This document shows positions 1 through 64,000 of a stretch of 64,000 bases of DNA, piece after piece; within the stretch, counting starts at the first letter, position 1; every line of letters begins with the position of its first letter. The notes beneath the pieces are model-generated. The model worked only from the letters and a program-made list of their open reading frames with translations. It was not told where the DNA came from and did not search any database. The stretch lies in the sequence record PP526765; one strand, given 5' to 3'. The position numbers and the translations under genes are program-made. The stretch is from Escherichia phage HK3.

Positions 1-128
1 ATGGTATGGGGTTTTTCAGACCCACAATGGAGTTTCGCATATCATGGTCAGATGGATTTATGGTCATGCTTCAAACCATTTTTAGGGTTAGCTATAGCAT
101 TCAGTGCATTACCAACTAAGGTGAAATT

Positions 129-524
129 ATGATTAAGTTGAACAAAAAACAGCTAGAGTGGATTAAAGATTACGCCTCAGAGTGTGGCTCTTGCGAAAAG
201 AATCACGTAAGATACTCAACATTCCACACGGTCTTCGCATTGTACATAGGCGACAACGTTCTGAGTGATTCCGTAGAAGATGGTGTAGCGTTGCCTAATG
301 AGTTACTTGATAAACTAGCTGTAGTCACTGGAACTTGGTCTGAAGAAGATGGTCATGAATTATCTGACAATGTTGTCTTCTACACCATTGAAAACATTAT
401 GAACCCAGAGTATATTGCACTCATGACTTGTGCACAAGACTGCGTGCTCTTACAAGACTTCATTAAAGAGCACTGTGAAGAGTTTATTACTAAACAGGTT
501 CCTTGTCAGGTAGTGTTTGAATGA
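129..524 (+). CDS. hypothetical protein (131 aa); start overlaps the stop of a short upstream ORF fragment (ATGA at 129-132)
   Basis: ORF track; tight packing ahead of the nrdG-like gene; no motif recognised. Confidence 0.5.
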   Translation: MIKLNKKQLEWIKDYASECGSCEKNHVRYSTFHTVFALYIGDNVLSDSVEDGVALPNELLDKLAVVTGTWSEEDGHELSDNVVFYTIENIMNPEYIALMTCAQDCVLLQDFIKEHCEEFITKQVPCQVVFE

Positions 525-559
525 GTAAAACAATTAAATAATATTGGTGAGGTAACTAG

Positions 560-1045
560 ATGAATTACATGGAGATTCGACCATTTGACACAGCTAATGG
601 TGAAGGGGTTCGTGTAAGCCTCTTCGTAGCTGGTTGTAAGCATCACTGTGAAGGCTGCTTTAATAGGGAGTCTTGGAAGTTTAATGCTGGTAAAGAGTTT
701 ACTTATGCAAACCTCTACGGCATCATTAAGTTAATGGATGATAATGCCATCAGTGGGTTATCAATACTTGGTGGGGAGCCTCTGGATGATAGAAACATTC
801 AAGAGGTTACCAACATATGCAAGCGTATTAAAACTGTTTATCCAGAAAAGTCTATATGGCTTTGGACAGGTTTTCAACTGCACGAAAAAATTCACCTAGA
901 TGTGATGAAATATGTTGACGTGGTGATTGATGGTAAGTATGATTCTTCTAAACCAACAGTTAAACCATATCGCGGTTCTGATAACCAAAACCTCTGGAGA
1001 AAAGAGTATGGGTGGCAAGGCGATTGTCAATGGCGAGCAGAGTAG
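560..1045 (+). CDS. nrdG: anaerobic ribonucleotide reductase activating protein (radical SAM, NrdG-like)
   Basis: N-terminal CxxxCxxC cluster (GCKHHCEGCF) typical of radical-SAM activases; size ~160 aa; GGTGAGG Shine-Dalgarno upstream of ATG. Confidence 0.75.
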   Translation: MNYMEIRPFDTANGEGVRVSLFVAGCKHHCEGCFNRESWKFNAGKEFTYANLYGIIKLMDDNAISGLSILGGEPLDDRNIQEVTNICKRIKTVYPEKSIWLWTGFQLHEKIHLDVMKYVDVVIDGKYDSSKPTVKPYRGSDNQNLWRKEYGWQGDCQWRAE

Positions 1046-1288
1046 TATAGCAGGACTATACACATACAACAGTGAGTTATTAGATGAGTGGACTAAGTTT
1101 ACATATGATAACCACGGGAAGGATGGTTTAGCATCTCTTGCTTGTATAGTTGGAGCAGGTGTATTCCTAGTCTTAGATGAAAAGTTTGGAGAGTACTACA
1201 AAACAAACCTCTTTTGTGGAATGTGGAGAGTCGGTATTACTCCAGAAGAGTTAATCAAGTTCTGTATAAAAGTTTGAGAGATAGTGAA

Positions 1289-1546
1289 ATGGGAATCTGG
1301 AATAGTTTTAAATCAAAAGTAAAAGCAGCATTGGCATCATTAGGTATGCTCACTGGTGTCGATGTGACCCATCTTATGCAAAACTTCAAGATGGATGAAA
1401 AGTTGGCTAATGAGATTATGAAAAGCATCTATGTAGGTCGTGGCAAAGGTGGTAAAAAACAAGCACATCGTCCAACTGGTGCAGCAGCAATTAAACGTGC
1501 AGCTAAGAAAGCTCGCAACCGTAAACGTAACAAGAAGGCTAAATAA
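1289..1546 (+). CDS. small protein with very basic C-terminus (KKARNRKRNKKAK)
   Basis: ORF track lists 1214..1546 from a TTG; first in-frame ATG at 1289 with GAGAG upstream. Confidence 0.4.
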   Translation: MGIWNSFKSKVKAALASLGMLTGVDVTHLMQNFKMDEKLANEIMKSIYVGRGKGGKKQAHRPTGAAAIKRAAKKARNRKRNKKAK

Positions 1547-1548
1547 TC

Positions 1549-1869
1549 ATGAGCAAAGTTTATAACACTCGTAAATTACAGATTTTCGTACTGTGCCAAT
1601 TTATGGCTAAAGAGTATAACTACTACTACTGCGGTACAGGGTTCATTAGCGATGATGACGGCTCATATCTACCATTCAAAGAGGCTGTAAAACTCTTCAA
1701 TGAAGAGGAAAATTCTAAGAAAGATATTGAAAAGGTTAAGCTAACCTACAGCAAGAAAGATAAGAAGATTATCTGCCTAGATAACTTTGTAAAAGTTACT
1801 GGAGAAGCAAAAGAGTTTATGGATGAGAGTGAGATTTCATTCACAAGCATCTTGAAAGTAGCTCAGTAA
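1549..1869 (+). CDS. hypothetical protein (106 aa)
   Basis: ORF track; starts 3 nt after previous stop. Confidence 0.45.
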   Translation: MSKVYNTRKLQIFVLCQFMAKEYNYYYCGTGFISDDDGSYLPFKEAVKLFNEEENSKKDIEKVKLTYSKKDKKIICLDNFVKVTGEAKEFMDESEISFTSILKVAQ

Positions 1870-1920
1870 ACAGATACTATAAGGGGACTGTAAAGGTTCC
1901 CTTTTTATTTTGGAGATGAA

Positions 1921-2454
1921 ATGTATCTGTCAAATCTAAAACGTTCGGCTGCAATGTCAGTTCTAAGACTCAGCTTTGAAGAACGTCAAGAGTTCATTGA
2001 CTCTCACCAATATGACCCTTCTAACTCTAATCACATGATTCTCTGGAATCGTGACAGCACTCGTGAAAGAGCACTATTTCGCTATTACCCACATTACACC
2101 ATAGATAATCTGTATGAATGTTTTGTTGTGAAGAACACCATTGCAGTGCTCAATAAGCTTTGTAGATACACAGGTAATCAAGCCTTCACATTAGGTCACC
2201 ACAAGCCTGTTACAAAAGGTGGTGAGCATCACTGTACAAACTGGTTTATCCAAACTAAAGCTGATAATCAGAAGCAAGGAGATAACCTCCTAAGTACTCC
2301 TAAGATGACCTATGAAGAGCAAGAGAAATATATCAAAAATAATATGCCAGATGTGCTTGACAACAACTATACAGATTTGGCAATATCTCTCCTGTTGAAG
2401 TTCGAGACAGTTTATAGGGCAACTTACAATGGCAGTAACAAACGTAACTTTTGA
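1921..2454 (+). CDS. putative HNH-type homing endonuclease
   Basis: motif LGHHKPVTKGGEHHCTNW resembles the HNH core (HH..KGG...N); inserted between nrdG and the Prs-like gene. Confidence 0.45.
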   Translation: MYLSNLKRSAAMSVLRLSFEERQEFIDSHQYDPSNSNHMILWNRDSTRERALFRYYPHYTIDNLYECFVVKNTIAVLNKLCRYTGNQAFTLGHHKPVTKGGEHHCTNWFIQTKADNQKQGDNLLSTPKMTYEEQEKYIKNNMPDVLDNNYTDLAISLLLKFETVYRATYNGSNKRNF

Positions 2455-2469
2455 TTGAGAGAGAAAACT

Positions 2470-3351
2470 ATGAAAACTATTATTGAAGCCGTTGTCACCG
2501 CACAAGAGAAATTCTTCCACACAGAAAAATTTAATATCATCCAATTCCCATCTGGAGAAATTGGTGGAAACTTCTCTGAAGATTTTGTTAAGTTTACTGA
2601 GTGTAATGCTGGTAAGATTGACAATGTTATACTTACTGTGCAGGGATATGATAAAGATACACTGTTTGCATTAGCTTTGGCTAAGGATGCCATTGACAGT
2701 CTTGTTCCATATAAATCAGCGATGAAAACCGTTGTTTTCGGGTTCTTACCGAATGCTCGATATGACCGCCATATGTTCAAAGGCGATTCAGCAGCACTGA
2801 AAGCTTTTGCCAACCTCGTTAATGCAATGGGTTTTGATGCAGTATGTACTCTTGACCCTCACAGCAATGTTGCAGAAAACTTATTTAAGTGCTTCCAGAG
2901 CATGAAGCAAAAAGATGTGGCAGTACACTTTGCAAGTGACCCACGCATTGATTTATTGGTAGCTCCAGATGCAGGTGCAGCTAAGAAGACTGAAGAGGCT
3001 GCTAAAGAGGTGGATAAACCATACATCACAATGTCTAAAGTACGCAACCTTAAGACTGGTGAAATTACTGGTATGCGAATCCTTGATGCTGTTGATTTGA
3101 CAGATAAAACTGTCATGATTCTCGATGATATCTGTGATGGTGGTCGAACCTTCATAGAAGCAGCTAAACATCTTCGTGAAGCAGGTGCAAAACGTGTGGA
3201 ACTCTATGTAACTCATGGCATTTTCTCTAAAGGTGTTGAAAACTTACTTGACAATGGTATTGACCATATCTACACTACAAACTCTTTAGGGGAAGCTAAA
3301 GACCGTGGCTTAACACATTATGCCCAAGTTACTGTAATTACCATTGATTGA
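2470..3351 (+). CDS. ribose-phosphate pyrophosphokinase-like protein (Prs family; possibly ADPR-PP synthetase type)
   Basis: PRPP-binding motif ILDDICDGGRTF near C-terminus; ORF track starts at a TTG (2455), first ATG at 2470. Confidence 0.7.
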   Translation: MKTIIEAVVTAQEKFFHTEKFNIIQFPSGEIGGNFSEDFVKFTECNAGKIDNVILTVQGYDKDTLFALALAKDAIDSLVPYKSAMKTVVFGFLPNARYDRHMFKGDSAALKAFANLVNAMGFDAVCTLDPHSNVAENLFKCFQSMKQKDVAVHFASDPRIDLLVAPDAGAAKKTEEAAKEVDKPYITMSKVRNLKTGEITGMRILDAVDLTDKTVMILDDICDGGRTFIEAAKHLREAGAKRVELYVTHGIFSKGVENLLDNGIDHIYTTNSLGEAKDRGLTHYAQVTVITID

Positions 3352-3360
3352 AACTTTATA

Positions 3361-3381
3361 GGGGCTTCAAAGCCCCATTTT
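3361..3381 (+). terminator. hairpin GGGGCTTCAAAGCCCC followed by ATTTTG
   Basis: perfect 6-bp GC stem directly after the Prs-like stop. Confidence 0.5.
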
Positions 3382-3397
3382 GAGAGAGATTAAAAAG

Positions 3398-5179
3398 ATG
3401 ACTAAATCACTTTATGCAGTACCAGCAGGTTTAAACGCGGATGCTTACAAGTCTGGCCATATTTATCAGTATCCTAGTGCAACAGAGTACCTAATGTTCA
3501 ACCTGACACCACGTAGTGATAAATGGTTTAACAGCCCTTTAGCAATTGACGGTGTAGTTGCTTTTGGTATTCAACGTTTTGTTAAAGATTACTTGATAGA
3601 CCACTGGAACACCACCTTCTTTGAACGTGACAAAAAAGAAGCAATTGATGAAATCTTAGAAGTCATGAACGGTGTTCTGGGTAAAGATGCTATTGGTCGA
3701 GAACATTGGGAAGCACTTCACGACTTAGGCTATCTACCAGTTGAAGTATACGCTGTAGAAGAAGGCACAGTTGTTCCTATGCGTGTACCAATGATTGTCT
3801 TCCAGAACACTGTTTCAGGTTTCCATTGGGTAGCGGGGTATCTGGAAGATGCTTTCTCTGCTGAGATTTGGAAGGCTTGCACCATTGCAACTATTGCATT
3901 GCACTACAAACGTATCTGTAAGAAGTGGGCTGACCTTACTTGTGACAATGACTTGCATTTGCCTTATCAGTGCCATGACTTTGCTATGCGTGGTATGTCT
4001 GGCTTTACTGATGACGCATTTAACGCTGTAGGCCACTTAACCAGCTTTAAAGGTACTGACAGTTTCCCTACTGTGTATACGGCTAAACGAATCTATGGAC
4101 AGTCCTACCCAATCTCTGATATTGGCAGCTCTGTACCAGCCACTGAACACTCTGTAATGTGTGCAAACATTGCTTGGGAAGGTGGTAATGAGTTGATTGA
4201 AGAAGAAAGACGCTTTAAAGGTGAGTTACAAACCTTCCGTCGTTTCTTAACAGAAACTTACCCAACTGGTATTGCAAGTGTTGTTTCAGACACTTATAAT
4301 TTCTGGAGAACTGTATCAGAAATCTTACCAGCACTTCGCAAAGAGATTATGGAACGTGATGGAAAACTGGTAATTCGTCCTGACTCTGGCGACCCTGTAC
4401 ATATTGTCACAGGCTATAAAGCAATCCACTTAGAGTGCGCTAAAAAAGCTTATTACGAACACCTAAGCAAGCTGGAAGCAAGCGACACAATGTTGAATGC
4501 TGTTCTGAACATGAAGCTTGAAAACATCAGTTATGGTATTGCTGGATGGCTACTGTCAGAAGGCTACGAGATGGTTGTTGACAGAGAAGACTTTGAAGTT
4601 GCTGATACAGTGATGTTGAAAAATGCTTATATGGTTGGCTCTGCAAACGTTGTAACACGTCCTGTAGCAGAGATTGATGGGGCTATTAAGACCCTGTATA
4701 ACATCTTTGGAGGGACTATCAACTCTAAAGGTTTTAAGGTACTAGATGAACACATTGGCCTTATCTATGGCGACTCTATCACGTTGGAACGTGCAAACGA
4801 AATCTTGAAGCGTTTGTATGAAATGGGTTTTGCAAGCTCTAACGTAGTGTTTGGTGTAGGTTCTTACACTTACCAGTACATGACTCGTGACACTTTTGCA
4901 TTTGCTGTCAAAGCAACTCTTGCAAGCATTGGCGGTAAAGAGATTATGCTTGCAAAAGACCCTAAAACAGATAGTGGTGTTAAGAAGTCTGCTTTTGGTG
5001 GTGTAGCGCCTATGTGGGATGGTGATAAGCTGAAAGCTGTAGATGGCTATGGATTCCAGAGCTTTGCAGATGCACTTGAACATCCAGCTTGTGCTTTACG
5101 TTTAGTCTTTAGCGACTCTGAGCAGTTCGGTTACACAACTCTTGGTGATATTCGAAACAATATTGACAAGCAGCTTTAA
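3398..5179 (+). CDS. nadV: nicotinamide phosphoribosyltransferase-like protein (NAMPT/NadV family; possibly Namat type)
   Basis: NAMPT signature stretches SVPATEHS, VVSDTYNFW, IRPDSGDP; track ORF starts at TTG 3380, first ATG at 3398. Confidence 0.85.
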   Translation: MTKSLYAVPAGLNADAYKSGHIYQYPSATEYLMFNLTPRSDKWFNSPLAIDGVVAFGIQRFVKDYLIDHWNTTFFERDKKEAIDEILEVMNGVLGKDAIGREHWEALHDLGYLPVEVYAVEEGTVVPMRVPMIVFQNTVSGFHWVAGYLEDAFSAEIWKACTIATIALHYKRICKKWADLTCDNDLHLPYQCHDFAMRGMSGFTDDAFNAVGHLTSFKGTDSFPTVYTAKRIYGQSYPISDIGSSVPATEHSVMCANIAWEGGNELIEEERRFKGELQTFRRFLTETYPTGIASVVSDTYNFWRTVSEILPALRKEIMERDGKLVIRPDSGDPVHIVTGYKAIHLECAKKAYYEHLSKLEASDTMLNAVLNMKLENISYGIAGWLLSEGYEMVVDREDFEVADTVMLKNAYMVGSANVVTRPVAEIDGAIKTLYNIFGGTINSKGFKVLDEHIGLIYGDSITLERANEILKRLYEMGFASSNVVFGVGSYTYQYMTRDTFAFAVKATLASIGGKEIMLAKDPKTDSGVKKSAFGGVAPMWDGDKLKAVDGYGFQSFADALEHPACALRLVFSDSEQFGYTTLGDIRNNIDKQL

Positions 5180-5194
5180 AAGTATATGATAAGA

Positions 5195-5216
5195 GGCTCC
5201 TACGGGAGCCTTTTTA
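5195..5216 (+). terminator. rho-independent terminator
   Basis: GGCTCC-TACG-GGAGCC hairpin plus TTTTT immediately after the NAMPT-like stop. Confidence 0.7.
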
Positions 5217-5232
5217 ATTTCTGGAGAATGCT

Positions 5233-5577
5233 ATGGACAACCTTTCCATATGGTTTAACAAGAAACCTGTACAACCGAAATACTTGCAAGTTGCCTATAC
5301 AGATATCCTTGAAGTTCTCGGTAAAGAAAAGTTTGAAAAGTTTTGTGAAGGCATCTACAATCATCACTGCCAATTTGCTACAAAAGAAGGTATGTTTGTC
5401 ATAGAACAGTTCTTTGGCAGAGACCCAGATGACTACGAAGAGATTAGCTTTGTAATGAAATATATGATAGAGTATATTGAAAATCGTGGATTCGAAGTTA
5501 ATCCTGAATTTTATGAGCACGAGGGTGTACCTTTAGCAAAAGGTTTTGATGGAATACTTGTTAGCTGGACTTGGTGA
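5233..5577 (+). CDS. hypothetical protein (114 aa)
   Basis: ORF track. Confidence 0.5.
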   Translation: MDNLSIWFNKKPVQPKYLQVAYTDILEVLGKEKFEKFCEGIYNHHCQFATKEGMFVIEQFFGRDPDDYEEISFVMKYMIEYIENRGFEVNPEFYEHEGVPLAKGFDGILVSWTW

Positions 5578-5918
5578 AAATTATGAAAATCAAAGAAATG
5601 AACATCAATATTGTCTTAGAAGAACGATGGGAGAACATCAAGAAGCCTGAAAATGGTCATAAGTTCCTCAACAAAATCTTAGTAGCAGCTAAAGAAGAAC
5701 TGACTGGCAAGGTTGCAGCAGCAATCACAATAAAGGTCTGTGTAAAAGGTCTTCCAGACAATCACCAATTTGCACTTGACGAGTTTAAAGAAAGCTTCTA
5801 CAATCCAAACAAACAGATGCTTGAAAGTAACTTTGCAGTATCTACAAGCATCGTTCATGACAGAAGCTTTATCCTTTACAAGAATATGAGAGGTGAGTCA
5901 TGCAAGCATATTGGATAG
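5571..5918 (+). CDS. hypothetical protein (115 aa)
   Basis: ORF track; overlaps previous stop (coupled). Confidence 0.5.
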   Translation: MVKIMKIKEMNINIVLEERWENIKKPENGHKFLNKILVAAKEELTGKVAAAITIKVCVKGLPDNHQFALDEFKESFYNPNKQMLESNFAVSTSIVHDRSFILYKNMRGESCKHIG

Positions 5919-6076
5919 AAATTTTACTGTCACTTGGTAGTATAGCAGTATTTGTTTACCTTCTTTGTAAGTACTATGCAGAACACAAAAAATGTGACTT
6001 CTGTAATGGAGAAGGCTATACAAGAGCAGGTTGTTGCCCTATGTGTGGCGGTTCTGGTAAAATGTTTAATAAGTAA
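5900..6076 (+). CDS. small (58 aa) membrane protein with C-terminal CxxC..CxxC zinc ribbon
   Basis: ATG at 5900 after GAGAGGTGAG; hydrophobic N-terminus; CDFCNG...CCPMCGG; below the 60-aa track cutoff. Confidence 0.35.
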   Translation: MQAYWIEILLSLGSIAVFVYLLCKYYAEHKKCDFCNGEGYTRAGCCPMCGGSGKMFNK

Positions 6077-6104
6077 TTTAACAGTAAACTAAGAGGAAAG
6101 TATT

Positions 6105-8471
6105 ATGCGCATGGTAAACGACCACGCAGAAGTGATTAAGAGTTCAACTTCTTTAGAGACATCTCAAGCACAGATTACAATGACACCTGAAATGTTCAGC
6201 CTTCTGAGTTCTGGTGTATATACCTTTAAAGAGCGAGCAGTAATTCGTGAACTGTCATGTAACGCAGTAGATGCTCAGAAAGAAGCTGGAAAAGAGAACA
6301 TCCCGTTCCATGTGCATTTACCGACTCGTTTTGAGCCTTACTTTGAAGTTCGTGATTTTGGAACTGGATTGACTCATGATAAAGTTATGAGTTTGTATCT
6401 AAACTACGGGGCTTCTACAAAGAATGACTCTAATGACTACATTGGTGCAATGGGTATCGGCTCAAAATCCCCATTTGCAATTGCTCAGTCATTCACAGTG
6501 TCCAGTTATGTTGATGGTGTTGTTAATAAGTATTCTGTTTATCTTGAGAATGGTATTCCTCAAGTAACTAAGCTGACCACCAACCCAACAAAAGAGCCAA
6601 ATGGTTTAGCTGTACGTGTAGCAGTTGCTGACCATCGTATCTCAAAGTTCTTTGAAGAGGCTGGTCACGTATACTCATACTTTGCTGTAAAACCGGAAAG
6701 TAACATTGAGTATGACGATGTATTAGCAGATATGAATGTCATTGCCCGTGAAGAAGGTGTTTATGATGCCATGATTCATAAGCAAAGCTGGCGTTCTAGT
6801 GGTAACAGGACAGAGTTTAATGTAGTGATGGGTAACATTGCCTACCCTGTTAACATGGAAGCACTACTTGGTGATGATTTCTTTAAAGTCTTGCCAGAGT
6901 TTTTCCGTAGGAGCGTAGACCTTGTAAACATCTATATGCCTATTGGTTCAGTTGCTATTGCAGCTTCTCGTGAAGCATTGCAGATGAATGATACAACAAA
7001 AAATGTTATCATTGAGGCTACTAAAAAGATAACTGAAGCAATTACAAAGGATGTTATCAAGAAAGTTAACAGTCAACCCACACTCATGGATGCTGCACAG
7101 GCTTATGCTGAGTTACGTTTGAACTCACGAGAGATGTTTAATGCTGTGTGTCCAAAGCTAGAGTGGGGAGGTGTTAAGCTTGATTCTCTGGAAGAAGAAT
7201 TACTAAATATTCGTCGTGGAATTATCTATGCAGAAGACGGCTCAGTTATCTATGAACGTGATGGTAAAGGTAATATTAAGGTTGACAGGAACGGAAACAA
7301 CATCCCTAAAGTAGATTATCTTTATGACCCAGTTGCTTATGTCAAGTTCAACTCTTTAGAAAGTAAGATTCGTGCAACAGCACTTTCCTACACTCAAGAG
7401 GCAAGTATGTTCAATATCTTTGGCGCAATGCGTAAAAGCCAAATTGAACAGTTCTTGTTTGTTATCAATGACCGTCGCAATAAAAACGGTACTGAGAAGA
7501 CTGTAGGACGCAATCAAATCTTGCGTGGCGCATGTCGAGACTATGCCAGTGAGTCAAGTCTGTTTCACAGATACAATGGTATCGTCTTTGTATTCTCGAC
7601 TGAAAAAGAGTTAGACGACCTAATCAATCTGCACAAACTTGATAAAAGCTTGTTAAAGATTGTGAAGATGTCTGATAAGGAACATCATTATCAGCGTAAA
7701 GAAGCTGTAAGAGGTGTTGTAAAACTCTGGAAAGCTGTTCCAGCAGAAGGTGTAGCTTCCTATAAAGAGGTGTCAGAAGACTTAGACACAATTGAAGAGC
7801 CTCAACTTTATATCAAGGCGGTAGGTGATACTGTTGATGGTGAATGTTTTTGCTCGTCTCCAGAAGATGTAGCTAAGTCAGTTGCCAATGTCATTGAAAA
7901 GACAGTCTATGTTTTCCGAAAAGCAAATTGGAAAAAGATACCAGAAGACTGGATTGAAGTAGATGAGAAGCTCTTGAACGACAGCTTAACTGATGTTCAC
8001 TGGATTAATCATAACAGGTATATGACACGTATCTATATGAATGGTGTCCTAGACCTTACAAGCAGTTGGATTATTGCCAGAAACTTTACGTTCAATAACA
8101 GGAAGATTTCTCGTGGTTATTGTTATTCACGAGACACAAACAAAACTATCTTCTTAGAAGGTAATGAAGATGCTGTTGAGGCAATGTTTGGTAAAATCCA
8201 ATACGTTGCTGCACCGTTTGCATACACTTACACTATTAGTCGTTTGCAAACTTTGAAAGAGTGCCTTGACAATGATACAAAGCTGTACAAGAAAATTAAG
8301 AAAGCTGGTGACCGTATGGTCATTAAGGTGACAAACTATCTTTCAAAAAGAAAACAAGAAAACTTCTTGCTTTCTCATTTAGATTGGAATAAAGTGTCAC
8401 CCATCGAAGTGAGTAAGTTCTTAGGCTTTGATGTGAAGTGTGTTCCAGAAGGGACTACAATTTACGATTAA
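6105..8471 (+). CDS. rIIA: rIIA-like protein (GHKL-type ATPase fold)
   Basis: N-terminal region reads like T4 rIIA (..RAVIRELSCNAVDA.., RDFGTGL.., GIGSKSPF); 788 aa; AAGAGGAAAG Shine-Dalgarno. Confidence 0.75.
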   Translation: MRMVNDHAEVIKSSTSLETSQAQITMTPEMFSLLSSGVYTFKERAVIRELSCNAVDAQKEAGKENIPFHVHLPTRFEPYFEVRDFGTGLTHDKVMSLYLNYGASTKNDSNDYIGAMGIGSKSPFAIAQSFTVSSYVDGVVNKYSVYLENGIPQVTKLTTNPTKEPNGLAVRVAVADHRISKFFEEAGHVYSYFAVKPESNIEYDDVLADMNVIAREEGVYDAMIHKQSWRSSGNRTEFNVVMGNIAYPVNMEALLGDDFFKVLPEFFRRSVDLVNIYMPIGSVAIAASREALQMNDTTKNVIIEATKKITEAITKDVIKKVNSQPTLMDAAQAYAELRLNSREMFNAVCPKLEWGGVKLDSLEEELLNIRRGIIYAEDGSVIYERDGKGNIKVDRNGNNIPKVDYLYDPVAYVKFNSLESKIRATALSYTQEASMFNIFGAMRKSQIEQFLFVINDRRNKNGTEKTVGRNQILRGACRDYASESSLFHRYNGIVFVFSTEKELDDLINLHKLDKSLLKIVKMSDKEHHYQRKEAVRGVVKLWKAVPAEGVASYKEVSEDLDTIEEPQLYIKAVGDTVDGECFCSSPEDVAKSVANVIEKTVYVFRKANWKKIPEDWIEVDEKLLNDSLTDVHWINHNRYMTRIYMNGVLDLTSSWIIARNFTFNNRKISRGYCYSRDTNKTIFLEGNEDAVEAMFGKIQYVAAPFAYTYTISRLQTLKECLDNDTKLYKKIKKAGDRMVIKVTNYLSKRKQENFLLSHLDWNKVSPIEVSKFLGFDVKCVPEGTTIYD

Positions 8472-8475
8472 AGTG

Positions 8476-8509
8476 TTTGACAAGGGGCTTCAAAGCCCCT
8501 TAGAATAGC
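8476..8509 (+). promoter_or_regulatory. TTGACA -35 box with hairpin AGGGGCTTCAAAGCCCCT in the spacer and TAGAAT -10 (promoter-hairpin cassette)
   Basis: same hairpin motif recurs in the small-ORF array cassettes. Confidence 0.45.
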
Positions 8510-8550
8510 CTTACAAAATGATTTATTAACTAACAAGAGAGAGTAATAAG

Positions 8551-9657
8551 ATGACTACTAAAACTAAAGCACAGATTGACGCAGAAATCTACAAACTGGT
8601 TAAAGAAGGCAAGCTGACTAAAACAGCTATTGCACAGAAGTTCAATACTTCAACCCGTTCAGTTGGTCGTGCTGTAGAGCGTCATGAAGCAACCTTAAAA
8701 GGTAAGAAAAAGGTAGCTTCGACACCAGCTAAGAAGACTTTGAAGCAAGTTGCTAAGACCTTTAAAAAGAAAGCTGACAAACCAGTTGAAAAGGTCGTTA
8801 AAGAGTCTGTACAGAAAGCTCCAGTAAATAAACTGCATGAAGCTATGCAGAAAGATGACAAGATTGAGTACATGATTACTGGCGACTCTGTAATTATGAC
8901 TTACGGTTCAGAATCTGAAATTGTTGAGTCTACTCATCCGAACTATCAAGAGATTGTAGTTCATGTTGTGAAAGGTGAGTTCAAGAAAGCCTTTGAACTG
9001 ATGAACATTCGTAAGTCTATCGAAAACTTCACTCAGGGTGCTATCACAATCAAAGGCGACAAGTTATTCTACGGTGCTGTTGAGATGCGTTCCACTCTGG
9101 TTGACCGTATCCTTCATATGATGAAGACTGGTGATAAAGGTTTTGAACGACTTGTAATGTTCTTCGAAAAACTGATGGAAAATCCATCTAAAGGTTCTGT
9201 AGAACAACTGTGGGGATTCATATCTCACCTTGATGTTGAAATTGATGAAGAGGGTTACATTATCGGTTGGAAAAAGGTACAAAGTAAAGCTGATGGCTCT
9301 CTGGTAGATAGCCACACTCATAAAGTACCTAATGACTTGGGTAACCTAGTTGAGATGCCTCGTTGGATGGTTGATAGTGACCCTAACCGCACTTGCTCTC
9401 AGGGTTTACATGTTGGTGCATGGGAATACGTATCATGTTTTGGAGGTGATACCATCCTGAAAGTTCGTGTCCATCCACGAGATGTTGTATCTGTTCCGGT
9501 TGATTACAACGATATGAAGATGCGTGTATCAGCTTATGAATCTTTTGCGATTGTTGACAGCAACCGTAAAGTTATCAAGACTCACTCTGGCTCTGGTGGG
9601 CATCGTGTAGTGATTGGTTCTCACGGTGAGCTAATCTCCAAAACACCACGCGTTTAA
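8551..9657 (+). CDS. rIIB: rIIB-like protein
   Basis: immediately downstream of rIIA; size and N-terminal pattern compatible with rIIB. Confidence 0.55.
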   Translation: MTTKTKAQIDAEIYKLVKEGKLTKTAIAQKFNTSTRSVGRAVERHEATLKGKKKVASTPAKKTLKQVAKTFKKKADKPVEKVVKESVQKAPVNKLHEAMQKDDKIEYMITGDSVIMTYGSESEIVESTHPNYQEIVVHVVKGEFKKAFELMNIRKSIENFTQGAITIKGDKLFYGAVEMRSTLVDRILHMMKTGDKGFERLVMFFEKLMENPSKGSVEQLWGFISHLDVEIDEEGYIIGWKKVQSKADGSLVDSHTHKVPNDLGNLVEMPRWMVDSDPNRTCSQGLHVGAWEYVSCFGGDTILKVRVHPRDVVSVPVDYNDMKMRVSAYESFAIVDSNRKVIKTHSGSGGHRVVIGSHGELISKTPRV

Positions 9658-9669
9658 TAGTTTACAATA

Positions 9670-9692
9670 GGCTGCTTCGGCGGCCTTTTTTA
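9670..9692 (+). terminator. rho-independent terminator
   Basis: GGCTGC-TTCG-GCGGCC hairpin (tetraloop) then TTTTTT. Confidence 0.7.
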
Positions 9693-9721
9693 TTTGTATT
9701 TTGTGCAGAGTGCTGTATAAT
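9693..9721 (+). promoter_or_regulatory. sigma70-like promoter TTTGTA-N17-TATAAT
   Basis: consensus -10 TATAAT at 9716-9721; spacer contains TGTGCAG, the core of the 14.2 kb direct repeats. Confidence 0.5.
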
Positions 9722-9752
9722 TGTTGTCACGATAAACTAAACAGGAGAACCA

Positions 9753-10301
9753 ATGAAGAAGTTGATTCTAGGTTTGTGCTTAATGTTTACAGCACACTTA
9801 TCTTATGCAGTTGACTGCCCAGAGCTATCAATTAGCCAAAAAGTAAACATGTTAAAAGCTTACCAGTATGGTGAGAATAATATGGGTAAAGGTTGGGGTA
9901 TCACTCTAGCTGCTATAGCCTTACAAGAGTCAGAGTTAGGTCTGAAGGTAGAGAATAAAAAGACCCATGACTATGGTATCTTCCAGAATCACTTGAAGAC
10001 TGTTGTAAAGCGTAACAAAATCAGTCCTAATGTGGCTAAAAAGAAACTCTTAAAAGATTTTGACTATGCTGCAAAGGAAACACACAAAGAGCTTGAATTT
10101 TGGACTAAGGTACACGGTCAACCAAAGTCAAAGAAGACTTTACAAAAAGTTTTAGCATCATATAATGCTGGGTATTCGTACAAAATTCCTAAAGCTAAGA
10201 AATACTCTCAAGATGTCTATAACAATATGAAAGTCATCGCTCAATGTGAATTTGCAACAAACATTTCTAAGGTAAATCATGAAAAAATTAAGAAAGTCTG
10301 A
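9753..10301 (+). CDS. secreted lytic-transglycosylase-like protein
   Basis: N-terminal signal peptide (MKKLILGLCLMFTAHLSYA); ..ALQESELG...DYGIFQN resembles the SLT-domain catalytic E-S plus GLMQ-like motif. Confidence 0.45.
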   Translation: MKKLILGLCLMFTAHLSYAVDCPELSISQKVNMLKAYQYGENNMGKGWGITLAAIALQESELGLKVENKKTHDYGIFQNHLKTVVKRNKISPNVAKKKLLKDFDYAAKETHKELEFWTKVHGQPKSKKTLQKVLASYNAGYSYKIPKAKKYSQDVYNNMKVIAQCEFATNISKVNHEKIKKV

Positions 10302-10974
10302 TGAAGTGCTGTGTCATGCTTACGACTTGCATCCTCATGAGTTAGGTCTTGATTCCTGTATATGGACTCCAGAACAGTGCAGGGATTTTGAAGACACTGC
10401 AAGAGAGGTTGTATGTTCACTTGAAGAGTTCCACACATCAGAACCAATTGTGAACGTTGTGGACAAAGAGACTGGACAATCTCTAGGTGTAAGACGTGAC
10501 AGTTTAGTCATAGTCAATAAAGACCTTGTAGAAAAAGGTAACCTCATCTTAGCAGATATTGATGGTGTTCTTACAAATTTTAATCACGAAGATTGCTCAA
10601 CGGAATTGACTGATGGGTCATTCTCACAGTACACTAATCTTCTTGACTCTGTAAGAGCAAAACCAACGTATGTTTTTAGTATTATTGATGCAATTGCTAA
10701 TCATGCTGCCATTGGACTCTTGACAGCGAGAGGTGAATCTCAGAGAATACCTACTGAGATGTTTTTAAGGCATAACATAGAGCACGATTACATGCTTTTT
10801 ATGCGTGGTTTTGGAACTAACTCTATAAATGCAGAAAGTTTGAAAGTTAGGATGATTCAGTCTTGCATTCTTCCTTACTTTGATATAGTATGTTTTATAG
10901 AAGATACAGAGAAGAATGTTCAGAAGGTAAACAGAATCCTTCCGCACATTAAAACTATGTTAGTAAAACATTGA
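10279..10974 (+). CDS. HAD-superfamily hydrolase, 5'(3')-deoxyribonucleotidase-like
   Basis: HAD motif I DIDGVL (ILADIDGVLTNF) and downstream T/D motifs; true start may be internal. Confidence 0.4.
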   Translation: MKKLRKSDEVLCHAYDLHPHELGLDSCIWTPEQCRDFEDTAREVVCSLEEFHTSEPIVNVVDKETGQSLGVRRDSLVIVNKDLVEKGNLILADIDGVLTNFNHEDCSTELTDGSFSQYTNLLDSVRAKPTYVFSIIDAIANHAAIGLLTARGESQRIPTEMFLRHNIEHDYMLFMRGFGTNSINAESLKVRMIQSCILPYFDIVCFIEDTEKNVQKVNRILPHIKTMLVKH

Positions 10975-10984
10975 GAGAAAACTT

Positions 10985-11449
10985 ATGAACAATATCATTA
11001 CGGTAGCACTGGACGTTACGGCAAACAAATCTGAAGTAGTTCGTAACATTATCAAAAGCAACTTTGAGGGTAAAATCTTCCGTGCTGTCAATGTAAAAGC
11101 AGATGGTAACATCCGAGAATACCGTGCTCTTCTGAATGTTAAGAAACACGTCAAAGGTGCTGGTTCAACGACTGCACACAAAGAAAACCTGATGACTATC
11201 TATGATATGGGTATGGCTTCAGAGTTAGGTGCTGAAGGTATCGTTAAAGAAGGTGCTCCGTATCGCTCTTTCAATCTGGAAACTGCTCTTATGCTTTCCT
11301 TTACAAGTGGTTCTAAAACAACTACTTATCTCTTTACTGATGCTGCAACGGTATCTGCTATCAAGGATAGCACCGTCAAAGCTGGGGTAGCTGCTGCTGC
11401 AAAAGCTTCTTCGATGGCTGCAAATGTCCTTGCTAAAGTCCTCGGTTAA
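10985..11449 (+). CDS. hypothetical protein (154 aa)
   Basis: ORF track; followed by a strong terminator. Confidence 0.5.
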   Translation: MNNIITVALDVTANKSEVVRNIIKSNFEGKIFRAVNVKADGNIREYRALLNVKKHVKGAGSTTAHKENLMTIYDMGMASELGAEGIVKEGAPYRSFNLETALMLSFTSGSKTTTYLFTDAATVSAIKDSTVKAGVAAAAKASSMAANVLAKVLG

Positions 11450-11471
11450 GGTTAAGATACAGGCTCCTTCG

Positions 11472-11493
11472 GGAGCCTTTTTCATTTCAGGAG
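11472..11493 (+). terminator. rho-independent terminator
   Basis: GGCTCC-TTCG-GGAGCC hairpin plus TTTTT. Confidence 0.7.
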
Positions 11494-11501
11494 ATTGTTA
11501 A

Positions 11502-11849
11502 ATGACATTTAAAGAGTTCTGCCAAGCTACTTTCATAATTATTTTCTTAGTTGGGGCGGGTGTCTGGGGAGGATACTCTTACAGAGACTACCAAGTTGCT
11601 GAAGCTGAGCTAAATAATGAGAAACTAATAAGTGTTGCCAAAGATGCTTATCAGGAAGGTTTAGCCACACTCAGCACCAATTACAAAAATGATTTGAAAG
11701 ATGTGCTTGCTAAGAATAAGCACACAAAAGAGGTAATAACATATGAAAAGACTAAGCCAGAGTTTTATAATGTTTGTGTTACTGATAATTATGTCAGGGT
11801 GTTCAACGAACAAAGTGAACAGTACATTCAAAAACTCCCAAGTAAGTAA
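11502..11849 (+). CDS. putative inner-membrane spanin (Rz-like)
   Basis: N-terminal TM helix (FIIIFLVGAGVWGGY) followed by a charged, helix-prone periplasmic region. Confidence 0.45.
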   Translation: MTFKEFCQATFIIIFLVGAGVWGGYSYRDYQVAEAELNNEKLISVAKDAYQEGLATLSTNYKNDLKDVLAKNKHTKEVITYEKTKPEFYNVCVTDNYVRVFNEQSEQYIQKLPSK

Positions 11850-12012
11850 GAGTGACAAGTACACTCAAGAAGAGTCAAGATTCACTGTCAAAGGTAATAC
11901 TGGTAGTGATGTGGCAGCAGCCCTTGAGTTTTATCGTGATGGTTTTTACCAGTGCACAATCAAAGCTAATAACCTTATTGATATGATTTTATTAGGGAAC
12001 AAACAGCAATGA
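11743..12012 (+). CDS. putative outer-membrane lipoprotein spanin (Rz1-like), starting inside the previous gene in another frame
   Basis: lipoprotein signal with lipobox IMSG-C (MKRLSQSFIMFVLLIIMSGCS); overlapped architecture typical of Rz/Rz1. Confidence 0.45.
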   Translation: MKRLSQSFIMFVLLIIMSGCSTNKVNSTFKNSQVSKSDKYTQEESRFTVKGNTGSDVAAALEFYRDGFYQCTIKANNLIDMILLGNKQQ

Positions 12013-12278
12013 CAGAGAATGAAGACACTTTCTATGTAGAAGGGTACTTACTACTACCACGACCAAAAGAAACTTATATGCGAATTGATTTCTCACCGAC
12101 CATTATGGATAACGTGATGTGTCATATTTTTATGCAAGGCATCACAGCACAACTGAAGCATGTTGGTAAAGAGTGCAAAATAAAGGTTGACACTCATCCA
12201 GAAATCAAAGAGAATCACTACACATGGTTCTTACCAGACTCTAAAGAAATCTTAGCAGTTCTTAAAACGAGGAAATGA
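12009..12278 (+). CDS. hypothetical protein (89 aa)
   Basis: ORF track; overlapping stop/start. Confidence 0.45.
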   Translation: MTENEDTFYVEGYLLLPRPKETYMRIDFSPTIMDNVMCHIFMQGITAQLKHVGKECKIKVDTHPEIKENHYTWFLPDSKEILAVLKTRK

Positions 12279-12589
12279 TTATGCAATTCCAGCCAACAAA
12301 TCGTGGATTTTCTTATGCAGAATTTAAAGATGCTAAAGGAGAGATTTGTACTTTACAAGAAAGTTCATCATATGAACCATGTATCTGGTTAGGTGCTAAA
12401 GAGGTCTCTATTCAGTACCTAGATGGTGGCTGGAAAACACTTGATATCCCATCGTTAGTAGGCAAAGACTTTGTAGGTAACCAAAGAATGAAGCTCAATC
12501 AAGAACAGGTAAAAGAGCTATTGCCGTACCTTCAATACTTTGCTGAAAATGGTGAATTACCAACAGAGGAACTTACAAATGCAGATTAA
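12275..12589 (+). CDS. hypothetical protein (104 aa)
   Basis: ORF track. Confidence 0.45.
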   Translation: MIMQFQPTNRGFSYAEFKDAKGEICTLQESSSYEPCIWLGAKEVSIQYLDGGWKTLDIPSLVGKDFVGNQRMKLNQEQVKELLPYLQYFAENGELPTEELTNAD

Positions 12590-12905
12590 CGGAAGAGATT
12601 TTGTAGCCGTTTACTACGAGAAAGATAAAGAAGTTGGCGTAGCACAAGTATCTTATGGTAATGGTAAGTGGTTGTATGGGACAATCGCAGTAGTCGGAAC
12701 AAGAAGTGATACAAAAACTTTTAAAGACTGTGTTGACCTTCTTGAAGAATCCATCCATAATCATTGGTGTCTGATATGGATGACTGACAACGAAGTGATA
12801 GAACGCTTCAAAAAGATTGGTATCAACATTGATAGCATTGAGCATGTTGACTTGTATGAGCTAACTGAGAAGGTAAACTATGAAAGTAATACTAGCCAGA
12901 GATAA
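12540..12905 (+). CDS. hypothetical protein (start may be ATG at 12579)
   Basis: ORF track. Confidence 0.4.
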   Translation: MLKMVNYQQRNLQMQINGRDFVAVYYEKDKEVGVAQVSYGNGKWLYGTIAVVGTRSDTKTFKDCVDLLEESIHNHWCLIWMTDNEVIERFKKIGINIDSIEHVDLYELTEKVNYESNTSQR

Positions 12906-13099
12906 AAAGACCCGCAAGATTGTACGTTCAGCAGTATTTATTGGAAGAAATGAAGTGATTCCTTTTACAGCAAATGATGTGATAGCCTACAGGAAAAAAT
13001 TAGCATTCAGTTATTGCTTACGTGGCTTTATCTCCCAGCCATTGGAAGACTTTAAAAGTCGTTGTGGTAAAGGTATCATCATTCAAGAGGCAATTATCA

Positions 13100-13300
13100 A
13101 TGGCTGACTTCTGCAAAGACTGTTCTATCGAAATGTTTGGACGTGATACAGGTGACTTAAAAGGTCTTATCACTGAAGACGACTTTAAAGCTGGTTATGC
13201 AATGCCAGTAATCTGTGAAGGTTGTGGGTGTATCTGGGTAGACCACGAAGGGCAACGTGTAAAACCTTCAGAGGATAAAGAATCTTGGGAGAGATGCTAA
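13100..13300 (+). CDS. small Cys-rich protein (CxxC...CxGC, 66 aa)
   Basis: ATG at 13100 (MADFCKDCS...ICEGCGC); stop overlaps next start (TAAATG). Confidence 0.35.
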   Translation: MADFCKDCSIEMFGRDTGDLKGLITEDDFKAGYAMPVICEGCGCIWVDHEGQRVKPSEDKESWERC

Positions 13301-14086
13301 ATGGGTATTGTAAAAATCATCAATGGGGATATCTTCTCCGCATTTGATAAAGGTAAGTTTGATATCATTGGTCACGGTTGTAACTGTATGAACTTAATGG
13401 GTGCGGGTATCGCTGACAAGATTTCTAAACTTTACCCAAAAGCATATGAGACCGATACAGAAGTTTATCTGTATGCAGGCGGTATAGGCCACAAACCCTG
13501 TGAAAATTTACTAGGCAACTTCTCTGTAGCACGTTTAGAACAAGGCCGTATAGCTAACCTTTACACTCAGCTTAAGACTGGTAAAGATGCCCGATACAGT
13601 GCTTTAGAGTCATCTTTGAAACAACTTAACAGATACTGTGAAGTTAATCAGTTGAAGAAAGTTGGTTTACCTATGATTAGTGCAGGTATCGGTGGACTTG
13701 ACCCTCAAGCCGTCACCGTTATCATTAATCAGGTGATGAAGAGTGTAGATGTCTATCTATATGTCTACGAAGGAGAGATGTACCACAAGTTACGCTCAGG
13801 TTGGAAGAACTACTGTGAACCAGAATACTTTGCAGGTGTAGTAGTGTTCACTGACGATGCAGTTACCCTCTTCAGACGAAGAAAAGGTAAGGTACATCAA
13901 AGTAACCCTCCGGTTGAAAAGATGTCTCTAAGTAACGCTCTAGTTACCCACCTGTCGAAGAGCAATCACAGAATTGCAGTAACATTTGGCAGTGATGCAG
14001 ATACATATATCTATGCAAGAACTGATGAGGATGTTGAGGGAATTTTCTCTTCACCGGAAGTTACCTTCTTAGACGCAAAGAACTAA
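13301..14086 (+). CDS. macro-domain protein, TARG1/OARD1-like ADP-ribose hydrolase fold, with C-terminal extension
   Basis: GDIF...DIIGHGCNCMNLMGAGIA and LPMISAGIGGLD match the TARG1-type macro motifs (GDLF...HCISEDCRMGAGIA...MPRIGCGLD) as recalled. Confidence 0.55.
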   Translation: MGIVKIINGDIFSAFDKGKFDIIGHGCNCMNLMGAGIADKISKLYPKAYETDTEVYLYAGGIGHKPCENLLGNFSVARLEQGRIANLYTQLKTGKDARYSALESSLKQLNRYCEVNQLKKVGLPMISAGIGGLDPQAVTVIINQVMKSVDVYLYVYEGEMYHKLRSGWKNYCEPEYFAGVVVFTDDAVTLFRRRKGKVHQSNPPVEKMSLSNALVTHLSKSNHRIAVTFGSDADTYIYARTDEDVEGIFSSPEVTFLDAKN

Positions 14087-14161
14087 GAAACTCTGTAGAA
14101 TATTCACAATAGACTAAGCCTTTCTTATCTGGTAAATTTTCAGGTAAGGAGGGCTTTTTCA

Positions 14162-14352
14162 TTTTAGAATTGTGCAGGTAGAGTTCTGGACAGAAATCTG
14201 TAGAGAGAATTTTGAACTCCAAAGAGAAAATTCATTTTCAAACTGTGCAGGTAATCTCCAAAGAGCTTTTTCATTTTCAAAATGTGCAGAGAAAAATCAG
14301 GTCGGGCAAGAAAAATCATTTTCGAATTGTGCAGGTAGGTGGGTGCAGGTGG
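14162..14352. repeat. four direct repeats, consensus TTTTCATTTTCRAAWTGTGCAGGTA (iteron-like)
   Basis: copies near 14162, 14236, 14272, 14318; no credible coding capacity. Confidence 0.7.
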
Positions 14353-14513
14353 GGATGTCGCCATTTCTCACAAGGCTACCACATCCGAAAAGAAAAGTCA
14401 ACAGAAAAATTTGTAGCGGATTGAAAAATAATTCTTGATTTGTGTTCTGTTTTGTGGTATTCGCGCGCACCCGTTTCATTACATTTTTGCCAAAAATATT
14501 TTTAAAATTTTTA

Positions 14514-14542
14514 TTGACTCATCGAACGGGTTTTTATAGTAT
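14514..14542 (+). promoter_or_regulatory. strong sigma70-like promoter TTGACT-N17-TAGTAT with A/T-rich UP-like tract
   Basis: read directly; flanked by inverted 7-mers ACCCGTT (14470) and AACGGGT (14525); heads the small-ORF array. Confidence 0.6.
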
Positions 14543-14595
14543 CTGCATCAGACGGGGCGACAAGCCCGATAGCCTTAAACTAGGAGATTCAAAAA

Positions 14596-14802
14596 ATGAT
14601 TTACAGCCGTGAATTGATGGTCACAACTAACGTTAACACAAAGGTAAAACGTTTTTATATGCAAGTATGCGGCGCATGGCGTAGAATATCAGAATCTGAC
14701 TATTGCAACTATGTAGAAACGGCTATTAATTCTAATTGCTATCTTACAAAGAATACAAAGCGACATATAAAACAGACAGCGGTTTACTATTACGATATAT
14801 AA
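14596..14802 (+). CDS. array small ORF 1 (68 aa)
   Basis: ATG 8 nt after TAGGAGA in conserved cassette. Confidence 0.5.
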   Translation: MIYSRELMVTTNVNTKVKRFYMQVCGAWRRISESDYCNYVETAINSNCYLTKNTKRHIKQTAVYYYDI

Positions 14803-14892
14803 AAAGTACTTTACAGGGGGCTTAAAAGCTGATATCTTAAGCCCCAGATAAAGAACTTTACCACATTAACCTTAAACTAGGAGATTCAAAAA

Positions 14893-15273
14893 ATGGCATA
14901 TCGTGCACCTAAATTCATCAATAAAGACAACTTCCGCAACGCACTGGAAAAATCACTTGATGAGAATTTTACAGGTCAGATTATTGTTGTTCACGCATTC
15001 AATTTTAAGTATGATATTAACGGGAACAGAATCAACCATTACACGGCAACCATGTTAGATGGTACACTATCAAGTGAAAAAGCTGTACTGAATGCACTTG
15101 CAGGACGTGGCAAAAACCTGATAAAATGCAATAAGAGACGTTATCAGGGCGGCGCATATGGTTATGATGACGCTGTTTACCATCTTGAAAATATGGGCTA
15201 TCAGGTGGAAAAAGCTGGGGTCTCTCAAATAATCGGCAGTGACGGCTATGTGACAATTTTCAAAATTAACTAA
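14893..15273 (+). CDS. array small ORF 2 (126 aa)
   Basis: conserved cassette upstream. Confidence 0.55.
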   Translation: MAYRAPKFINKDNFRNALEKSLDENFTGQIIVVHAFNFKYDINGNRINHYTATMLDGTLSSEKAVLNALAGRGKNLIKCNKRRYQGGAYGYDDAVYHLENMGYQVEKAGVSQIIGSDGYVTIFKIN

Positions 15274-15363
15274 TAAAGTACTTTACAAGGGGCTTATAGT
15301 TCGATAAAGTAAGCCCCAGATAAAGAACTTTACCACATTAACCTTAAACTAGGAGATTCAAAA

Positions 15364-15621
15364 ATGGCTATTATCAAAAACGTTACAATCCCTGCAAAAA
15401 CTCGTGATGACGCTCGCGTTATGGCTAAAAAGTTATGCGGAAAAGTGGTTGACAACGGAAAAAAATCTGCTGTAAGATGGGGTGTAAAGGTTGATAAATG
15501 TTTAACCTTAAAACGTAATTCAAACAACCTTTTTAAAGGTGTAAAATCACTCGGTAAAGTGAACGTTTTTACCAAAAAAGGCTATAAAATGCACTTATCA
15601 TTAACTTGCAATTTAATCTGA
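15364..15621 (+). CDS. array small ORF 3 (85 aa, basic)
   Basis: conserved cassette upstream. Confidence 0.5.
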   Translation: MAIIKNVTIPAKTRDDARVMAKKLCGKVVDNGKKSAVRWGVKVDKCLTLKRNSNNLFKGVKSLGKVNVFTKKGYKMHLSLTCNLI

Positions 15622-15711
15622 TAAAGTACTTTACATGGGGCTTAAAAGCTGATATCTTAAGCCCCAGATAAAGAACTTTACCACTAAATCCTTAAACTAG
15701 GAGATTCTAAA

Positions 15712-16008
15712 ATGAAATTATCGAATAACGTTCGTGAAAATCTAAGCAAATTACTCAATAAAATCGATTTTATTGAGACCTCAAGAAATACTCATGCGGT
15801 TATGGAATGGATACACGGCAAAATAAAAGGCCGTCGTGTGGTGATTTGCTTATGGAATAGTTGCAGGGAGTATAAAAAACCTGTATTACAAATTAATGTT
15901 TATGATAATACTTTTAAAAGCCCTGTAAAGTCTAAAAGTGACTTATTAGAATCTTATGAGATAACTTTAAATGGTAAGGTATCACGTAAAGAGGAAACAC
16001 CATGTTAA
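15712..16008 (+). CDS. array small ORF 4 (98 aa)
   Basis: conserved cassette upstream. Confidence 0.5.
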   Translation: MKLSNNVRENLSKLLNKIDFIETSRNTHAVMEWIHGKIKGRRVVICLWNSCREYKKPVLQINVYDNTFKSPVKSKSDLLESYEITLNGKVSRKEETPC

Positions 16009-16334
16009 TGATGGGGACAACTGCAATCATCGCCATTATAGCCCTTTATAAGGCTTACAGCGCCTACAATCTGGCAAGTAAGGCAATCACGCAGCAGGTT
16101 AATAATAACCTTGTAGAAAGCTTTCTAGGGCGTTTAAGCGATGAGCAAATAAAGCGGCTAGAAATGAGTTTCAGATTTCAATCAAAAACTTATCAAATCA
16201 GCGACATTTTCAAAGAGGATTTTCAGCTTGTCGATGATTATAACGCACTGATAAATGCTTTAAATATCAGTGACTTAAAAGATTATTACGCTGTAATTGT
16301 CCAAGAATTGAACAAACGAAAAAATTCCTCTTGA
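16002..16334 (+). CDS. array small ORF 5 (110 aa, N-terminal TM helix), coupled to ORF 4
   Basis: ATG overlaps previous stop; hydrophobic N-terminus. Confidence 0.5.
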   Translation: MLMMGTTAIIAIIALYKAYSAYNLASKAITQQVNNNLVESFLGRLSDEQIKRLEMSFRFQSKTYQISDIFKEDFQLVDDYNALINALNISDLKDYYAVIVQELNKRKNSS

Positions 16335-16423
16335 TTTTGGTTTTAAAAGCAAGTAAATTACTAATCAACGGGGAGGGAATGACCTTCCCCACTAAGTAAA
16401 ACCCTTAAACTAGGAGATTCAAA

Positions 16424-16696
16424 ATGTATACTACTAACAACGGTCGAACCTTAAACGTAACACTGCGCCACTATGTAAACGGTGTAATGCACTTCGAAGA
16501 TTTACAAGCTGAACAACATATTTTGGATTGGCAACTTGCAGGATTCCAAAAAACTGCTACCGGATACGGGAAAAAGATTCCAACTAGTTGGAAAGTATAC
16601 TACGAAGGCCGTTTGCGCAGAATTTATCAGGATGTTTACAGCAATAGCGCAAAAAGTTACATCATGGTAAAAGGTAAAAAATTACACTTAGTGTAA
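16424..16696 (+). CDS. array small ORF 6 (90 aa)
   Basis: type B cassette upstream. Confidence 0.5.
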   Translation: MYTTNNGRTLNVTLRHYVNGVMHFEDLQAEQHILDWQLAGFQKTATGYGKKIPTSWKVYYEGRLRRIYQDVYSNSAKSYIMVKGKKLHLV

Positions 16697-16783
16697 AGTA
16701 CTTTACAAGGGGCTTATAGTTCGATAAAGTAAGCCCCAGATAAAGGGCTTTACCGCATTAACCTTAAACTAGGAGATTCAAAA

Positions 16784-17188
16784 ATGGCTATCAATAAACG
16801 CGAATTATCAATTTTAAAAGCACGTTTGACCGTCAACCGGATTAATGTTATCACGTCATCAGCGCCAGACGAAACACTGCAAAACATTATCGGGAAGATT
16901 CAAAGTGTTATCTTAGACGTTGAAAGCGTAAAAAACTCACTGATTGACGTTGCAGCGGGTATCACGCTAGACGGCGCACAATATGAAATGGCTGACATGT
17001 TAGGCAAATCTAAGGTAATGAATAGAGAGCTGGATTTGAAAATGTTTCGTTTTGCTGTTAAAGTATGGCTAGCCATCGAATATGGCGCGAATTTTGCAAT
17101 CGCTGACTTTTTCGCCACCTGGTTACAACGTAATTTAACAAATCACGATTTTCGTGATATCTGCGACGTAATTTACGCAGAACTTTGA
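16784..17188 (+). CDS. array small ORF 7 (134 aa)
   Basis: type A cassette upstream. Confidence 0.55.
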   Translation: MAINKRELSILKARLTVNRINVITSSAPDETLQNIIGKIQSVILDVESVKNSLIDVAAGITLDGAQYEMADMLGKSKVMNRELDLKMFRFAVKVWLAIEYGANFAIADFFATWLQRNLTNHDFRDICDVIYAEL

Positions 17189-17292
17189 AAAATTTCTCTT
17201 GATTTTGGTTTTAAAAGCAAGTAAATTACTAATCAACGGGGAGGGAATGACCTTCCCCACTAAGTAAAACCCTTAAACTAGGAGATTCTAAA

Positions 17293-17496
17293 ATGGCTAC
17301 TATCAACGGTTTAAACATTGAAACTACTCACATCAAAGATATTAAAGTCGGTGATACAGTCCTTTTTCACGGCGTAGAAAAAACCGTTACGGCGAAAGAC
17401 ATCAAAGAGGATTCTTTCATGGGTCGGTCTCTCTTCGGTGATTCGTATTGCTTAGGTTACCGTGCAGTTTTAAAAGTTGTAAAAAATAATAAATAA
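17293..17496 (+). CDS. array small ORF 8 (67 aa)
   Basis: type B cassette upstream. Confidence 0.5.
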   Translation: MATINGLNIETTHIKDIKVGDTVLFHGVEKTVTAKDIKEDSFMGRSLFGDSYCLGYRAVLKVVKNNK

Positions 17497-17583
17497 AGTA
17501 CTTTACAAGGGGCTTATAGTTCGATAAAGTAAGCCCCAGATAAAGAGCTTTACCACTAAATCCTTAAACTAGGAGATTCAAAA

Positions 17584-18126
17584 ATGAAATGCTTTCACGG
17601 TACTACTCAAGAAAATTTTGTCAACCTGATTAATAACGGTGATAAGCCATCAGGCGCATGGAATTGTTCGGATATGGATGGGAATTTTTACGTTTATCCA
17701 GAAAATAAAATCTATGGTGACGATGAGGAAGAAATAGTCTCTGAAGGTATCCAGCAAGCTCTGGGCAATGCCGCTATCACCGCAGCTTTCCAGATGAAAA
17801 CTCAAAACATTGTTATCTTGGAACTTGATATTCCAGAAGATGAGTTAAATGATGATTATTCTTGCGATAATATGTCTGGCGTGGCAAGTTTTACAGAATA
17901 TTTCGATTTAAACTGGATTAAAAAGGTTTACACCACTGAATTCAATGCCATGTTTTCGCCATTTTGTCTTCCTTCACTGGATAACCCGAATTTAAACTAT
18001 ATTGATGAGTCTCTGGAACTTCTCGCTAAAAGTGTTCAGCAATCAGACAGTATTCAGGTTTTTTGTGACATCATGGACACACTGACGGGAAACATCGCAG
18101 AAAGAGATTTAAAGGGCTTTTTCTAA
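17584..18126 (+). CDS. array small ORF 9 (180 aa, acidic)
   Basis: type A cassette upstream. Confidence 0.55.
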   Translation: MKCFHGTTQENFVNLINNGDKPSGAWNCSDMDGNFYVYPENKIYGDDEEEIVSEGIQQALGNAAITAAFQMKTQNIVILELDIPEDELNDDYSCDNMSGVASFTEYFDLNWIKKVYTTEFNAMFSPFCLPSLDNPNLNYIDESLELLAKSVQQSDSIQVFCDIMDTLTGNIAERDLKGFF

Positions 18127-18192
18127 TAACCTATACAATCACCTTATAAACACTGATTAGCCCCTTCTAGGGGCTTTTAGGAGGCTTAAATC

Positions 18193-18426
18193 ATGCTTAC
18201 AACCGTTTACCTCATCCTTTCCATTTGTAACGGTCATTCATGCGATTTTAAAGGGCTTGAAGAATTTACAGGGAGTAAAGAAAATGCTATTCAGGTTTGC
18301 CAGATAGCAAGACAAGACTACCCCACCAGTGATGATATACAATGCTATTTTAAGACAGAAGACAGCGACGGCGTTTATTTTGACAGCGTTGATGGTCAAT
18401 ATGAAATTATCATAGAAAAAGACTAG
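18193..18426 (+). CDS. array small ORF 10 (77 aa)
   Basis: preceded by hairpin AGCCCCTTCTAGGGGCT and AGGAGG Shine-Dalgarno. Confidence 0.5.
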   Translation: MLTTVYLILSICNGHSCDFKGLEEFTGSKENAIQVCQIARQDYPTSDDIQCYFKTEDSDGVYFDSVDGQYEIIIEKD

Positions 18427-18516
18427 ACAAGCCTGATAGAAATCTGTAAATTGTCAATCAACGGGAGGTAATGACCTCCCAACGAAGTAAAACCCTTAAA
18501 CTAGGAGATTCAAAAA

Positions 18517-18858
18517 ATGGCTTATGTAACTGTAATTACCAATAAACCGGATTCATCTTGGTCAACTCAAGTAAGTGATAAGATGACACCTATGCAGTGC
18601 CTAAAATACTTTGAGCAATGGAATAAAGGCGAGGATATCAGCCCCTTTCAAGTGATGCAGATTATCCATACAGACAACGAAGGGATTAAAACGGTTTTAA
18701 ATAGTGAGTACTATGTAACCAGATTTGAAACGAGATGTAAAACGATGAAACTATTACGCGAATCCGGTTATCCTCATATTGCCGCGCTAATCTGGGATGA
18801 TTTGCTAAAAAATCAGCGTATCAGCTACGTAAAACCTGAAAAAATATTCATCAGTTAA
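18517..18858 (+). CDS. array small ORF 11 (113 aa)
   Basis: type B cassette upstream. Confidence 0.55.
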   Translation: MAYVTVITNKPDSSWSTQVSDKMTPMQCLKYFEQWNKGEDISPFQVMQIIHTDNEGIKTVLNSEYYVTRFETRCKTMKLLRESGYPHIAALIWDDLLKNQRISYVKPEKIFIS

Positions 18859-19080
18859 TCAATAACTTACAAAAAACTTTCAAAAAAGTATTGACAACAC
18901 CCCTTGACATTGGTAACTTTGTTCGAGGGGGTTTATCTTAAAGGGATTCACTTAAAAGATTTCTTTAAAGATAAGCTTAAAAAATTGCTTGCAATCAGAT
19001 ATCAAAACAAGTAAATTACTAATCAACGGGAGGGATAACCCCCCCCACTAAGTAAAACCCTTAAACTAGGAGATTCTAAA

Positions 19081-19611
19081 ATGAACAAATTTCAAGCTAT
19101 CAACTATATTCGTTCCGTCAATGTCATGTCAAAACCTGTAAAAGATACGTATGAATTTCGTTGCAATGGTGTGCATTTTGCGACCATCACCAAATCAGAA
19201 AACGGGGCTTATTACGTTCATCGCCGTAATGTTGCAACCGTTGTAGTCTCTCATTTTATGCAAGCTGTCGCGGAACTTCTCCCGATGTTTTTGGGTCTTT
19301 ACTTGGATGAGTGTAAGCACATTCACAATCACGTTAAAAACCTTTTAAACAGTTATAAAATGGCTTACGAGCGTTCAATCAAGTACTTAAACAAGTTTTA
19401 CAACGCACCTGAAAATACTGTATCAATGGCCTATGCTGAAAATGGTGAGTTAGTGAGTCTCTTCGAAGTGGAAGAAATCAAGCTGTACGATTTACTCCCT
19501 AGCGGTTACACTAAGACACTGGGAGAAGGTTTGTCTTTCAATATCAAGAATTTAGAAAAAACTTTAAAAGATATTGAAAAAGATATTGACGAGACAATCA
19601 AAAATCTGTAA
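19081..19611 (+). CDS. array small ORF 12 (176 aa)
   Basis: type B cassette plus extra TTGACA promoters at 18890-18920. Confidence 0.55.
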   Translation: MNKFQAINYIRSVNVMSKPVKDTYEFRCNGVHFATITKSENGAYYVHRRNVATVVVSHFMQAVAELLPMFLGLYLDECKHIHNHVKNLLNSYKMAYERSIKYLNKFYNAPENTVSMAYAENGELVSLFEVEEIKLYDLLPSGYTKTLGEGLSFNIKNLEKTLKDIEKDIDETIKNL

Positions 19612-19679
19612 ATTGTCAATCAACGGGGAGGGAATGACCTTCCCCACTAAGTAAAATCCTTAAACTAGGAGTTATCAAG

Positions 19680-19943
19680 ATGGAAAACGTAGAATTAACC
19701 ACACTTTTACAAATCGCAACCGACAAAGAAAACGTAGCATTATTACACCGCATTGAAAGCGATTTGTTCAATGGTGAAATCATCAAAGAGTCTTACGAAG
19801 TTGTCGGATTCAAAGATGGTAAAACATTTGGATTCTTTGACCTCGACAAATGCAACGCTGTTACAAATTACGATGTTTTATCTTGTGAGATTCTTACAAA
19901 ATACAACGAAAAAAGGCTTGCAACATACGCCAACATGCAGTAA
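19680..19943 (+). CDS. array small ORF 13 (87 aa)
   Basis: type B cassette upstream. Confidence 0.5.
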   Translation: MENVELTTLLQIATDKENVALLHRIESDLFNGEIIKESYEVVGFKDGKTFGFFDLDKCNAVTNYDVLSCEILTKYNEKRLATYANMQ

Positions 19944-20008
19944 ATTACTAATCAACGGGAGGGATGACCTCCCTACTAAATAAAGTCCTTAAACTAGGAG
20001 ACTCTAAA

Positions 20009-20257
20009 ATGGCAACTATCCGCGCAACTGTTAACGAATTTGGCTTCTACTCTCTGGATGTTAAATTCGACCTTGTGGGTACTGATAACGCCTTTGAAAT
20101 GGTGAAAGTTCTTATCAGTCAGACCATCAAAGACTATAATCCTTCAGATGAGTTCTGGAAAGAAACAAAACAGGAAGTTCTCAAAGAGGGCTATTCATAT
20201 CACCATTGGGGTGAAAAAATCGTCTCCCTGTACTACGACAAAGAAGGCACTAACTAA
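20009..20257 (+). CDS. array small ORF 14 (about 82 aa)
   Basis: type B cassette; ATG at 20009 (track ORF 19964 starts inside the cassette). Confidence 0.5.
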   Translation: MATIRATVNEFGFYSLDVKFDLVGTDNAFEMVKVLISQTIKDYNPSDEFWKETKQEVLKEGYSYHHWGEKIVSLYYDKEGTN

Positions 20258-20296
20258 TCGACGCAGCGGGGCTAAAATAGCCCCAGATACCTTTAC

Positions 20297-20323
20297 AGCC
20301 CCTTTCCAATAGGGGCTTTTTTA
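20297..20323 (+). terminator. rho-independent terminator closing the array
   Basis: AGCCCCT-TTCCAAT-AGGGGCT hairpin plus TTTTTT; a second GGGGCT...AGCCCC hairpin just upstream. Confidence 0.65.
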
Positions 20324-20329
20324 CGTCTC

Positions 20330-21890
20330 ATCAAATCCCTTTCCTTTCCCTTTCCAGAATCTATCTCATACCTTAAAAAGCAATAACTCTATAGCTTACT
20401 CTATAGCCTTTTATTAAATCAACTTAAATATAAGCCCATAACCCGAAAGGGAAGGGCAACCGTTTAAACGCTCTATAAAGCCCTATAACGGCCTTATTAA
20501 CATAACTTAAGGGATTGCATTACCTAACCCTTAAAAGCCCTTTATAAAGCTTTCTAGGGGCTTAAAAGAGCCTTAAAAGAATCTTATAAGGGTGTAAGCT
20601 TTATCATCTCGTTAGTTATCTTGTGAACTACTAAAAAGGGCTTGTCAGTGTCTTAAAAGTATGTTATAGGGGCTATAAAGTTGCTTAAAAGTTGCTTAAA
20701 AGTTACGTAAATGCTAGCCCCCTTAACATTTTCTTAACAATTTCTTAACAAACCCTACATAGTTATGCTTTCAAGACACTTGTTAGTAACTTGTTAGCCC
20801 CTTGTTAAATCTCTGTTAAGACCACGTAAAAGCTTTGTAAGAGCCTTTGACATAGCCTTTAAAGCTCCTGTAAAGCCCTATAAAGAGCTTTCTACATAGT
20901 TGGGGTGGAATTACTAGAAAGAGACTAAAAAGAGCTTATAAGGAGCTATAGAGAGCTTTTAAAAGGGCTGTTTAAAAGGTCACTAAGAAAGGAAAGGGAA
21001 CGATAAGACCAGAGATAGTGACCATGTTAATAGATTGTTAAAAAGGTTAAACACTTGTTAGGAACTTGTTAATTATCTTAACAAAATAACTCTTTAAAAT
21101 TAACTATTTAGCCCTTGTTAGTCATCTGTTAATCCTCTGTAAAGACTATGTATCAACTGTTAAGAAACTGTTACCCTCTTGTTAAAACTGTTAAGAATCT
21201 GTTAAGTCCTCTGAAGAGATGTTAAAAGGTTGTAGCAACTGTTAAGAGATTGTTAATGATATTTTAAAATTTTGCAAAGGGGGTGTTAAGGAGCTGTTAA
21301 GGGCTACCAAGCAGATATACATCCTAGACAGATATTTTTGAGTTCCTTCAAAGACCCTAAAAAATGACTTGATAGTCCTATTTTATAAAAATTTTAAAAT
21401 TCTGAATAATTACCTAGACAGTCTTTTAAAAATACAGGCATAAACAGGCTTATAAGATACCTTGTTAATACCGTGTTAGACCTTGTGAGATAAGGTCTGT
21501 AAAGATATTCCTGTTAAGTTTGTTAAAACAGCCTATATAGAGGCTTAGTAATACCTAGTGAACACCTATAGAGGGTAACATAGTTGACCTAATGGGTTAC
21601 TGTTAAGTAACACAGGTAACCTAGAGATTAAGAGGTGTATAGGGGCTTCTAAGAGGGTGTAGAGGTATGGTTAAGGTGATTGTATAGGTTGTTAAGAAGG
21701 CTTGTTAGAGGGCTGTTTAGAAGGGCTATACAGATGGCTATTAAGACCACTAGATAGATACTAAGATACTATATAGTACTATATAACTATATAGAGAGTA
21801 AGCTTAAGAAGGTTGTTAAGAAGGGTAGATATTTTATTCACATATGCTGGTGACCCAGAGGTTGGGACAACCGATGAAATTTTATAAAAA
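20330..21890. repeat. 1.6 kb ORF-free field dense in degenerate 8-mers (CTGTTAAG, CTTGTTAR, CTTAAAAG, CTATAAAG) with AT-rich palindromes
   Basis: no ORF of 60 aa or more on either strand; CTGTTAAG-type units recur about every 11 bp in 21150-21270; ACTATATAGTACTATATA palindromes at 21760-21800. Confidence 0.75.
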
Positions 21891-21892
21891 TT

Positions 21893-21925
21893 AAAAAGCC
21901 CCCAATTAAGGAGGCTCTTAAGATA
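21893..21925 (-). terminator. terminator for the minus-strand block
   Basis: minus-strand reading gives AGCCTCC...GGGGGCT hairpin followed by a T-run. Confidence 0.45.
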
Positions 21926-21927
21926 TT

Positions 21928-22521
21928 TTAAACCAGTGTTTCCAGAACTGTCTTCAGTGATGACTTGGTTGTCTGATAAAAATGAGTAAATCCATTGTTA
22001 TTATCAAATACCTGCATCATGATATCATCTCCCTTGATTGGGTACACTCGGATATCATAGTGAAACCCATTAAAGACAGCAGAACCATTACAGAATGCAC
22101 TAAAGTCATCCACTGAAATGTACTCTTCATGACCTGTGATTTTTATACAAACACCTTTACTTGGTCTCTTAGGGTTAATATCTTCCATCACAGACATACT
22201 CTGACCACCAAGAGATACCATAGTGACTACTTTACGGTTCTTCTGTCTAAAGTACATCTTAACTTTCTGTAAAGTGTCTTCATAGAACGGATAAGACCTT
22301 TCTACAAAGACTCCTTCAAGTGGCTCTTTACCATTTTCAACTTCTCTGTTATGCCGTACTGCAAAGATAATTTGTTGGAACCAGTCAAGATTTTCTTCGG
22401 AGAGTGCTTCCCGAATATCAGCCCAATCAAGTACTAGGTAGTTGCCTTCAACTTCTTTTAAGTTATCTTTTTCCATATCTATCACACCATTATCGTAAAA
22501 CTTGGTAATCTGGTACTGCAA
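21928..22521 (-). CDS. hypothetical protein (197 aa)
   Basis: ORF track; co-directional tightly packed block. Confidence 0.5.
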   Translation of the reverse strand: MQYQITKFYDNGVIDMEKDNLKEVEGNYLVLDWADIREALSEENLDWFQQIIFAVRHNREVENGKEPLEGVFVERSYPFYEDTLQKVKMYFRQKNRKVVTMVSLGGQSMSVMEDINPKRPSKGVCIKITGHEEYISVDDFSAFCNGSAVFNGFHYDIRVYPIKGDDIMMQVFDNNNGFTHFYQTTKSSLKTVLETLV

Positions 22522-22954
22522 ACTTATTGTTGTTGTTCTTAATGAGGTCTTCTTCTGTTACTAAAAATGTAAGACCACACAAGTGTGTATATCTGCTATC
22601 ATACTCAAATATTTTAAGTAAGTATTTACCATCATGGTAAACAGATTCTACTACACCTTTTGCAACAATCTTTCCAGTCTTGAAGTCTTTAAGGCGGTAT
22701 ACATTACCGGCTTTAGGAACTGTTTTCATCTCAGGTTCTTTTAGTTTCTCACCAACTTCTACATCACCTAGTAAGTGAGAACTTTCAAAAGCTACATATT
22801 GCATATAAGCTTCTGAGCATTCCCAGATAAAGCAATGTACAAGAGCCTTAGCAGCATGTCTTGAACAATTCAACTTGTCACAAATCTCTTTGTACATTTC
22901 ATCTTTAGTTGAGTTGTCAAGCATTGCTTTTTGAACAACTTCTTTAATTTTCAT
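22490..22954 (-). CDS. hypothetical protein (154 aa)
   Basis: ORF track. Confidence 0.5.
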   Translation of the reverse strand: MKIKEVVQKAMLDNSTKDEMYKEICDKLNCSRHAAKALVHCFIWECSEAYMQYVAFESSHLLGDVEVGEKLKEPEMKTVPKAGNVYRLKDFKTGKIVAKGVVESVYHDGKYLLKIFEYDSRYTHLCGLTFLVTEEDLIKNNNNKFAVPDYQVLR

Positions 22955-23007
22955 TTCGCTACCTTCTAAGTTTCTACAAAGGGGCTATCAAGTAACCCCT
23001 CAAGTTA

Positions 23008-23232
23008 TTACTCAGACTTTTCAGTCTTCTTGTCGGACTTCTTACTAGCCTTCTTCTCAGCTTTCTGCTCAGGTTCCTTCTCAGAAGTTTCCTTGATAAT
23101 CATATCAAGAAGCTCTGACAGGTCACTCTTCAGCAGAGTAACAGGCTGCTCATTGTAGAAGTTTTTGTCAAGATAATCTTTGAACTCTTCAATAGATGGA
23201 AATCCAAAAATTGGTACAGGTGTCTTAATCAT
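23008..23232 (-). CDS. small protein with Lys-rich C-terminus (74 aa)
   Basis: ORF track. Confidence 0.4.
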   Translation of the reverse strand: MIKTPVPIFGFPSIEEFKDYLDKNFYNEQPVTLLKSDLSELLDMIIKETSEKEPEQKAEKKASKKSDKKTEKSE

Positions 23233-23308
23233 TACTTAGTTTCTCCATAGGCATCTTTTAAGATTGCCTTGTTAATCATTTCAGCGATTGCAAAACGAAC
23301 ACATACAG

Positions 23309-23842
23309 CTATAATTGTAGGTTGCATTCTTTACTTACCTCTTCAAGTTTAACCTCAGAATCCTTAAGTCGTTTCTTATGAACTCTGAATCTTAGTAGTG
23401 AGATGATGATACCAGCTAAAGGAACAACATACAAGTACCAAACATCATATGCCTTTGCAGTAATCTGTGTAATGGTCAAGTCTTGAGCTATGGAACTGAT
23501 TGCTGATACTGCCAGTATCGTTGCTAAGAAGAATGCCAGTACCATAATAATACTCAGGCATCCTCTGGCATGGTGTTCATGCTTAATGCACTTATTCTTT
23601 TCGTCAACAACCCTGTTGTAGTCATTTGTAAAGTCTCTGTAGAAAGCTTTCAAGTATTCTTGACTGTAGCCTTCAAAGCAACCTGTACCGTACCAATAAT
23701 CACCACCAAAGTGTGCTATGATACCGGTATCTCCATTTGGTTTGGTTACTCTTAAAGAGACGTGATGACCAGTCTTCTGGTAGTCTATTTTATATCTTTC
23801 TTCGTAAATCATTTCCCAACCCCTCTCAATCGTTTGTTCCAC
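23309..23842 (-). CDS. membrane protein (177 aa; two hydrophobic segments)
   Basis: ORF track; hydrophobic stretches LSIIMVLAFFLATILAV and YLYVVPLAGIIISLL. Confidence 0.5.
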   Translation of the reverse strand: MEQTIERGWEMIYEERYKIDYQKTGHHVSLRVTKPNGDTGIIAHFGGDYWYGTGCFEGYSQEYLKAFYRDFTNDYNRVVDEKNKCIKHEHHARGCLSIIMVLAFFLATILAVSAISSIAQDLTITQITAKAYDVWYLYVVPLAGIIISLLRFRVHKKRLKDSEVKLEEVSKECNLQL

Positions 23843-24042
23843 TCAAGGTCAACAAGTCTTTGCAGGACTTTCCCTCTAGGTGTTACACCTTTTAAATCTG
23901 CATCGTAGCAACGGTAAAAGTCACCTTCAGCGTGTTTACCATAGCATTTTCTGATATTCTGACTTCTACGATATTGTTCTAATAGAGATAGTCTGTAGTA
24001 ATCTTCAACTGTAGTTAGTTTTTTCATTCTTTCACCACGCAT
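23809..24042 (-). CDS. hypothetical protein (77 aa)
   Basis: ORF track. Confidence 0.4.
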   Translation of the reverse strand: MRGERMKKLTTVEDYYRLSLLEQYRRSQNIRKCYGKHAEGDFYRCYDADLKGVTPRGKVLQRLVDLEWNKRLRGVGK

Positions 24043-24110
24043 CTTCTTAAGAAACTAAAAAGGGAACTACCTCTCGATAGCTCCCATCATAGTTAACATT
24101 GTATATTCGG

Positions 24111-24692
24111 TCAAGAGTATTTTTTAGGCAGTAATGCGCTACGTTTGTTACTCTCTTCACTCAACAGTGCGATGAAGTCATCCCCTTTGCCTTTCCACGG
24201 GCTGAATGAAGGGATATGTTCACGAATAGCCTCAATAACCGTCTTAAGTGCTGTATTTTTCATCCACCAATCGGAATCTGCTGATGCCACTACGTAGTAT
24301 CCACCATCATCAGTAATGATTGGCTCTGAGATACATGGTGAAATAAGAGTGGTGATGATTGAGCCATTGTTCATGTAGTATGTGCGCTTCATAACCTTTT
24401 CAAGAAGCTTGTGAAGGTCACCAAACAGTGTTACAAGCTCTTTATGGTCAATGTCTTTTTCGAGATTTGCTCGATACTTCAAAAGTGCAGCATCAACTTC
24501 TCTGTCATTAAACTTGAAGTACTGGACTTCCTCAACAAGACAAACACTGATGTTGTTGACATTCATAGTCAACTTGCAGACTTTTGCAGGAGAATTAATA
24601 CTTGGTTGAAAAAGTGCAACACACCCTTCAATGTTCCCAAAATGTTGGACTAGTGTTACTTGTGGGGTAATATTCTGTTGCTCTTCGGACAT
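24111..24692 (-). CDS. hypothetical protein (193 aa)
   Basis: ORF track. Confidence 0.5.
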   Translation of the reverse strand: MSEEQQNITPQVTLVQHFGNIEGCVALFQPSINSPAKVCKLTMNVNNISVCLVEEVQYFKFNDREVDAALLKYRANLEKDIDHKELVTLFGDLHKLLEKVMKRTYYMNNGSIITTLISPCISEPIITDDGGYYVVASADSDWWMKNTALKTVIEAIREHIPSFSPWKGKGDDFIALLSEESNKRSALLPKKYS

Positions 24693-25036
24693 TACAGTTT
24701 CCTCATTAAATACTTTTTAAGTTGTGTGTTAGGTTTCTCAAAAACTTCTATAGAAGATATCTTGACAGATTCACCACGCATACCTGTATGTTTGAATATA
24801 TAGTACTCTAACATACCTATATACTTTGCTGGTAAGTCATGTTTGATATACACCGTTACAGAATCTTCAAATTCAACAACCTTCGTACCATCTTTGTAGT
24901 TAAACTCTTTAGGATGGTTGTAGTTGTCTATATCATACATTAAAAAGAGTCTTTTACGTTGTAGGTCAAGCTTATTTGTTAAAGACTCTTTAATGTCTGA
25001 GAAGTTTTTGTACACTGTGACATGGAGCTTACTCAT
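24692..25036 (-). CDS. hypothetical protein (114 aa)
   Basis: ORF track. Confidence 0.5.
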   Translation of the reverse strand: MSKLHVTVYKNFSDIKESLTNKLDLQRKRLFLMYDIDNYNHPKEFNYKDGTKVVEFEDSVTVYIKHDLPAKYIGMLEYYIFKHTGMRGESVKISSIEVFEKPNTQLKKYLMRKL

Positions 25037-25322
25037 CGTTAAACTCTCTGACGAAGAAATAGTTGACTTTGTTATTACCTACCATAAGGTCAAAGCAGGT
25101 ATTTTCAAAAGGTTTGTTGTAGGCATCATATGAAACATATGGGTCAGCTACTTGCTTAGTGCTTAACTTCTTACTTGATGGTTTTAAGAGGCCACCATAC
25201 AGTTTCTTGATAGCCTCTTCTACAACAGACCAGATAATCTCGTCAGTAATTTCTTCGTACAGGTCAAGTTCACGCTCTAGTGAGAAGTCACAAATAGGGA
25301 AAATAACCTGCACTTTACTCAT
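25029..25322 (-). CDS. hypothetical protein (97 aa)
   Basis: ORF track. Confidence 0.45.
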   Translation of the reverse strand: MSKVQVIFPICDFSLERELDLYEEITDEIIWSVVEEAIKKLYGGLLKPSSKKLSTKQVADPYVSYDAYNKPFENTCFDLMVGNNKVNYFFVREFNDE

Positions 25323-25723
25323 TAGCGAATGACCTGTGTTACCTGAATAGCTTCAGTTACTGACAAATCACCAACCGTTTCTTCTTTGACGAAGGTGAAG
25401 GTCAGTTCAACAGGCTCTTGCTCTTCTTCTTCTTGCTCAACTGGAACACCATTAAGCTCATCAAAGATTGATTGAGTTGTCCAGTCTTCTCCACCATCTG
25501 GGTAGTGGATTGCATAAAGAGGGAACTCTAAATTATACCAAGCAAAAACAGGGCAACCATCTACATCATCTCGGCATCTGTGGAGATATGTGTTTGTACC
25601 TTCAAAATGCAAATGGAGATTACCATTCTCCTCAAAGATGAGAGCATCTTGCAGGTCTAGTTCCTCATTTTCGCTGTAACGGCTGACATCAACTTTAACG
25701 TGAATATGACTATTATTATTCAT
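25322..25723 (-). CDS. hypothetical acidic protein (133 aa)
   Basis: ORF track. Confidence 0.5.
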   Translation of the reverse strand: MNNNSHIHVKVDVSRYSENEELDLQDALIFEENGNLHLHFEGTNTYLHRCRDDVDGCPVFAWYNLEFPLYAIHYPDGGEDWTTQSIFDELNGVPVEQEEEEQEPVELTFTFVKEETVGDLSVTEAIQVTQVIR

Positions 25724-26114
25724 AAAAACCTCTCTCTGCTTGTTCGATTTTCGCTTTTAGAACTTCACACCGCTCTATGTGATATCTGGCTTCATGTTCA
25801 TGTGTCGCCAAAGTTCTTTCAAGAATGGTTTTATAGTAACCTGCAAGTTGCTCTCTTGTCAATGGGTTCTCTGAAATAATATCAAGACCACTTTCACCTA
25901 GAGTATTAAACTGGCCATGTTCATTTACATGGTAAGTCTCAAATTTGAATAAACCGTTATTAGCAGCCTCAATAGGTGAGAGTTCAACCAACTCAACAGT
26001 GAACATTGTATGCACCCTATCACCAACTGTAACAATGTTACTTCCAATGATGCGTACAAGCGAACCATTACGAGTGTACTTAAAAGTCCCAAAGTCACTA
26101 GCCCAAAGTTTCAT
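25716..26114 (-). CDS. hypothetical protein (132 aa)
   Basis: ORF track. Confidence 0.5.
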   Translation of the reverse strand: MKLWASDFGTFKYTRNGSLVRIIGSNIVTVGDRVHTMFTVELVELSPIEAANNGLFKFETYHVNEHGQFNTLGESGLDIISENPLTREQLAGYYKTILERTLATHEHEARYHIERCEVLKAKIEQAERGFYE

Positions 26115-26127
26115 AGTTTTCTCCTTA

Positions 26128-26155
26128 GAAAATAAAAAAGGCTCCCGAAGGAGCC
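26128..26155 (-). terminator. rho-independent terminator downstream of the lysozyme gene
   Basis: GGCTCC-CGAA-GGAGCC hairpin with a T-run on the minus strand. Confidence 0.6.
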
Positions 26156-26165
26156 TATGAAGATA

Positions 26166-26630
26166 TTACTTTGGGTATACACTGTCAAGATAAATGTCAG
26201 CTTCCATTCTACGTCTGTTTTTCAGACCGTTTGAAGTGACCTTCTTACCTTTGACCGTAACCTTGTTCCACCACTGCATAGCTTCTGCACAACCGCCCTT
26301 ATTACCAGCGTTGTGGCGCTTGATAAATGTGGAGTCCTGCATAGCTGTGATGCCGATGTTGTATGTTTCACTTACAAGTGCATCGAACTCATTCTGAGAA
26401 GTTGGAACCTTGATAGCTTTATTCACTGCTGCAACGAACTTCTCAACATCTGCGAGAAGATACTGTTCAGCTTGTTCAGCAGTAATTTTCATACCCATCT
26501 TAACAGGTTTTCCGTCCATACGGATTGTACCATACCCGATTGTCGGGATTCCGGCAGAATCTTCGTAAGCCTCTAACTTCAGACCTTCAAAGAACTTAAT
26601 AGCTTCTAAACCTTTTCTTGAGAGTTGCAT
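26166..26630 (-). CDS. endolysin, T4-lysozyme-like (GH24)
   Basis: FEGLKLEAYEDSAGIPTIGYGT reproduces the T4 lysozyme catalytic E-(8)-D-(5)-T spacing. Confidence 0.8.
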   Translation of the reverse strand: MQLSRKGLEAIKFFEGLKLEAYEDSAGIPTIGYGTIRMDGKPVKMGMKITAEQAEQYLLADVEKFVAAVNKAIKVPTSQNEFDALVSETYNIGITAMQDSTFIKRHNAGNKGGCAEAMQWWNKVTVKGKKVTSNGLKNRRRMEADIYLDSVYPK

Positions 26631-27262
26631 TATTCCTCCCCTGCTGGGTTAACTGTAACTGTTGCTGCATTAGATGTCACAGAGCCACCTGCACCAGTAA
26701 CTACACAGGTGTAGCTTCCTGCATCAGCAGCAGTTGCACCTTCTTTGGTATAAGTTGCAGCAGTTGCTTCTGGGATAACTTCCTCACCCTTCTTCCACTG
26801 ATAGCCTGTTGCATCAGTAGCAACAACACTTAGTGTCAAGGTGTCACCTTCAGTGATTTCTTGATTGGTTGGCTGCTGAGTGATTGATGGTGGTTTGACA
26901 GCACCTTTCAACTTAGCATTCAGCATTGAGAATGGTTTAACTCTTGCCAGCCATTCACAGTAAATTGTGTCAACATCTTTACCATTGATGATTGCATATT
27001 GTAAGTCCATGAAGAAGTCAGAAGTTCTCATTTGAGCACCGATGCTGTAAAGCAACTCATCACTAAATGGGACTTTATAGGCTGGTTTGTAGTCAAACTT
27101 CTTAACTTCTGCAATATCAGCTTCAGGCCAATACGAACTATATGTAAGCGGTAAAATAGCCTCTTGATATGTTCTAAAATCATATCTCTTACCAGCCTTT
27201 ACATTTGCAACGAAGCCCTTCACAAACTCTTTGAAGTCTGGGTAAGTCTTTGCTTTAATCAT
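26630..27262 (-). CDS. protein with N-terminal domain paralogous to the next gene and a C-terminal Ig-like domain
   Basis: C-terminus GDTLTLSV..GYQW..DAGSYTCVV..VTV has an I-set Ig signature; N-terminus aligns by eye with ORF 27259..27630. Confidence 0.55.
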   Translation of the reverse strand: MIKAKTYPDFKEFVKGFVANVKAGKRYDFRTYQEAILPLTYSSYWPEADIAEVKKFDYKPAYKVPFSDELLYSIGAQMRTSDFFMDLQYAIINGKDVDTIYCEWLARVKPFSMLNAKLKGAVKPPSITQQPTNQEITEGDTLTLSVVATDATGYQWKKGEEVIPEATAATYTKEGATAADAGSYTCVVTGAGGSVTSNAATVTVNPAGEE

Positions 27263-27630
27263 TTCTTTTTAGCCTCTAAATGTGCGTTTAGTCTAAAATA
27301 ACCTTTGTGATGCGGAGATACATCACCAACAACAATACCCTTAACCTTATAACCTTTACCAATTACATACTGGATATCCATAAGGAATCTTCCAAGTCCA
27401 ACAATATGGAACATTGGATATAACAGTTTCTCAGAATCTGGAATATTGATTTCAGGTTTGTAGGTGCGTTGTTCGCTTGTTGGTGTAATATCTTCTTCAG
27501 GCCATTTACTGAGTCTCCATGTCAAAGGTGTTGGGATAACATCATTAAGGTTGTACCTTTCACCATTTTGCACGGAATTGATATAGGATTGTAGGAAGCA
27601 ATAAAAGTCTTTTGCACTCTTAGCTTTCAT
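27259..27630 (-). CDS. paralog of the N-terminal domain of the previous protein (123 aa)
   Basis: shared pattern KAK..DF...RY...PLT...WPE.DI...YKP...SE.LLY...FMD.QY.I..GK. Confidence 0.5.
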   Translation of the reverse strand: MKAKSAKDFYCFLQSYINSVQNGERYNLNDVIPTPLTWRLSKWPEEDITPTSEQRTYKPEINIPDSEKLLYPMFHIVGLGRFLMDIQYVIGKGYKVKGIVVGDVSPHHKGYFRLNAHLEAKKK

Positions 27631-27677
27631 TAAATATCCTTATAAATAGTTAAAGGGGCTGATGCCCCTATCCACAC

Positions 27678-28268
27678 TTAAGCTTTGGTCTTAAGTAGGT
27701 TCTTAAGTTTTTTAAGATTCATACTCTCATCAAACTTAAAACCAAATCCATTGACATAATCAATGAACTCGGATTTCTTACTGAGTGACAATGCGTAACT
27801 CATATCAAAGTTCTTACTTGTTTCTGCGTCTGGACTAGAGTTCACATCAAATGAAATTTCTGTCGGCTCTTGCTTACTTTTTCTAATATTATCAACCAAC
27901 AAACATGTATAGTTTGCTGGATAGAAATTTACACTACCATCAACGTAGCTGTACTTATTATTATGGATAAGGTTGGAAAAGACCTTAAGGAATGTTTCTG
28001 AGTCGTGGCAAACAAGCTTGAATTGGCTGCTCTCTCCAAGCGCAACTAATGAGTACGGACTTTCACTATCGAAGTCATAGTTTGGATTCGATGTCGTAAC
28101 TGTTACACGCATCAAGTTATTAGCAATAGTCTTCTGTTTAAAAGAATTTGGAACATAGTGAAGACCTCTATCGCACTGATTAACTAATTCTTTCAATAGG
28201 TCATTTGCATATGGTGAATTAATTGATACAGAGCCATCACTATTATAATTAAAACTTACTGTTAACAT
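27678..28268 (-). CDS. hypothetical protein (196 aa)
   Basis: ORF track. Confidence 0.5.
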   Translation of the reverse strand: MLTVSFNYNSDGSVSINSPYANDLLKELVNQCDRGLHYVPNSFKQKTIANNLMRVTVTTSNPNYDFDSESPYSLVALGESSQFKLVCHDSETFLKVFSNLIHNNKYSYVDGSVNFYPANYTCLLVDNIRKSKQEPTEISFDVNSSPDAETSKNFDMSYALSLSKKSEFIDYVNGFGFKFDESMNLKKLKNLLKTKA

Positions 28269-28495
28269 TTTTCAGTTCTCCTGCGATTTATGATTTTGCT
28301 GCAATAGAGAAACGAAGTAAACTCACTGGAAGAAACCATTAAGTGTTGTTCACTAGATTGAGCCATTGCCCTGAAATACATTCCAGTCAAAGCATCGTAG
28401 TGACTATTCTTTCCAATTGAGGTTATATAGCCATGACTCTTTGCAGTTTTATATAAATCTATAATATCTGCGATTTCTAATTGGGAACTACACAT
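28262..28495 (-). CDS. hypothetical protein (77 aa)
   Basis: ORF track. Confidence 0.4.
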   Translation of the reverse strand: MCSSQLEIADIIDLYKTAKSHGYITSIGKNSHYDALTGMYFRAMAQSSEQHLMVSSSEFTSFLYCSKIINRRRTEKC

Positions 28496-28887
28496 AGATA
28501 ATCCTCTTGTCTTCTGTAATTTTGAAAGAACAGGTACAGACCAATTTCAGAGGATGAATAGTAGAGCAACTCTACCCTTTTTGATTCCTTACAGTGATTG
28601 GTATTTTTACCTTTCTTCGGGTTGTTTGATTTTCTCATTAAGTCTCCTTTGTAGAACAAGGCAGACCTACAGCTTTAAGTAAGATGGTACAGTAATCCAT
28701 ACAACAAGTCAAGAACTATTGCAAGTTAAAAAAGTTGTTGACAAAGTACTTGACAAGGTGTAGGCTTATAAATACTTAGAAGATAACTTAAAAGGTTCCT
28801 CTAAAAAGGCTATTTAAACAGATATCTTTCTGGATATCTATCTTTTATCTTAAAAGCCTTTTAAGAGGTCTTATAAGAGGCATACCA

Positions 28888-29259
28888 ATGAAAAACAGAA
28901 CAAACAAAGGCCAGTTTAAAAAAGGCCAGTCTGGAAACCCATCTGGAAGACCAAAAGGCTCTCGTAACAAAAGCTCACTTGTAAAAGCTCAACTGACCAT
29001 TGATAATTCTGCTGAGTTCGCTGCAAAGCTGTTTGAGGCGATTGTTACAAGGGACGCGGCTAAGCTTGCAGAGTTCGGTTTGACGACTGACGATGTAAAC
29101 CTGAAGTCAATGATGGAAGCTGGTAAAACTATCATGACCCACTCAGCAGGTGAGATGAAAGCCATTGCAGCAGACACTAAGAAGACTCCTGATAATGGTG
29201 GTCAACAACAGACAGATAACAAACCAACGTTCTCTGCTGTAGCGACTCTCAAAAAATAA
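28888..29259 (+). CDS. hypothetical protein with N-terminal basic motif KKGQSGNPSGRPKGSRN
   Basis: ORF track; function not assigned. Confidence 0.5.
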   Translation: MKNRTNKGQFKKGQSGNPSGRPKGSRNKSSLVKAQLTIDNSAEFAAKLFEAIVTRDAAKLAEFGLTTDDVNLKSMMEAGKTIMTHSAGEMKAIAADTKKTPDNGGQQQTDNKPTFSAVATLKK

Positions 29260-29272
29260 TTTTAAAAGGTGT

Positions 29273-29302
29273 TGACAGACTCTACAAAGTTGCTCTAAAG
29301 TC
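29273..29302 (+). promoter_or_regulatory. promoter TTGACA-N18-TAAAGT bracketed by inverted repeat GACAGACT / AGTCTGTC (candidate operator)
   Basis: read directly upstream of the vWA-domain gene. Confidence 0.45.
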
Positions 29303-29338
29303 TGTCACATCAAACAAAATGAGAGAAGAGAGTAAAAT

Positions 29339-30754
29339 ATGAGCAAGTTATTTAAACATGCGCACCTTCATGCAGGTCGAACTGAAAATGGTGCTGTAAA
29401 CCATACTTCATCAATGTCTGCTCTGGTAGACTTCTACAAAGCCGCTGGTTCAAGCCGTAGCAATGTAGAAATCTTACCAGACCTGTTCTACAAAGCTTTG
29501 CGTGAGGATGTTGATGTTGCAGTTCGTATTTTACTGCATATGCGAGATGTACGAGAAGGTATGGGCGAGCGTAAAGCTTTCCGAACTGTTTTGCTTCAAG
29601 CGATTGAAGATAAGGTTTTAGAACCTACACAGGTTCTTCGCATTATGGATAAGATTGCAGAACTTGGTCGTTTTGATGACTTCAAAATCTTTGTAGGTAC
29701 TCGTTTTGAGACAGACGCCTTCAAACATTTAGAAGCAGCATTACTAGACCCTGCAACAGCAGGTTTAGCAGCTAAGTGGTTGCCACGAGTAAAACCACGC
29801 CACAAACAGTTTGTAAAACGTTTCTGCAAGTTTGCAAACTTAAGTGAGAAGGAGTATCGCACACTGTTGTCTGCACTATCTGATACGGTTGAGCAAAAAA
29901 TCTCTGCTAATGAGTTTGGTAAGATTGACTACAGCAAGATTCCTTCACTAGCTGCTGCACGTTACCAAAAACTCTTTAACCGTAAAGATGGTGAACGTTA
30001 CAAAGCTTACATCGAGTCGCTCTCAAAGGGTGAGGCTAAGATTAATGCTGGTGCTGTTTACCCATACGATGTGATTAAATCTATTAAGTATGGTAATGCA
30101 GATGTTGCTAATGAGCAGTGGAAAGCACTTCCAAACTGGATGGCAGAAGGTGAAAACATCTTGTGTATGACTGATGTTTCAAGCTCAATGTCTTGGGTGA
30201 ATCTTGGTTCAATCACTGCCCTTGATATTGGTGTATCACTTGCTTTGTATGTAGCAGAACGCAATACTGGTTGCTTTAAAGATGAGTTAATGGTTTACTC
30301 AACAAACCCTCACTTCATTGAACTGAGTGGTGATTTACGAAACCGTCATCGTCAGGTGATGCGTCACGTTGAATATGGCTCAACTAACTTACAAGCAGCT
30401 TTTGACCGTATTCTTGAAATAGGTAAGAGAAACAACTTGACTCAGAAAGATATGCCAAGTAAGCTTATTATCTTCTCTGATATGGAGTTTAATCAGGTTG
30501 ATGGTGCAAATGGTCATACAAACTTTGAAGCAATTCAGAGTAAGTACAAAAAAGCCGGATACGAAATGCCACAACTAGTATTCTGGTACTTAGCAAACCG
30601 TAATGGTACTTGCGAAGTATCTGTTAAGGATAATGGTGTAGCAATGGTATCAGGGTTCTCTCCAGCCACTTTAAAAGCTCTACTTGGTGGTGAGAAGTTT
30701 GACCCAATCAGCGTAATGCTCAAAGCAGTAATGATTGACCGTTATATCTGGTAA
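29339..30754 (+). CDS. vWA-domain protein with MIDAS motif; candidate Ro60/TROVE-like (Rsr-like) RNA-binding protein
   Basis: C-terminal vWA signature ILCMTDVSSSMS (DxSxS); about 470 aa with helical N-terminal region; sits directly upstream of the tRNA/ncRNA cluster; TROVE assignment is inference. Confidence 0.4.
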   Translation: MSKLFKHAHLHAGRTENGAVNHTSSMSALVDFYKAAGSSRSNVEILPDLFYKALREDVDVAVRILLHMRDVREGMGERKAFRTVLLQAIEDKVLEPTQVLRIMDKIAELGRFDDFKIFVGTRFETDAFKHLEAALLDPATAGLAAKWLPRVKPRHKQFVKRFCKFANLSEKEYRTLLSALSDTVEQKISANEFGKIDYSKIPSLAAARYQKLFNRKDGERYKAYIESLSKGEAKINAGAVYPYDVIKSIKYGNADVANEQWKALPNWMAEGENILCMTDVSSSMSWVNLGSITALDIGVSLALYVAERNTGCFKDELMVYSTNPHFIELSGDLRNRHRQVMRHVEYGSTNLQAAFDRILEIGKRNNLTQKDMPSKLIIFSDMEFNQVDGANGHTNFEAIQSKYKKAGYEMPQLVFWYLANRNGTCEVSVKDNGVAMVSGFSPATLKALLGGEKFDPISVMLKAVMIDRYIW

Positions 30755-30772
30755 AAAGTTTTAAAAAGGGTA

Positions 30773-30801
30773 TTGACAATGTGTTTGATACCCTTTAATA
30801 T
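30773..30801 (+). promoter_or_regulatory. promoter TTGACA-N17-TAATAT with flanking inverted repeat GGGTAT / ATACCC
   Basis: read directly. Confidence 0.5.
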
Positions 30802-30863
30802 GTTCTACATAGAAACGAGATGAGAGCTTTTCTAAGATACTGAAAAATATTTTAAAAAAGTTC

Positions 30864-30893
30864 TTGACAACCACTAAAAAATAATGTTAAAGT
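30864..30893 (+). promoter_or_regulatory. promoter TTGACA-N18-TAAAGT for the tRNA cluster
   Basis: about 25 nt upstream of the first tRNA; flanking inverted repeat ACCACT / AGTGGT. Confidence 0.45.
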
Positions 30894-30919
30894 GGTTACA
30901 TAGAGTTTGAAAAGTTTAT

Positions 30920-30996
30920 CTCTGTTTAGCTCAGCTTGGTAGAGCGTTCCGTTTGGGGCGGTAAGGCCGGAGGTTCAAGTCCTCCAACAGAGACCA
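30920..30996 (+). tRNA. tRNA-Pro (anticodon UGG)
   Basis: 7-bp acceptor CTCTGTT/AACAGAG, D-stem GCTC/GAGC, T-arm GGAGG-TTCAAGT-CCTCC, encoded CCA. Confidence 0.6.
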
Positions 30997-31003
30997 AATT
31001 AAT

Positions 31004-31081
31004 GTTCCAGTAGACAAAATGGTATAGTCACCACTCTTTCAAAGTGGATATTTGAGGGTTCAAATCCCTTCTGGAACGCCA
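31004..31081 (+). tRNA. tRNA-Glu (anticodon UUC)
   Basis: perfect acceptor GTTCCAG/CTGGAAC, anticodon stem CCACT/AGTGG, loop CTTTCAA, T-loop TTCAAAT, CCA. Confidence 0.6.
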
Positions 31082-31087
31082 GTTTTG

Positions 31088-31162
31088 ACAGAAGACCAAT
31101 TACAGCAAACTTAATCTTATTCATCTGAAGGTAAATCGGACAAAGAAGAGATTTGGTCTGGT
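31088..31162 (+). ncRNA. structured spacer element a (conserved 5' CAGAAGACCAATTACAGCAA, 3' TTGGTCTGG)
   Basis: 7-bp long-range stem AGACCAA/TTGGTCT; one of four sibling elements. Confidence 0.45.
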
Positions 31163-31172
31163 CATTAAGAAT

Positions 31173-31249
31173 TGCGGGTATAGAGAAAGGGCGTCTCACA
31201 TGTCTCATTAGCATGGTATCGGCAGGTTCGACTCCTGCACCCGCCTCCA
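31173..31249 (+). tRNA. tRNA with CAU anticodon (elongator Met or Ile-lysidine type)
   Basis: loop CTCATTA, D-stem GAGA/TCTC, T-arm GCAGG-TTCGACT-CCTGC, CCA; mismatch at acceptor pair 1:72. Confidence 0.5.
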
Positions 31250-31255
31250 AATTTA

Positions 31256-31320
31256 CAGAAGACCGTTTACAGCAATATTTATTAAATTTTTAGCGGAAAA
31301 ATTGAAAGATACGGTCTGGT
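31256..31320 (+). ncRNA. structured spacer element b (5' CAGAAGACCGTTTACAGCAA, 3' ACGGTCTGG)
   Basis: stem AGACCGT/ACGGTCT; GT/AC replaces the AA/TT of elements a and c. Confidence 0.45.
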
Positions 31321-31333
31321 AATACTAAACATG

Positions 31334-31410
31334 GTTAGGAAGCACATAAGGTATGTGCGGTCGCCTGTTAAGCGAATGGCACAGGGTTCGAATCCCTGAC
31401 TAACCGCCAA
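31334..31410 (+). tRNA. tRNA-Asn (anticodon GUU)
   Basis: D-stem GCAC/GTGC, loop CTGTTAA, T-arm CAGGG-TTCGAAT-CCCTG, CCA. Confidence 0.55.
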
Positions 31411-31481
31411 ATTTAGGAGAGAAGCGATTGCTCACCGATTTGTAAGGTGCAAGTCCTTAGCCTGAATAGAATAATAAAATG

Positions 31482-31569
31482 TGTCGTTATCCCGTAGATG
31501 GTAGCGGTGGGGACTGTAAATCCCTTGTCATTGAGACTCGGTAGGTTCGACTCCTACACGGCACACCAA
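31482..31569 (+). tRNA. tRNA-Tyr (anticodon GUA), long variable arm
   Basis: acceptor GTGTCGT/ACGGCAC, anticodon stem GGGGA/TCCCT, loop CTGTAAA, 88 nt, T-loop TTCGACT, CCA. Confidence 0.6.
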
Positions 31570-31630
31570 TTTTGAGAGGGCTATTTAGCCCCTCCCTTAA
31601 AGAGTTCTTACGAGTACCCTTTAAAGGAGC

Positions 31631-31704
31631 AGAAGACCAAATACAGCAAGTTACTTAAAATTTCAAGCCAATTCAATTTTGAAAAATTTAAAACTTGGTC
31701 TGGC
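31631..31704 (+). ncRNA. structured spacer element c (5' CAGAAGACCAAATACAGCAA, 3' TTGGTCTGG)
   Basis: stem AGACCAA/TTGGTCT. Confidence 0.45.
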
Positions 31705-31717
31705 TCAACAAATTTAC

Positions 31718-31848
31718 AGAAGACCGTTTACAGCAAAACTTAAACAATCTATTTCTCGGTAAAGAAAAGGTGAAGGTTCGATTCCTTCACTCGGCAGATG
31801 TCGAGTTGGTGTAATGGTAGCACTTAAGATGATAAACAACGGTCTGGT
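31718..31848 (+). ncRNA. structured element d with circularly permuted tRNA-like module (candidate YrlA-like Y RNA)
   Basis: order: 5' stem strand AGACCGT (31722) - T-arm GAAGG-TTCGATT-CCTTC (31773-31789) - acceptor-like hairpin ACTCGGC-AGAT-GTCGAGT (31790-31807) - D-arm GTGT-AATGGTA-GCAC (31810-31824) - 3' stem strand ACGGTCT (31840-31846). Confidence 0.5.
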
Positions 31849-31849
31849 A

Positions 31850-31985
31850 ATTATCTTTGCAGTAGCTTATGTGGCTAATTATATCGTCCCATGAGTGCCG
31901 ATGAATTTCCTTAGCATGATTCTAGATTAGCTTAATAGGAAATGACTCTACAGACCCTTTAGCAAGGTCTGCGTAGGTTACTGCA
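31850..31985 (+). ncRNA. element enclosed by a perfect 16-bp inverted repeat (AATTATCTTTGCAGTA ... TACTGCAAAGATAATT) around 104 nt
   Basis: arms at 31850-31865 and 31970-31985; interior has further hairpins (AGACC...GGTCT); no ORF. Confidence 0.5.
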
Positions 31986-31999
31986 AAGATAATTTAATA

Positions 32000-32075
32000 G
32001 AAGTGTAGCAGAATGGTGATGCGGCAGACTTTTAATCTGATAGGTGATGGGTTCGAATCCCTCCACTTCTACCAA
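32000..32075 (+). tRNA. tRNA-Lys (anticodon UUU)
   Basis: perfect acceptor AGAAGTG/CACTTCT, loop CTTTTAA, T-loop TTCGAAT, CCA; T-stem only 3 clean pairs. Confidence 0.5.
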
Positions 32076-32079
32076 TATG

Positions 32080-32156
32080 GTTCAGTCGCAGATAAGGTAA
32101 TGCAGGGGTCTCATAAGCCCTATGAATGTGGGTTCGATTCCCATCTGAGCCTCCAA
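32080..32156 (+). tRNA. initiator-like tRNA-fMet (anticodon CAU)
   Basis: anticodon stem-loop GGGCTCATAACCC with three G:C pairs closing the loop; T-arm GTGGG-TTCGATT-CCCAT; CCA. Confidence 0.55.
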
Positions 32157-32158
32157 TG

Positions 32159-32234
32159 CTGTGAAAGCACATATGGATGTGCATTCGGCTGATAACCGAA
32201 AGGAAGAAGGTTCGAATCCTTCTCACAGTACCAA
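32159..32234 (+). tRNA. tRNA-Ile (anticodon GAU)
   Basis: D-stem GCAC/GTGC, anticodon stem TTCGG/CCGAA, loop CTGATAA, T-arm GAAGG-TTCGAAT-CCTTC, CCA. Confidence 0.65.
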
Positions 32235-32249
32235 TTTCAATAAAGTTGT

Positions 32250-32278
32250 TGACATTGAGATGTGACCACTTTATAGTA
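32250..32278 (+). promoter_or_regulatory. internal promoter TTGACA-N17-TATAGT inside the tRNA cluster
   Basis: read directly. Confidence 0.55.
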
Positions 32279-32481
32279 ACCTTAGTTTTCGTTGCGTAGC
32301 GTCTATTTTGCAAATTTAAAATAAATGCAAACGACAATGTTTTTCTGGCAGTAGCTTGATAGGCTAAACACCAGTGAGGTCTTCCAATCCCTCATCAAAG
32401 AATTTGGCGTACTAGCCCACGGTATGATTAATAAGGTGGGCATCTTTAAGGGTTTTTTAAGAGAGTCTTTAAAGATTAATG

Positions 32482-32558
32482 CACCCTTAGTTCAACTGGA
32501 CAGAACAAATGACTTCTAATCATTAGGTTACAGGTTCGAATCCTGTAGGGTGTGCCAA
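32482..32558 (+). tRNA. tRNA-Arg (anticodon UCU)
   Basis: D-stem GTTC/GAAC, anticodon stem AATGA/TCATT, loop CTTCTAA, T-arm ACAGG-TTCGAAT-CCTGT, CCA. Confidence 0.65.
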
Positions 32559-32700
32559 ATAGTTAGCAGATTGCTTAGACGACCTTATCGGGTCTCCGTG
32601 TAGGGAGGTGGTCTGTATCTCATGTTTTCCAGAACATGTAAATAATCTGAGAAGGGGCTTTACAGTGTTGAGATAATACGGTAAGCTTCGAATTATAGTA

Positions 32701-32783
32701 TGGGACGATGTTAAGACTCTAAGGCATGAGCAACGGCTTCCAACACCGTTTCAAAGGGATTCAACTCCTCCGTCCCATGCCAA
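32701..32783 (+). tRNA. atypical tRNA-like gene (possible anticodon CCA, Trp); irregular D and T arms
   Basis: perfect 7-bp acceptor ATGGGAC/GTCCCAT plus G-CCA, but T-stem has only 3 clean pairs and the D-region is 26 nt. Confidence 0.35.
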
Positions 32784-32796
32784 AGTCTTATTAGGG

Positions 32797-32886
32797 GTAG
32801 GTAGCGGCTAATGGTAGCCAAACTGTCTTGAAAACAGTTGCCACTGTAGAGATACGGTGAGGGTTCGACTCCTTTACTTACCGCCT
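32797..32886 (+). tRNA. tRNA-Ser (anticodon UGA), long variable arm
   Basis: anticodon stem ACTGT/ACAGT, loop CTTGAAA, 20-nt variable arm, T-loop TTCGACT; CCA not fully encoded. Confidence 0.55.
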
Positions 32887-33040
32887 AATAAGATTTAAAG
32901 CCAAGCTTCATTCGGATGTTGCTTTGGTATCCCTCGTGTATTGTCGTACACACTGATAAAGCACCTAGTAGGTGTCACGGAGAAGAGATAATATCAAGCT
33001 CTCCAAAGGTTCTAGTCACCGGATTAAACAAGACTATGCA

Positions 33041-33063
33041 AAGACCTGTTTAGGTCTTTTTAG
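33041..33063 (+). terminator. short hairpin AAGACC-TGTTTA-GGTCTT followed by TTTTT inside the tRNA cluster
   Basis: read directly; may instead be a processing signal. Confidence 0.35.
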
Positions 33064-33141
33064 AGGGCTTCTAAGGTTATTACAGCTTGTTGTGGAACCT
33101 TGTTGCTTAGGTTCTTAGAAGTTCTCTAAAAAGATTTAATG

Positions 33142-33218
33142 CACCTATAGCCCAACTGGTAGAGGCAGCAGACTTAGAATCTGCTCAGTGTGAGTTCGAA
33201 TCTCTCTAGGTGTACCAA
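33142..33218 (+). tRNA. tRNA with anticodon UAG (Leu by anticodon; short variable arm)
   Basis: 6-bp anticodon stem AGCAGA/TCTGCT, loop CTTAGAA, T-loop TTCGAAT, CCA; 77 nt. Confidence 0.45.
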
Positions 33219-33225
33219 ATTAATG

Positions 33226-33301
33226 CAGGTGTAGCAAAATGGTTATGCGGCTGACTCTTAATCAGTAAGACGATGGTTTCAATTCCCTCCACCTGTACCA
33301 G
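33226..33301 (+). tRNA. tRNA-Lys (anticodon CUU)
   Basis: loop CTCTTAA; T-arm paralogous to the Lys-UUU gene; CCA. Confidence 0.45.
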
Positions 33302-33307
33302 ACATTG

Positions 33308-33383
33308 GGGATGTAGTTTACATGGTTAAAACATAAGTTTTGCAAACTTAAGTACAGGGTTCAATTCCCTGCTTCTCCACCAA
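33308..33383 (+). tRNA. tRNA-Ala (anticodon UGC)
   Basis: G3:U70 pair in acceptor stem (Ala identity), D-stem GTTT/AAAC, anticodon stem TAAGT/ACTTA, loop TTTGCAA, CCA. Confidence 0.7.
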
Positions 33384-33389
33384 TTAGTG

Positions 33390-33464
33390 CATCCATAGTT
33401 TAAACGGGAAAATTACAGTCTTCCAAACTGAGGTTGAGGGTTCGATTCCCTCTGGATGCTCCAA
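33390..33464 (+). tRNA. tRNA-Gly (anticodon UCC)
   Basis: perfect acceptor GCATCCA/TGGATGC, loop CTTCCAA, T-arm GAGGG-TTCGATT-CCCTC, CCA. Confidence 0.65.
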
Positions 33465-33470
33465 ATAATG

Positions 33471-33547
33471 CTGCTTTCGTATAATTGGCTATTACACATC
33501 CCTTGTAAGGATGGAAATGCAGGTTCGAGTCCTGTGAGCAGCACCAA
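33471..33547 (+). tRNA. tRNA-Thr (anticodon UGU)
   Basis: anticodon stem CATCC/GGATG, loop CTTGTAA, T-loop TTCGAGT, CCA. Confidence 0.6.
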
Positions 33548-33551
33548 TTCA

Positions 33552-33637
33552 GAGGTCAAGTGAAAGACCGCTGGTGTCAACTGAAGACCGTAACAAATTC
33601 CACGGAGTTGAGTTAGCGGCACAACTTCAGACCTCTT
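33552..33637 (+). ncRNA. structured spacer element closed by AGAGGTC / GACCTCT stem, containing a GAAGACCGT motif
   Basis: 7-bp inverted termini; interior shares GAAGACCGT with elements a-d. Confidence 0.35.
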
Positions 33638-33642
33638 TCATA

Positions 33643-33717
33643 CTCGCTTAGTTTATATGGTAAAACACCACCCTTACAAGATGAAGAAAAAGGTTCAAGT
33701 CCTTTAGTGAGTACCAT
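33643..33717 (+). tRNA. tRNA-Val (anticodon UAC), weak anticodon stem
   Basis: D-stem GTTT/AAAC, loop CTTACAA, perfect T-arm AAAGG-TTCAAGT-CCTTT, CCA. Confidence 0.4.
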
Positions 33718-33718
33718 G

Positions 33719-33796
33719 TTCCAATATCCCAATTGGCAGAGGATGCAAGCTCAAACCTTGTACTAGTGACGGTTCGAATCCGTCTTGGAACACCAA
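33719..33796 (+). tRNA. tRNA with anticodon CAA (Leu by anticodon; short variable arm)
   Basis: perfect acceptor GTTCCAA/TTGGAAC, anticodon stem GCAAG/CTTGT, loop CTCAAAC, T-arm GACGG-TTCGAAT-CCGTC, CCA. Confidence 0.5.
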
Positions 33797-33910
33797 TTTT
33801 GGGAGAGCACTATGAGTGATAAGTCAATAGCAAAAAAGTTTAGAGCGTCATACCTAAACAGACGTAAAAACAAAGATTGTGAAAAACTGTATGGTGTTCT
33901 TGTAGGTAAG

Positions 33911-33986
33911 CAGGATTAGTTCAAATGGATAGAGCAGCAGTCTACGAAGCTGTTAATAGGGGTTCGAATCCCTTATCCTGCGCCAA
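33911..33986 (+). tRNA. tRNA-Arg (anticodon ACG)
   Basis: perfect acceptor GCAGGAT/ATCCTGC, loop CTACGAA, T-loop TTCGAAT, CCA. Confidence 0.65.
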
Positions 33987-34004
33987 TTTTAAGAGGCTAT
34001 TTAG

Positions 34005-34562
34005 ATGAGATATTTGAAGTATGCTTCATGGATTTTCCTAGCTTTGTTAGACCCATTGGCAGCAACCTTAGCAGTTATCTTAGCACCTTTTGTAGTTCCA
34101 TTCTACAGTGAGAAGAAAGGGCACTTACCTTTCGGCTTCAGATGGATGGAGACATATGACAACCCAATTGATGGTGATAAAGGTCATGTTGAACGATGGG
34201 CTAAGATTAGAAAGATTGGTAAGCTTGGTGTCTATATGCAGAGAGTCGGTTGGCTCTGGAGAAACAAAGCTTATAACTTCTCTTACCATGTGTTAGGAAG
34301 AGATGTAAAAGATGTTACTAAGTGGAAAGGTAATATCAACGTAAGCTCTGACCCTGAAGATAATCAGACAGGTTATCTCCTAATGTGGAACAGTAATGCT
34401 TGGGGATTATTCGCTTTTATCCCATCAATTAAAGTCTTTGGTAAACAATTCTACTGGAGAATTTATATTGGGTGGAAACTAAAAAGTGTTGTCCCAGAAG
34501 AAAGAGCATTCTCAAGGGAAAGAGTTATGTTGGCATTCTTTATTCATCCACTGAGAAAGTAA
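34005..34562 (+). CDS. hydrophobic protein encoded inside the tRNA cluster (185 aa)
   Basis: ORF track; AAGAGG Shine-Dalgarno 9 nt upstream; hydrophobic N-terminal helix. Confidence 0.55.
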   Translation: MRYLKYASWIFLALLDPLAATLAVILAPFVVPFYSEKKGHLPFGFRWMETYDNPIDGDKGHVERWAKIRKIGKLGVYMQRVGWLWRNKAYNFSYHVLGRDVKDVTKWKGNINVSSDPEDNQTGYLLMWNSNAWGLFAFIPSIKVFGKQFYWRIYIGWKLKSVVPEERAFSRERVMLAFFIHPLRK

Positions 34563-34570
34563 AGATTTAA

Positions 34571-34646
34571 AGGGGATTAGTTTACAAGGTTAAAACCTCG
34601 GTCTTTGAAATCGAAGAAGTTGGTTCAATTCCAACATCCCCCGCCA
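34571..34646 (+). tRNA. tRNA-Gln (anticodon UUG)
   Basis: D-stem GTTT/AAAC, anticodon stem TCGGT/ATCGA, loop CTTTGAA, perfect T-arm GTTGG-TTCAATT-CCAAC, CCA; A1:C72 mismatch. Confidence 0.6.
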
Positions 34647-34648
34647 AT

Positions 34649-34727
34649 GCTCCATTACTCCAATTGGCAGAGAGGCCAGACTTAAAATCTGTGTTATGTA
34701 TCGGTTCGAATCCGATATGGAGTACCA
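34649..34727 (+). tRNA. tRNA with anticodon UAA (Leu by anticodon; 7-nt variable region)
   Basis: acceptor GCTCCAT/ATGGAGT, loop CTTAAAA, T-arm ATCGG-TTCGAAT-CCGAT, CCA. Confidence 0.45.
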
Positions 34728-34732
34728 AATTT

Positions 34733-34808
34733 AGCGGTATAGCATAACTGGCAATGCAACAGTCTCTGAAGCTGTCTTATTAAGGTTCAAATCCTTATGC
34801 CGCTGCCA
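34733..34808 (+). tRNA. tRNA-Gln (anticodon CUG)
   Basis: D-stem GCAT/ATGC, anticodon stem ACAGT/GCTGT, loop CTCTGAA, T-arm TAAGG-TTCAAAT-CCTTA, CCA. Confidence 0.65.
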
Positions 34809-34839
34809 CTTCTAAGGATTCTTACGAGAGTCCTTAAAT

Positions 34840-34915
34840 GTGGCCTTATCATAAACGGTAATGACCCATGCTGTGAACATGGTCTATACGGGTTCAAATC
34901 CCGTAGGTCACCCCA
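34840..34915 (+). tRNA. tRNA-His (anticodon GUG)
   Basis: D-stem TCAT/ATGA, perfect anticodon stem CCATG/CATGG, loop CTGTGAA, T-arm ACGGG-TTCAAAT-CCCGT, C73, CCA. Confidence 0.65.
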
Positions 34916-34920
34916 ATTTA

Positions 34921-34997
34921 TAGTCCAAGTAGCTTATATGGTTAAAGCGCGTGTCTGAAAAACATGAGAAGAGGGTTCAAATCCCACTGGATTACCA
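34921..34997 (+). tRNA. tRNA-Phe (anticodon GAA)
   Basis: anticodon stem CGTGT/ACATG, loop CTGAAAA, T-loop TTCAAAT; acceptor register uncertain by 1 nt. Confidence 0.5.
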
Positions 34998-35013
34998 ATT
35001 TCAAAGGTGCTTA

Positions 35014-35748
35014 ATGAAAGAGATGACAGAACAAGGTAAGGAGATTTTTAATCTCTTAAAAACTGGTAAAGGGTTTTCTAACCCCCTTATTACTGGTGCA
35101 GCAGTTCTCGGTGGAACCGTAGCTGCCTCTACATCACTTGTAAGCTCTATTAGCTCTGTAACAGACCCTACAATAAAGGATAAACTTATTGCTGCTGGAC
35201 TTACAACAGTTCTGCTTAACAGCTTTACAACGAGTCTGACAAGCACTACAGCAACTACTAAGACCCTAACAGACTATGGTCAAAAATCTATTGATGAGTT
35301 TTCATCACGTATGCAGGTAGCAAAGGGATACTCCAATGTTATGGGTGCAGTAGGAGAACAAGTTGGTTGTACACCATTTAGTGGTATTATGGGTGTTGCT
35401 ACAGAGTATGGTCAAAAAGCTATGGATACAATTAACAGCACACTAGATGGCGTTAATGATGTATTAAGCGACTTACAGGATGCTATTGATAAAGGTCTTA
35501 ATACTATTTCTGATTTAGCTAACCAAGCTGTTAGTAAGATTAATGAAGGTATCTCAAAGATTACAGCTTATGCAGATGAAGTTGTGCAGATGATTGAAGA
35601 AGAAGCTGCCCTTATTGCAGAGTACCTTAAAACGAATATCAATGGGTTCTTAGCAGGTATCTTACCAGACTGGTTTGATGATGCTTGTAAAACTGGTGTG
35701 ATTGACACTATTGCAACACCAGAAATGAAGAACGCATTACAGAAATAA
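35014..35748 (+). CDS. Ser/Thr-rich hypothetical protein (about 244 aa)
   Basis: ATG at 35014 after AAAGGTG; track ORF 34951..35748 would overlap the tRNA-Phe gene. Confidence 0.5.
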   Translation: MKEMTEQGKEIFNLLKTGKGFSNPLITGAAVLGGTVAASTSLVSSISSVTDPTIKDKLIAAGLTTVLLNSFTTSLTSTTATTKTLTDYGQKSIDEFSSRMQVAKGYSNVMGAVGEQVGCTPFSGIMGVATEYGQKAMDTINSTLDGVNDVLSDLQDAIDKGLNTISDLANQAVSKINEGISKITAYADEVVQMIEEEAALIAEYLKTNINGFLAGILPDWFDDACKTGVIDTIATPEMKNALQK

Positions 35749-35749
35749 C

Positions 35750-35842
35750 GGAAGATTAACCCTAAAAGGTAAGGGAGCAGTTTGCTAAACTGCCAGTAGC
35801 TGAGAAATCGGTGTACCAGTTCAAGTCTGGTATCTTCCTCCA
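35750..35842 (+). tRNA. tRNA-Ser (anticodon GCU), long variable arm
   Basis: acceptor GGAAGAT/ATCTTCC, perfect anticodon stem GCAGT/ACTGC, loop TTGCTAA, 21-nt variable arm, T-arm ACCAG-TTCAAGT-CTGGT, CCA. Confidence 0.65.
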
Positions 35843-35846
35843 ATTT

Positions 35847-35922
35847 GAATCCGTGACAGAAATGGCTATGTACCTGTCTGCAAAACAGGTTTATAAGGGT
35901 TCGAGTCCCTTCGGATTCTCCA
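35847..35922 (+). tRNA. tRNA-Cys (anticodon GCA)
   Basis: perfect acceptor GAATCCG/CGGATTC, anticodon stem CCTGT/ACAGG, loop CTGCAAA, T-arm AAGGG-TTCGAGT-CCCTT, CCA. Confidence 0.7.
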
Positions 35923-35959
35923 AGTTATTTTACTCTCTCTCAATTAAAATAATAATAAT

Positions 35960-36019
35960 GCCCTGCTATAAGTATTCTTCCTTTCGCTACCGAAGAGTAT
36001 TTTTAGACAGGGCTTTTTT
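35960..36019 (+). terminator. long hairpin terminator after the tRNA cluster
   Basis: GCCCTG...CAGGGC stem with nested TATTCTTC/GAAGAGTA pairing, then TTTTTT. Confidence 0.6.
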
Positions 36020-36084
36020 ACAGAGTTATACTTTATAAGAAGACTTATACAGTATGTCTCTGACGTACATTGTGGTTTCTCCTT

Positions 36085-36109
36085 GACGGTCTCTGTACCG
36101 TCTTTTTTA
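36085..36109 (+). terminator. rho-independent terminator
   Basis: GACGGT-CTCTGT-ACCGTC hairpin plus TTTTTT. Confidence 0.6.
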
Positions 36110-36144
36110 AGGAGAAACATGGTTAATTATTTGGAGAAAACATA

Positions 36145-36345
36145 ATGAGCGAGACCGTTTATAAAGAACTTTATGAAGCCAATAAAAAGCTGGAATTTAT
36201 GCAGACTACTATTATGGCAATTGCAGACAGATTGTCTGTAGCAACAGGTATTGATATCAAAGAAGCCTCTATGGATGCACTTCTTGATGCTGTTGATGCA
36301 AAGTTCGAAGTTAAGAAAGAAGAGACTGCTACAGACTCTGAATAA
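36145..36345 (+). CDS. small acidic protein (66 aa)
   Basis: ORF track; immediately upstream of the large terminase. Confidence 0.45.
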   Translation: MSETVYKELYEANKKLEFMQTTIMAIADRLSVATGIDIKEASMDALLDAVDAKFEVKKEETATDSE

Positions 36346-36366
36346 TTCTATTTGCGGAGGTGCTTA

Positions 36367-37968
36367 ATGGACTTAAATGCTGTTAAGCAGAAGCGAGTGG
36401 AAGATGTTAGGAAAGTCCTAGCTGGAGAGTTGGGGCTTTCTGATGAAGTAAAAGAAATTATCAAATCATTCGGTAAAGACCCCTCTAAATTCCTTCCAAC
36501 TCAAATTCTGACTTTATTAAGATACACACCAGACCAAGTTAGACTTATCTTCAAATTGATGACTGATAAGAACTATGTAGCCCCTCAGCCGGGTTCTCAA
36601 GAGGTGTTTTTAAATACTAATGCTGACTTGGTTTTATATGGTGGTGCTGCTGGTGCTGGTAAAACTGCTGCATTGTTAATGGACTCTTTAAGGTTTATTG
36701 AAGACCCTAACTATAATGCTGTATATTTCCGTCGAAATACAACACAGTTACAAGGTGGTTTATGGCCTGCTGCAAAGAAACTATTTGGTAAGTTTGGTGG
36801 GGTTCCTCACGAGCAGAAGATGACTATCACATTCCCTTCTGGGGCAACTATCAAGTTCACCTACCTAGAACTTGAAAAGCACGCTGAAGGTCATCAGGGT
36901 ATTGAATACTCAGCTATTTACTTTGACGAAGGTACACACTTCTCTGCTTCACAGATTTCATACCTACAGACTCGTCTGCGTTCTGGTGCTGAAGGTGACT
37001 CATACATGAAGATTTCCATGAACCCAGATAGAGACCACTTCATTTATGATTGGGTAGAACCCTTCTTAGATGAAGAAGGTTACCCAGACCCTGAGAAGTG
37101 CGGTCGTATTCGTTGGTATGTTATGAATGATGGTGTGATGGTTTCTGATTGGGAAAGAGACAAGATTCTTGAAATGTTCCCTCTTGAGATTCCTCAGACA
37201 TACACCTTCATCTCTGGTACGATTGATGATAACCCAATTCTTGACTTCTTAGAACCTAAATATCGTGGTAAGTTGGAAAACAACACACCTGTAAACGTTG
37301 CAAGACTTCGTTTCGGTAACTGGAAGGCTCGTGCAGAAGGTTCAAACTATTGGCAAAGACAATGGTGTGAGATTGTTGATTCACTCCCAGAAGATGTGTT
37401 TGATGTCAGAGCATGGGACTTAGCAGCGACTTTACCATCTGAAATTAACCCTAACCCAGACTGGACAGCGGGTGTTAAGATGGGTAAATCTAAAAAAGAC
37501 GGTTGCTATTATATCATTGATGTAGTAAGATTTAGAGATAGACCCTCTGGAGTCGAAACACAAATTAATTTGACTGCTGAAAGTGACGGTAAGCGAACTG
37601 GTATTTTTATCCCTCAAGACCCAGGCGCTGCTGGTAAATCCTATGCAACATCCCTCATCAGGAAACTTGCCGAGAAAGGTTATCGCGCAAGAGCTAAACC
37701 AACAAATAAAGATAAAGTTACCCGCTTTGCGGGATTTTCTGCTGCTTCGGAAGCTGGACTTGTAAAAGTCTTGAGAGGCAGTTGGAACGAAGCTTACTTT
37801 CAAGAACTTGAAGGCTTTTGTGGTGATGGTAAAACGAAAGATGACCAAGTGGATGCTACCAGTGATGCTTTCAACAGTCTTAACGAAGTTAAATTATTCA
37901 AGCCACCATCAATGGGTGCTCACACAGATTTAGTGAGAGGAAACCCATATGAGGGGCTTAGACGTTGA
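36367..37968 (+). CDS. terL: terminase large subunit
   Basis: Walker A LYGGAAGAGKT; size about 530 aa; GCGGAGGTG Shine-Dalgarno before ATG 36367 (track ORF starts at TTG 36352). Confidence 0.8.
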   Translation: MDLNAVKQKRVEDVRKVLAGELGLSDEVKEIIKSFGKDPSKFLPTQILTLLRYTPDQVRLIFKLMTDKNYVAPQPGSQEVFLNTNADLVLYGGAAGAGKTAALLMDSLRFIEDPNYNAVYFRRNTTQLQGGLWPAAKKLFGKFGGVPHEQKMTITFPSGATIKFTYLELEKHAEGHQGIEYSAIYFDEGTHFSASQISYLQTRLRSGAEGDSYMKISMNPDRDHFIYDWVEPFLDEEGYPDPEKCGRIRWYVMNDGVMVSDWERDKILEMFPLEIPQTYTFISGTIDDNPILDFLEPKYRGKLENNTPVNVARLRFGNWKARAEGSNYWQRQWCEIVDSLPEDVFDVRAWDLAATLPSEINPNPDWTAGVKMGKSKKDGCYYIIDVVRFRDRPSGVETQINLTAESDGKRTGIFIPQDPGAAGKSYATSLIRKLAEKGYRARAKPTNKDKVTRFAGFSAASEAGLVKVLRGSWNEAYFQELEGFCGDGKTKDDQVDATSDAFNSLNEVKLFKPPSMGAHTDLVRGNPYEGLRR

Positions 37969-37984
37969 TAGCTAGGTGAGAAGA

Positions 37985-39451
37985 ATGGCAGATATTACAG
38001 AAACACAAGAAAGCTTACCACCATTTAGAATGGGTGAAGTAGGTTCTTTGGGTCTGAAGGTTAAGAATGGAAGAATCTATGAAGAACCTCGTCAGGCACT
38101 AAGGTTCCCCGAAAGTATTAAAACTTTCCAATTAATGATGCGTGACCCTGCTGTAGCAGCATCTGTAAATATTATTAAGATGTTTGTCAGAAAAGTCAAC
38201 TGGAGATTCGTACCTCCAAAGGGAAAAGAGCAAGACCCTAAAATGCTTGAAAGAGCAGACTTCTTTAATTCTTTAATGGATGACATGGAGCATGATTGGG
38301 CAGATTTTATTAACTCTGTAATGTCATTCTGCACTTATGGGTTCTGTGTTAATGAGAAGGTTTATAAGAAACGTCAGGGTAAGAAAGGAAAGTACCAGTC
38401 TAAGTTTGATGATGGTCTAATTGGATGGGCTAAGTTACCAATCAGAAACCAATCAACGCTTGATAAGTGGTACTTTGACGAAGACTTTAGAAAAGTTACT
38501 GGTGTTAGACAGAATCTGAGAAATGTTTCACATATTGCTGGAGCAATTAATCTTGGAGAAAGACCACTAACAAGAAAACTCCCACGAGCTAAATTCATGC
38601 TGTTTAAGTATGATGATGAGTATGGTAACCCAGAAGGTCGTTCACCATTACTTAACGCTTATGTACCGTGGAAGTATAAAGTACAGATTGAAGAGTATGA
38701 AGCTGTTGGTGTTTCAAGAGACTTAGTAGGTATGCCAAAGATTGGTTTACCACCAGATTATCTGGATGAAAATGCAGAACCTGAAAAGAAAGCTTTCGTA
38801 CAATACTGCAAAACTGTTGTTAATGATATGATTGCTAATGACAGAGCAGGTTTAATCTGGCCTAGATATATCGACCCAGATACTAAAGAGGATATCTTTG
38901 AGTTCTCATTAGTTTCTAGACAGGGTGCTAAAGCATATGACACAGGCTCTATTATTGACAGATATTCCAAGCAAATTATGATGGCATTTATGTCAGATGT
39001 TCTTGCTATGGGTCAGTCAAAATACGGTTCATTCTCTCTTGCAGATTCTAAGACAAGCTTATTAGCAATGTCAGTAGATATTCTGCTGAAGCAAATTAAG
39101 AACGTAATTAACCGTGATTTAGTTGCACAGACTTATGCTCTTAATATGTGGGACGATGAAGAACATGTACAAATCACATATGATGATATCGAAACTCCAG
39201 ACCTTGAAGTAATTGGTTCTTACATTCAGAAGACTGTTGCAGTAGGTGCTTTGGAAGTTGACAAAGAGCTATCTAATAAACTTAGAGAGCATATTGGTCT
39301 TCCTCCTGCTGATGAGTCTCAGCCAGTATCTGAAAAGCTTTCTCCAAATACCCAAAGCCGTTCAGGAGATGGCTATAAGACCGCTGGAGAAGGTACTGCA
39401 AAGACACCTTCAGCGAAAGACCCAAGCACAGCAAATAAGGCAAATAAATAA
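37985..39451 (+). CDS. portal protein (putative)
   Basis: about 490-aa ORF directly after terL; ATG 37985 with AGGTGAG upstream. Confidence 0.6.
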   Translation: MADITETQESLPPFRMGEVGSLGLKVKNGRIYEEPRQALRFPESIKTFQLMMRDPAVAASVNIIKMFVRKVNWRFVPPKGKEQDPKMLERADFFNSLMDDMEHDWADFINSVMSFCTYGFCVNEKVYKKRQGKKGKYQSKFDDGLIGWAKLPIRNQSTLDKWYFDEDFRKVTGVRQNLRNVSHIAGAINLGERPLTRKLPRAKFMLFKYDDEYGNPEGRSPLLNAYVPWKYKVQIEEYEAVGVSRDLVGMPKIGLPPDYLDENAEPEKKAFVQYCKTVVNDMIANDRAGLIWPRYIDPDTKEDIFEFSLVSRQGAKAYDTGSIIDRYSKQIMMAFMSDVLAMGQSKYGSFSLADSKTSLLAMSVDILLKQIKNVINRDLVAQTYALNMWDDEEHVQITYDDIETPDLEVIGSYIQKTVAVGALEVDKELSNKLREHIGLPPADESQPVSEKLSPNTQSRSGDGYKTAGEGTAKTPSAKDPSTANKANK

Positions 39452-39951
39452 TGGCTGAAGTTATCTCTATTTCAAATGCTACACGAGTGCATTCGTATAG
39501 AGGTGTTCTTATCATTACTGATAAGTTATCTGTAGAGGCTGGCTCAAGGGTCAGCCTTTCAGGTTATGTTGGTGATGGTGGAACCTCTGACGTTTTCACT
39601 ATTTGTAGGTTACTTGATGCACCAATGAGTGGAAAACCGTTTATTTCAGGAAATTGTAGTGAAATTGTTAAAATTCCATTTGACAGTTCATGCCTTTTGG
39701 GTGTAAAGTTATATAACTGCGAGAATAAACGTATCAATGTTAATAGCATTGAAGCCGCTTTCATTACCCTCGACACTGCATTTCAATCTCCAATGACAGT
39801 TAATAAAGAAACAAACAGACTTGAATACATTTTTTCACAAAATGATTACAAAGTACTTGTCAAAGGTAAAGTATATGATATGATTGTAAATGTGGTAGAT
39901 GAATCTGGTAACCATTCAACAGTCCTTAAACAAAAAGTAAGGTTTAATTAA
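39451..39951 (+). CDS. hypothetical head-module protein (166 aa)
   Basis: ORF track; coupled starts. Confidence 0.5.
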   Translation: MAEVISISNATRVHSYRGVLIITDKLSVEAGSRVSLSGYVGDGGTSDVFTICRLLDAPMSGKPFISGNCSEIVKIPFDSSCLLGVKLYNCENKRINVNSIEAAFITLDTAFQSPMTVNKETNRLEYIFSQNDYKVLVKGKVYDMIVNVVDESGNHSTVLKQKVRFN

Positions 39952-40283
39952 TGGGAACATTAACTATTGATGGTAAGAATAAAATCCTCGCCACGCTAAC
40001 CCCAACGACTATTATTTTACACAATGTAGACCCAACGGCAGACCCTACAGCAAATAAGGTTACTCAGCCAGTGGCTATTTATTTTTCTGAACCGGATAAT
40101 GGCTTGATTGCCTCAGAAGACACAGTTAATATTACTGTCCCAGCTTCTGCAACGGTCTCACACTATAGCTTGTGGGATGCTAACGATAAATGCGTGGCAA
40201 CTGGTGCTCTTAGCAAACCTCAATTCTTTGCTGAAGAAGGTATCTATGTTATCTCTTCAGTCTCTGTAGATTTAAACAAATAG
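39951..40283 (+). CDS. hypothetical head-module protein (110 aa)
   Basis: ORF track. Confidence 0.5.
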   Translation: MGTLTIDGKNKILATLTPTTIILHNVDPTADPTANKVTQPVAIYFSEPDNGLIASEDTVNITVPASATVSHYSLWDANDKCVATGALSKPQFFAEEGIYVISSVSVDLNK

Positions 40284-40294
40284 GGTGAGTAAAA

Positions 40295-41641
40295 ATGAGT
40301 TCGAATATCTTCAGACTTGCTGATAGATTGTTCAACCAACCTTTACTAGCCACTGAATCATTAGCTCACTCAGCAGCAACTTATGTGAATAACAGATTGC
40401 TGGGTGATGTCCAAGCAGCAGTAAACTTTGATAAACCCAAAGGTGAAGCAAGAAGTCTTTTAAAAGTAAAAGATGACATTGCTATTATTCCTATTATGGG
40501 TGGTTTAACTCATCGTATGACATTCATTGATGCAATGTGTACAGGTGGTTTAAGCTCTTATGAAGGTTTGCGTAGAGGCTTTGACGAAGCTTTAGCAGAT
40601 GAGTCAATTAAGACTATTGTTCTGCATATTGATTCTGGTGGTGGTGAAGCTTCAGGTTGCTTTGAATTAGCACGTCACATCATGGCTTCAAGAGGCCAAA
40701 AGAAAATTATTGCTTATGTAGATGAGTTCGCTTGTTCCGCTGCATATGCTCTTGCATCTTCTGCTGAAGAAATTATTGCATCACCAGATGCAGATGTTGG
40801 TTCTATTGGTGTAATCATGGTTCATCAGGAATTAACTAAGGCATTTGAAAAGAATGGCGTAACAATTAACGTCATCAAAGCTGGTGAGTTTAAAGGTATG
40901 GGTTCACCATTCCAAGCACTCTCAGAAGAAAGCAAAGAAAGACTTCAAAAGAGAATTAATGATACCTACGCAACCTTTACAGGTTTTGTAGCTGAATCTC
41001 GTAATCTCTCTGAAGAAGCTGTAAAGAATACTGAGGCGAATGTTTATTCTGCTCAGGAAGCTCTTGAACTTGGTTTAATTAACTCAATCATGTCTCAAGA
41101 TGATTTCTTAAATTACTTACAAGGTTCTGAAGAGGCTCCTGTAAGTTTAAACGTTAACAATTCAGGTGAAGAAATGACTGAACAAGAAAAGCAAGAACTA
41201 GAAGCTTTGCGTCTTCAGGTTGCTCAAATGAAAGCTAAAGAACAGGAAGCTGCTTTGTCAGATTTGACTAATAAGATTTCTGCTTCTGCTGAAGCTTTTG
41301 GATTTGATGCAAAAGAAGCTGCAACGACTATTTTAGGTGCTGGTCTTGATAACCCTCTGAGTGTTCTGTTTATGAATGCTATGGAAGGTGCTAACCAGAA
41401 ACTTAATGAAACTATCGCATCCCATGCTTCTGCAATGGAAGAAAAAGAATCAGAAATTACCAAGTTGAAAGAAACTGCTGGTGCTGTTCTTGAACATTCC
41501 AACGCTATGGAAGAAGTGGGTAATGACGGCGAAGCTGATTTGGTTGAAGAAGAAAAAGAACCAGCTAAGAATGCTTCCGAAGACACTGCTGAACAACGCA
41601 AACTGGCTCTCCAGAATGCTCTAAAATCTCTTATCAAATAA
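40295..41641 (+). CDS. prohead serine protease (SppA/ClpP-like) fused to a coiled-coil scaffold-like C-terminal region
   Basis: IVLHIDSGGGEASG...EFACSAAYALAS resembles the S49/ClpP fold; C-terminal third is helical and E/K/A-rich. Confidence 0.6.
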   Translation: MSSNIFRLADRLFNQPLLATESLAHSAATYVNNRLLGDVQAAVNFDKPKGEARSLLKVKDDIAIIPIMGGLTHRMTFIDAMCTGGLSSYEGLRRGFDEALADESIKTIVLHIDSGGGEASGCFELARHIMASRGQKKIIAYVDEFACSAAYALASSAEEIIASPDADVGSIGVIMVHQELTKAFEKNGVTINVIKAGEFKGMGSPFQALSEESKERLQKRINDTYATFTGFVAESRNLSEEAVKNTEANVYSAQEALELGLINSIMSQDDFLNYLQGSEEAPVSLNVNNSGEEMTEQEKQELEALRLQVAQMKAKEQEAALSDLTNKISASAEAFGFDAKEAATTILGAGLDNPLSVLFMNAMEGANQKLNETIASHASAMEEKESEITKLKETAGAVLEHSNAMEEVGNDGEADLVEEEKEPAKNASEDTAEQRKLALQNALKSLIK

Positions 41642-41652
41642 GGAACACAATA

Positions 41653-42030
41653 ATGGCATATCAAGGTTTTACTAAGTTAGGTAAAAGAGAACCTCTGAAT
41701 GATATCATTCTTTGGGAACAGGTTACCCCAACAGGCCACTCTCGTAAAGAGTATACTCCAAAAGCTTCTACAGAATACCGTGTAGGTGAAGTTCTGAAAG
41801 CAGATGGCTCTAAAGTTGCAGCAGGAGAAGAATCTCAGGCTGATTCTGTATGTATCGTTAACTTTTATGCAGACCTGCAACTGTCTTACCACGGTCAGTT
41901 GAAAGTTGTTGGTATCCACCGTGATGCAGAGCTAAAAGACCTGCTAATTCTTGAATCAAGCGTTGATGCTGCTGAAGTCAAGAAAGCTCTGGCTGCTAAA
42001 GGTATTGATTTCGTACCAACTGGCCTGTAA
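41653..42030 (+). CDS. hypothetical head protein (125 aa)
   Basis: ORF track; between protease and capsid genes. Confidence 0.45.
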   Translation: MAYQGFTKLGKREPLNDIILWEQVTPTGHSRKEYTPKASTEYRVGEVLKADGSKVAAGEESQADSVCIVNFYADLQLSYHGQLKVVGIHRDAELKDLLILESSVDAAEVKKALAAKGIDFVPTGL

Positions 42031-42063
42031 TAACAATAATAAGACATTCTGGAGAATTTTACA

Positions 42064-43170
42064 ATGTTGACTAATTCTGAAAAAAGCAGATTTTTCCTTG
42101 CTGACCTGACTGGTGAAGTCCAGTCTATCCCAAATACTTATGGGTATATTTCCAACTTAGGTCTGTTCCGTTCAGCACCAATCACCCAAACTACTTTCCT
42201 TATGGACTTGACTGATTGGGATGTTAGCTTGCTTGATGCGGTAGACCGTGATAGCCGTAAAGCAGAGACTAGCGCACCTGAGCGTGTTCGTCAAATCAGC
42301 TTCCCAATGATGTACTTCAAAGAAGTTGAAAGCATTACTCCTGATGAGATTCAGGGTGTACGTCAGCCGGGTACTGCAAACGAACTGACTACTGAAGCTG
42401 TAGTACGTGCTAAGAAGCTGATGAAGATTCGTACCAAGTTCGATATTACTCGTGAGTTCCTGTTTATGCAAGCTCTGAAGGGTAAAGTTGTTGATGCTCG
42501 TGGTACTCTGTACGCTGACCTGTACAAGCAGTTCGACGTTGAGAAGAAGACTGTTTACTTCGACCTTGCCAACCCTAATGCTGACATCGACGCTTCTATC
42601 GAAGAACTGCGTATGCACATGGAAGACGAAGCTAAGACTGGCACTGTAATCAACGGCGAAGAAATTCACGTAGTTGTTGACCGTGTATTCTTCAGCAAAC
42701 TGGTTAAGCATCCTAAGATTCGTGACGCTTATCTTGCACAGCAGACTCCGCTGGCTTGGCAACAGATTACTGGTTCTCTGAGAACTGGTGGTACTGACGG
42801 CGTTCAGGCTCATATGAACACCTTCTACTACGGTGGTGTTAAGTTTGTCCAGTACAACGGTAAGTTCAAAGACAAGCGTGGTAAGGTTCACACTCTGGTG
42901 GGCATTGATGATGTAGCAGCAACTGTTGGTGTTGGTCATGCCTTCCCTAACGTATCTATGCTGGGTGAAGCTAACAACATCTTCGAAGTGGCATATGGCC
43001 CATGTCCTAAGATGGGTTATGCAAATACACTTGGTCAGGAACTGTACGTATTTGAATACGAAAAAGACCGTGACGAAGGTATTGACTTCGAAGCTCACTC
43101 TTACATGCTGCCATACTGCACTCGTCCTCAGTTGCTAGTAGATGTTCGCGCTGACGCTCAAGGTGGCTGA
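42064..43170 (+). CDS. major capsid protein (putative)
   Basis: 368-aa ORF after protease/scaffold; AGGAG-like Shine-Dalgarno; position-based call. Confidence 0.55.
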   Translation: MLTNSEKSRFFLADLTGEVQSIPNTYGYISNLGLFRSAPITQTTFLMDLTDWDVSLLDAVDRDSRKAETSAPERVRQISFPMMYFKEVESITPDEIQGVRQPGTANELTTEAVVRAKKLMKIRTKFDITREFLFMQALKGKVVDARGTLYADLYKQFDVEKKTVYFDLANPNADIDASIEELRMHMEDEAKTGTVINGEEIHVVVDRVFFSKLVKHPKIRDAYLAQQTPLAWQQITGSLRTGGTDGVQAHMNTFYYGGVKFVQYNGKFKDKRGKVHTLVGIDDVAATVGVGHAFPNVSMLGEANNIFEVAYGPCPKMGYANTLGQELYVFEYEKDRDEGIDFEAHSYMLPYCTRPQLLVDVRADAQGG

Positions 43171-43190
43171 TAAACTTAGGAGGGTTATGA

Positions 43191-43640
43191 ATGTGTTATA
43201 CAGGCGACCCAGCCAATAACCCTCTTGATAGAGTAAGAATCCTCTGCACAGACACCAATAATGATGAGATTCTTATTGAGCAGTCTGTGCTAGAGTGGTT
43301 CTATCTAGAATCTGGAAAGGATGAAAAGAAAGCAGCCATCAAAGCTCTTAAATATTTACTCTTTCAAGTAGCCAAGATGGGAGATGAGAAGGTTGGTGGT
43401 GTTTATTTACGTAACTCTTCCAGATTCAAATCTCTGAAAGCTGTTTATGACGACCTTGTTAAAAGCTCTGTTTCAGGACTACCCTATGCAGGTGGTATTA
43501 GCCAGTGTGATATTGATATGCGTCGTCAGAATCCTTGCTCTGTCAAGAAATACACAGAATATGGTGATGCTGCCAGATACGAAGGCAGAGATTACTGCAA
43601 CCGTGTTAATGGCGTATTTATTATCGAGCGAGATGAATAA
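43191..43640 (+). CDS. head-tail connector/completion protein (putative)
   Basis: ORF track; position. Confidence 0.4.
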   Translation: MCYTGDPANNPLDRVRILCTDTNNDEILIEQSVLEWFYLESGKDEKKAAIKALKYLLFQVAKMGDEKVGGVYLRNSSRFKSLKAVYDDLVKSSVSGLPYAGGISQCDIDMRRQNPCSVKKYTEYGDAARYEGRDYCNRVNGVFIIERDE

Positions 43641-44122
43641 TGGTTAAAAGGGTTATTCACCCCGCTAGAGCAAAATTAGTCGGGGCTATGAAGAACTTGC
43701 AAACGGCTAATGCTCAAGTTGGGTATTTTCAAGAACAAGGTCAACATAGCTCTGGTTTTTCTTATCCTGCTTTAATGTATTTACAAGAAGTTATTGGGGT
43801 TCCTTCAGCTTCTGGTAAAGTATATCGTAGGTTGTTTGAAATCACTATGATGCTAAACAAACAGACCTTGTTAGAGCAGACTAAGAAGAATCTATATAAG
43901 CAACTTAGCAGTCTCAATACAGACCCTTCAAATACCTTAGAAGCATTTGCAAAGAATGCTCAGAAGGCAATTAAAAGAGGTTTTGGTAATTCTGCTATCC
44001 TCCCTCCTAACGCACCTTCCACAGTTAAGAAAAAAGGCTTTAATGCACCTCTTGTTGAGACAGGTGACTTAAGGGAGAACCTTGCTTATAAAATTTCTAC
44101 TAAGAAGGGTATTAAAAAATGA
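43640..44122 (+). CDS. head-tail joining protein (putative)
   Basis: ORF track; position. Confidence 0.4.
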   Translation: MVKRVIHPARAKLVGAMKNLQTANAQVGYFQEQGQHSSGFSYPALMYLQEVIGVPSASGKVYRRLFEITMMLNKQTLLEQTKKNLYKQLSSLNTDPSNTLEAFAKNAQKAIKRGFGNSAILPPNAPSTVKKKGFNAPLVETGDLRENLAYKISTKKGIKK

Positions 44123-44520
44123 GGCTCTTAAACAGACACAGCTTTATAGTAAAGCGTAAAGTCTCTGAAGACGGTTATTATAATGATGATGGTGATTGGG
44201 TAGCTTCACAAGATATTGTTGAGGTTAACTGTAAAGGCAATATCCAGCCATACATCAAAGGTTCTGTAAAGAACGGTACACAGATTGCTTTACCGGAAGG
44301 TATTAGACTCACCGATACAAGAATCCTGTATACTGCATATAAACTTAGAACTTCAGATGATGTGGAGTGGAATGAGTCTGACATTGTTATGATTGATGGT
44401 CATGAGTATGAAGTATTTATGACTATGGATTGGTCGCAACAATTAGCCCATACGTCCCATTACGAATATATCATTATTAGAAGGGATAAAATGAATGCAG
44501 TTAGAAACAGCAGAACTTGA
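44119..44520 (+). CDS. hypothetical structural protein (133 aa)
   Basis: ORF track. Confidence 0.4.
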   Translation: MRLLNRHSFIVKRKVSEDGYYNDDGDWVASQDIVEVNCKGNIQPYIKGSVKNGTQIALPEGIRLTDTRILYTAYKLRTSDDVEWNESDIVMIDGHEYEVFMTMDWSQQLAHTSHYEYIIIRRDKMNAVRNSRT

Positions 44521-45094
44521 AAAAGGTCTAGTTAGAACCTTAGTGGATGTTATTGGTCACAGACTAGCTCGTGATAAAAATAATAGGCCAAACGTAATTA
44601 GAGCTTACCCTTCTGATAACTCAAATGACAAAGGTTTAAAACCTGACCAACCATTTATCACCGTATACTGTCAAGATGCTGCAACACCTTATGGTTGGGT
44701 TCTTGATAAGTTTGTTGAGGATGATGTAGTTTGTTATAGAATTGCTTTTCAGATTCCTGTATTAATTACGGTAAATGGTAAAGGTGCTCATAGTATTATG
44801 CTTGAGCTTAAACAACGATTAGAGATGAGTTCAGTAAGAGATTTAATTCTTGAAGAAACAGGAGCTACAGTACTAGACACTGGAGCAATCCCAAATGATT
44901 ACACTTATCTCAATACAGATTTCGAAAATTCTGCACCTCTTGTTGTAACACTTGTAAAAAACTCAGTCCTGAAAGATGAACGTGGAAGTATTATTGAGCG
45001 TGTCATTACTGATGGTGAGTTGGTTTATGAAGAAGGACAAGAGCCACCAGAATATACTATCCATCTAGATGTAGACTCCAAAGGGGTAAAATAA
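44495..45094 (+). CDS. hypothetical structural protein (199 aa)
   Basis: ORF track. Confidence 0.4.
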   Translation: MQLETAELEKGLVRTLVDVIGHRLARDKNNRPNVIRAYPSDNSNDKGLKPDQPFITVYCQDAATPYGWVLDKFVEDDVVCYRIAFQIPVLITVNGKGAHSIMLELKQRLEMSSVRDLILEETGATVLDTGAIPNDYTYLNTDFENSAPLVVTLVKNSVLKDERGSIIERVITDGELVYEEGQEPPEYTIHLDVDSKGVK

Positions 45095-46447
45095 ATGTGG
45101 AATCCAATTGTTAATGTAGATATTACATTGAACACCGCAGGAACTACAAGAGAAGGTTTTGGTTTGCCACTATTCTTAGCTTCAACAGATAACTTTGAAG
45201 AAAGAGTTCGTGGTTACACTTCCTTAACTGAAGTTGCTGAAGATTTCGATGAGAAGTCTGCTGCATATAAGGCTGCTAAACAACTTTGGAGTCAAACTCC
45301 TAAAGTAACTCAGCTTTATATTGGTAGACGTGCTATGCAGTACACTGTGTCAATTCCTGACTCTGTTACTGAAAGTACCGATTATTCTTTAACTGTAGCT
45401 GTGGGCGGTGGAGTTTCTCAACCATACCAGTACACATCAAAAAGCTCAGACACTGCTGAGAAGGTGTTACAGCAGCTTAAAACACAGATTGAAGCTGACC
45501 CAGCAATTAAAGATAAAGTTTCTGTGAATGTAACTGGTAGCAATGCTTCTGCCACAATGATTATTACCAAAGCTGGTGATAATGACTTTGTGAAAGTAAC
45601 AACTACAGCGCATACTGTGTATGTTGCAAGCACAACTGCTGATACAGCATCAACTGCTCTGGCAGCCATCGAAGCTTATTCTACCGACTGGTATTTCATT
45701 GCAGCAGAAGATAGAACTCAACAGTTTGTCTTAGCAATGGCTTCTGAGATTCAGGCTCGTAAGAAAATATTCTTCACTGCTAACTCTGATGTAGCAGCAC
45801 TGCAAGGCACAGAATTAAACAGTGCAAATGATGTTCCAGCACAGCTTGCTAAGAGTATGTACACCCGCACAGTTTGCTTGTGGCATCACACAGCAGCAGA
45901 AGACTATCCAGAGATGGCATACATTGCTTATGGCGCTCCGTATGATGCAGGTTCAATTGCTTGGGGCAATGCTCAGTTGACTGGTGTAGCTGCTTCTCTA
46001 CAGCCAGCTAATAAGAGACCTCTGACAAGTATTCAGAAGTCAGCTTTAGATGCACGTCACTGTAACTTTATTGACCTTGATGGTGGTGTTCCAGTGGTTC
46101 GTAGAGGGATTACTTCTGGTGGGGAATGGATTGATATCATCCGTGGTGTTGACTGGTTAGAATCAGACCTGAAAACTTCTCTGAGAGACTTGCTAATTAA
46201 CCAGAAGGGTGGTAAGATTACTTATGATGATACTGGTATTACTCGTATTCGTCAAGTCATTGAAACCTCTCTACAAAGAGCAGTCAACAGAAACTTCCTG
46301 TCATCTTACACAGTTAATGTTCCTAAAGCCTCTCAAGTTGCTTTAGCAGACAAGAAAGCTCGTATCCTGAAAGACGTTACCTTCGCAGGTATCTTAGCAG
46401 GTGCTATCTTGGATGTTGACTTGAAAGGTACAGTGGCTTACGAATAA
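45095..46447 (+). CDS. tail sheath protein (putative)
   Basis: 450-aa ORF immediately before a ~150-aa tube-sized ORF. Confidence 0.5.
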   Translation: MWNPIVNVDITLNTAGTTREGFGLPLFLASTDNFEERVRGYTSLTEVAEDFDEKSAAYKAAKQLWSQTPKVTQLYIGRRAMQYTVSIPDSVTESTDYSLTVAVGGGVSQPYQYTSKSSDTAEKVLQQLKTQIEADPAIKDKVSVNVTGSNASATMIITKAGDNDFVKVTTTAHTVYVASTTADTASTALAAIEAYSTDWYFIAAEDRTQQFVLAMASEIQARKKIFFTANSDVAALQGTELNSANDVPAQLAKSMYTRTVCLWHHTAAEDYPEMAYIAYGAPYDAGSIAWGNAQLTGVAASLQPANKRPLTSIQKSALDARHCNFIDLDGGVPVVRRGITSGGEWIDIIRGVDWLESDLKTSLRDLLINQKGGKITYDDTGITRIRQVIETSLQRAVNRNFLSSYTVNVPKASQVALADKKARILKDVTFAGILAGAILDVDLKGTVAYE

Positions 46448-46462
46448 TAGAGGTAAATTGGA

Positions 46463-46909
46463 ATGGCTATGTATCAGCAATATTCCCCTAAAGACGTTGT
46501 ATGTAGCTGGAACGGCATTGCTATTGAAGGCTTTGCTCCAGATTCATTCTTGCGTCTACAGAGAACATCACCACTTATCACACCAGTTGTAGGTGCAGGT
46601 GGTCAAGTTGCTCTGACAAGAAATGCAGACAAGACAGGTACTATTGAGATTGAGCTAATGCAGACTTCTCTCTCTAATCAGATGCTTTCTGCAATTCAAG
46701 CTAAACAAGACAATATGGAACTTGAAGAAGATATCTCTTCTAACTTCGTAATCTACGACCCATCAGGCTCTGTTCTGGCAACTGGTATTAATGCTTGGTT
46801 GCAGGAACTACCACAGATTGAACTTGGTCGTGACCAGAACTCTAAAACTTGGATTTTTGGTTGTGAGAAGCTAGACTACACTTCTACAATTCCAGCGTCA
46901 AGTGTTTAA
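46463..46909 (+). CDS. tail tube protein (putative)
   Basis: 148-aa ORF after the sheath gene; followed by a terminator. Confidence 0.5.
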   Translation: MAMYQQYSPKDVVCSWNGIAIEGFAPDSFLRLQRTSPLITPVVGAGGQVALTRNADKTGTIEIELMQTSLSNQMLSAIQAKQDNMELEEDISSNFVIYDPSGSVLATGINAWLQELPQIELGRDQNSKTWIFGCEKLDYTSTIPASSV

Positions 46910-46919
46910 TAAATCCTAT

Positions 46920-46952
46920 AAGGGGGAGACTTTAAAAGGTCTTCCCCTTTTT
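46920..46952 (+). terminator. rho-independent terminator
   Basis: GGGGGAGAC-TTTAAAAG-GTCTTCCCC hairpin plus TTTTTT. Confidence 0.7.
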
Positions 46953-46982
46953 TGTTTCTTTTAAAAGTATTAAGGAATCACA

Positions 46983-47381
46983 ATGAAAACAGAATCTAGA
47001 GTAATTAATGGTAAGAAAGTAAATATCATTCTGCTTGGGGCAAGAGATGGTATTAAGATGTCTATGAAGTTGGGTAAAATTGTTGTTCCAACTTTTGCAC
47101 AGATGCTATCAAGTCTGACGGATAAAGATAAGAAAGAGGCTCCAATGGTTCCATTTAAAGAACTTGTTGAAGCTTGTTTTGACAGAATTGAGGAAATTAA
47201 CCTAGAAGAAATGGCTACCCTGCTATTTCAAGGGGCAACTGTTGATGACTTCCCACTTAATATTGATACATACTTCCAAGCAAACTATGGTGAATTTATT
47301 GATTACTTAGCATTTGCGCTGGAGGCAAACTTCGGAAGTTTTTTCGAAGCAAGCATTTTCAAAAGCCTAACTTCTCAGTAA
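46983..47381 (+). CDS. tail assembly chaperone (putative)
   Basis: position immediately upstream of the tape measure gene. Confidence 0.4.
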   Translation: MKTESRVINGKKVNIILLGARDGIKMSMKLGKIVVPTFAQMLSSLTDKDKKEAPMVPFKELVEACFDRIEEINLEEMATLLFQGATVDDFPLNIDTYFQANYGEFIDYLAFALEANFGSFFEASIFKSLTSQ

Positions 47382-47383
47382 AC

Positions 47384-47622
47384 ATGGGTAACACTCTACA
47401 GACACCACTGACTGATGCTGCTGTAGAGTCAACCTATGAAGAAGCAGACGAGATGAAATTTGTGCTTGCTATTTATGGTATGGAAGGGTGTAAAGAAACA
47501 CTTGACCAACTCTTTGCTATGACATTCTCTGATTTATTATCATTGAGACAATTTCTTGAAATTCAGAGGTCGTATAAAGAGGAAATTGCTTACAACGAAC
47601 TTAGAAGAGCAGGAAAAATGTA

Positions 47623-47623
<1 letters not shown>
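47384..47623 (+). CDS. small acidic protein (79 aa), possibly chaperone partner
   Basis: ORF track. Confidence 0.35.
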
Positions 47624-55654
<8,031 letters not shown>

Positions 55655-55656
55655 TA

Positions 55657-56826
55657 ATGGCAGTAGGTGAAATTCAAATTAGTGCCTTGCCTCAAGCAGC
55701 CTTACCGATTGACCTTAGTGATATCTTCCATCTTAAGCAGGGTATTGAGGATAAGAGATGTACTCTTGAGCAACTACTTGCTCCACACTCAAGCTTAAGA
55801 AATAACCCTCATGGTGTTACTAAAACACAAATTGGTTTAGATAATGTTATTAATGCTCTTCAGTTAGTTGCTGCAAATAACTTATCAGATATTGTTAATG
55901 TAGCTGAGGCAAGAAAAAATCTACAGATTATGTCTTCAGAAGAGGTTAATAGTCTTATTCAACAGCATATTAATGACAAGAGCAACCCACACAATACAAC
56001 TAAGGCACAGGTTGGTTTAAGTAATGTCCAGAACTGGACAACATCTAACCTTTATAATGAAGATGCAGATAAGTATGCTACAGCAAGAGCAGTAAATAAC
56101 TTGTACAAGGCTGTTCAGGCTTCTTATCCAGTAGGTACTATCCATCTCTCTATGAATCCTGCAAACCCTTCTACATATTTAATTTGTGGAGGTACTTGGG
56201 AGTTAGTCTCAAAAGGGAGAGCACTTGTAGGTTATGATAGTGATTCTAGGCCAGTTGGTAGTAACTTTGGCTCTAGCAGTGTTAGTTTGTCTAGCAACAA
56301 TTTACCATCACACAGCCATTCTATCTACCTAACAGGTGGGAATCATAGTCATGGTGCAAATGTCTCAGTTAGTGCGTTTGATTATGGTACTAAATCAACC
56401 TCATCATTTGATTACGGTACTAAGACTACAAACACTACGGGTGCTCATACACACTCTGTGAGTGGTTCAACAAATACAACAGGTGCTCACACGCATGGAT
56501 ATGTCACTGGTTACCAAGATACTGGTGCATCAGGTGATTGGGATAGGGATGGACACAGGAATACTGTTCAGACCGATAGTGCTGGTAACCACTCTCACTC
56601 CATCAGTGGTACTGCTGCATCCAATGGTAATCATAATCACACGGTGGCTATTGGTTCGCACTCACACACTGTTGCTATCGGAGCGCATTCACACAATGTA
56701 ACAGCTAGTGTTACTGGAGCCGGAGAACACACCCATTCAGGTACTACCGGTGCTACTGGTGCTGGTCAAGCATTTAGTGTTGAGCAACCATCTTTTGTAG
56801 TTTATGTATGGCAAAGAACAGCTTAA
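55657..56826 (+). CDS. short tail fiber / receptor-binding protein with His-x-His tip domain
   Basis: C-terminal 180 aa carries at least 9 HxH motifs (SHSHS, NHSHG, AHTHS, AHTHG, NHSHS, NHNHT, SHSHT, AHSHN, EHTHS) and ends ...AFSV...W.RTA. Confidence 0.65.
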
Positions 56827-56873
56827 AATTCTTTACAGGGGGCTGTATAGCCCTCTTTCTAGAGGACAAAATA

Positions 56874-59396
56874 ATGGCAGATTACAAATTGAGTCAATTG
56901 AACTCAATCGACACAATCCGTTCAGATGACCTTCTTCATGTCAGAGTTAAAAAGAGACCTGAAATGCTGGGTGATGAAGACCGTCGAATGACCTATCAAG
57001 ACTTCTTAGCGTCTTTTAAACTAGAAAGGTTTGTTCAGATTGCTGGTAGCACTATGACGGGTGACTTAGGAATTGTTAAGTTACTTTATGGTGGCAAGGT
57101 AGTCTTTGACCCTACAGGCTCTTCTGAGATTACTATGGGGGATGTTTTAAAGACTTTTAAAATTAATGCAAATGGTCTTAAACTAACTATTGCAGATGCT
57201 TCAAGGTCTGCAACCGTTTATCATACTCTGAATAAGCCAAGCCCTAATGAACTTGGGATGAGAACTAATGAAGAGAATGATGAAAGATATGCAAGACTTG
57301 CTGTTACAAACTCATTCCAAGCTAAACAGAGTGTCGTAGCAAATGGTGAGCAGTTGACACTGAAGACCCCTGCGGGTGCAAGTGAGGCATACTCCGCTAT
57401 TGTAGGTCGAAATGCCAATAATGATAAAACTTGGGCTGTTGGGAATCTAACTCAAGGAAGTCTTGATGTCCATCTCGAAAACAGCAGAGGTTCAAGAATC
57501 ACTCTAGGTGCAATTGTGTCTGTTAATAAGGCTCTCGCTATTACTGGACAGGTTCAACCTTCTGACTTCTCTAACTTAGATGCTAGATACTTTACTCAGA
57601 CAGTGGCTAATCAGAGATTTGCGCAGTTAGCTGCGAATAACACTTTTAGTGGTTTAAACACCTTCAGCAATTATGTTAGTGTTAGCTCTAATGCTGCCGC
57701 TATCATGCTAAAAAATAAAGCTGTTAATGAATCTTTGTTCATCCTAGCAAAAGATGTTGAAAACAATAACCTGTGGTATATTGGTAAAGGTGGTGCAAAT
57801 GATAATATCACATTTTATGATTACAAGGGTAACACCTCTCTTGTCTTCAACTCATCTGGTGCTGCATTTAACAAACCTGTAAAAATCACTGGTCAAGTTC
57901 AACCCTCTGATTGGTCTAACATTGACGCTAGATACATCCCAGCAGGAACATTAAGTACAATTGCCAGAACTAATGCAAGTAACACGTTCACTGCAAAGCA
58001 GGTTATTAACACTAATGGTGAAGCCCTTACGTTACAAGGAAAGACAACCGCAGCACTTTACATTAGAGGTAAGGATTATGATGGAACGAATAGGTGGTAT
58101 GTTGGTAATGACAGTGAGAGTGACACTCTTAGTGTATATAACTATAAAACTGGTAAAAGCCTAAGCATTGGTTCCGAAGTAGCAATTAATGCAACATTAG
58201 TAATTGATGGTCAAGTACAACCTAGCAACTGGTCTAACTTAGATGCTAGATACTTCACTCAAAGTTCTAGCGACGGCAGATACCTGATAATTAGAAGCGC
58301 AGGCTTTAATTTAGGAGACGGTGAAAAGTGGGCTAAAATTGCTACTGTTGTGATGCCGCAATCAGCATCAACGGCAGTTATTGAGGTTTTTGGTGGCGCA
58401 GGGTTTACTATCAATAAACCAAATCAAGCAGGGAAGTGTGAGATTGTTTTACGAACATCAAATAACAACCCAAAAGGTTTGAATGCTGTAGCTTGGAAAA
58501 CCGCTGAGAATAACATCATCACTGATATCGGTCATGTGAATACGTCTGGTGACACTTATGATATTTACTGTCGAGTTGGTCCGTACCAAAATGGTACAAC
58601 AGCAAGAGTTCAATCTTCTAGTAATGCAAGTGTACAGTTGTTTGAAGTCCCACAGACATTTAATGATGCACCACAAGGTATTGTGAAGGGTACAGTTGCA
58701 AAATACTACACTAGTTTGCAAAAACCAACCCCTTCAGAGATTGGTGCATACACTAAAACTGAAACTGACCAGAAGATTGCACAGGCAGTAAGTGATTCTA
58801 CAGACCTTAATAAAATCTATCCAGTGGGTATTGTGACATGGTTTAACAGTAATGTTGACCCTAATACAGCACTGCCTGGTCTAACTTGGACGTACCTCAA
58901 CAATGGCGTTGGTAGAACTATCAGAATTGCAGCGGCAAACGGTTCAGATGTTGCTACAACTGGTGGTTCAGACTCTGTGACGTTAGCTGTTGGGAACCTG
59001 CCTTCACACACTCACAGTTTTTCTGCTACCACTTCATCTTTTGACTACGGAACAAAAAACACTAACACGACTGGTGCTCACACTCACTCTGTGAGTGGTT
59101 CAACGAATACAACAGGTGCTCACACACATGGTTATACTACTGGTGCGCAACCAAGTGGTACAAGGGGTGATTGGGATTCTGACGGTAACAGGAATACCGT
59201 ACAAACGGGTAGTGCTGGGAATCACTCACACACTGTATCTGGTACTGCTGCATCAAATGGTAACCATGCTCACAGTGTTGGTATTGGTGCTCACAACCAC
59301 ACAGTTAGTGGTAACACTGGTGGTACAGGTTCTGGTTCAGCATTTAGTGTTACTAACCAGTTCTATAAGTTAATGGCTTGGGTGAGAACTGCTTAA
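56874..59396 (+). CDS. long tail fiber with three internal shaft repeats and a paralogous His-x-His tip
   Basis: GQVQPS(D/N)(F/W)SN(L/I)DARY repeated near 57540, 57895, 58210; C-terminus mirrors that of 55657..56826; ATG 56874 preferred over track start 56808. Confidence 0.65.
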
Positions 59397-59475
59397 TCCC
59401 TTATTGACTGATTGTTAAGATGGTGTTAATATTCTTTATGGGTATTCTCACCATCTTGGCTGATGAGGTGATTAA

Positions 59476-59673
59476 ATGCCTACAATCCTAGCAATTATTC
59501 TAAAAAATCTAGGTAGCTTCTTCTGGAAACTCATTTTATCCCTTCTAAGTGAATACATGATTGAGAAAGTGTTCTTTAGGCTTGCAAGATACCTTGCTAG
59601 TAAAACAGACACACCTATTGATGATGAGTTCGTAGATAACTTAGAAAAAGCTTTTAAGGGGGAGAATAAATGA
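59476..59673 (+). CDS. small membrane protein (65 aa; holin-like?)
   Basis: single hydrophobic helix then charged C-terminus. Confidence 0.35.
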   Translation: MPTILAIILKNLGSFFWKLILSLLSEYMIEKVFFRLARYLASKTDTPIDDEFVDNLEKAFKGENK

Positions 59674-60041
59674 AGTGGCTAGAGGAAGCTTTTAAAAATA
59701 ATATTGGTGCAATTGTAGTAGGTATTTTTAGTGTTATTGGGATGTATACCACAATGCAGGTTGCAAGTGGTAAACAAGAAGTGTCTATCACAACAAAGTT
59801 ACAGCAGCTAGATAATTATTCCAAAAGTAACTATTCAGCTATTCGTGATTTACAGTCTGACATGAGATTGCTTCAGCTAGGGATGGAGAACCAGAAAGTT
59901 CAGTTAGAGAATGTTAAGGGTGAGAACGCAAAACTTACTAAGACTCTTGATAAGTTCTCTGACAGTGTGAACAATCTGGCTCAATCAGTATCAGCCCTCC
60001 AAGCTATTACTGAAAAGAACACAAAGAGTACTGAAAAGTAA
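59670..60041 (+). CDS. N-terminal TM helix plus helical C-terminal region (123 aa)
   Basis: ORF track; coupled to previous ORF. Confidence 0.4.
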   Translation: MKWLEEAFKNNIGAIVVGIFSVIGMYTTMQVASGKQEVSITTKLQQLDNYSKSNYSAIRDLQSDMRLLQLGMENQKVQLENVKGENAKLTKTLDKFSDSVNNLAQSVSALQAITEKNTKSTEK

Positions 60042-60047
60042 AGTTTA

Positions 60048-60076
60048 AGGCTCCTTTTTACGGGAGCCTTTTTTGT
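60048..60076. terminator. hairpin terminator between convergent units (likely bidirectional)
   Basis: AGGCTCC-TTTTTACG-GGAGCCT hairpin with T-run on plus and A-run upstream. Confidence 0.65.
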
Positions 60077-60077
60077 T

Positions 60078-60977
60078 TTATTTACCTACTGACAAAGGTG
60101 CTTCAATCTTTCCTGCATGTTGGTAATTGCTAATACCACCAATAAAGTCACTTGCAGTCAGATGTTTCAGGTCACTTAAAGTATTAAGCTGTAAACCAAT
60201 CTCAAAAGTCGGTGCATGAAACTCTTCATTGTTCATCAGTTCATAGACCTGCTTCATATGATTCTGATAAATCTGAGTATCTCCAAAGACACCTATCAAG
60301 TACCGTGGAGTGTACCCAGTCATCTTGCAAAGAACTTCCAGAATAAAACCATAAGATGCAATATTAAACGGAAGTCCTAAAAAGGTGTCTACAGAACGCT
60401 GATACCATTGTAAGTCAACTTCACCTTCGTTAGTGATATAAATCTGAAACAGAACATGACAAGGTGCTAAAGCCATCGAGTTGGATGCAATATCTGCTGC
60501 ATTCCAAGCATTAACAAGCATGTAGCGGTCTGTAATATCACCCTTCATCTTCGTCACTAAGGTCTCTAACTGGTCTACAACACAACCGTTATGGCCTTCA
60601 AAGTTTCTCCACTGAACTCCGTAGATTCTTCCACCTGCATCCTCTAACCAATCCTGTTCAGAAGAATAATTAGAGCTTAACCAACGTTTAAAATCATCTG
60701 ACCAGATAGTCCAGCGTTCCCCATCATTTTCACCCCAAGTACGGTAACGGAGTTCACCCAGCTTATTCTCACCATTCAGGAACCATAAAGCTTCCCCGAT
60801 AACTTGCCGTGTAAACACCTGTTTAGATGTTAAGAGTGGGAAACCAGTTCGCATATCAAAACGAAACTGAGGTGGAGCAAATGCAGAGATAACATCTCCA
60901 GTTCGTGTAGTACGCAATTCACCAACGGATAAAACATGGTTCAGGATATTTTTGTAGCTTGAATCTGCTTGTGACAT
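60078..60977 (-). CDS. thyA: thymidylate synthase
   Basis: ThyA signatures ALAPCH, QRSVDTFLGLPFNIASY. Confidence 0.85.
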   Translation of the reverse strand: MSQADSSYKNILNHVLSVGELRTTRTGDVISAFAPPQFRFDMRTGFPLLTSKQVFTRQVIGEALWFLNGENKLGELRYRTWGENDGERWTIWSDDFKRWLSSNYSSEQDWLEDAGGRIYGVQWRNFEGHNGCVVDQLETLVTKMKGDITDRYMLVNAWNAADIASNSMALAPCHVLFQIYITNEGEVDLQWYQRSVDTFLGLPFNIASYGFILEVLCKMTGYTPRYLIGVFGDTQIYQNHMKQVYELMNNEEFHAPTFEIGLQLNTLSDLKHLTASDFIGGISNYQHAGKIEAPLSVGK

Positions 60978-60978
60978 A

Positions 60979-61524
60979 TCAAAAGTGTCCTTTTACTTGT
61001 GGAACATAAATCTCAAAAGTTGCTTTACCATCCTCTGATGGTTTTGACTGTACCTTTGTAAATACACGGTTATCATACAACTTCTCAAAGAAGTTTTCAA
61101 AAGGTAAATGCACAGTGGCCTCTTCAGTAACTTTATGGAAAACAGTATGGAACACCACACTAGCATACGGTAAAGCATTGACAAGGACACCTGCACCACC
61201 AATTACAAAGACATCTTCATCAATAGAGCTATCAAGATACTTCAAAAATGCTCCAAATGACTCTTTACTGGCTTTTGCATACATTACATCATCTTTGCCA
61301 AAGTCTATACCTAAGTATGGTACAGAATTTGTTAAGATGAGGTTTGCACGTTCTGGTAAAGGTTTACTACCCAGAGTCTTAAAAGTCTCATTACCCATGA
61401 CTACTAAGTTATTTTTAGTGAGTCTCTTAAACTCTTGCATATCCTGTTTATGTCGAGGCCACGGCATACCAGTTGGAGTACCAAACTCCCCATTTTCACC
61501 ACTTGCAAAGATTAATTTAATCAT
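60979..61524 (-). CDS. folA: dihydrofolate reductase
   Basis: DHFR-like N-terminus (IKLIFASGENGEFGTPTGMPWP) and size 181 aa; adjacent to thyA. Confidence 0.75.
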   Translation of the reverse strand: MIKLIFASGENGEFGTPTGMPWPRHKQDMQEFKRLTKNNLVVMGNETFKTLGSKPLPERANLILTNSVPYLGIDFGKDDVMYAKASKESFGAFLKYLDSSIDEDVFVIGGAGVLVNALPYASVVFHTVFHKVTEEATVHLPFENFFEKLYDNRVFTKVQSKPSEDGKATFEIYVPQVKGHF

Positions 61525-61781
61525 TTTGTAAATCCTTTCTTAATGAACCAGTTGATAACATTCTTCACAGCTTTATTGCTGTGATAGATTAAGTGTGGTG
61601 TAGGTTGGTATGAACCATAAGCCCAGAATGATAGATGCTCACCACAACCAACACATGTAGTACTTTCTTCAGCTATATGACCATTAACAATCACATGAAC
61701 TTCACCTTGTAAGTCTGTACACCCACAATGTGGACAACGGATAGGTGTTCCATCAGACTCATAGCAGTGTTCAATTTTCAT
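61521..61781 (-). CDS. small zinc-ribbon protein (CPHCGC...CVGCG)
   Basis: ORF track; two CxxC pairs. Confidence 0.45.
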   Translation of the reverse strand: MKIEHCYESDGTPIRCPHCGCTDLQGEVHVIVNGHIAEESTTCVGCGEHLSFWAYGSYQPTPHLIYHSNKAVKNVINWFIKKGFTK

Positions 61782-62297
61782 TTATTTAACCTCAAAAACT
61801 GGCTCAAGAACCAATATAAAGTCTACACAGTCATCTTCTTCATCCAGAATACCATCAAAGTTCTTAGGAACGAAGTCGAAGAGGCTCATAACAAAACAGT
61901 CAGAAGTGACCCTGATAGTTCCTCCAATGTTCTCTACAGTTAACACTGTACGACTTTCTTTTACCTCCCTCAGAAGATTACCCACAAAGTCATCTAAGAA
62001 GTACTTCATCAGTGACTTAAAACCTTTAGGGTAATCTGTACCAGAGTATGTTTCAATCTGAGGTACAAGCTTAACATTTATACTAGTCTTTGTTAAGAAT
62101 GTATTAGAGAACATACTATCAGGTAACTTACAAACAGTCTTTCCAGTACCTTCATGTTCAATCTCAACAAAACCAGCTTCATCGCCACACGTAACTATTT
62201 TAAAAGATGCTTCATTCTCATACTGTGAAGCCATAAACTTTTTAAGCATTTCTTTAAGGAAATCTGCATGAGCATCTTGTAAGTAGATATCAATCAT
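61782..62297 (-). CDS. hypothetical protein (171 aa)
   Basis: ORF track. Confidence 0.5.
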   Translation of the reverse strand: MIDIYLQDAHADFLKEMLKKFMASQYENEASFKIVTCGDEAGFVEIEHEGTGKTVCKLPDSMFSNTFLTKTSINVKLVPQIETYSGTDYPKGFKSLMKYFLDDFVGNLLREVKESRTVLTVENIGGTIRVTSDCFVMSLFDFVPKNFDGILDEEDDCVDFILVLEPVFEVK

Positions 62298-62310
62298 AAT
62301 TCATCACCTA

Positions 62311-62670
62311 TTATGGGAACAGACACTTAATGTCATCGTTTTTGAAAACGAAGCTTGTGTAGTTGTGACCGTCAACATCCAGCCAAACAGCCTGAACATC
62401 TACACCATCAAGATTGTGGTAAAGCTCTTTGATGAAGTGGTCTTTCACAATCTTGCTGCTAGTTGTTTCCAGCTTAATGTTTGAGATTGCTGAACCTACA
62501 GCCATATAACCCATGACACGTTTCTTCTCAGTATGCTTAATCTTACCATCTTTGTAAGCCATAATAAGATTGGAAAGAATCTTCACACCATAATACTTTT
62601 CAAGGTGAGTTGGTACACCATAAAAACCTAATGCGAAGTTTTCAGAGTGGATAATGTTTTCACGTTTCAT
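62311..62670 (-). CDS. hypothetical protein (119 aa)
   Basis: ORF track. Confidence 0.5.
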   Translation of the reverse strand: MKRENIIHSENFALGFYGVPTHLEKYYGVKILSNLIMAYKDGKIKHTEKKRVMGYMAVGSAISNIKLETTSSKIVKDHFIKELYHNLDGVDVQAVWLDVDGHNYTSFVFKNDDIKCLFP

Positions 62671-62671
62671 A

Positions 62672-63001
62672 TTAATCTGCCAACCTTAAATTAAAATTAA
62701 CACCAAATTTTTCGCATACTTCCAACATAAACTCAAGAGAGACATTACCAGTGAGATTGATTATGTTGGATACACGAGCCTGAGAGATACCACAAATTTT
62801 AGCAACTTGCTCTTGAGAAAGACCTCTGGATTTAATCTCTCTCTTAAAACGATGTGCAACGAAGTCTCTCATTTCGTCTACATCCATTGGACAAATATAA
62901 CTCTCCATTTCAGCCTCTCTGTCAGCCTCCCAATCATCTTGTGGAGCATAAGGGTCAAAAACCTCATTCATCTTTCTTCTTCCGTTTGCGTGAAGTGTCA
63001 A
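62672..63001 (-). CDS. XRE-type helix-turn-helix DNA-binding protein
   Basis: LSQEQVAKICGISQARVSNI matches the XRE-family HTH pattern. Confidence 0.55.
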   Translation of the reverse strand: MTLHANGRRKMNEVFDPYAPQDDWEADREAEMESYICPMDVDEMRDFVAHRFKREIKSRGLSQEQVAKICGISQARVSNIINLTGNVSLEFMLEVCEKFGVNFNLRLAD

Positions 63002-63176
63002 TCAATGAATCTATGTTTGTAGCCCTAACCTTTTCACGTTCATCGTTAAGATAATCATCAAGAGCCTTTTCAATCTGTGAATCATCTTGACAGATAACTG
63101 TAAAGACTGTAAAGCCGTCTGTATCATCAATTATCTTACCATAACCGCTTCTGGGATGTAACTTTTTAAGAGCCAT
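62964..63176 (-). CDS. hypothetical protein (70 aa)
   Basis: ORF track. Confidence 0.4.
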   Translation of the reverse strand: MALKKLHPRSGYGKIIDDTDGFTVFTVICQDDSQIEKALDDYLNDEREKVRATNIDSLIDTSRKRKKKDE

Positions 63177-63177
63177 A

Positions 63178-63561
63178 TCAAATACCTGTGCAGCTTCTGT
63201 TTTCTAAGAAATACTCAACACCATACATAGCTTTTTGCATCAAATCCTCTTTAAACTGGATGCGATGATTGAGCATAGTCTGTACATCAATATCCTCATG
63301 GTGCTTCTCTTTAATGTTTGCAGATTGCAGGAAATACTCTGCAAGAACACGATACTGATAGTCAGTCACCTTATCAGTCATCTCTGTTAAAGACTCTTCA
63401 GAGATTGGTTTAAGTAACTCACCATTAGCCAGAGCAACACCTTTAACAATCTGGCAAGTGTCTTCTGGAACACCTGATAAGTCCACATTGGGAAGTTCTG
63501 TTGCATTAGCTGGTAAATTCATTGCCATAACCATTGCAGCAGCTAATAAAATCTTTTTCAT
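63178..63561 (-). CDS. secreted/periplasmic protein (127 aa)
   Basis: N-terminal signal peptide MKKILLAAAMVMAMNLPANA. Confidence 0.5.
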   Translation of the reverse strand: MKKILLAAAMVMAMNLPANATELPNVDLSGVPEDTCQIVKGVALANGELLKPISEESLTEMTDKVTDYQYRVLAEYFLQSANIKEKHHEDIDVQTMLNHRIQFKEDLMQKAMYGVEYFLENRSCTGI

Positions 63562-63639
63562 AATGACCTCAAAGTTATATTAAATTTTGTATTACATTGA
63601 GTATAAAAATAAGCTATAACACCTGACTTGTCAACAGAT

Positions 63640-64000
63640 TTTATAGCTTATTTGGCAGATTTTTTATAAGGCTACTGCCATCCTTCCATACCAAACCCTA
63701 CCTTACCACACCATACCATACCAAACCCGACCAAACCCGACCGAGCATCGCTTAAAAATCCTCTTAGAAGACTCTTAAGTGATGTAATCGAATTTTAATG
63801 TAGCTCCGATTAACTACCCATACCTCACCTTACTTAACCGTACCGCACAGAACCACACCAAACCTAACACCACTTCTCATCACCTTATTAAAAACCATGT
63901 TTAAAGACCTTTTAAAAAGATGAGTCTCATTTTAATGTAGATGAGACTAACTACCCACACCAGACCTAGCCTTGCCTTACCATACCGAACAATACATCAC
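63640..64000. repeat. non-coding CA-rich repeat region with two copies of a unit built around ATTTTAATGTAG...TAACTACCCA
   Basis: copies near 63798 and 63938; CCATACC/ACCAAACCCGACC-type short repeats at 63670-63730. Confidence 0.6.

Follow-up and report, generated by a model that had tools for sequence, protein, structure and literature searches.

The question raised by positions 2470 to 5179 in the DNA of Escherichia phage HK3 (sequence record PP526765; the whole stretch of 64,000 nucleotides that was analysed is referred to here as the window) is whether two genes, whose products resemble PRPP synthetase (Prs) and nicotinamide phosphoribosyltransferase (Nampt), serve a classical NAD+ salvage route, or whether they constitute the NAD+ reconstitution pathway NARP1, which consists of an ADP-ribose pyrophosphokinase (Adps) and a nicotinamide ADP-ribose transferase (Namat). 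The genome is that of a Felixounavirus-type phage, and we consider it about 95% probable that the pair is a NARP1 operon of such a phage. Because the pair is near-identical to the operon of phage Bas63 (Escherichia phage JohannRWettstein), from which NARP1 first became known, it is a known anti-defence system and nothing new; the preliminary description of this region had read it correctly. The adjacency of a Prs-like and a NAMPT-like gene pointed out in that description is borne out by the ORFs, Pfam and PHROGs, and the annotation which it gave as the usual one, PRPP synthetase plus nicotinamide phosphoribosyltransferase, is indeed what is seen in PHROGs and in the matching phage records. More broadly, Pfam, PHROGs, NCBIfam and the annotated matching records name the pair PRPP synthetase and nicotinamide/nicotinate phosphoribosyltransferase. 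The use of NCBIfam as a discriminator for Adps and Namat was considered and rejected, as it holds a model for neither protein and returns Prs-subfamily and NAPRT names.

Both genes lie on the plus strand, at the positions given for them earlier. The adps gene (2470..3351), identified from its ORF, Pfam domains and BLASTP matches, starts with the ATG at 2470 (with an in-frame TTG at 2455) and has its stop codon at 3349-3351, and it encodes a protein of 293 aa. The namat gene (3398..5179), identified from its ORF, homology, fold and motifs, extends from the ATG at 3398 (with an in-frame TTG at 3380) to the stop codon at 5177-5179. An identical purine-rich stretch, TTGAGAGAGA, precedes the ATGs of both genes, and the stop of adps is separated from the start of namat by 47 nt. 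Within this interval, a hairpin can be read from the sequence at 3361..3381 (plus strand; GGGGCT-TCAA-AGCCCC followed by ATTTT), which is also present in Bas63 with a change in the loop only. It was not called by the terminator scan because its T-run is too short, and it may serve in weak termination or in RNA stability. The region is bracketed by two terminator-like hairpins, one at 1881-1903 and the other directly 3' of namat at 5191..5214 (plus strand), where a 10-bp stem with 5 G-C pairs is followed by a T-run; the latter hairpin likely marks the 3' end of the adps-namat transcription unit. Between the first of these hairpins and adps there is an ORF of 177 aa (1921..2454, plus strand), a homologue of Bas63 gp77, whose stop lies 15 nt ahead of the adps ATG. 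Due to this placement, it may be co-transcribed with adps, as a putative member of the unit. Its product matches phrog_3500 (function unknown; 1.6e-92) and, weakly, the HNH endonuclease family phrog_2214 (6e-5), and no Pfam domain above threshold was found in it.

The first gene product has a Prs-like fold, in which the type I phosphoribosyltransferase domain (Pribosyltran PF00156, E=2.1e-12) is accompanied by the Prs-associated domain (Pribosyl_synth PF14572, E=3.4e-9). It also matches phrog_619 ('ribose-phosphate pyrophosphokinase', 1.7e-98), and its sequence matches in the PDB are exclusively to Prs structures (E=1e-16). However, its closest characterised relatives are Adps proteins. With Bas63 gp79 it shares 94% identity in a gap-free alignment (both proteins are of 293 aa), and none of the 17 substitutions is at a known functional residue. 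In BLASTP comparisons, it shows 38-39% identity (124 bits) to the Adps of Vibrio phage Gary and 31-33% (92 bits) to that of Bacillus phage SpβL1, versus 27% (63.5 bits) when compared with the Prs of E. coli, and it falls far below every one of the NCBIfam cut-offs for Prs equivalogs (e.g. 112 versus 296 bits). Its residue K190 aligns with the catalytic lysines that were mutated in SpβL1 (K162) and Gary (K192), which correspond to K197 of B. subtilis Prs, and also with the lysine in the IHKERK motif of human PRPS1. Based on these BLASTP scores and cut-offs, and on its near-identity to the Adps query of the published tree, the protein appears to group with the characterised Adps proteins and away from canonical Prs, as the reading in favour of NARP1 had anticipated. 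In the published phylogeny, where NARP1 is defined by the adjacent Adps gene, 97% of the members of the Adps clade have Namat encoded close by, and the same arrangement is found here.

For the second gene product, Pfam reports NAPRTase (1.3e-34) and NAMPT_N (2.3e-5), and PHROGs reports phrog_448 ('nicotinamide phosphoribosyl transferase', 1.7e-201). This protein is 98% identical to Bas63 gp80, again without gaps (both of 593 aa), and its 9 substitutions are neither catalytic nor in the clamp. The residues of the catalytic core (D15, Y17, F195, R198, D221, A248, H251, R327, D329, G458 and D459) are all retained; among these D15, Y17, F195, R198, D221, H251, R327 and D329 are equivalent to D13, Y15, F189, R192, D215, the ATEHS histidine, R306 and D308 of SpβL1 Namat. 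According to the preliminary description, NARP1 cannot be separated from salvage by sequence alone. This statement is now outdated, since a published selectivity-clamp motif separates Namat from Nampt by sequence (PMC12774641) and this motif is present here. The clamp helix, at residues 488-498, reads GSYTYQYMTRD, in which Y490 and Y494 correspond to F392 and Y396 of SpβL1 and the Φ3 position is Met, where the consensus is mainly Asn or Val; at the same site KVP40 Nampt has GGGLLQQLDRD and Xcc Nampt has GGALLQKVDRD. In the loop of the clamp, the third residue is by rule either Arg, or Lys/Tyr followed by a stacking residue, and in the variable loop S40-D41-K42-W43 the third residue is Lys and the fourth Trp, as described for Bas63 Namat, from which we infer that K42-W43 would stack on the adenine. 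The predicted structure (mean pLDDT 93.5) superimposes on solved Namat with a TM of 0.95. By sequence as well as by fold, its best relatives in the PDB are 9W5W/9W5X, the solved structures of SpβL1 Namat (E=2e-127, 429 bits, Foldseek TM 0.95), and they outrank HdNadV, Xcc Nampt (178 bits) and human NAMPT (~140 bits).

The NAMPT-like protein had also been described as unusually long, at 594 aa. The excess is real, as the protein is ~95 aa above the typical size of the family (against 500 positions in the phrog_448 profile and 482-501 aa in the homologues of solved structure), but its length is 593 aa, and the figure of 594 is reached only when the stop is counted among the codons. The extra length is due to two lineage-specific insertions of ~15 and ~88 aa. 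The larger one (aa ~340-427; 4415..4678, plus strand), which makes up most of it, is confined to Ounavirinae-like phages and is confidently predicted to form an α/β subdomain, for which no recognisable structural relative was found. This insertion might serve in regulation or in contacts with other proteins, in a way that has no counterpart in the characterised SpβL1 enzyme. However, it will be incorrect to interpret the length of this protein as a sign of novelty, because Bas63 Namat is equally long and carries the same insertions.

NAD+-depleting defences, such as SIR2-HerA, Thoeris, DSR1/2 and SEFIR, split NAD+ into ADP-ribose and nicotinamide. In the proposed pathway, Adps would then use ATP as the donor of a pyrophosphate group for the 1'' position of ADP-ribose, giving ADPR-pyrophosphate (ADPR-PP), and Namat, by Nampt-type chemistry, would join ADPR-PP with nicotinamide to give NAD+ and pyrophosphate. 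NAD+ would thus be regenerated directly by Namat, with neither an NMN intermediate nor an NMN adenylyltransferase (Nmnat), and the clamp formed by K42-W43 and Y490/Y494 at the mouth of the active site would bind the adenine and select ADPR-PP over PRPP. NARP1, as Adps plus Namat, was defined by deletion and metabolomics on the Bas63 operon: the phage lacking both genes (Δ79-80) is sensitised to SIR2-HerA, ADPR-PP is found in vivo only when the operon is present, and the effect of the operon is independent of host pncC/nadR (10.1101/2024.02.11.579819). [quoted passage not shown] In vitro, SpβL1 Adps converts ADPR and ATP to ADPR-PP and yields no product with ribose-5-phosphate (10.1101/2024.02.11.579819), and SpβL1 Namat forms NAD+ from ADPR-PP and nicotinamide, with a preference for ADPR-PP over PRPP (10.1101/2024.02.11.579819; PMC12774641). 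For HK3, the basis consists of orthology, the conservation of motifs and residues, the fold, the adjacency of the genes and the absence of Nmnat, and the enzymes of this phage should have the same activities as their counterparts in Bas63, SpβL1 and Gary. By analogy with the 94-98% identical operon, the HK3 pair would counteract NAD+-depleting defences during infection.

A possible addition to this reading concerns a gene at 13301..14086 (plus strand), annotated as 'putative phosphatase', which encodes a Macro-domain protein of 261 aa and, from its Pfam, PHROGs and BLAST matches, is a homologue of the phosphatase Adpp and a candidate accessory component. In the NARP1-AP form of the pathway, a gene for a Macro-domain ADPR-1''-P phosphatase (Adpp) lies within two genes of NARP1, whereas a scan of the five ORFs on each side of adps-namat found no Macro domain. 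If the pathway is split in this phage, then the distant Macro protein would dephosphorylate the ADPR-1''-phosphate that is produced by aRES-type defences and would thereby supply Adps with ADPR, in the way that the operon-encoded Adpp does in Vibrio phage Gary. Along its entire length, the protein (Macro PF01661, E=7.5e-8; phrog_335 'phosphatase') is homologous to Adpp proteins that are linked to NARP1, with identities of 27-36%. For Gary Adpp the identity is 27% (E=7e-13), and for a second NARP1-linked Macro protein it is 34% (E=8e-17). The protein keeps all of the positions that are invariant among seven aligned Adpp sequences. Further, the top PDB relatives of both this protein and Gary Adpp are OARD1/TARG1, and both match Poa1p weakly. 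The published survey looked no further than two genes from NARP1, and due to this range it would have missed the gene. However, the gene is located ~8 kb and ~17 ORFs from namat and is unlinked to it, and the protein carries an extra C-terminal region of ~100 aa. The family is also found in 2834 phage records, 997 being from Escherichia phages, whereas Adps homologues are found in 1157 (177 from Escherichia phages); as these counts exceed those of Adps, most carriers of the Macro family must be without NARP1, and a NARP1-specific linkage of this family was rejected. On balance, we regard the split arrangement as a tentative proposal, with odds of roughly one in four, and the combined proposal, that Felixounavirus-type phages overcome aRES-type defences by means of this Macro protein and that the ~88-aa insertion of Namat is also functional, is somewhat more doubtful still. 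The aRES paper does not report on Bas63-type phages. Another extended form of NARP1, RyDEP, has a gene for a RyR-domain glycosidase inserted in the operon; the neighbours of adps-namat gave no RyR-type Pfam match, and there is no extra gene between or beside the pair.

If the two genes served classical salvage, then a true PRPP synthetase and a true Nampt would make NMN, which would be converted to NAD+ by host NadR or by PncC-dependent routes. The Pfam, PHROG and NCBIfam names all fit this explanation, and Namat homologues are still able to form NMN from PRPP in vitro (PMC12774641). However, the Bas63 operon functions in a ΔpncC ΔnadR host and yields ADPR-PP in vivo (10.1101/2024.02.11.579819), and for the Bas63 orthologue classical salvage is largely refuted. 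The failure of SpβL1 Adps to use ribose-5-phosphate (10.1101/2024.02.11.579819), the scores of Adps far under the Prs cut-offs, and the presence in Namat of the clamp motif in place of the Nampt motif also stand against it. The absence of Nmnat from the window, which had been remarked upon earlier, is confirmed: a tblastn search with KVP40 Nmnat (NatV) against the window and the whole Bas63 genome gave a best E of 1.8, Pfam found no nucleotidyltransferase domain in the unassigned window ORFs of at least 126 aa or in the Bas63 ORFs outside the window-equivalent region (delimited by comparison of gene order), and no Nmnat gene is listed in the Bas63 annotation. Classical salvage was rejected on this ground as well and is very improbable, and NARP1 is favoured over it by the identity of 94% and 98% to the two Bas63 proteins and by the clamp motif. 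A NARP2-type pathway, in which Nampt and Nmnat make NAD+ from PRPP, nicotinamide and ATP, accounts for the presence of a NAMPT-family gene, but with no Nmnat homologue in either the window or the entire genome of Bas63, a close relative, a Namat motif instead of that of KVP40, and an adjacent Adps gene, it was likewise rejected and its likelihood is negligible.

The significance of the NARP1 assignment is mainly one of annotation, and the understanding of the pathway is unchanged by it. Its recognition helps in predicting which defences (viz. SIR2-HerA, Thoeris I, DSR1/2 and SEFIR) will fail against such phages, and this bears on the choice of therapeutic Felixounavirus phages.

Among the known systems, Bas63 (bas63_0079, Adps; bas63_0080, Namat), which belongs to the same virus genus as HK3, shares with it the core order of gp77-like gene, adps and namat, the downstream neighbours, the protein lengths, the Namat insertions, the hairpin between the two genes and the context of ribosome binding; it differs in having a small gene, bas63_0078 (92 aa, phrog_4726), between gp77 and adps, which is missing here. 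The NARP1 of SpβL1 (9W5W/9W5X) has the same two-gene layout, Adps lysine, Namat core and clamp-helix motif, but its Namat, which is 48% identical to that of HK3, lacks the ~15- and ~88-aa insertions, and the adenine is stacked by R40 of its clamp loop in place of K42-W43. In the NARP1-AP of Gary (Adps, Macro phosphatase Adpp and Namat), Namat shows ~40% identity over the first 400 aa and, like the HK3 protein, carries an insertion after the RPDSGDP strand, whereas its Macro gene lies inside the operon and that of HK3 is outside it. Canonical Prs shares with the HK3 Adps the fold, the ARxDR loop, the DxH and K-x-R motifs and the DD..G..T scaffold of the ribose-phosphate loop. However, the HK3 protein has DPHS for DLHA, PDAGAAKK for PDIGGVVRA and DDICDGGRT for DDMIDTGGT, changes which recur in other Adps proteins, and it lacks the C-terminal ~30 residues of Prs. 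The NARP2 of KVP40 (Nampt/NadV plus Nmnat/NatV) has in common with the HK3 Namat the NAMPT fold and the residues for nicotinamide-ribosyl coupling, and the cellular Nampt proteins (human, Xanthomonas and Haemophilus ducreyi NadV) likewise share its fold and catalytic residues; Nampt is distinguished by the loop GGGLLQ..DRD, in place of which HK3 has the aromatic GSYTYQYMTRD of a Namat that stands without an Nmnat partner.

The two co-oriented ORFs, which the preliminary description had placed within 2470-5179, were recovered there at 2470..3351 and 3398..5179 (both on the + strand), and they encode a Prs-like protein of 293 aa (Adps) and a NAMPT-like protein of 593 aa (Namat), respectively. 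The usual Prs/NAMPT-type annotation was likewise reproduced by domain searches, with matches to Pribosyltran/Pribosyl_synth (Pfam) and phrog_619 (PHROGs) for the former protein, and to NAPRTase/NAMPT_N and phrog_448 for the latter. In gap-free alignments with the proteins of Escherichia phage JohannRWettstein (Bas63), 276 of the 293 residues of Adps (94%) are identical to bas63_0079 and 584 of the 593 residues of Namat (98%) to bas63_0080, which are the very genes in which the NAD+ reconstitution pathway NARP1 was discovered (bioRxiv 10.1101/2024.02.11.579819). As reported in that work, Bas63 lacking genes 79-80 is ~20-fold sensitive to SIR2-HerA and shows deeper NAD+ depletion, an effect still seen in a ΔpncC ΔnadR host, and ADPR-pyrophosphate (ADPR-PP; m/z 720.01) is seen solely where the operon and the defence system occur together. 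Because the Bas63 protein purified poorly, the enzymology was carried out on the SpβL1 homologues, where Adps converts ADPR and ATP into ADPR-PP, leaving ribose-5-phosphate unused, and Namat forms NAD+ from ADPR-PP and nicotinamide, preferring ADPR-PP over PRPP (10.1101/2024.02.11.579819).

The features distinguishing these enzymes from their canonical relatives were found in both proteins. Lysine K190 of Adps aligns with the catalytic lysines targeted by mutation in the enzymes of SpβL1 (K162) and Vibrio phage Gary (K192), its Prs motifs are of the Adps type (viz. DPHS, PDAGAAKK and DDICDGGRT), it scores 124 bits against Gary Adps and 92 bits against SpβL1 Adps versus 63.5 bits against the host Prs, and it misses every NCBIfam Prs equivalog cut-off. 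Namat differs from Nampt in an adenine-binding "selectivity clamp" of two parts, a helix motif and a variable loop providing a further stacking residue (PMC12774641, a 2026 structural study), and both parts are present here. The helix motif reads G488-S-Y-T-Y-Q-Y-M-T-R-D498, whereas the Nampt proteins of KVP40 and Xanthomonas carry GGGLLQQLDRD and GGALLQKVDRD at this site, and the loop S40-D41-K42-W43 has the same arrangement as in Bas63 of a lysine followed by a stacking residue. Further, the catalytic core is complete (D15, Y17, F195, R198, D221, H251, R327, D329 and G458-D459), the closest solved structures are those of SpβL1 Namat (9W5W/9W5X, E=2e-127), with H. ducreyi NadV (1.5e-103), Xcc Nampt (1.7e-51) and mammalian NAMPT (~1e-40) ranking lower, and the AlphaFold model (mean pLDDT 93.5) gives a TM of 0.95 on Namat. 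The full clamp motif GS[YF]TYQYxTRD was also observed in homologues of ~496 aa (among P0063-P0120, e.g. P0070 and P0088) with 46-48% identity (~40% for the Erwinia protein), located on contigs several megabases long from Klebsiella michiganensis, Cronobacter, Kosakonia, Phytobacter, Kluyvera and Erwinia, which fits the reported bacterial copies of NARP1.

If the pair instead belonged to NARP2 (Nampt plus Nmnat, as in Vibrio phage KVP40) or to a self-contained classical salvage route, then an Nmnat should accompany it. When the window and the complete genome of Bas63 were searched by tblastn with KVP40 Nmnat, only chance-level matches were obtained (best E 1.8), Pfam detected no nucleotidyltransferase domain in unassigned window ORFs of at least 126 aa or in Bas63 ORFs from the genome part beyond window coverage, as chosen by gene-order comparison, and the Bas63 annotation lists no Nmnat. 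Hence, neither of these routes is supported, and the earlier statement that no Nmnat is visible in the window holds. Together with the identity to the Bas63 proteins and the presence of the clamp, this supports the NARP1 reading proposed earlier, and by every defining feature testable in silico, the pair is a member of NARP1.

The great length of Namat noted in the preliminary description is borne out and results from two insertions that SpβL1 Namat and cellular Nampt lack, one of ~15 aa following the catalytic histidine (aa ~258-272) and one of ~88 aa behind the RPDSGDP strand (aa ~340-427). The latter is predicted, with high confidence (pLDDT ~95 in context; 88.5 with pTM 0.76 alone), to form a small α/β unit, and its tblastn matches are solely in 253 Ounavirinae-type records (43-100% identity). 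Other Namat lineages, including the functional enzyme of Vibrio phage Gary, carry unrelated insertions at this site, and Bas63 Namat has the same insertion, which is thus compatible with anti-defence function. Among FelixO1-like relatives, Adps is far more divergent (only 77-81% aa identity in many records) than this insertion (mostly at least 95%), a difference that might stem from recombination or from selection acting unequally along the operon.

The genome is of the Felixounavirus type (Ounavirinae), and the 2.9-kb region is matched at 80-99% nucleotide identity by 257 phage records, nearly all from FelixO1-like phages of Escherichia, Salmonella, Shigella or Citrobacter. Its gene order and 25-gene tRNA cluster (30920..35922, +) agree with Bas63, the clusters being colinear. 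A 471-aa DUF2828 and DUF7788 protein with a weak vWA-like match (29339..30754, +) lies just upstream of this cluster, and an Ig-like-domain ORF adjoining the endolysin (26630..27262, -; 210 aa) appears to be a shorter variant of bas63_0124 (460 aa). Within the operon, adps and namat start with ATG, each with the same purine-rich TTGAGAGAGA just upstream, and are separated by a short conserved hairpin rich in G and C (3361-3376), which together with a brief T-run spans 3361..3381 (+). The stem of this hairpin is identical in Bas63, the sole change being in the loop, and the element might serve in attenuation or stabilisation of the transcript. A strong terminator-like hairpin (5191-5214) lies 3' of namat, and another hairpin (1881-1903) precedes a 177-aa ORF (1921..2454, +; phrog_3500), which ends 15 nt before adps within the same terminator-bounded unit. 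This ORF is a homologue of Bas63 gp77 and, beyond that, matches HNH endonucleases only weakly (phrog_2214, E=6e-5). In Bas63, a 92-aa gene (bas63_0078, phrog_4726) is present between gp77 and adps, whereas it is missing in the window.

As no Macro or RyR domain is found among the immediate neighbours of the pair, the operon-encoded NARP1-AP and RyDEP-extended forms are ruled out and the locus is a minimal two-gene NARP1. However, in NARP1-AP the ADPR-1''-phosphate phosphatase Adpp resides inside the operon, whereas a homologue is located here ~8 kb downstream. This 261-aa "putative phosphatase" (13301..14086, +) carries a Macro domain at its N-terminal end (Pfam E=7.5e-8) and is extended C-terminally by ~100 aa. 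The domain shows, over its full length, 27-36% identity to NARP1-linked Adpp phosphatases (E down to 8e-17); the protein retains all positions invariant in seven aligned Adpp sequences and its best PDB matches, OARD1/TARG1, are also those of Gary Adpp. Such a gene would be missed in the published survey, which covered only two genes on each side of NARP1. However, the Macro family is far commoner than Adps homologues (2834 versus 1157 phage records; 997 versus 177 among Escherichia phages) and is thus not NARP1-specific, so that a functional link with NARP1 is only a hypothesis. The system in the window is essentially the NARP1 type example and hence already known, and its residual novelty lies in the ~88-aa insertion subdomain and in a possible trans-acting Adpp.

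Follow-up and report, generated by a model that had tools for sequence, protein, structure and literature searches.

The overlapping genes at positions 11502-12012 of the window (the whole 64-kb stretch of DNA that was analysed) very probably encode the two-component spanin of a Felix O1-like myovirus. The pair is already known: these are the Felix O1-type overlapped spanins, which have been listed in SpaninDB since 2018, and the overlapped two-component spanin pair proposed in an earlier note on this DNA agrees with the Felix O1 entry of that database, with phrog_1152 and with many GenBank annotations. Both frames are real genes under purifying selection. As a discovery this carries little weight; its value is practical and lies in annotation, as in many Felixounavirus records the o-spanin is labelled 'hypothetical', started at an internal Met or missing altogether. 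Given that Felix O1-like phages are used in biocontrol of Salmonella and E. coli, it is useful to have their lysis genes listed correctly.

Gene structure and identity

Both open reading frames that the earlier note had placed at 11502-11849 and 11743-12012 are present exactly there in the ORF list of the 64-kb window. The former encodes the i-spanin (115 aa) and the latter, in the +1 frame relative to it, the o-spanin (89 aa); both lie on the + strand and start with ATG. The dual-coding overlap amounts to 107 nt (11743-11849), or 31% of the i-spanin gene, after which the o-spanin gene extends 163 nt past the i-spanin stop codon. Each gene has its own SD-like element: AGGAG with 8 nt to the ATG at 11502 for the i-spanin, and GAGG, located within the i-spanin coding sequence, with 9 nt to the ATG at 11743 for the o-spanin. 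The i-spanin string tttttcatttcAGGAGattgttaa is identical in the SpaninDB entry for Felix01 p014, and the same GAGG element is marked there for Felix01 p015. A terminator-like hairpin sits immediately 5' of the i-spanin ribosome-binding site. The features of the locus are as follows.

11461-11486, + strand: terminator-like GC-rich hairpin AGGCTCCTTCGGGAGCCT followed by a T-run (consensus scan, pattern match only)
11489-11493, + strand: SD-like AGGAG of the i-spanin gene (read directly from the sequence; SpaninDB Felix01 p014)
11502-11849, + strand: i-spanin gene, 115 aa, predicted type II inner-membrane protein (ORF, phrog_1152, SpaninDB)
11517-11576, + strand: codons of the single N-terminal TM helix of the i-spanin, FCQATFIIIFLVGAGVWGGY, approximately residues 6-25 (hydropathy; boundaries approximate)
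11730-11733, + strand: SD-like GAGG of the o-spanin gene (read directly; SpaninDB Felix01 p015)
11743-12012, + strand: o-spanin gene, 89-aa precursor and 70-aa predicted mature lipoprotein (ORF, PS51257, PHROG, SpaninDB)
11743-11802, + strand: o-spanin lipoprotein signal peptide MKRLSQSFIMFVLLIIMSG plus the Cys20 codon at 11800-11802 (PS51257 rule)
11743-11849, + strand: dual-coding overlap, 107 nt (ORF list; lowered diversity)
11775-11777, + strand: codon of i-spanin Cys92, the sole periplasmic Cys (invariant in 6 relatives)
11953-11955, + strand: codon of o-spanin Cys71 (invariant in 6 relatives)

When the 1.8 kb surrounding the pair were compared with phage sequences, 257 records matched, the best at 98% identity, and nearly all of these belong to Felix O1-like myoviruses that infect Salmonella, Escherichia, Shigella and Citrobacter; judged by its sequence, the window is a Felixounavirus genome. 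The i-spanin matches phrog_1152 ('Rz-like spanin') over residues 1-115 at E=4.6e-42, and the o-spanin matches phrog_4180 (E=1.1e-49) and phrog_456 ('Rz-like spanin', E=4.5e-5). Identity to the SpaninDB Felix01 entries is 110/115 (96%) for the i-spanin and 83/89 (93%) for the o-spanin. Kongari et al. 2018 (PMC6139136) placed Felix01, wV8, EC6, JH2, Moogle, Mushroom and others in the 'JH2' i-/o-spanin families. For Felix01, SpaninDB gives the class 'ovl', an i-spanin at 5330-5678 (115 aa), an o-spanin at 5571-5841 (89 aa) and a 107-nt overlap, a 19-residue o-spanin signal with TMSG before the lipidated Cys and a mature start CST, as well as one periplasmic Cys per protein plus one Cys in the TMD; the same 107-nt overlap is given for wV8 (PMC6139136). 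The pair described here thus equals Felix O1 p014/p015 in gene arrangement, lengths (115/89 aa), overlap, SD strings, Cys counts and mature CST, and differs from it only at the allelic level, with 5 substitutions in the i-spanin and 6 in the o-spanin (IMSG here against TMSG in Felix O1).

Many GenBank records also name the pair i-spanin and o-spanin, with the same boundaries in JN01 and in BASEL phage Bas63, and genome notes of 2015 by authors from the spanin field report these very genes in Felix O1-like phages (PMC4319497, PMC4392139). When both proteins were scanned against Pfam and NCBIfam, no model reached its cut-off. At E<=1, Pfam matched the i-spanin only to SH3b_T and TMEM174 and the o-spanin only to NAGLU_N and LysC, each far under the threshold. 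A PDB-chain sequence search with both spanins and with a 182-aa neighbour (see below) yielded no relative with a solved structure.

Properties of the two proteins

A Kyte-Doolittle profile of the i-spanin (17-residue window) shows a single hydrophobic segment near residues 6-25, peaking at 2.02, beyond which lies a predicted periplasmic tail of 88-89 residues, 30% of them charged. In the 96%-identical Felix01 i-spanin, the secondary-structure table of SpaninDB counts 58 of the 88 periplasmic residues as helical, and no predicted coiled coil is listed for this protein in the SpaninDB tables. The hydropathy, the charge and the helix count bear out the N-terminal TM helix and charged helical domain that the earlier note had read from the sequence. 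The same holds for its lipoprotein signal with lipobox IMSG-C in the second frame: the o-spanin satisfies the PROSITE PS51257 lipoprotein rule with MFVLLIIMSGC, Cys20, a K/R among residues 1-7 and 6 uncharged residues ahead of the lipobox. The precursor begins with MKRLSQSFIMFVLLIIMSG followed by CST, and cleavage is predicted between LLIIMSG and C. Since the +2 residue is Ser, and not an inner-membrane retention residue, sorting to the outer membrane is predicted.

The mature o-spanin would be 70 aa long and contains zero prolines; its C-terminal tail ANNLIDMILLGNKQQ is invariant, and Cys71 is its only Cys beside the lipidated one. Consequently, both proteins carry one periplasmic Cys each (Cys92 in the i-spanin, Cys71 in the o-spanin). 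Together these properties correspond to the features used for two-component spanins by Kongari et al. (2018): a single-TMD i-spanin, a lipoprotein o-spanin, adjacent genes on the same strand and periplasmic Cys residues.

We also scanned all six frames of the 64-kb window with the PS51257 rule, covering 1192 candidate start codons. Only 4 ORFs pass the rule, the o-spanin included. The other three, at 14297-14479 (- strand), 26618-26833 (+ strand, TTG start) and 18238-18399 (- strand, TTG start), were rejected as noise, as they are antisense to genes or lie in a repeat-rich intergenic region; the first of these matches no PHROG and no Pfam family. No further credible spanin candidate was found in the 64-kb window.

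Selection on both reading frames

To compare the pair among close relatives we used a 511-nt segment from 35 related loci which, together with the window, gave 33 distinct sequences of 78-98% nucleotide identity covering Felixounavirus, Suspvirus and Mooglevirus. Throughout this set both ORFs are intact at unchanged length (with the exception of one Sf14 allele, which is one codon shorter), both stop codons and the o-spanin start are conserved, and the lipobox [MI]-S-G-C, Cys92 and Cys71 are invariant.

The single-coding regions behave as ordinary genes in their own frames. In the i-spanin-only region pN/pS is 0.16, and variable sites make up 75% of third positions but 20-27% of first and second ones; in the o-spanin-only region (53 codons) these values are 0.12, 84% and 15-30%, respectively. 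Wrong-frame controls on the same regions gave pN/pS values of 0.98-2.0, and the o-spanin-only DNA gave 1.9-2.0 when read in its other two frames. A different pattern is observed in the 107-nt overlap: pN/pS is 0.53 in the i-frame and 0.87 in the o-frame, variable sites are spread flatly over the codon positions (22-31% at each, without a third-position excess), and nucleotide diversity is 0.062 as compared to 0.128 and 0.162 in the single-coding flanks. Such a lowered diversity combined with flat codon-position variability is the signature of two simultaneous coding constraints. The codon-position test therefore provides a clean, sequence-only confirmation of dual coding, and the overlapped ORF, whose conservation in relatives the earlier note had left to be checked, is both conserved and under purifying selection.

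Homologs in other phages and their annotation

The tblastn searches yielded 404 phage records with the i-spanin and 319 with the o-spanin. We inspected three distant phages, each of which has a TMD protein with an overlapped lipoprotein ORF in the +1 frame.

Erwinia phage phiEa21-4 (Kolesnikvirus): overlap of 137 nt, o-spanin signal ending in TTASC
KBNP1711 (phiEco32-like podovirus): o-spanin signal ending in SMSSC
Klebsiella phage Carvaje (siphovirus): overlap of 164 nt, o-spanin signal ending in NISAC

Alignments at 26-34% identity retain the motif EK..x.F.N.C...Y..(F/Y)NE, including its Cys, for the i-spanin, and the lipobox Cys, D66, Cys71, N76 and L78 for the o-spanin. Cys92 is invariant in 6 relatives down to 26% identity and Cys71 in 6 relatives down to 30% identity; the lipobox Cys is present in all 4 distant o-spanin relatives, and the o-spanin ORF, its start, its lipobox and Cys71 persist down to 30% identity. 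In Carvaje the pair directly follows genes annotated as holin/antiholin, lysozyme and holin/antiholin. Here it ends a canonical holin-lysozyme cassette, by which the family is tied to lysis through its context.

At the nucleotide level, similarity to the phiEco32-like podoviruses (KBNP1711, phiEco32 and others) reaches 79-85%, limited to a stretch of 68 nt (11742-11809). This stretch lies at the start of the dual-coding overlap; over the remainder of the pair, protein identity is only about 30%. The restriction to 68 nt is consistent with a double constraint that slows divergence, or with local exchange.

The annotation of the o-spanin varies considerably. In many GenBank and RefSeq entries its start is set at an internal codon, so that the signal peptide is lost; truncated versions are found in skuden (73 aa), EC6 (65 aa), PC79-13, KMM2 and Sf14, and in the Carvaje record the o-spanin is unannotated. 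For phage vB_Si_DR094 the o-spanin was reported 'absent' (PMC8300805). In the record of this phage a 'hypothetical protein' adjoins the i-spanin, so the o-spanin gene may simply be unlabelled. Records of Staphylococcus phage SA1 and Campylobacter phages A126/A132 (GU169904.1, MG065664.1, MG065668.1) contain Felix O1-like sequence that is 92-97% identical to the window, and probably represent contaminated or mislabelled assemblies.

Genomic neighborhood and scattered lysis genes

The pair is preceded by rIIA (6105-8471), rIIB (8551-9657), a gene for a 182-aa protein (9753-10301), a polynucleotide kinase gene (10279-10974) and a gene for a 154-aa protein, and is followed by several small genes and a macro-domain phosphatase gene (13301-14086). 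Other candidate lysis genes are located elsewhere in the window.

26166-26630, - strand: endolysin, T4-type soluble lysozyme, 154 aa (PF00959, E=6.2e-41; phrog_7 endolysin, E=3e-57)
59670-60041, + strand: candidate holin, 123 aa, one N-terminal TM helix (hydropathy; annotations of relatives)

The lysozyme gene, which is annotated as endolysin in phage Bas63, lies 14,154 nt from the end of the o-spanin gene. The candidate holin gene is located 3' of the tail-fibre genes, at 47.7 kb from the spanin pair, and the T4 gene t has a similar position after the tail-fibre genes. For many phages of Felixounavirus, Suspvirus and Mooglevirus the record names it 'holin' or 'putative holin'; family-level support was not obtained, as phrog_4038 is of unknown function and no Pfam model matched above cut-off. 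The earlier note had put a T4-type lysozyme about 14 kb away on the opposite strand and had described the lysis functions as dispersed. The PF00959 gene on the - strand confirms the former, and its distance (14.15 kb) together with that of the holin candidate supports the latter. Scattered lysis genes have been published before for Felix O1-like phages (PMC4319497).

The gene of the 182-aa protein (9753-10301, + strand) follows rIIB, precedes the polynucleotide kinase gene and lies 1.2 kb 5' of the spanins. The N-terminus of this protein looks like a cleavable signal peptide (MKKLILGLCLMFTAHLSYA, with VD following the apparent cleavage site), and its sequence contains QESELG, YGIFQN and ASYNAGYS, which we take to be the three motifs of family-1 lytic transglycosylases. 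Its score against Pfam SLT is 18.8 bits, slightly below the cut-off of 21.3. Most records call it 'hypothetical' and a few 'putative lysin' or 'lytic transglycosylase domain-containing protein'; a single-sequence AlphaFold2 model (mean pLDDT 50.3, pTM 0.38) was too poor for a fold search. With a protein carrying such motifs 1.2 kb upstream, the spanin neighborhood is not wholly free of candidate wall-degrading functions.

Several other elements were observed in the window. Just 5' of rIIA, 5900-6076 (+ strand) encodes a 58-aa protein with an N-terminal TMD and a CxxC...CCPMC zinc-ribbon-like tail, which belongs to phrog_3931 (unknown function) and is called 'putative membrane protein' in Bas63. 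The spacer at 14144-14416, after the phosphatase gene, holds 5 copies of a motif of about 34 nt (...TTTTCATTTTCAAA(A/C)TGTGCAG) spaced 39-82 nt apart, and two near-identical 29-nt copies of TA(G/A)CCTTAAACTAGGAGATTCAAAAAATG (14570-14598 and 14867-14895) precede the starts of the ORFs at 14596 and 14893; both sets are possibly repeated regulatory elements. Beside the endolysin gene, 26630-27262 (- strand) encodes an Ig-like domain protein of 210 aa, against 460 aa in Bas63. The length of this gene hence varies between close relatives, possibly reflecting the number of Ig repeats.

Function and alternative explanations

We infer the localisation, complex formation, disulfides and lytic role of the pair from the lambda model and from its anatomy. 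The 115-aa i-spanin would insert into the inner membrane by its N-terminal helix and extend its helical, charged domain of 88-89 residues into the periplasm. The 89-aa o-spanin would be exported, cleaved by signal peptidase II at the predicted site and lipidated on Cys20, and would then, given its Ser at +2, be carried via Lol to the inner leaflet of the outer membrane. Binding of the two periplasmic domains would produce a complex that bridges the periplasm through the peptidoglycan mesh, in which Cys92 and Cys71 probably form intermolecular disulfides. Upon lysis, the candidate holin would release the soluble lysozyme, the wall would be degraded and the spanin complexes would be freed; these could then disrupt the outer membrane, probably by fusion with the inner membrane, as the last step of lysis.

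Several departures from this scheme can be envisaged. With a 70-residue proline-free o-spanin that ends in the invariant tail ANNLIDMILLGNKQQ, and no coiled coil predicted in SpaninDB for the Felix O1 i-spanin, the mechanism may differ somewhat from that of lambda. The one conserved Cys of each subunit might join i-spanin to o-spanin in a heterotypic disulfide instead of linking like subunits, and the 9753-10301 protein might act beside the spanins as a second wall-degrading enzyme, exported by Sec. If the latter is true, this protein and the spanins would form a partial lysis cluster, although the lysis genes of the phage are regarded as entirely scattered. The joint reading, in which a mechanism somewhat unlike that of lambda is combined with such an unrecognised partial cluster, we consider unlikely.

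It might also be argued that the pair consists of a membrane protein and an outer-membrane lipoprotein with another role, such as superinfection exclusion or receptor blocking, and that the likeness to spanins is architectural only. Small phage lipoproteins acting in this manner exist, for example Llp of T5 and Cor of phi80/N15. The pair is surrounded by early-type genes (rIIA/rIIB, polynucleotide kinase, phosphatase), with a terminator-like hairpin ahead of it, and neither adjoins the endolysin nor forms part of a late lysis cassette; moreover, no Pfam or NCBIfam spanin model matched above cut-off, and in the literature searched we found no experiment on the Felix O1-type spanin family, so that the functional assignment draws on architecture and on homology to other predicted spanins. 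The lack of proline in the mature o-spanin and of a listed coiled coil for the Felix01 i-spanin also speaks against a spanin. Nonetheless, unrelated phage groups have inherited the TMD protein and the lipoprotein together, as one overlapped unit, the homologous pair in Carvaje closes a holin-lysozyme cassette, and the window offers no alternative spanin candidate. The location itself is no argument against a spanin role, since T4 has annotated spanin genes beside pseT in its early region. Overall, another role seems quite improbable.

Two further explanations concern the second frame and have hardly any probability left. According to one of these only the 115-aa gene is real and the 89-aa ORF is a chance open frame that resembles a lipoprotein signal, in line with several GenBank records that give a shorter hypothetical protein or omit the ORF. 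This is refuted by the selection analysis: the 53 non-overlapped codons show a pN/pS of 0.12 against 1.9-2.0 in the other two frames. In addition, the ORF with its start, lipobox and Cys71 is kept to 30% identity, and just 4 ORFs among the 1192 candidate starts pass the lipoprotein rule. According to the other, a programmed +1 frameshift fuses both frames into a single protein, as might be suggested by a second ORF that lies in the +1 frame with a 107-nt overlap. The o-spanin nevertheless has its own conserved ATG, an SD and an N-terminal signal peptide, and both stops are conserved; a signal peptide works only at a free N-terminus, which counts against a fusion. Two separate proteins that form a spanin thus provide by far the best explanation of the locus.

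Comparison with known spanin systems

The gene arrangement resembles that of P2 LysB/LysC, which SpaninDB also assigns to the overlapped class: a TMD protein is paired with an outer-membrane lipoprotein, and the o-spanin gene starts in the +1 frame inside the i-spanin gene and runs beyond it. A significant relationship was not found, as the Pfam family of P2 LysC (PF23793) matches the o-spanin at E=0.22 with 11.9 bits, below the cut-off of 27. Furthermore, the lysis genes of P2 form one cassette, whereas they are scattered here.

With lambda Rz/Rz1, the prototype that has been characterised by experiment, the pair would share its inferred mechanism and topology. Lambda Rz1 is a proline-rich protein of about 40 aa, unlike the mature o-spanin described here with its 70 proline-free residues. 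For neither protein did we find a lambda Rz-type or Rz1-type Pfam family at E<=1. The function of lambda Rz/Rz1 depends on intermolecular disulfides via periplasmic Cys residues, and in 507 of 528 spanin systems a periplasmic Cys is available for such bonds (Kongari 2018, PMC6139136); as in lambda, a conserved periplasmic Cys is present in the Felix O1-type pair. The earlier note had referred to the Rz/Rz1 overlapped architecture. Of this description the overlapped spanin pair stands, but the label does not apply in the strict sense: the lambda class is embedded, with Rz1 wholly inside Rz (Kongari 2018, PMC6139136), whereas the Felix O1-type o-spanin gene is only partly overlapped.

Similar tendencies are observed for T4, which also has dispersed lysis genes (e, t, pseT.2/.3) as well as rIIA/rIIB. 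In both phages the spanin genes are found within one gene of the polynucleotide kinase gene (pseT in T4, where the locus comprises pseT, pseT.1, pseT.2 and pseT.3). The proteins, however, have no detectable similarity to PseT.3/PseT.2 (BLASTP E=17 for the i-spanins and 7.9 for the o-spanins), and T4 is absent among the tblastn matches listed for both spanins. The arrangement differs as well: the T4 spanin genes overlap by 4 nt ('separated' class) against 107 nt here, and are located upstream of pseT in the direction of transcription, whereas the pair described here lies downstream of the kinase gene. For Mushroom, another Felix O1-like phage, a 'T4-like lysis system' has been described (PMC4392139).

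Follow-up and report, generated by a model that had tools for sequence, protein, structure and literature searches.

The macro gene and its genomic setting

The DNA analysed here, a stretch of 64 000 nucleotides (the window), derives from a Felixounavirus, that is, a FelixO1-like myovirus of the Ounavirinae; it shares ∼96% identity with Escherichia phage mio and with phage Bas63, and ∼94% with numerous phages of E. coli and Salmonella. [quoted passage not shown] The ATG abuts the TAA stop of the preceding ORF and is preceded, at a distance of 7 nt, by a Shine–Dalgarno-like GGGAGAG (13287..13293, forward strand), a ribosome binding site of the GGAG type, whereas the strand opposite the ORF is full of stop codons. 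The three motifs that an earlier note on this DNA had picked out are all present: in the 261-residue protein they correspond to GDIF at residues 9–12, HGCNCMNLMGAGIA at residues 25–38 and LPMISAGIGGLD at residues 123–134. The macro domain occupies residues 1–157 (13301..13771, forward strand), and the C-terminal region comprises residues 158–261 (13772..14083, forward strand).

The macro gene is the last of a co-directional block that runs through the two genes of NARP1, three small genes, rIIA, rIIB, pnk, the spanins and a number of small ORFs. The phage genome encodes both NARP1 enzymes: Adps (the ADPR-pyrophosphate synthetase; 2470..3351, forward strand) is 94% identical to Bas63_0079, and Namat (the nicotinamide ADPR transferase; 3398..5179, forward strand) is 98% identical to Bas63_0080, genes 79–80 of Bas63 being those in which NARP1 was discovered. 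The macro gene is not within two genes of this Adps–Namat operon; rather, it follows ∼15 genes later on that strand, with 8.1 kb between the end of Namat and its start (7.8 kb in Bas63), and with pnk 2.3 kb upstream of it. A terminator-like hairpin and a T-run (14116..14156, forward strand) close this transcription unit, of which the macro gene is the last. Beyond them come ∼500 nt of non-coding DNA with repeats, and then an array of small genes in which a leader is repeated. The earlier note's wording, 'just upstream of the early array', is thus an apt description of the position. Full-length homologues of the 261-residue protein are found in 257 phage records, with more than 250 FelixO1-like genomes represented. 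In the databases, the orthologues are labelled variously as 'putative phosphatase', 'O-acetyl-ADP-ribose deacetylase', 'ymdB' and 'macro domain-containing protein'; the 'phosphatase' and 'O-acetyl-ADP-ribose deacetylase' labels, which have spread across hundreds of therapeutic-candidate Felixounavirus genomes, reflect motif similarity only.

Fold, active site and C-terminal module

The product of 13301–14086 contains a genuine macro domain, and this belongs to the TARG1/DarG/Poa1p ('ALC1-like') class. Pfam Macro (PF01661) matches residues 25–141 with an E-value of 7.5e-8 (32.8 bits against a gathering cutoff of 22), and PHROG 335 matches across the full length (E = 6e-111). A family profile, built from an alignment of the protein with its database homologues and searched against the PDB, gave TARG1/OARD1 as the best match (E = 1.6e-14), followed by yeast Poa1p (3e-13), the DarG macro domains (5m3i/5m31; ∼1e-11), and then BT1257 and SCO6735 (∼1e-9); MacroD-type and viral macro chains, with E ≥ 5e-3, were many orders weaker than TARG1. 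Similarly, an AlphaFold2 model (mean pLDDT 79) has the three-layer α/β/α macro fold over residues 1–155, and a Foldseek search with this model placed TARG1 first (E = 3e-9; target-normalized TM scores of 0.78–0.82), followed by TaqDarG (from T. aquaticus) and Poa1p, with target-normalized TM scores of 0.72–0.82 across these top matches. Both kinds of comparison with macro-domain families, by profile and by structure, hence recover a macro fold with TARG1 nearest, and bear out the earlier assignment to the TARG1/OARD1 class, with the same fold as the DarG macro domain. DarG is the only defence-system HMM matched in PADLOC (1.4e-11) and is also the top NCBIfam match; however, the full-length DarG equivalog NF048014, which includes the DarT-binding half, is not matched, its score of 42.7 bits falling far short of the 250-bit cutoff, and, consequently, an equivalence with DarG does not hold. 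The MacroD/YmdB model PRK00431 is likewise not matched (11.8 bits against a cutoff of 278).

The residues that are invariant across the family are G9, H25, G26, N28, C29, M33-G-A-G36, A38, N86, L87, T89, Q90, G94, P124 and G129. Three elements of the domain, all on the forward strand, are loop 1, H25-G-C-N28-C...M33-G-A-G-I-A38 (13373–13414); the motif at the catalytic position, N86-L-Y-T-Q90 (13556–13570); and loop 2, P124...G127-A-G129-I-G-G-L-D134 (13667–13702). Within the two loops, the Gly-rich segments that bind ADP-ribose, G34-A-G36 and G127-A-G129-I-G-G, vary little or not at all, and these, together with the fold, the class and the conserved active-site residues His25, Asn28 and Gln90, are firmly established. 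Poa1p can be aligned directly with the N-terminal loop ('IHSCNCNGSWGGGIA...YPKAE'), such that His25 corresponds to its His23, and Leu32 to its Ser30.

In the profile alignment, the TARG1 residues Lys84, Asp125 and Ser35 fall in the columns of Gln90, Gly131 and Asn28, respectively, and Lys80 of DarG, when equated through Lys84 of TARG1 as in PMC9411070, is again at the position of Gln90. The substitution is a general one: in every one of ∼120 retrieved homologues, as well as in T4 Tk.4, the catalytic-Lys position lies in a [Y/F]-[T/S/G]-Q motif. Since the Lys84/Asp125 dyad is replaced, neither the Lys/Asp mechanism of TARG1 nor the Lys80 mechanism of DarG applies, and, judged by these alignments, the enzyme would be mechanistically distinct from both. 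The earlier note had held that missing catalytic-site residues would count against a macro-domain eraser; they are indeed missing where the TARG1 mechanism is concerned (Gln90 and Gly131), but this does not exclude activity. The precedent is SCO6735, which has a Gln (Gln85) at the catalytic-Lys position, is inactivated by the Q85A mutation, removes thymidine-linked ADP-ribose from DNA, and has both DNA and protein substrates (PMC9411070). It aligns through AHVCND and through N81(+4) = Q85, with the same spacing as that between Asn86 and Gln90. A macro domain with Gln at this position can thus be active on thymidine-linked ADP-ribose, and Gln90 does not imply a dead enzyme. The stretch that follows Gln90 is short (QLKTGKDARY) and carries Lys92, Lys95 and Arg98, with a Lys or Arg at position 95 being conserved in the two-domain clade described below.

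The C-terminal region is modelled as a linker helix (residues 158–166) followed by a β-rich module (residues ∼175–250). Its sole conserved motif, N-[YF]-x-x-P-x-x-F-x-G, is at the start of the module, where residues 170–179 read N-Y-C-E-P-E-Y-F-A-G. A Pfam search with the C-terminal ∼100 residues gave no match even at E ≤ 10, so that the earlier note was correct to leave the last ∼110 residues unassigned, and no relatives of the module were detected by fold or by sequence. The module is fast-evolving, has no consistent charge signature, and is seen only in fusion with this macro clade, in FelixO1-like myoviruses. A correspondence with the DarT-binding domain of DarG was considered and rejected, as neither HMM nor fold comparison revealed any similarity. 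We suggest that this orphan module, which is specific to the FelixO1-like phages, would have a binding or targeting function and no catalytic role; its partner could reveal a new mode of targeting or inhibiting a defence protein.

Phylogeny and candidate functions

In a neighbour-joining tree of phage macro proteins with bootstrap support, the deep nodes of which are unsupported, the two-domain proteins form a single clade (93%) that comprises those of Felix, Moogle, Wc4 and phiEa104, together with the metagenomic proteins P0009, P0016, P0018, P0030 and P0036. T4 Tk.4 falls in another clade, and the macros encoded adjacent to NARP1 are distributed over several basal groups. The Felix-type and T4-type proteins have HGCNC and YTQ in common, and in both the loop after the Gln is short; in most NARP1-adjacent macros, by contrast, the motifs are HQxNC and YGQ, and the post-Gln loop is longer by 3–7 residues. 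NARP1 is syntenic with the two-domain macro in all six of the FelixO1-like lineages examined (Felixounavirus, Bas63, Kolesnikvirus phiEa104, Pectobacterium phage Wc4, and the contigs carrying P0036 and P0030), down to ∼30% identity between the macros. Across Escherichia-phage records, on the other hand, the macro clade occurs in 993 and Namat/Nampt in 191; the ∼800 records that have a macro but lack Namat/Nampt point to a NARP1-independent role for the clade, as in the T4-like phages. Overall, the Gln-type phage macro clade is present in more than 2,700 phage records.

Two counter-defence activities were reported for phage macro domains in 2025–2026, namely, AdfM against DarTG2 and Adpp against aRES. 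Given that relatives in other phages thereby disarm two different bacterial defences, the protein encoded in the window is very likely a counter-defence enzyme, and we have good confidence that it is a macro-domain hydrolase acting on an ADP-ribose derivative. More specifically, we propose that it may be an ADP-ribose 1''-hydrolase of the phage 'HxCNC...YTQ' clade. The ADP-ribose moiety would sit in the cleft that the Gly-rich loops form, and the group carried on C1'' of its distal ribose, whatever its nature, would be cleaved off. As in SCO6735, the Gln (Gln90) would presumably position the ribose together with a water molecule, in place of the Schiff base that a lysine forms in TARG1. The leading candidate substrate would be thymidine-linked ADP-ribose on replicating phage ssDNA, placed there by DarT2-type toxins. 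The suggestion in the earlier note that the protein counters ADP-ribosylating defences has, accordingly, gained a precedent in the anti-DarTG2 activity of T4 Tk.4, although an equally concrete rival, based on NARP1 and Adpp, had been missed.

The leading assignment, which we put forward tentatively, is an orphan eraser of the AdfM type, as in T4. Both the profile and Foldseek searches place the protein in the TARG1/Poa1p/DarG class, with DarG the only PADLOC match, and the characterized homologue with the best score is T4 Tk.4 (34% identity over residues 3–157, 79 bits, E = 4e-23; tblastn), to which it is further tied by HGCNC, YTQ and the short loop. The T4 gene, flanked by vs and tk.3, bears the annotation 'phosphatase; A1pp motif'. 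A transposon screen on DarTG2 hosts yielded tk.4 as its one hit, from which it was named AdfM (anti-DarT factor Macrodomain), and a clean tk.4 knockout sensitizes T4 to DarTG2, this being purely genetic evidence from a preprint (bioRxiv 10.1101/2025.11.20.689424). A second phage macrodomain, PhiKZ gp104, which was independently named AdfM in 2026 and is of the Lys type (N23/K78), strips DarT2-derived ADP-ribose from DNA in vitro (PMC13309987). The competence of Gln in the cleavage of thymidine-linked ADP-ribose by SCO6735, and the occurrence of the clade in ∼800 records that lack Namat/Nampt, are also in keeping with an AdfM-like function. Against this, an identity of 34% does not carry over substrate specificity, and T4 Tk.4 is as similar to an Adpp-type macro (35% identity, 78 bits) as it is to the window protein. 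Moreover, the validated PhiKZ AdfM, in common with DarG, uses Lys and not Gln; the C-terminal module, which has no consistent charge signature, is unlike the domain with which DarG binds DarT; and the synteny with NARP1 in all six lineages favours Adpp. Our search of the literature found no published data linking any Felixounavirus to DarTG.

The principal rival, which is possible but somewhat doubtful, is that the protein acts as Adpp in trans, in a NARP1-AP pathway. The host defence aRES, a RES-domain protein, converts NAD+ to nicotinamide and ADPR-1''-phosphate. Adpp of Vibrio phage Gary, a Poa1p-like macro encoded inside the NARP1 operon, turns this product into ADPR in vitro and is needed for NARP1-AP to beat aRES, as Adps and Namat then rebuild NAD+ from the ADPR; the only mutant made, H24A, revealed His24 to be essential (bioRxiv 10.64898/2026.01.28.702374). 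The window protein would, on this account, be an ADPR-1''-phosphate phosphatase directed against the aRES of the host, with Adps and Namat of the phage returning its ADPR product to NAD+; it might also recycle, after ring opening, the ADPR-cyclic-phosphate species that NARP1 forms as side products. Several observations fit. The proven Gary enzyme is a macro of the same clade: a protein from Achelous that is ∼99% identical to it, and is encoded between Adps and Namat, has 28% identity to the window protein (E = 4e-14), and it is with this Achelous protein that T4 Tk.4 shares the 35% identity noted above. The essential His24 corresponds to the invariant His25, a residue conserved in all groups of the tree, and the N-terminal loop matches that of Poa1p (HSCNC...GGGIA). 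NARP1 itself was found in Bas63, and both of its enzymes are encoded in the window and persist alongside the two-domain macro in 6/6 lineages. Furthermore, aRES is present in E. coli, Klebsiella and Enterobacter, which are hosts of FelixO1-like phages, and ADPR-cyclic-phosphate has been observed in Bas63 infections. Set against these is the genomic arrangement: the macro gene is ∼15 genes away from NARP1, whereas the NARP1-AP cases listed in Table S1 of the aRES preprint, among them Gary Adpp, are all within the operon, and this table includes neither the macro gene of the window nor any Escherichia or Salmonella phage among its NARP1-AP cases (bioRxiv 10.64898/2026.01.28.702374). In addition, the longer post-Gln loop and HQxNC are missing, and the protein is closer to T4 Tk.4, from a phage that lacks NARP1; it is not obvious why a phosphatase of small molecules should need an additional domain that evolves fast; and the co-occurrence with NARP1 may be plain synteny of the core genome. 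In DISCRIMINATING the two published functions, AdfM and Adpp, neither line of evidence is decisive.

It is conceivable, albeit unlikely, that the two activities reside in one active site, which would cut both the C1''–N bond of the thymidine-linked ADP-ribose made by DarT2 and the C1''–O–P bond of the ADPR-1''-phosphate made by aRES; the division between AdfM and Adpp would, in that case, stem from the choice of assay in each laboratory. TARG1-class macrodomains reverse thymidine-linked, phosphate-linked and O-acetyl ADP-ribose, and, as enzymes of this class cleave all three linkages, a dual-substrate enzyme is chemically plausible. The near-equidistance of the Felix, T4 AdfM and Adpp-type proteins (identities of 34%, 35% and 28%), with His, Asn and Gln in common, and the action of SCO6735 on DNA as well as protein substrates, are consistent with such a dual role, but the difference in loop length beside the catalytic Gln suggests some specialization. 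An elaboration of this idea, which we regard as distinctly improbable, brings in the C-terminal domain: one promiscuous Gln-type site would erase both the thymidine-linked ADP-ribose of DarT2 and the 1''-phosphate of the ADPR-1''-phosphate from aRES, the second reaction supplying the NARP1 of the phage, while the C-terminal domain, with its new fold, would dock a variable partner. This partner would be a host toxin such as DarT2 or aRES, for which the DarT-binding domain of DarG and the aRad inhibitors offer parallels, or else the phage NARP1 or replication machinery. If true, the protein would combine enzymatic and stoichiometric anti-defence in one polypeptide with a new fold. Least probable of all is a housekeeping or other role, be it as a YmdB-like O-acetyl-ADP-ribose deacetylase, an Appr-1''-p phosphatase working with pnk, or a binder or hydrolase of a Thoeris-type ADPR signal: the annotation of relatives as 'phosphatase', 'O-acetyl-ADP-ribose deacetylase' and 'ymdB', the proximity of pnk, and a survey from the Aravind laboratory, in which phage macro domains were thought perhaps to prefer soluble ADPR derivatives, speak for it, but the match to MacroD/YmdB is negligible (11.8 bits against 278 for PRK00431), and, as Bas63 has no annotated KptA/Tpt1, 2H phosphoesterase or RNA ligase, an RNA-repair source of Appr>p is not evident.

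Phage macro domains with counter-defence roles were already known from 2025–2026; what is new here is the FelixO1-type two-domain form with its orphan module, which is syntenic with NARP1 yet unlinked to it. The protein is intermediate in sequence between AdfM and Adpp, and comes from the lineage in which NARP1 was discovered, that of Bas63, where knockouts are routine. At stake is whether the NARP1 of Felixounavirus is perhaps already a NARP1-AP with an unlinked phosphatase, and whether the Gln-type macros serve one purpose or two in a clade that spans more than 2,700 phage records.

Comparison with known systems

Among solved structures, human TARG1/OARD1 (PDB codes: 4j5q-s) is the best match by both profile and fold, and it has the MGAGIA loop in common with the window protein, from which it differs in the replacement of the Lys84/Asp125 dyad by Gln90/Gly131, and of Ser35 by Asn28. 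Yeast Poa1p (PDB code: 6lfq) aligns directly through its N-terminal H-x-C-N-C...G-x-G-I-A...YPKA, although in single-sequence searches the similarity is weak beyond the first ∼60 residues; it has a housekeeping role in the tRNA splicing of eukaryotes, and its Ser30 is replaced by Leu32. The macro domains of DarG and PhiKZ gp104 are in the same class as that of the window protein, and DarG has the same layout, in which the macro domain is followed by a C-terminal domain. However, DarG and PhiKZ gp104 both have a catalytic Lys (Lys80 and Lys78, respectively) in place of Gln90, and, unlike in the DarG setting, there is no darT neighbour beside the macro gene. Adpp of Gary shares the conserved His, Asn and Gln, and is likewise from a phage that encodes its own Adps and Namat; nevertheless, the Adpp-type proteins (∼158 residues) have HQCNC, YGQ and a longer post-Gln loop, and lack the C-terminal module, and the Adpp gene sits between Adps and Namat, whereas the macro gene of the window is far downstream of them.

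SCO6735 from Streptomyces coelicolor (PDB code: 5e3b) resembles the window protein in belonging to the ALC1-like class, in having a Gln for the Lys, and in its H-x-C-N motif (PMC9411070). It is a distant relative (profile E ∼1e-9) and, unlike the window protein, is cellular and RecA-regulated and lacks a C-terminal module; its mobile loop, with Lys89 and Lys94 for DNA binding, is longer. It provides the mechanistic precedent for the cleavage of thymidine-linked ADP-ribose by an enzyme of the Gln type. By score, T4 Tk.4 is the closest characterized homologue. The T4 protein, at 155 residues, is a macro domain alone, to which the window protein adds the orphan module of ∼100 residues; T4 lacks NARP1, whereas the phage of the window has it; the two proteins fall in different supported subclades; and the anti-DarTG2 phenotype has been shown for T4 only. 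Against these differences, the two proteins belong to the same phage macro clade, with HGCNC, NLYTQ and the short post-Gln loop in common, and both are the products of stand-alone phage genes that have no toxin gene adjacent to them.

Immediate upstream neighbour of the macro gene

The ATG of the macro gene (13301-14086, + strand) is directly abutted by the TAA stop codon of a 66-aa, zinc-ribbon-like ORF (13100-13300, + strand), which displays a CxxC...CxxC pattern (MADFCKDCSIEMFG...CEGCGC...); this arrangement suggests that the two are translationally coupled. In two other sequences, Citrobacter phage Moogle and the divergent P0036 metagenomic contig (L011:9792-9998), the macro gene likewise follows an ORF for this small protein, which is missing from Pectobacterium phage Wc4, Erwinia phage phiEa104 and the FelixO1-like genome OK283618.

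Divergence of the C-terminal module

In phiEa104 (L008:8483-9265) and Wc4 (L007:13001-13810), both distant members of the Ounavirinae, the macro genes also encode proteins of 260-269 aa. For phiEa104, the tblastn match is confined to residues 3-153, and the C-terminal ~100 aa are so strongly diverged that they are missed by both tblastn and the C-terminal HMM; the latter does find the module of Wc4 (E=4e-12). Evolution of the C-terminal module is much faster than that of the macro domain.

Repeats and small genes downstream

Beyond the macro gene lies a non-coding gap of ~500 nt, extending from a terminator-like hairpin (14116-14156) to a promoter-like site (14514-14542), and within it are four to five copies of a directly repeated element of ~34 nt (14144-14416; core TCATTTTCnAAnTGTGCAG), with start-to-start spacings of 73, 39, 45 and 82 nt. 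They may serve to bind a regulator, or may represent an array acting as an origin or connected with packaging. Small ORFs have been called over them, examples being bas63_0096/97 in the related phage Bas63, together with the repetitive 'FSNCAG' ORFs; such calls are probably artefacts produced by the repeats.

In the small-gene array that follows, two near-identical copies of a 29-nt leader (14570-14598 and 14867-14895; TAnCCTTAAACTAGGAGATTCAAAAAATG, comprising the ribosome-binding site and start codon) each precede one of two successive genes, which indicates duplication of a translation-initiation cassette. The corresponding array in OK283618.1 contains an Ocr-like gene (PF08684; L013:15115-15453), which suggests that this downstream array constitutes an anti-defence island. 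This record carries the label 'Listeria phage LPML1', which looks odd given the Ounavirinae synteny of the genome.

Polynucleotide kinase and NARP1 genes upstream

A HAD_PNKP-type polynucleotide kinase/phosphatase gene (10279-10974, + strand) is located 2.3 kb upstream of the macro gene; neither an RNA ligase, nor KptA/Tpt1, nor a 2H phosphoesterase is present among the annotations of the whole Bas63 genome. The window additionally encodes the NARP1 NAD+-reconstitution operon, consisting of Adps and Namat (2470-3351 and 3398-5179, respectively; + strand). In public records the pair still appears under the names ribose-phosphate pyrophosphokinase and nicotinamide phosphoribosyltransferase; the two genes are, respectively, 94% and 98% identical to their counterparts in Bas63, the phage in which the pathway was found.

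Follow-up and report, generated by a model that had tools for sequence, protein, structure and literature searches.

The window analysed here, a 64,000-nt stretch from Escherichia phage HK3 (PP526765), belongs to a Felix O1-like myovirus of the genus Felixounavirus, and contains a 509-bp gap (14087–14595) between a 261-aa gene ending at 14086 and a 68-aa ORF beginning at 14596. A megablast search with positions 13000–16000 matched 255 phage records, mostly at 90–95% identity. In the annotated relatives, the gene upstream of the gap encodes a macro-domain protein, often named 'phosphatase', and the gap is followed by a series of small hypothetical proteins. In the record of phage ASO1A a terminator is annotated close behind the macro-domain gene and a sigma-70-type promoter shortly ahead of the first small ORF, and our terminator and promoter scans of the window concur with this annotation. 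The gap also holds a set of four short direct repeats, which we refer to as boxes 1 to 4 and together as the array.

Four plus-strand copies of TCATTTTCRAAWTGTGCAG with 0–1 mismatches were found at 14159–14177, 14232–14250, 14271–14289 and 14316–14334, with only 0.07 matches expected in a shuffled window and none of 100 shuffles reaching four, which confirmed the direct repeats proposed by an earlier, sequence-only reading of this DNA. The span given there (14162–14352) is corrected to 14155–14337, followed by an extra half-box, GTGCAGGTGG, at 14343–14352 (plus strand, repeat family D8). Within its proposed 25-nt consensus, a 20-mer core with two conserved blocks stood up, but the ends are matched loosely, with copy 3 ending in AGAG and not in GGTA. 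The repeat finder placed the copies in a single family (D1), in which the unit extends to the left into an A/T run and a ACTCCAAAGAG-like spacer. A scan of the window with a 21-position weight matrix, for which 30 shuffled windows reached at most 16.7 bits, gave exactly five sites above this maximum. Four of these are the array boxes, all on the plus strand and scoring 30–32 bits: box 1 (14159–14178, TCATTTTAGAATTGTGCAGG, 31.6 bits), box 2 (14232–14251, TCATTTTCAAACTGTGCAGG, 31.7 bits), box 3 (14271–14290, TCATTTTCAAAATGTGCAGA, 30.4 bits) and box 4 (14316–14335, TCATTTTCGAATTGTGCAGG, 30.0 bits). The other is an isolated fifth box (9690–9709, plus strand, TTATTTGTATTTTGTGCAGA, 19.4 bits), which matches the consensus much less well than the four in the array, and all five are co-oriented with transcription. 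No further box was detected by the weight matrix in the remaining 23 kb of the genome, as represented by phage Ro111lw, and in the complete genome of the Kolesnikvirus phage Fifi318 the same scan returned the array only. The bare 7-mer TGTGCAG is by itself not evidence of a site, since it occurs nine times on the plus strand and seven times on the minus strand of the window, compared to an estimated eight expected on both strands together.

The conserved unit is an asymmetric 20-mer, TCATTT-N7-GTGCA(G/T), present in the same orientation in each copy. Among 28–37 unique copies the blocks TCATTT (positions 0–5) and GTGCA (positions 13–17) are invariant and approximately 12 bp apart, and the seven bases between them are A/T-rich and variable; the copies were gathered with a pattern that fixes both blocks, and an earlier mismatch-tolerant search had recovered the same ones. 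Box 3 contains an apparent palindrome (CATTTT-c-AAAATG), but this is fully complementary in only one of the 28 unique copies, with one pair complementary in 4/28. As the complementarity of the arms is not maintained, the box is an asymmetric site, and a palindromic dimer site or hairpin was ruled out. There was no Rfam match for the array (the best hits scored 17–23 bits against gathering scores of 47–70, with E above 1), and RNA folding of the region gave nothing stable beyond the terminator, which alone accounts for the z-score of −1.8. Taken together, the unmaintained palindrome, the missing Rfam match and the lack of a fold beyond the terminator point to asymmetric recognition at the DNA level.

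Mechanically called ORFs of 53–88 aa span the repeats on both strands, and several GenBank records place genes over the array, although the strand called differs between records. The array is overlain by the annotated gp14 ('ORF14') of Felix O1, gp115 of Moogle and genes 96 and 97 of Bas63, the latter two being the minus-strand 'genes' bas63_0096 and bas63_0097. We rejected these ORFs as real genes because relatives differ by indels of 2–4 bp between the copies, which are not multiples of three and break any frame, and because the strands disagree. The description of the region as ORF-free in the sequence-only reading is therefore literally at odds with the called ORFs and the annotated genes, but is supported by the frame-breaking indels. 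The protein genes annotated across the array in many GenBank records are almost certainly a non-coding regulatory array instead, which in practice affects the annotations of Felix O1, Moogle and Bas63 named above.

The elements flanking the array are arranged as an operon end on the left and the start of an early block on the right. The intrinsic terminator of the upstream operon (14116–14166, plus strand) consists of a 17-bp stem at 14116–14156 and a T-tract, and was recognised by the terminator scan, by RNA folding and in the ASO1A annotation; its T-tract continues straight into box 1. Downstream of the boxes lies a variable cassette (14338–14386, plus strand), at the start of which the half-box is located. 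The cassette is G-rich in the window, Ro111lw and Bas63, whereas Felix O1, Mooglevirus and Kolesnikvirus have many C and few G residues there. It is followed by a second conserved non-coding block (14387–14440, plus strand; AAAAGTCAAsAGAAAAATTTGTAG..TTGAAAAATAATTCTTGA), which is conserved like the boxes between Felixounavirus and Mooglevirus, with an identity of 0.85 versus approximately 0.5 in its flanks. A conserved minus-strand TTGACT at 14396–14401, just downstream of the array, could belong to a leftward promoter, the −10 of which is weak, variable and below the threshold of the scan. An A+T-rich tract and a sigma-70-type promoter occupy 14477–14542 (plus strand), with the promoter itself, TTGACT-N17-TAGTAT, at 14514–14542, as in the ASO1A annotation. 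Of the promoters in the terminal small-ORF block it is the first, and its TTGACT is conserved in all three genera examined. The sequence-only reading had placed this promoter about 170 bp downstream of the repeats, in good agreement with the 176 bp that separate box 4 from its −35; the array boxes thus lie 176–355 bp upstream of the first early promoter.

The array is present at the syntenic site, after the macro-domain gene, in phages of the genera Felixounavirus, Mooglevirus and Kolesnikvirus, the last of which infect Erwinia. A sensitive BLAST search with the gap matched 290 records, among which 27 Erwinia phage records align only over query positions 145–247, corresponding to the repeat segment, so that in Kolesnikvirus the array is the sole alignable part of the gap. 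Boxes of relatives were inspected at approximately 20 loci, and four syntenic copies were found in Felix O1a, ASO1A, Ro111lw, Bas63, EC106, Moogle, Sf17 and three Erwinia Kolesnikvirus phages. Salmonella phage pSJ21, in which unrelated DNA has taken over the left side of the gap, has three copies, and this replacement DNA also carries a box immediately 3′ of its own terminator. In IMG/VR (2.9 million viral contigs), a search requiring two adjacent boxes returned eight contigs only, all 84–91 kb in length and with four copies each where the region is intact, on which evidence the array so far appears restricted to this group of phages. No close copy of the box was found in E. coli genomes, with a single marginal match in 5,426 genomes.

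In a MAFFT alignment of Felixounavirus with Mooglevirus the boxes are 78–88% identical, compared to approximately 50–57% for the end of the gene, the hairpin and the variable stretch, and the terminator is kept as a hairpin in all genera. The start-to-start spacing of the boxes is looser, being 73/39/45 bp in the window, 75/41/45 in Mooglevirus, 77/39/45 in the metagenomic relative L017 and 37/37/39 in Kolesnikvirus. All four Kolesnikvirus boxes finish with GTGCAT-A in place of the GTGCAG-G/A of the other genera. The conservation shows that in three genera the box is selected as a DNA sequence, and the change common to all Kolesnikvirus boxes suggests that they have co-evolved with a diverging binder.

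The fifth box is associated with a promoter downstream of rIIB. It follows directly on a terminator hairpin after this gene (9669–9686, plus strand), and lies seven bases upstream of a consensus TATAAT −10 element (9716–9721, plus strand), so that it covers positions −38 to −19 on the −35 and spacer of a promoter for which the best −35 match is only 3/6 (TTTGTA, 9693–9698). This promoter drives the ORF at 9753–10301 (ATG at about 9753/9754). The sequence-only reading had noted just the TGTGCAG core in the promoter at 9693–9721, which understated the match, as a whole box is present there (9690–9709, 19.4 bits versus the shuffle maximum of 16.7). The box is found at the same site in Ro111lw and Bas63, and in Felixounavirus and Mooglevirus the TTATTT, the GTGCAG, the TATAAT and the distance from box to TATAAT are kept, with variable bases in between. 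No convincing promoter-associated box was detected in Kolesnikvirus, where we rejected the available one-mismatch matches as being at chance level.

The candidate binder put forward by the sequence-only reading was the protein encoded at 62672–63001. This is indeed a genuine Cro/C1-type helix-turn-helix (HTH) protein (HTH_3, E=5e-11), and the sole recognisable transcription factor among the proteins scanned with Pfam. Approximately 260 records of Felixounavirus and Mooglevirus contain it, whereas it was found in none of the Erwinia phages, and it was undetectable in the complete genome of Fifi318, where the syntenic proteins lack an HTH domain. As it is missing from the Kolesnikvirus phages that retain the array, it cannot explain the array there and was rejected as the array binder; its distribution, in Felixounavirus and Mooglevirus but not in Kolesnikvirus, fits that of the fifth box instead. 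In the Bas63 insertion screen (PhageMaP preprint) this protein, gp35 of that phage, scored about −1.2 and appears important. The terminal block contains four small ORFs with Kolesnikvirus homologues, two of which encode basic early proteins shared by the three genera, A (15712–16008) and B (16424–16696). Neither had a sequence match in Pfam or PDB, and their homologue sets are shallow. Both were set aside as binders, protein A with no such match and an uncertain model (pLDDT 61) that was too low for a structure search, and protein B with an all-beta model without significant structural neighbours.

Insertion data are available for the array of Bas63 from the same PhageMaP preprint, in which each annotated gene received barcodes of approximately 100 bp where Cas9 cuts. 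The evidence on the array comes from 'gene 96', one of the two genes annotated over it, and all possible Cas9 sites of this 'gene' fall within or between boxes 1–4, the Bas63 barcodes having been inserted somewhere in 64142–64297. Its scores on several hosts, between +0.24 and +1.06, resemble those of the adjacent dispensable genes, compared to −1.9 to −4.1 on MG1655 for the terminase and portal genes. Since insertion was tolerated, the array is not essential under laboratory conditions and its spacing is not critical there, and on laboratory hosts Bas63 can do without whatever it regulates. The sequence-only reading would have abandoned a function for repeats that are not conserved in related phages and can be deleted without effect on transcription or replication; the repeats are conserved, but the insertion in the Bas63 array came without measurable fitness cost.

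The position of the array relative to the physical ends of the genome was derived from related phages. The Ro111lw record starts and ends with the same 613 bp, corresponding to 20717–21308 of the window, and several other records begin exactly at this segment and carry two copies of it, with an annotated repeat region in six Danish phages. These records agree with the literature, in which a 613-bp terminal repeat was predicted by PhageTerm for Ro111lw (PMC6454146), and a 608-bp terminal repeat was demonstrated for the Felix O1-like phage UAB_Phi87 by Bal31 digestion and run-off sequencing (PMC4837284). The array is thereby located 6,971–7,150 bp from the right physical end, an estimated 8% of the genome of approximately 87–88 kb, and the interval contains the early promoter and about seventeen small, early, promoter-equipped ORFs transcribed toward that end. 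A role as packaging site (terminase recognition, pac/cos-type) was excluded because the physical ends at 20717/21308 are approximately 7 kb away.

We tentatively favour, as a plausible rather than a probable explanation, that the four boxes are the recognition sites of one sequence-specific, probably phage-encoded, putative regulator of transcription. This reading follows from the asymmetric, position-specific conservation of the DNA, the few copies per genome, the one copy in the place of a −35 element and the coordinated change in one genus. The sequence-only reading had seen a binding array for one protein, serving either as a switch for early transcription or as a replication origin; a selected cis-element with a fifth box on a promoter bears out the first part and favours the switch, but the origin branch failed most of the tests run. 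The regulator would control transcription at the point where the upstream operon, from rIIB to the macro-domain gene, gives way to the small early genes of the terminal block. On the fifth box the protein might replace the −35 contact, as an activator analogous to T4 MotA, or block RNA polymerase as a repressor, and the four stronger boxes would form a multi-protein complex just after the terminator and upstream of the early promoter. Three modes of action would be compatible with the loose spacing and the tolerated insertion: the complex could bar read-through into the early block, could act from a distance on the early promoter as an operator or upstream element, or could be a high-affinity sink by which the timing or threshold of the weaker promoter box is set. 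The sites are probably additive and do not form a precisely phased nucleoprotein machine, because the spacing is loose and insertion is tolerated. A classical operator mechanism does not apply to the array boxes, as the nearest −35 is 176 bp away and no promoter is overlapped, and the combination of sink and target is unlikely to be general, since Kolesnikvirus has no convincing promoter-associated fifth box. The timing reported by RT-PCR for the neighbouring ORFs of Felix O1 is mixed.

Among the other explanations, we consider it unlikely that the boxes are the iterons of a replication origin, to which a phage initiator would bind before opening nearby DNA as at lambda ori or in iteron plasmids. 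The array does resemble such an origin in having four direct repeats of approximately 20 bp in a long non-coding gap, the same number as in lambda ori, and in being strongly conserved, with an A+T-rich tract and a strong promoter within 200 bp; promoter-primed origins are known in T7 and T4. However, the spacing of the boxes shows no helical phasing and shifts by 2–4 bp between genera, the array abuts 60 bp (14327–14386) of only 40–47% A+T and hence no unwinding element, and the A+T-rich tract (14477–14513) is 140 bp away, where it abuts the −35 and resembles a promoter UP element. Consensus scans for DnaA, IHF, Fis and CRP gave matches at or below chance, with two DnaA boxes (one mismatch) versus 1.4 expected and one IHF site versus 1.0 expected, and sites for these host factors were accordingly rejected; resemblance to Fur, OmpR, marbox, sigma-E or sigma-54 sites failed at key positions when compared by eye. 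The neighbours of the array are the macro-domain gene and small ORFs without Pfam match, no initiator being evident, and none of ten nearby or conserved small proteins had an initiator-like Pfam match. The GC skew does not switch at the array and simply tracks the direction of transcription, for which reason we discarded it as an origin marker. An initiator site also would not account for the fifth box on a promoter. The neutrality of a ~100-bp insertion within the Bas63 array speaks against an indispensable origin, but is compatible with an origin as such, since individual origins can be dispensable in lytic phages, as in T7 and T4. Phasing, A+T-rich element, DnaA and IHF boxes and indispensability are thus unsupportive of the origin iterons proposed by the sequence-only reading, and no neighbouring initiator gene is recognisable.

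The common orientation of all five boxes with transcription would also suit an element acting as RNA, in which the repeats, carried on a read-through or a leftward antisense transcript, bind an RNA-binding protein or act as a sponge. Some read-through or antisense transcription does exist, as RT-PCR in Felix O1 detected a transcript across 'ORF14' over the array with a maximum at 25 min, and the conserved minus-strand TTGACT just downstream could supply the antisense start. We nevertheless regard an RNA element as very unlikely, as the array is 3′ of a strong terminator with a 17-bp stem, belongs to no Rfam family, has no significant fold past the terminator and does not keep the complementarity of its arms, and the −10 of the putative leftward promoter is weak, variable and sub-threshold; the fifth box would moreover seldom be in RNA, since it lies upstream of the start site of its promoter and after a terminator. 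The distance of the array to the right end, and the promoter-equipped small early ORFs read toward that end, recall instead the injection stop signal (iss) of T5, a conserved untranslated repeat region located 7.9% from the entering end, and the array could similarly delimit the terminal ~8% of the genome on its inner side and pause or organise DNA entry. By this analogy it would be a boundary signal and not an operator, a minimal counterpart of the T5 iss at which a host or virion protein stages entry or insulates the terminal 7-kb block. We hold both versions to be highly improbable: no report of two-step transfer in Ounavirinae phages was found in the literature, the T5 iss exceeds 1 kb and contains numerous inverted repeats as well as eight DnaA boxes, compared to one family of boxes and no DnaA enrichment in this gap, the fifth box on an internal promoter is unaccounted for, and insertion within the array is neutral. 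About equally remote is that each box is itself a phage-specific promoter for a modified host RNA polymerase, the array being a tandem series of these. That the fifth box spans −38 to −19 of a promoter whose −10 is perfect but whose −35 is poor would agree with this, as would the temporal control of transcription that the Felix O1 genome paper leaves unexplained, but the four array boxes have no −10-like hexamer at the distance seen for the fifth box, and a class of promoters would be expected in far more than five copies per genome. Finally, the boxes could be a functionless remnant of tandem duplication of a terminator tail, as box 1 and the fifth box both start inside a terminator T-tract, another terminator tail at 11479 reads TTTTCATTTC, the repeat unit continues into the ACTCCAAAGAG spacers, and insertion within the array is neutral. 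This we find scarcely credible, given that three or four copies are kept in three genera despite diverged or replaced spacers and flanks, with position-specific conservation and a coordinated change in Kolesnikvirus.

As far as we found in the literature, the array has not been described before; it is not mentioned in the Felix O1 and UAB_Phi87 genome papers, the first of which listed only repeats of at least 24 bp, and no usable transcriptomics for Felixounavirus were found in the literature. Felix O1-like phages are classic Salmonella typing phages and are widely used in biocontrol and phage therapy collections, yet according to the Felix O1 genome paper it is not known how their transcription is timed. 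With one box standing in for the −35 of a promoter and four forming a conserved array at the entrance of the early-gene block, the five-copy box provides a concrete, testable handle on the timing of transcription in these phages and on its putative regulator.

The array shares features with several known systems. With lambda-type and plasmid iteron origins it has in common the four direct repeats of ~20 bp in non-coding DNA, but it differs in lacking helical phasing, an abutting A+T-rich element, a recognisable adjacent initiator gene and DnaA/IHF enrichment, and in tolerating insertion. Like the T5 iss, it consists of conserved untranslated repeats approximately 8% from a physical end and borders small early genes of the host-takeover type; unlike the iss, it occupies a gap of 509 bp without DnaA enrichment or large inverted repeats, in a genome with a terminal repeat of ~600 bp versus 10 kb in T5. 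In T4 middle promoters, of which there are dozens, a MotA box at −30 replaces the −35 element. The fifth box similarly occupies the −35 place of a promoter with a poor −35, and its distance to the good −10 is fixed, whereas only one such promoter is present here and the array boxes have no −10. Homologues of MotA or AsiA are absent according to the Felix O1 paper, and none were seen among the proteins scanned.

By analogy, and not as a demonstrated member of either group, the array would work most like the small clusters of regulator sites represented by the C1 operators of phage P1 and the p4 sites of phi29. The P1 C1 operators are asymmetric 17-bp sites scattered on the genome, and the boxes resemble these in having an asymmetric recognition sequence, in occurring at more than one locus and in having at least one copy on a promoter. 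P1 is a temperate phage with many single or paired operators, in contrast to the lytic phage studied here with one four-box array and one single box, and Pfam scans of the tested proteins gave no C1 homologue, only the HTH_3 protein. In phi29, approximately four p4 sites lie in the early/late control region, and the regulator both represses and activates promoters of the host polymerase. The phi29 sites are inverted repeats, bound by a dimer and located directly on promoters, as opposed to asymmetric boxes of which the four in the array lie off promoters. The likeness is that of a lytic phage in which one small regulator has about four sites clustered between genes, some of the sites being placed on promoter elements.

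The array of four co-oriented boxes (14159-14335, plus strand) has been annotated as protein-coding in several GenBank records (Felix O1a gp14, Moogle gp115, Ro111lw_00140, Roscha1_00126, Fifi318 gp93 and bas63_0096/0097), with the strand of the called genes differing from record to record. These array-spanning genes are almost certainly spurious, since relatives differ by indels that break the reading frame. A natural variant of the array is found in Salmonella phage pSJ21 (L026, 1040-1270), which has three boxes instead of four and carries a different sequence in place of the end of the macro-domain gene and its terminator; a near-consensus box (34 bits) is located in this replacement DNA, directly after the new terminator.

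Comparison with the equivalent stretches of relatives showed that the non-coding DNA directly 3′ of box 4 (14338-14386) behaves as a swappable cassette, which is G-rich in the window, Ro111lw and Bas63. In Felix O1, Mooglevirus and Kolesnikvirus the cassette has a strong excess of C and little G (CCCCTCTTACTCCCC...), and in the plus-strand RNA this version would look like a Rho-utilisation site. The adjoining non-coding block (14387-14440) is as conserved as the boxes themselves (0.85 between genera), and contains a minus-strand TTGACT that could serve as the −35 element of a leftward promoter directed toward the array, with the paired −10 sequence being weak and variable.

In the terminal block, the early region between the array and the right physical end, a recurring unit precedes nearly all of the small ORFs (plus strand, at 14809, 15281, 15629, 16701 and 17501; also at 14570-14598 and 14867-14895); 8 matches were detected versus 0.03 expected. 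The unit consists of a −35 element of the TTTACA type, a hairpin rich in G+C (GGGGCTTAAAAG...CTTAAGCCCC) at the position of a spacer or terminator, and a ribosome-binding stretch that is near-identical between copies (CCTTAAACTAGGAGATTCAAAAAATG). The region that comprises the terminal repeat (20717-21308) together with flanking DNA on both sides (20450-21500 in total) lacks ORFs and is dense with short repeats spaced 11 bp apart, equal to one helical turn, such as CTTGTTAR/CTGTTAA and GCTTAAAAG. These end repeats resemble iterons more than the four-box array does, and may be signals that the terminase recognises or that serve replication of the ends.

Felixounavirus and Mooglevirus phages encode the Cro/C1-type HTH protein (62672-63001, minus strand) and Kolesnikvirus lacks it, a distribution matching that of the fifth box. 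The Bas63 counterpart of this protein appears important to fitness (about −1.2 in the PhageMaP insertion data). The first gene driven from the promoter bearing the fifth box (9753-10301, plus strand) encodes a product whose N-terminus resembles a signal peptide and which matches the SLT transglycosylase domain weakly (E=0.0012), short of the curated cut-off. A 123 aa protein with a match to DUF5681 (28888-29259, plus strand; Pfam E=7e-14), located shortly ahead of the tRNA cluster, shares 61% identity with its counterpart in Kolesnikvirus, which is unusually high conservation for a protein this small whose function is not known. Finally, a very acidic early protein (17584-18126, plus strand; 180 aa, pI 4.1), for which no family match was found, is kept in Felixounavirus, Mooglevirus and Kolesnikvirus, and its charge falls within the range of DNA-mimic anti-restriction proteins.

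Follow-up and report, generated by a model that had tools for sequence, protein, structure and literature searches.

The array of small genes between two intrinsic terminators in a Felix O1-type phage is best read as an accessory string of plug-in expression slots, in which repeated intergenic cassettes act as both regulatory and recombination units, an interpretation to which we give a probability of about 0.7. The DNA analysed, hereafter the window, is a 64-kb stretch from a Felixounavirus, a Felix O1-type (Ounavirinae) myovirus. Comparison was made over a set of 16 phages from three genera, which yields 80 cassette copies of type A and 90 of type B; the layout of the window recurs in an Erwinia phage belonging to a fourth genus.

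Genes and cassettes of the array

The array comprises 14 ORFs of 67–180 amino acids, all on the + strand, and is bordered by canonical terminators homologous to those of Felix O1 (t13 on the left; Table 1). The last gene before the left terminator is a macro-domain/phosphatase gene (13301-14086). The 14 ORFs fall into 14 different PHROGs and all-against-all BLASTP returned no pair with E below 0.6, bearing out a preliminary description in which they were called unrelated to each other. Its count of about 12 cassettes of two types also held: there are five of type A, six of type B and one B-like first promoter (P1), and no further cassettes were found elsewhere in the window. The claim that each ORF has its own cassette stands for 12 of the 14, the exceptions being g5 and g10. 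The first belongs to a two-gene module with g4, which it overlaps (ATGTTAATGA) with no cassette between. The second forms a module with g9 (17584-18426) that is present as a pair in 15/16 phages and absent as a pair from Felix O1; the g9–g10 spacer holds a terminator-like hairpin followed by TTTT (~18158-18180), with the g10 Shine–Dalgarno (SD) sequence after the hairpin.

The suggestion that such arrays house host-takeover and anti-defence genes finds some support in one ORF of the 14, g9, which has an ADP-ribosyltransferase fold. For g12, relatives carry the precomputed Pfam family PF26821, shown as Phage_T4_Y16F; fold comparison gave no informative match.

Table 1. Borders, cassettes and genes of the array (phage counts refer to the 16-phage set; the type B -10 hexamer is TAAATT throughout)
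Feature	Position	Strand	Description
Left border terminator	14116-14156	+	closes upstream operon; 17-bp stem, then T-run
P1, first cassette, B-like	14480-14598	+	A/T-rich tract; TTGACT 14514, 17-nt spacer, TAGTAT to 14542; small hairpin ~14553-14568; leader 14573-14595, then g1 ATG
g1	14596-14802	+	68 aa; phrog_5293; 10/16 phages
Type A, g1>g2	14803-14895	+	-35 TTTACA 14810; -10 TATCTT to 14838; leader 14870; extended hairpin 14803-14859, MFE -23.1 kcal/mol, z -4.3
g2	14893-15273	+	126 aa; 12/16 phages
Type A, g2>g3	15274-15366	+	TTTACA 15282; TAAAGT 15310; leader 15342
g3	15364-15621	+	85 aa; basic; 13/16 phages
Type A, g3>g4	15622-15714	+	TTTACA 15630; TATCTT 15658; leader 15690; MFE -29.1 kcal/mol, z -6.0
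g4	15712-16008	+	98 aa; 16/16 phages; module g4/g5, 15712-16334
g5	16002-16334	+	110 aa; 16/16 phages
Type B, g5>g6	16320-16426	+	-35 TTGATT 16331-16336, overlaps g5 stop TGA; -10 16354-16359; hairpin 16370-16390; leader 16403
g6	16424-16696	+	90 aa; 16/16 phages
Type A, g6>g7	16697-16786	+	TTTACA 16702; TAAAGT 16730; leader 16762
g7	16784-17188	+	134 aa; 16/16 phages
Type B, g7>g8	17188-17295	+	-35 17199-17204; -10 17222-17227; hairpin 17238-17258; leader 17271
g8	17293-17496	+	67 aa; variable slot
Type A, g8>g9	17497-17586	+	TTTACA 17502; TAAAGT 17530; leader 17562
g9	17584-18126	+	180 aa
g10	18193-18426	+	77 aa; acidic; own SD
Type B, g10>g11	18424-18519	+	-35 TAGACA 18424-18429, contains g10 stop; -10 18447-18452; hairpin 18463-18480; leader 18494
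g11	18517-18858	+	113 aa; 16/16 phages
Type B, g11>g12	18989-19083	+	preceded by conserved extra 130 nt (18859-18988); -35 TTGCAA 18989-18994; -10 19012-19017; hairpin ~19028-19047; leader 19059
g12	19081-19611	+	176 aa; 16/16 phages
Type B, g12>g13	19586-19682	+	-35 TTGACG 19586-19591, within g12; -10 19609-19614, contains g12 stop; hairpin 19625-19645; leader 19658
g13	19680-19943	+	87 aa; 9/16 phages
Type B, g13>g14	19918-20011	+	-35 TTGCAA 19918-19923, within g13; -10 19941-19946, contains g13 stop; hairpin 19957-19973; leader 19987
g14	20009-20257	+	82 aa; 16/16 phages
Right border terminator	20297-20317	+	intrinsic; homologous to Felix O1 t23

Promoters, hairpins and leader

As had been proposed, every cassette combines a G+C-rich hairpin with sigma70-like -35 and -10 hexamers, which are 17 nt apart. 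The five type A copies (starts 14785, 15257, 15605, 16677 and 17477) are ~110 nt long and 78–91% identical pairwise. Their predicted promoter, TTTACA-17-TAnnnT, is kept across the 16 phages: TTTACA is invariant in 50 distinct copies, and in the variable loop only the T, A and final T of the -10 hexamer, exactly 17 nt downstream, show complete or at least 90% conservation. This promoter is enclosed by a 57-nt imperfect palindrome with an interrupted stem of ~18–19 bp (5+5+8–9 bp, 3x3 internal loop; MFE -23 to -29 kcal/mol, z -3.6 to -6), which places the -10 hexamer in the loop. The stem is paired in 98.2% of 889 cells, with compensatory changes in three pairs; one-sided changes give G·U, so that pairing works on the + strand only. 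On the reading preferred here the hairpins work as + strand single-strand structures, most likely RNA. Single-stranded DNA accepts G·T wobble too, so strand-specific pairing is no proof of an RNA role, and some of the covariation could be imitated by a palindromic operator.

The predicted type B promoter, TTGnnn-17-TAAATT, is likewise kept across the 16 phages, with T.G at the -35 position and the 17-nt spacer in 87 of 90 copies, and its -35 hexamer occurs in six different contexts, including the interior of the g12 and g13 ORFs. Downstream of it lies a hairpin that folds in all 90 copies (mean MFE -13.6 kcal/mol against -4.4 in shuffles) despite ~40 sequence variants. The transcript predicted for a type B promoter carries the hairpin ~2–4 nt from its 5′ end, where the hairpin would probably protect that RNA from 5′-end-dependent decay, in the manner of the ompA-type 5′-terminal stem-loops that stabilise mRNAs in Escherichia coli. 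The type A hairpin, because it encloses the promoter, exists only in transcripts that read through from upstream, in which it would probably stabilise the 3′ end or be a site of processing, with RNase III-like geometry, rather than act as a terminator. RNase III processing hairpins lie between the early genes of phage T7, and the interrupted ~19-bp type A stem has the same location between cistrons. In sequence the array hairpins are unrelated to either precedent, and no Rfam family reached threshold in a search with them.

It is unlikely that each hairpin is instead an efficient terminator, making every gene monocistronic with its own promoter in the manner of the true PeSL-type (promoter-early stem-loop) units of RB49/phi1. 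PeSL stem-loops are often GGGG...CCCC and terminate effectively in reporter assays (PMC2839356), the array stems have the same GGGG...CCCC form, and the GenBank record of ASO1A labels type B hairpins as WebGeSTer 'terminators'. However, a U-tract follows neither hairpin, and a terminator scan gave hits flanking the array and within g12, none in any cassette. Moreover, an efficient terminator at the type B position, 3′ of its own promoter, would silence the gene served; the type A loop holds the -10 hexamer; and the stem-loop of a PeSL sits upstream of its promoter (PMC4122927).

The near-identical leader said to end the cassettes was confirmed: CCTTAAACTAGGAG, with at most one mismatch, has 12 copies in the window where shuffles predict 0.05. 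All are on the + strand, from 14573 to 20000, and each lies 7–9 nt ahead of an ATG. The full CCTTAAACTAGGAGATTCWAAA(A)(A)ATG is matched by 10 of the 12, the leaders of g13 and g14 diverging after GGAG. Each slot would close with one translation-initiation leader, CCUUAAACUAGGAGAUUCWAAAAUG, its GGAG 7–9 nt from the AUG, so that any inserted ORF would be transcribed and translated alike.

Transcription by host sigma70 RNA polymerase would start at P1 and at the 11 internal cassette promoters. Their predicted hexamers have only 8–10 of 12 matches to consensus, and a simple promoter scan of the array region is modestly enriched (32 sites against 20.8 ± 4.5 in shuffles). The array had been described as early. 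By RT-PCR in Felix O1, ORF16, 20, 21 and 22, several of them orthologues of array genes, do peak at 5 min, but the maximum for ORF17, 19 and 23 comes at 25 min (PMC3185647), which makes part of the array middle rather than early; in the literature library searched, no Felixounavirus transcriptome paper was found. Expression of the array probably falls in the early to middle part of infection.

Cassette-bounded variation among relatives

The relatives do not share one gene content, as a locus without modular exchange would lead one to expect, and where they differ, cassettes bound the change. Gene shuffling, as it had been anticipated, is seen mainly as presence/absence and same-slot replacement, not as reordering: gene order is nearly invariant over the 16 phages. 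Every four-gamete combination of the modules g1, g2, g3, x20 and g13 is represented in this set. Almost all junctions retain an intact cassette. Of 221 junctions, 170 consist of one A or B cassette, 85–108 nt long; the others are the overlap of g4 with g5, the spacer between g9 and g10, P1 and a small number of scars. In relatives without g1, P1 directly precedes g2 or x22, a gene found in two different slots; x34, x23 and x35 are insertions with leaders at their flanks; g3 is in exact tandem duplicate in Michonne; and g8 is exchanged for the unrelated x24 in SUSP2 and Michonne, while ASO1A has both.

The junctions point to recombination within the cassettes. In five phages that lack g13 the junction has a g12-type left part and a g14-type right part, whereas Felix O1, also without g13, has a g13>g14-type body instead; the two kinds imply that crossovers took place at two or more points within the cassette. 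Crossovers map within the hairpin and leader, spread over the cassette rather than at one fixed point. By its sequence, the g7>g8 cassette arose by ectopic copying: it is a 98% copy of 16320-16424, including ~14 nt from the coding end of g5, and is shared by UAB_Phi87, whereas 12 of an initial set of 13 Felixounavirus comparators have a different, TTGACA cassette in this slot. Two leader alleles have a patchy distribution across the same set of genes, giving a mosaic matrix (allele 1 in 12/12 leaders of the window, 0/12 in SUSP2 and 0/13 in Michonne), a third allele has nine copies in Pistou, and Kolesnikvirus, Mooglevirus and Suspvirus each have homogenised, lineage-specific leaders.

These comparisons show the cassettes, as direct repeats of 25–110 nt, to be substrates for homologous recombination. 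The module is an ORF with the cassette body downstream of it, crossovers falling in the shared hairpin and leader; the outcomes are deletion, duplication, insertion or same-slot replacement of single-gene modules, ectopic cassette copying and leader conversion. The core modules g4–g7, g11, g12 and g14 never vary despite their flanking repeats, and together with the nearly invariant order this indicates that selection, not repeat-driven recombination alone, shapes the pattern. Random breakage, too, would favour the survival of cassette-bounded indels, because they leave neighbouring genes intact. Selection probably maintains the regulatory role, with plasticity as a consequence.

One could go further and regard the cassettes as purely regulatory and kept by selection, with gene content changing through illegitimate recombination and horizontal exchange in which they have no causal part. 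Collinear order and unvarying core modules are what this account would lead one to expect, and identical function alone could constrain the leader. We nevertheless judge it improbable, as it leaves unexplained the patchy, interchangeable leader alleles, the cassette copied with 14 nt of another gene, the chimeric junctions with parental left and right parts, and the homogenised leaders of the three lineages.

Less probable still is that palindromes and leader are recognition sites of a dedicated phage factor, be it a repressor switching off the entire array, a RegB/RegA-like post-transcriptional regulator with the GGAG leader as its target, or a site-specific recombinase with integron-like attC logic. 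Every SD in the array is GGAG, the target of T4 RegB; the 25-nt leader is conserved far past SD needs; and the type A palindrome moves with its upstream ORF, as attC would. Arbiol et al. voiced the same idea for PeSL stems (PMC2839356). Against it, no array ORF matches a DNA-binding, RNA-binding or recombinase family and no candidate factor was found, crossovers are not confined to one site, and three leader alleles work in different lineages.

Relation to known systems

Plug-in slots bounded by repeats recall the PeSLs of T4-like phages, in which a terminator stem-loop lies upstream of a promoter (PMC4122927) that reads TTTACW...TAYWAT in the T4/PST version (Arbiol et al. 2010, PMC2839356; Comeau et al. 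2014, PMC4122927). The likeness drawn in the preliminary description survives in logic, namely cassette-bounded gain, loss and swap, but not in anatomy. Both systems repeat an intergenic unit of sigma70-like promoter (17-nt spacer), GGGG...CCCC stem-loop, SD and start codon among clustered small unrelated ORFs, with unit-bounded indels and replacements and chimeric units at junctions. The array phages, however, are Ounavirinae, not T4-like; their hairpins enclose (type A) or follow (type B) the promoter without a U-tract; two distinct cassette bodies share one leader; the body moves with the upstream gene, the promoter lying partly inside that gene's ORF; and all copies sit in one 6-kb terminator-bounded block instead of several hyperplastic regions.

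Part of this is already known. Whichard et al. (2010, PMC3185647) reported in Felix O1 a 57-bp direct repeat, CTTTACATGGGGCTTAAAAGTCTGTAAAGTAAGCCCCAGATAAAGAGCTTTACCACT, between genes 15/16 and 19/20, and a 39-bp direct repeat, TTGACACTGGTTTTTAGATAGATTAAATTACACATCAAC, between genes 18/19 and 20/21. These are the same elements as the array cassettes, the former being type A and the latter the type B promoter. There they were merely listed, without interpretation or any link to hairpins, leader or gene-content variation; other promoters were proposed, and secondary promoters and temporal control were called unknown (PMC3185647).

Integrons offer a second likeness: small unrelated ORFs in one orientation, each followed by a ~57-nt imperfect palindrome that moves with it and pairs strand-specifically, as attC does. 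In the array, however, no integrase was found, the ORFs have predicted promoters of their own, crossovers are spread over the repeat and the phage is lytic. The host-takeover module of Bacillus phage SPO1, whose small early genes come with numerous strong sigmaA promoters and equally with strong ribosome-binding sites, is similarly a one-strand cluster in which nearly each gene has a host-type promoter and a strong SD; phage and genes are unrelated, and repeated hairpin cassettes and cassette-bounded exchange do not figure in its description. Cassette-bounded plasticity, known from T4-type phages, is found here in another subfamily with a different build.

Repeated putative expression cassettes between two terminators

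The array comprises 14 ORFs of 67–180 amino acids (g1 to g14), all on the + strand and flanked by canonical hairpin and T-run terminators (see table). The 64-kb window contains 12 copies of the 14-nt leader CCTTAAACTAGGAG, where 0.05 would be expected; every copy lies on the + strand within the array block and ends 7–9 nt 5′ of an ATG, and the Shine–Dalgarno (SD) motif GGAG stands 7–9 nt ahead of the ATG in 12 of 12 cassettes. These leaders, together with two cassette families termed types A and B, confirm the repeated promoter, hairpin and SD units that the preliminary description had placed among 14 small ORFs. Its further claim that each ORF is preceded by a cassette holds for 12 of the 14 and fails for g5, which overlaps g4, and for g10, which is separated from g9 by a small hairpin and carries an SD of its own. 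The B-like first promoter cassette, P1, was initially read as TTGACT-N17-TATAGT; this was dropped because the true spacing is 15 nt, TAGTAT being the 17-nt partner and conserved in relatives. No cassette was found elsewhere in the window. Two partial type A starts, both isolated and on the + strand, may mark promoter/hairpin combinations of type A style elsewhere in the genome.

Positions of array features and neighbouring elements in the window
Feature	Position	Form or copies	Location or remark
Partial type A start	8476-8491	TTTGACAAGGGGCTTC	outside array
Upstream terminator	14116-14156	hairpin + T-run	5′ flank
~30-nt repeat	14150-14416	4-5 copies, 37-82 nt apart	between upstream terminator and P1
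Array	14440-20330	14 ORFs	
P1, B-like	14514-14542	TTGACT-17-TAGTAT	precedes g1; A/T-rich tract upstream
Type A cassettes		5 copies, ~110 nt, 78-91% identical	upstream of g2, g3, g4, g7, g9
Type B cassettes		6 copies	upstream of g6, g8, g11, g12, g13, g14
g4-g5 pair	15712-16334	cassette-free	
g5>g6 cassette	16320-16424		
g7>g8 cassette	17188-17292		
g9-g10 pair	17584-18426	cassette-free	
Extra 130 nt	18859-18988	TTGACA-17-TAACTT; CCCC...GGGGG hairpin	g11>g12 spacer
g12	19081-19611		
Downstream terminator	20297-20317	hairpin + T-run	3′ flank
ORF-free 1.6 kb	20330-21900		directly 3′ of array
Partial type A start	56831-56846	CTTTACAGGGGGCTGT	outside array

We compared 80 type A and 90 type B copies from 16 phages: the window, 13 further Felixounavirus genomes, the Suspvirus SUSP2 and the Mooglevirus Michonne, with UAB_Phi87 and Erwinia phage Pistou as later additions to the comparison. 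Type A copies comprise 50 distinct sequences in a nearly gap-free alignment with the sigma70-like pattern TTTACA-17-TAnnnT. The −35 TTTACA is invariant, and in the −10, exactly 17 nt on, the T, A and last T are invariant or at least 90% conserved (forms seen include TATCTT, TAAAGT, TAGTAT and TAAGAT); the rest of the loop varies freely. This promoter is enclosed, from the −35 to past the −10, by an interrupted 18-bp hairpin (5 + 5 + 8) with minimum free energies (MFE) of −23 to −29 kcal/mol in the window (z −3.6 to −6). Pairing holds in 98.2% of 889 cells, with compensatory changes at three pairs; the one-sided changes are G·U, so the pairing is kept only on the + strand, as RNA or single-stranded DNA. 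Type B carries TAAATT as its −10 in 75 of 90 copies and a T.G-type −35 exactly 17 nt upstream in 87 of 90 (TTGnnn-17-TAAATT; mostly TTGCAA, TTGACA, TTGACG, TTGATT or TAGACA). That −35 is kept across six unrelated contexts: in some it lies within an ORF (g12, g13), in others it overlaps a stop codon (g5, g10). The type B hairpin, 6–9 bp and G/C-rich, begins ~10 nt past the −10 and folds in 90 of 90 copies, across ~40 sequence variants (mean MFE −13.6 versus −4.4 ± 2.4 kcal/mol in shuffles). At the level of sequence, conserved hexamers, spacing and hairpins thus bear out the description of both types as a sigma70-like promoter beside a GC hairpin. Rfam 15 returned only sub-threshold microRNA-hairpin noise on the cassettes (at most 27 bits versus gathering scores of 47–74 bits).

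Cassette-bounded gene exchange among relatives

The array region matches 253 phage records, nearly all Felixounavirus (best REP5/6/7, 90% identity), and its counterpart in Felix O1 is ORF15–23, flanked by terminators t13 and t23. The 16 phages share a collinear gene order, and their gene content is mosaic: g1 is present in 10, g2 in 12, g3 in 13 and g13 in 9 of the 16, and x20, a 170-aa ORF of relatives (named x plus a number), occurs in 8 and is absent from the window. The pairs g1/g13, g1/x20, x20/g13 and g2/x20 each appear in all four presence/absence combinations, so the modules assort independently. g8 and the unrelated x24 are alternatives for one slot, and both occur in ASO1A; seven ORFs (x23, x34, x35, x55, x57, x62 and x63) are confined to one phage. 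x22 precedes g1 in ASO1A and SapYZU01, but its Michonne counterpart (40% identity, E 8e-12) stands in the g10–g11 interval; Michonne also has g3 as an exact tandem duplicate. An apparent family of g6 and g8 was rejected as an artefact of ORF calls running through type B cassettes; BLASTP finds no similarity between the two. The cassette-free pairs are always co-inherited: g4 and g5 are found in all 16 phages, g9 and g10 together in 15, both missing in Felix O1. Modular exchange, as proposed beforehand, therefore stands: rather than one content and order common to all relatives, the 16 phages show differences bounded by cassettes.

Exactly one cassette of 85–108 nt is kept at nearly every junction. 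The cassette body tracks the upstream gene (behind x20 there is always an A variant specific to it, and −10 hexamers contain the stop codons of g12 and g13); the leader tracks neither flanking gene. In five phages the g13-less junction is chimeric, joining a g12-side left part (TAAATTGTCAATCAAC) to a g14-side right part. At this junction Felix O1 carries a body of g13>g14 type instead, which implies at least two crossover positions, both within the cassette. x34, x23 and x35 are insertions with leaders on their flanks, and tootiki, dune and SapYZU01 have a composite scar leader in common. Upstream of g14 in SapYZU01, tootiki and dune (L010/L011/L012), a truncated leader of the first allele precedes one of the second (CCCTTAATCAACTTCCTAAACTGGAG); in Michonne (L015, ~7350-7520), a leader and ATG are fused straight to a new type A cassette (GAATCTAAAATGCTTTACATGGGG) beside the g3 duplication. 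Both structures are recombination scars.

The leader exists as two alleles, CCTTAAACTAGGAG (first) and CCTAAAYTGGAG (second). The outgroups have only the second (SUSP2, 12 of 12; Michonne, 13 of 13), each other Felixounavirus (n = 13) has 3–8 copies of the first in a pattern that varies gene by gene, and among the genomes compared only the window has the first at all 12 sites. Whole cassettes also move. The cassette at g7>g8 (the junction between g7 and g8) is a 98% copy of that at g5>g6, down to ~14 nt that code for the end of g5, and is a case of ectopic slot-to-slot copying. The slot holds a different cassette in 12 of the first 13 Felixounavirus comparators. That the copy is specific to the window was ruled out by a database search, which shows it in UAB_Phi87 and some others; it is therefore an older ectopic copy.

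Besides Felixounavirus, the cassette system is present in Suspvirus, Mooglevirus and Kolesnikvirus. The Kolesnikvirus Pistou has the same layout, a g9 homologue of 35% identity, type A-like units with the stem GGTGTTTA...TAAGCACC, and a third leader allele, AACCCTTAnAAAGGAATCAA, in nine copies. A shared layout with its own leader allele indicates that the system is as old as the subfamily and that leaders were homogenised within lineages. IMG/VR contigs that bear the type A core are all 54–94 kb long, the size range of Felix-type genomes. Collectively, these comparisons demonstrate repeats, promoter-like hexamers with their spacing, strand-specific hairpins, cassette-bounded exchange, and conversion of leaders and cassettes.

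Promoters, hairpins and the PeSL comparison

In the promoter-early stem-loop cassettes (PeSLs) of T4-like phages, the stem-loop lies just upstream of the promoter and acts as a terminator or attenuator of upstream transcription (PMC4122927; PMC2839356). Applied to the array, this model would make the cassette hairpins terminators, which is unlikely because neither is followed by a U-tract or T-run (ACCACATTAACC follows type A and ACTAAGTAAAAC type B) and because the type B hairpin would end its own transcript. An intrinsic-terminator scan matched only at 14116, 20297/20300 and 19281, and at no position within a cassette.

We instead propose that host sigma70 polymerase would initiate at P1 and at every cassette. 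Type B transcripts would start 2–4 nt 5′ of the hairpin. E. coli has 5′ stem-loop stabilisers of mRNA, and by analogy the type B hairpin would shield its transcript from 5′-end-dependent decay. Type A transcripts would begin within the 3′ arm, so that the complete hairpin would exist only in read-through RNA, where it could stabilise 3′ ends or serve as a site for RNase III-type processing. Through the shared leader, any inserted ORF would acquire an identical region for starting translation. For Felix O1, temporal control and secondary promoters were stated to be unknown; in RT-PCR, the peak came at 5 min for ORF16, 20, 21 and 22, and at 25 min for ORF17, 19 and 23 (PMC3185647). The method is crude, and its timing is compatible with early to middle expression of the array. 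Our literature search found no Felixounavirus transcriptome study. Placement of the array at a physical genome end, as first-injected DNA, finds no support: the record of UAB_Phi87, whose ends were mapped experimentally (PMC4837284), puts it at ~16–22 kb of 87.6 kb.

It is a long shot that leader and hairpins are recognition elements of a dedicated Ounavirinae-wide system. A leader-binding or leader-cutting shut-off factor would switch the whole array off together, in the manner of T4 RegB or RegA; a hairpin-targeting factor that picks up and swaps gene modules would give a strictly lytic phage a cassette platform akin to an integron. Integron arrays have an adjacent tyrosine-recombinase integrase and one recombination point in attC. 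Among the array ORFs, 14 in all, no match to any recombinase family was found; crossover points here are spread along the cassette.

With PeSLs the array has in common a sigma70-like −35/−10 in an intergenic unit (here by sequence), an SD and start codon that close the unit on its 3′ side, clustering among small variable ORFs of unknown function, unit-bounded indels and replacements between relatives, and regulatory cassettes that double as recombination linkers. Neighbouring PeSL units recombine to yield mini-circles and have promoter and terminator activity in reporter assays (PMC2839356). The array differs in hairpin position (type A spans the promoter, type B lies downstream, no T-run behind either) and in host phage, a Felixounavirus rather than a T4-like myovirus. 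Its own traits are a leader common to two cassette bodies, promoters that lie in part within the ORF before them, confinement to one array with a terminator at either end, and concerted evolution of the leader alleles. The PeSL likeness drawn earlier accordingly survives for cassettes as recombination linkers, and not for the position and role of the stem-loop or the phage group.

Array genes, flanking elements and significance

Each of the 14 array proteins belongs to a PHROG of its own, in every case one of unknown function, and no two of them are similar, in agreement with their earlier description as mutually unrelated; Pfam and NCBIfam scans of the 14 ORFs gave nothing above cut-off. g9 probably corresponds to Bas63 gp107, called Tpt1-like in the PhageMaP preprint, and no validated counter-defence or trigger gene of that preprint on Bas63 could be placed in the array. 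g9 is a candidate ADP-ribosyltransferase (ART)-fold protein, a fold marked by a beta-sandwich with an NAD-binding motif. Past a conserved hairpin 3′ of g9, with compensatory changes in relatives, lies g10, whose small and acidic product (pI 4.1) may partner g9 or inhibit it. For the gene that immediately precedes the array, records of relatives give macro-domain protein or phosphatase as the annotation. g12, a core array gene, had no match in our local Pfam copy; its database relatives carry a precomputed PF26821 ('Phage_T4_Y16F') assignment, which seems to place it in one family with an uncharacterised T4 ORF. No informative fold match came from its confident AF2 model (pLDDT 91.8; a beta-sheet domain and a long helical hairpin). 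A putative role of such arrays in holding takeover or counter-defence genes is plausible.

Non-coding elements adjoin the array. The ~30-nt repeat ahead of P1 (...TTTTTCATTTTCRAAnTGTGCAG...) recurs at the same place in the distant Pistou (L060 2046-2196; 4 copies, 37–39 nt apart) and is probably a functional non-coding element, for example regulator binding sites. In every Felixounavirus genome compared, the g11>g12 spacer measures 222 nt; its promoter-like and hairpin-bearing extra 130 nt, where Michonne has the 46-aa ORF x63 and ASO1A annotates a promoter and 'terminator', may represent a micro-ORF, a small RNA or the remains of a slot. The ORF-free 1.6 kb between convergent transcription units is 88–94% conserved across the genus and dense in short repeats (CTTGTTA, CTGTTAAG, CTTAAAAG, TTCTTAACA) that run in either orientation, frequently at 11-nt spacing. 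The GC skew switches sign at about 22 kb. This iteron-like pattern may mark a replication origin or packaging region.

Whichard et al. reported 57-bp and 39-bp direct repeats in Felix O1 and left them uninterpreted (PMC3185647). The 57-bp repeat (genes 15/16 and 19/20) is type A and the 39-bp repeat (18/19 and 20/21) the type B promoter, and in the GenBank records of ASO1A and AYO145A, single type B promoters and 'terminators' are annotated on the basis of pattern searches. We found no paper that treats the units as a system or ties PeSLs to Felix O1-type phages; the repeats themselves have been known since 2010.

Felix O1-type phages are widely used in Salmonella and E. coli typing, biocontrol and therapy, and about two-thirds of the genes of a relative, Bas63, are dispensable in the laboratory (PMC11482910). 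For engineering, the cassettes offer ready-made insertion sites and expression signals, with instability predicted between 98%-identical repeats. The slot genes, including the candidate ART-fold protein near a macro-domain gene, are candidates for host-takeover and counter-defence screens. The 6-kb block amounts to standard expression slots whose shared ends let single genes drop in and out, and this organisation accounts for much of the gene-content mosaic between isolates otherwise ~90% identical. It carries the PeSL concept, in which regulatory cassettes act as recombination linkers, past T4-like phages in a different layout, which suggests that the same strategy has been used convergently or anciently.
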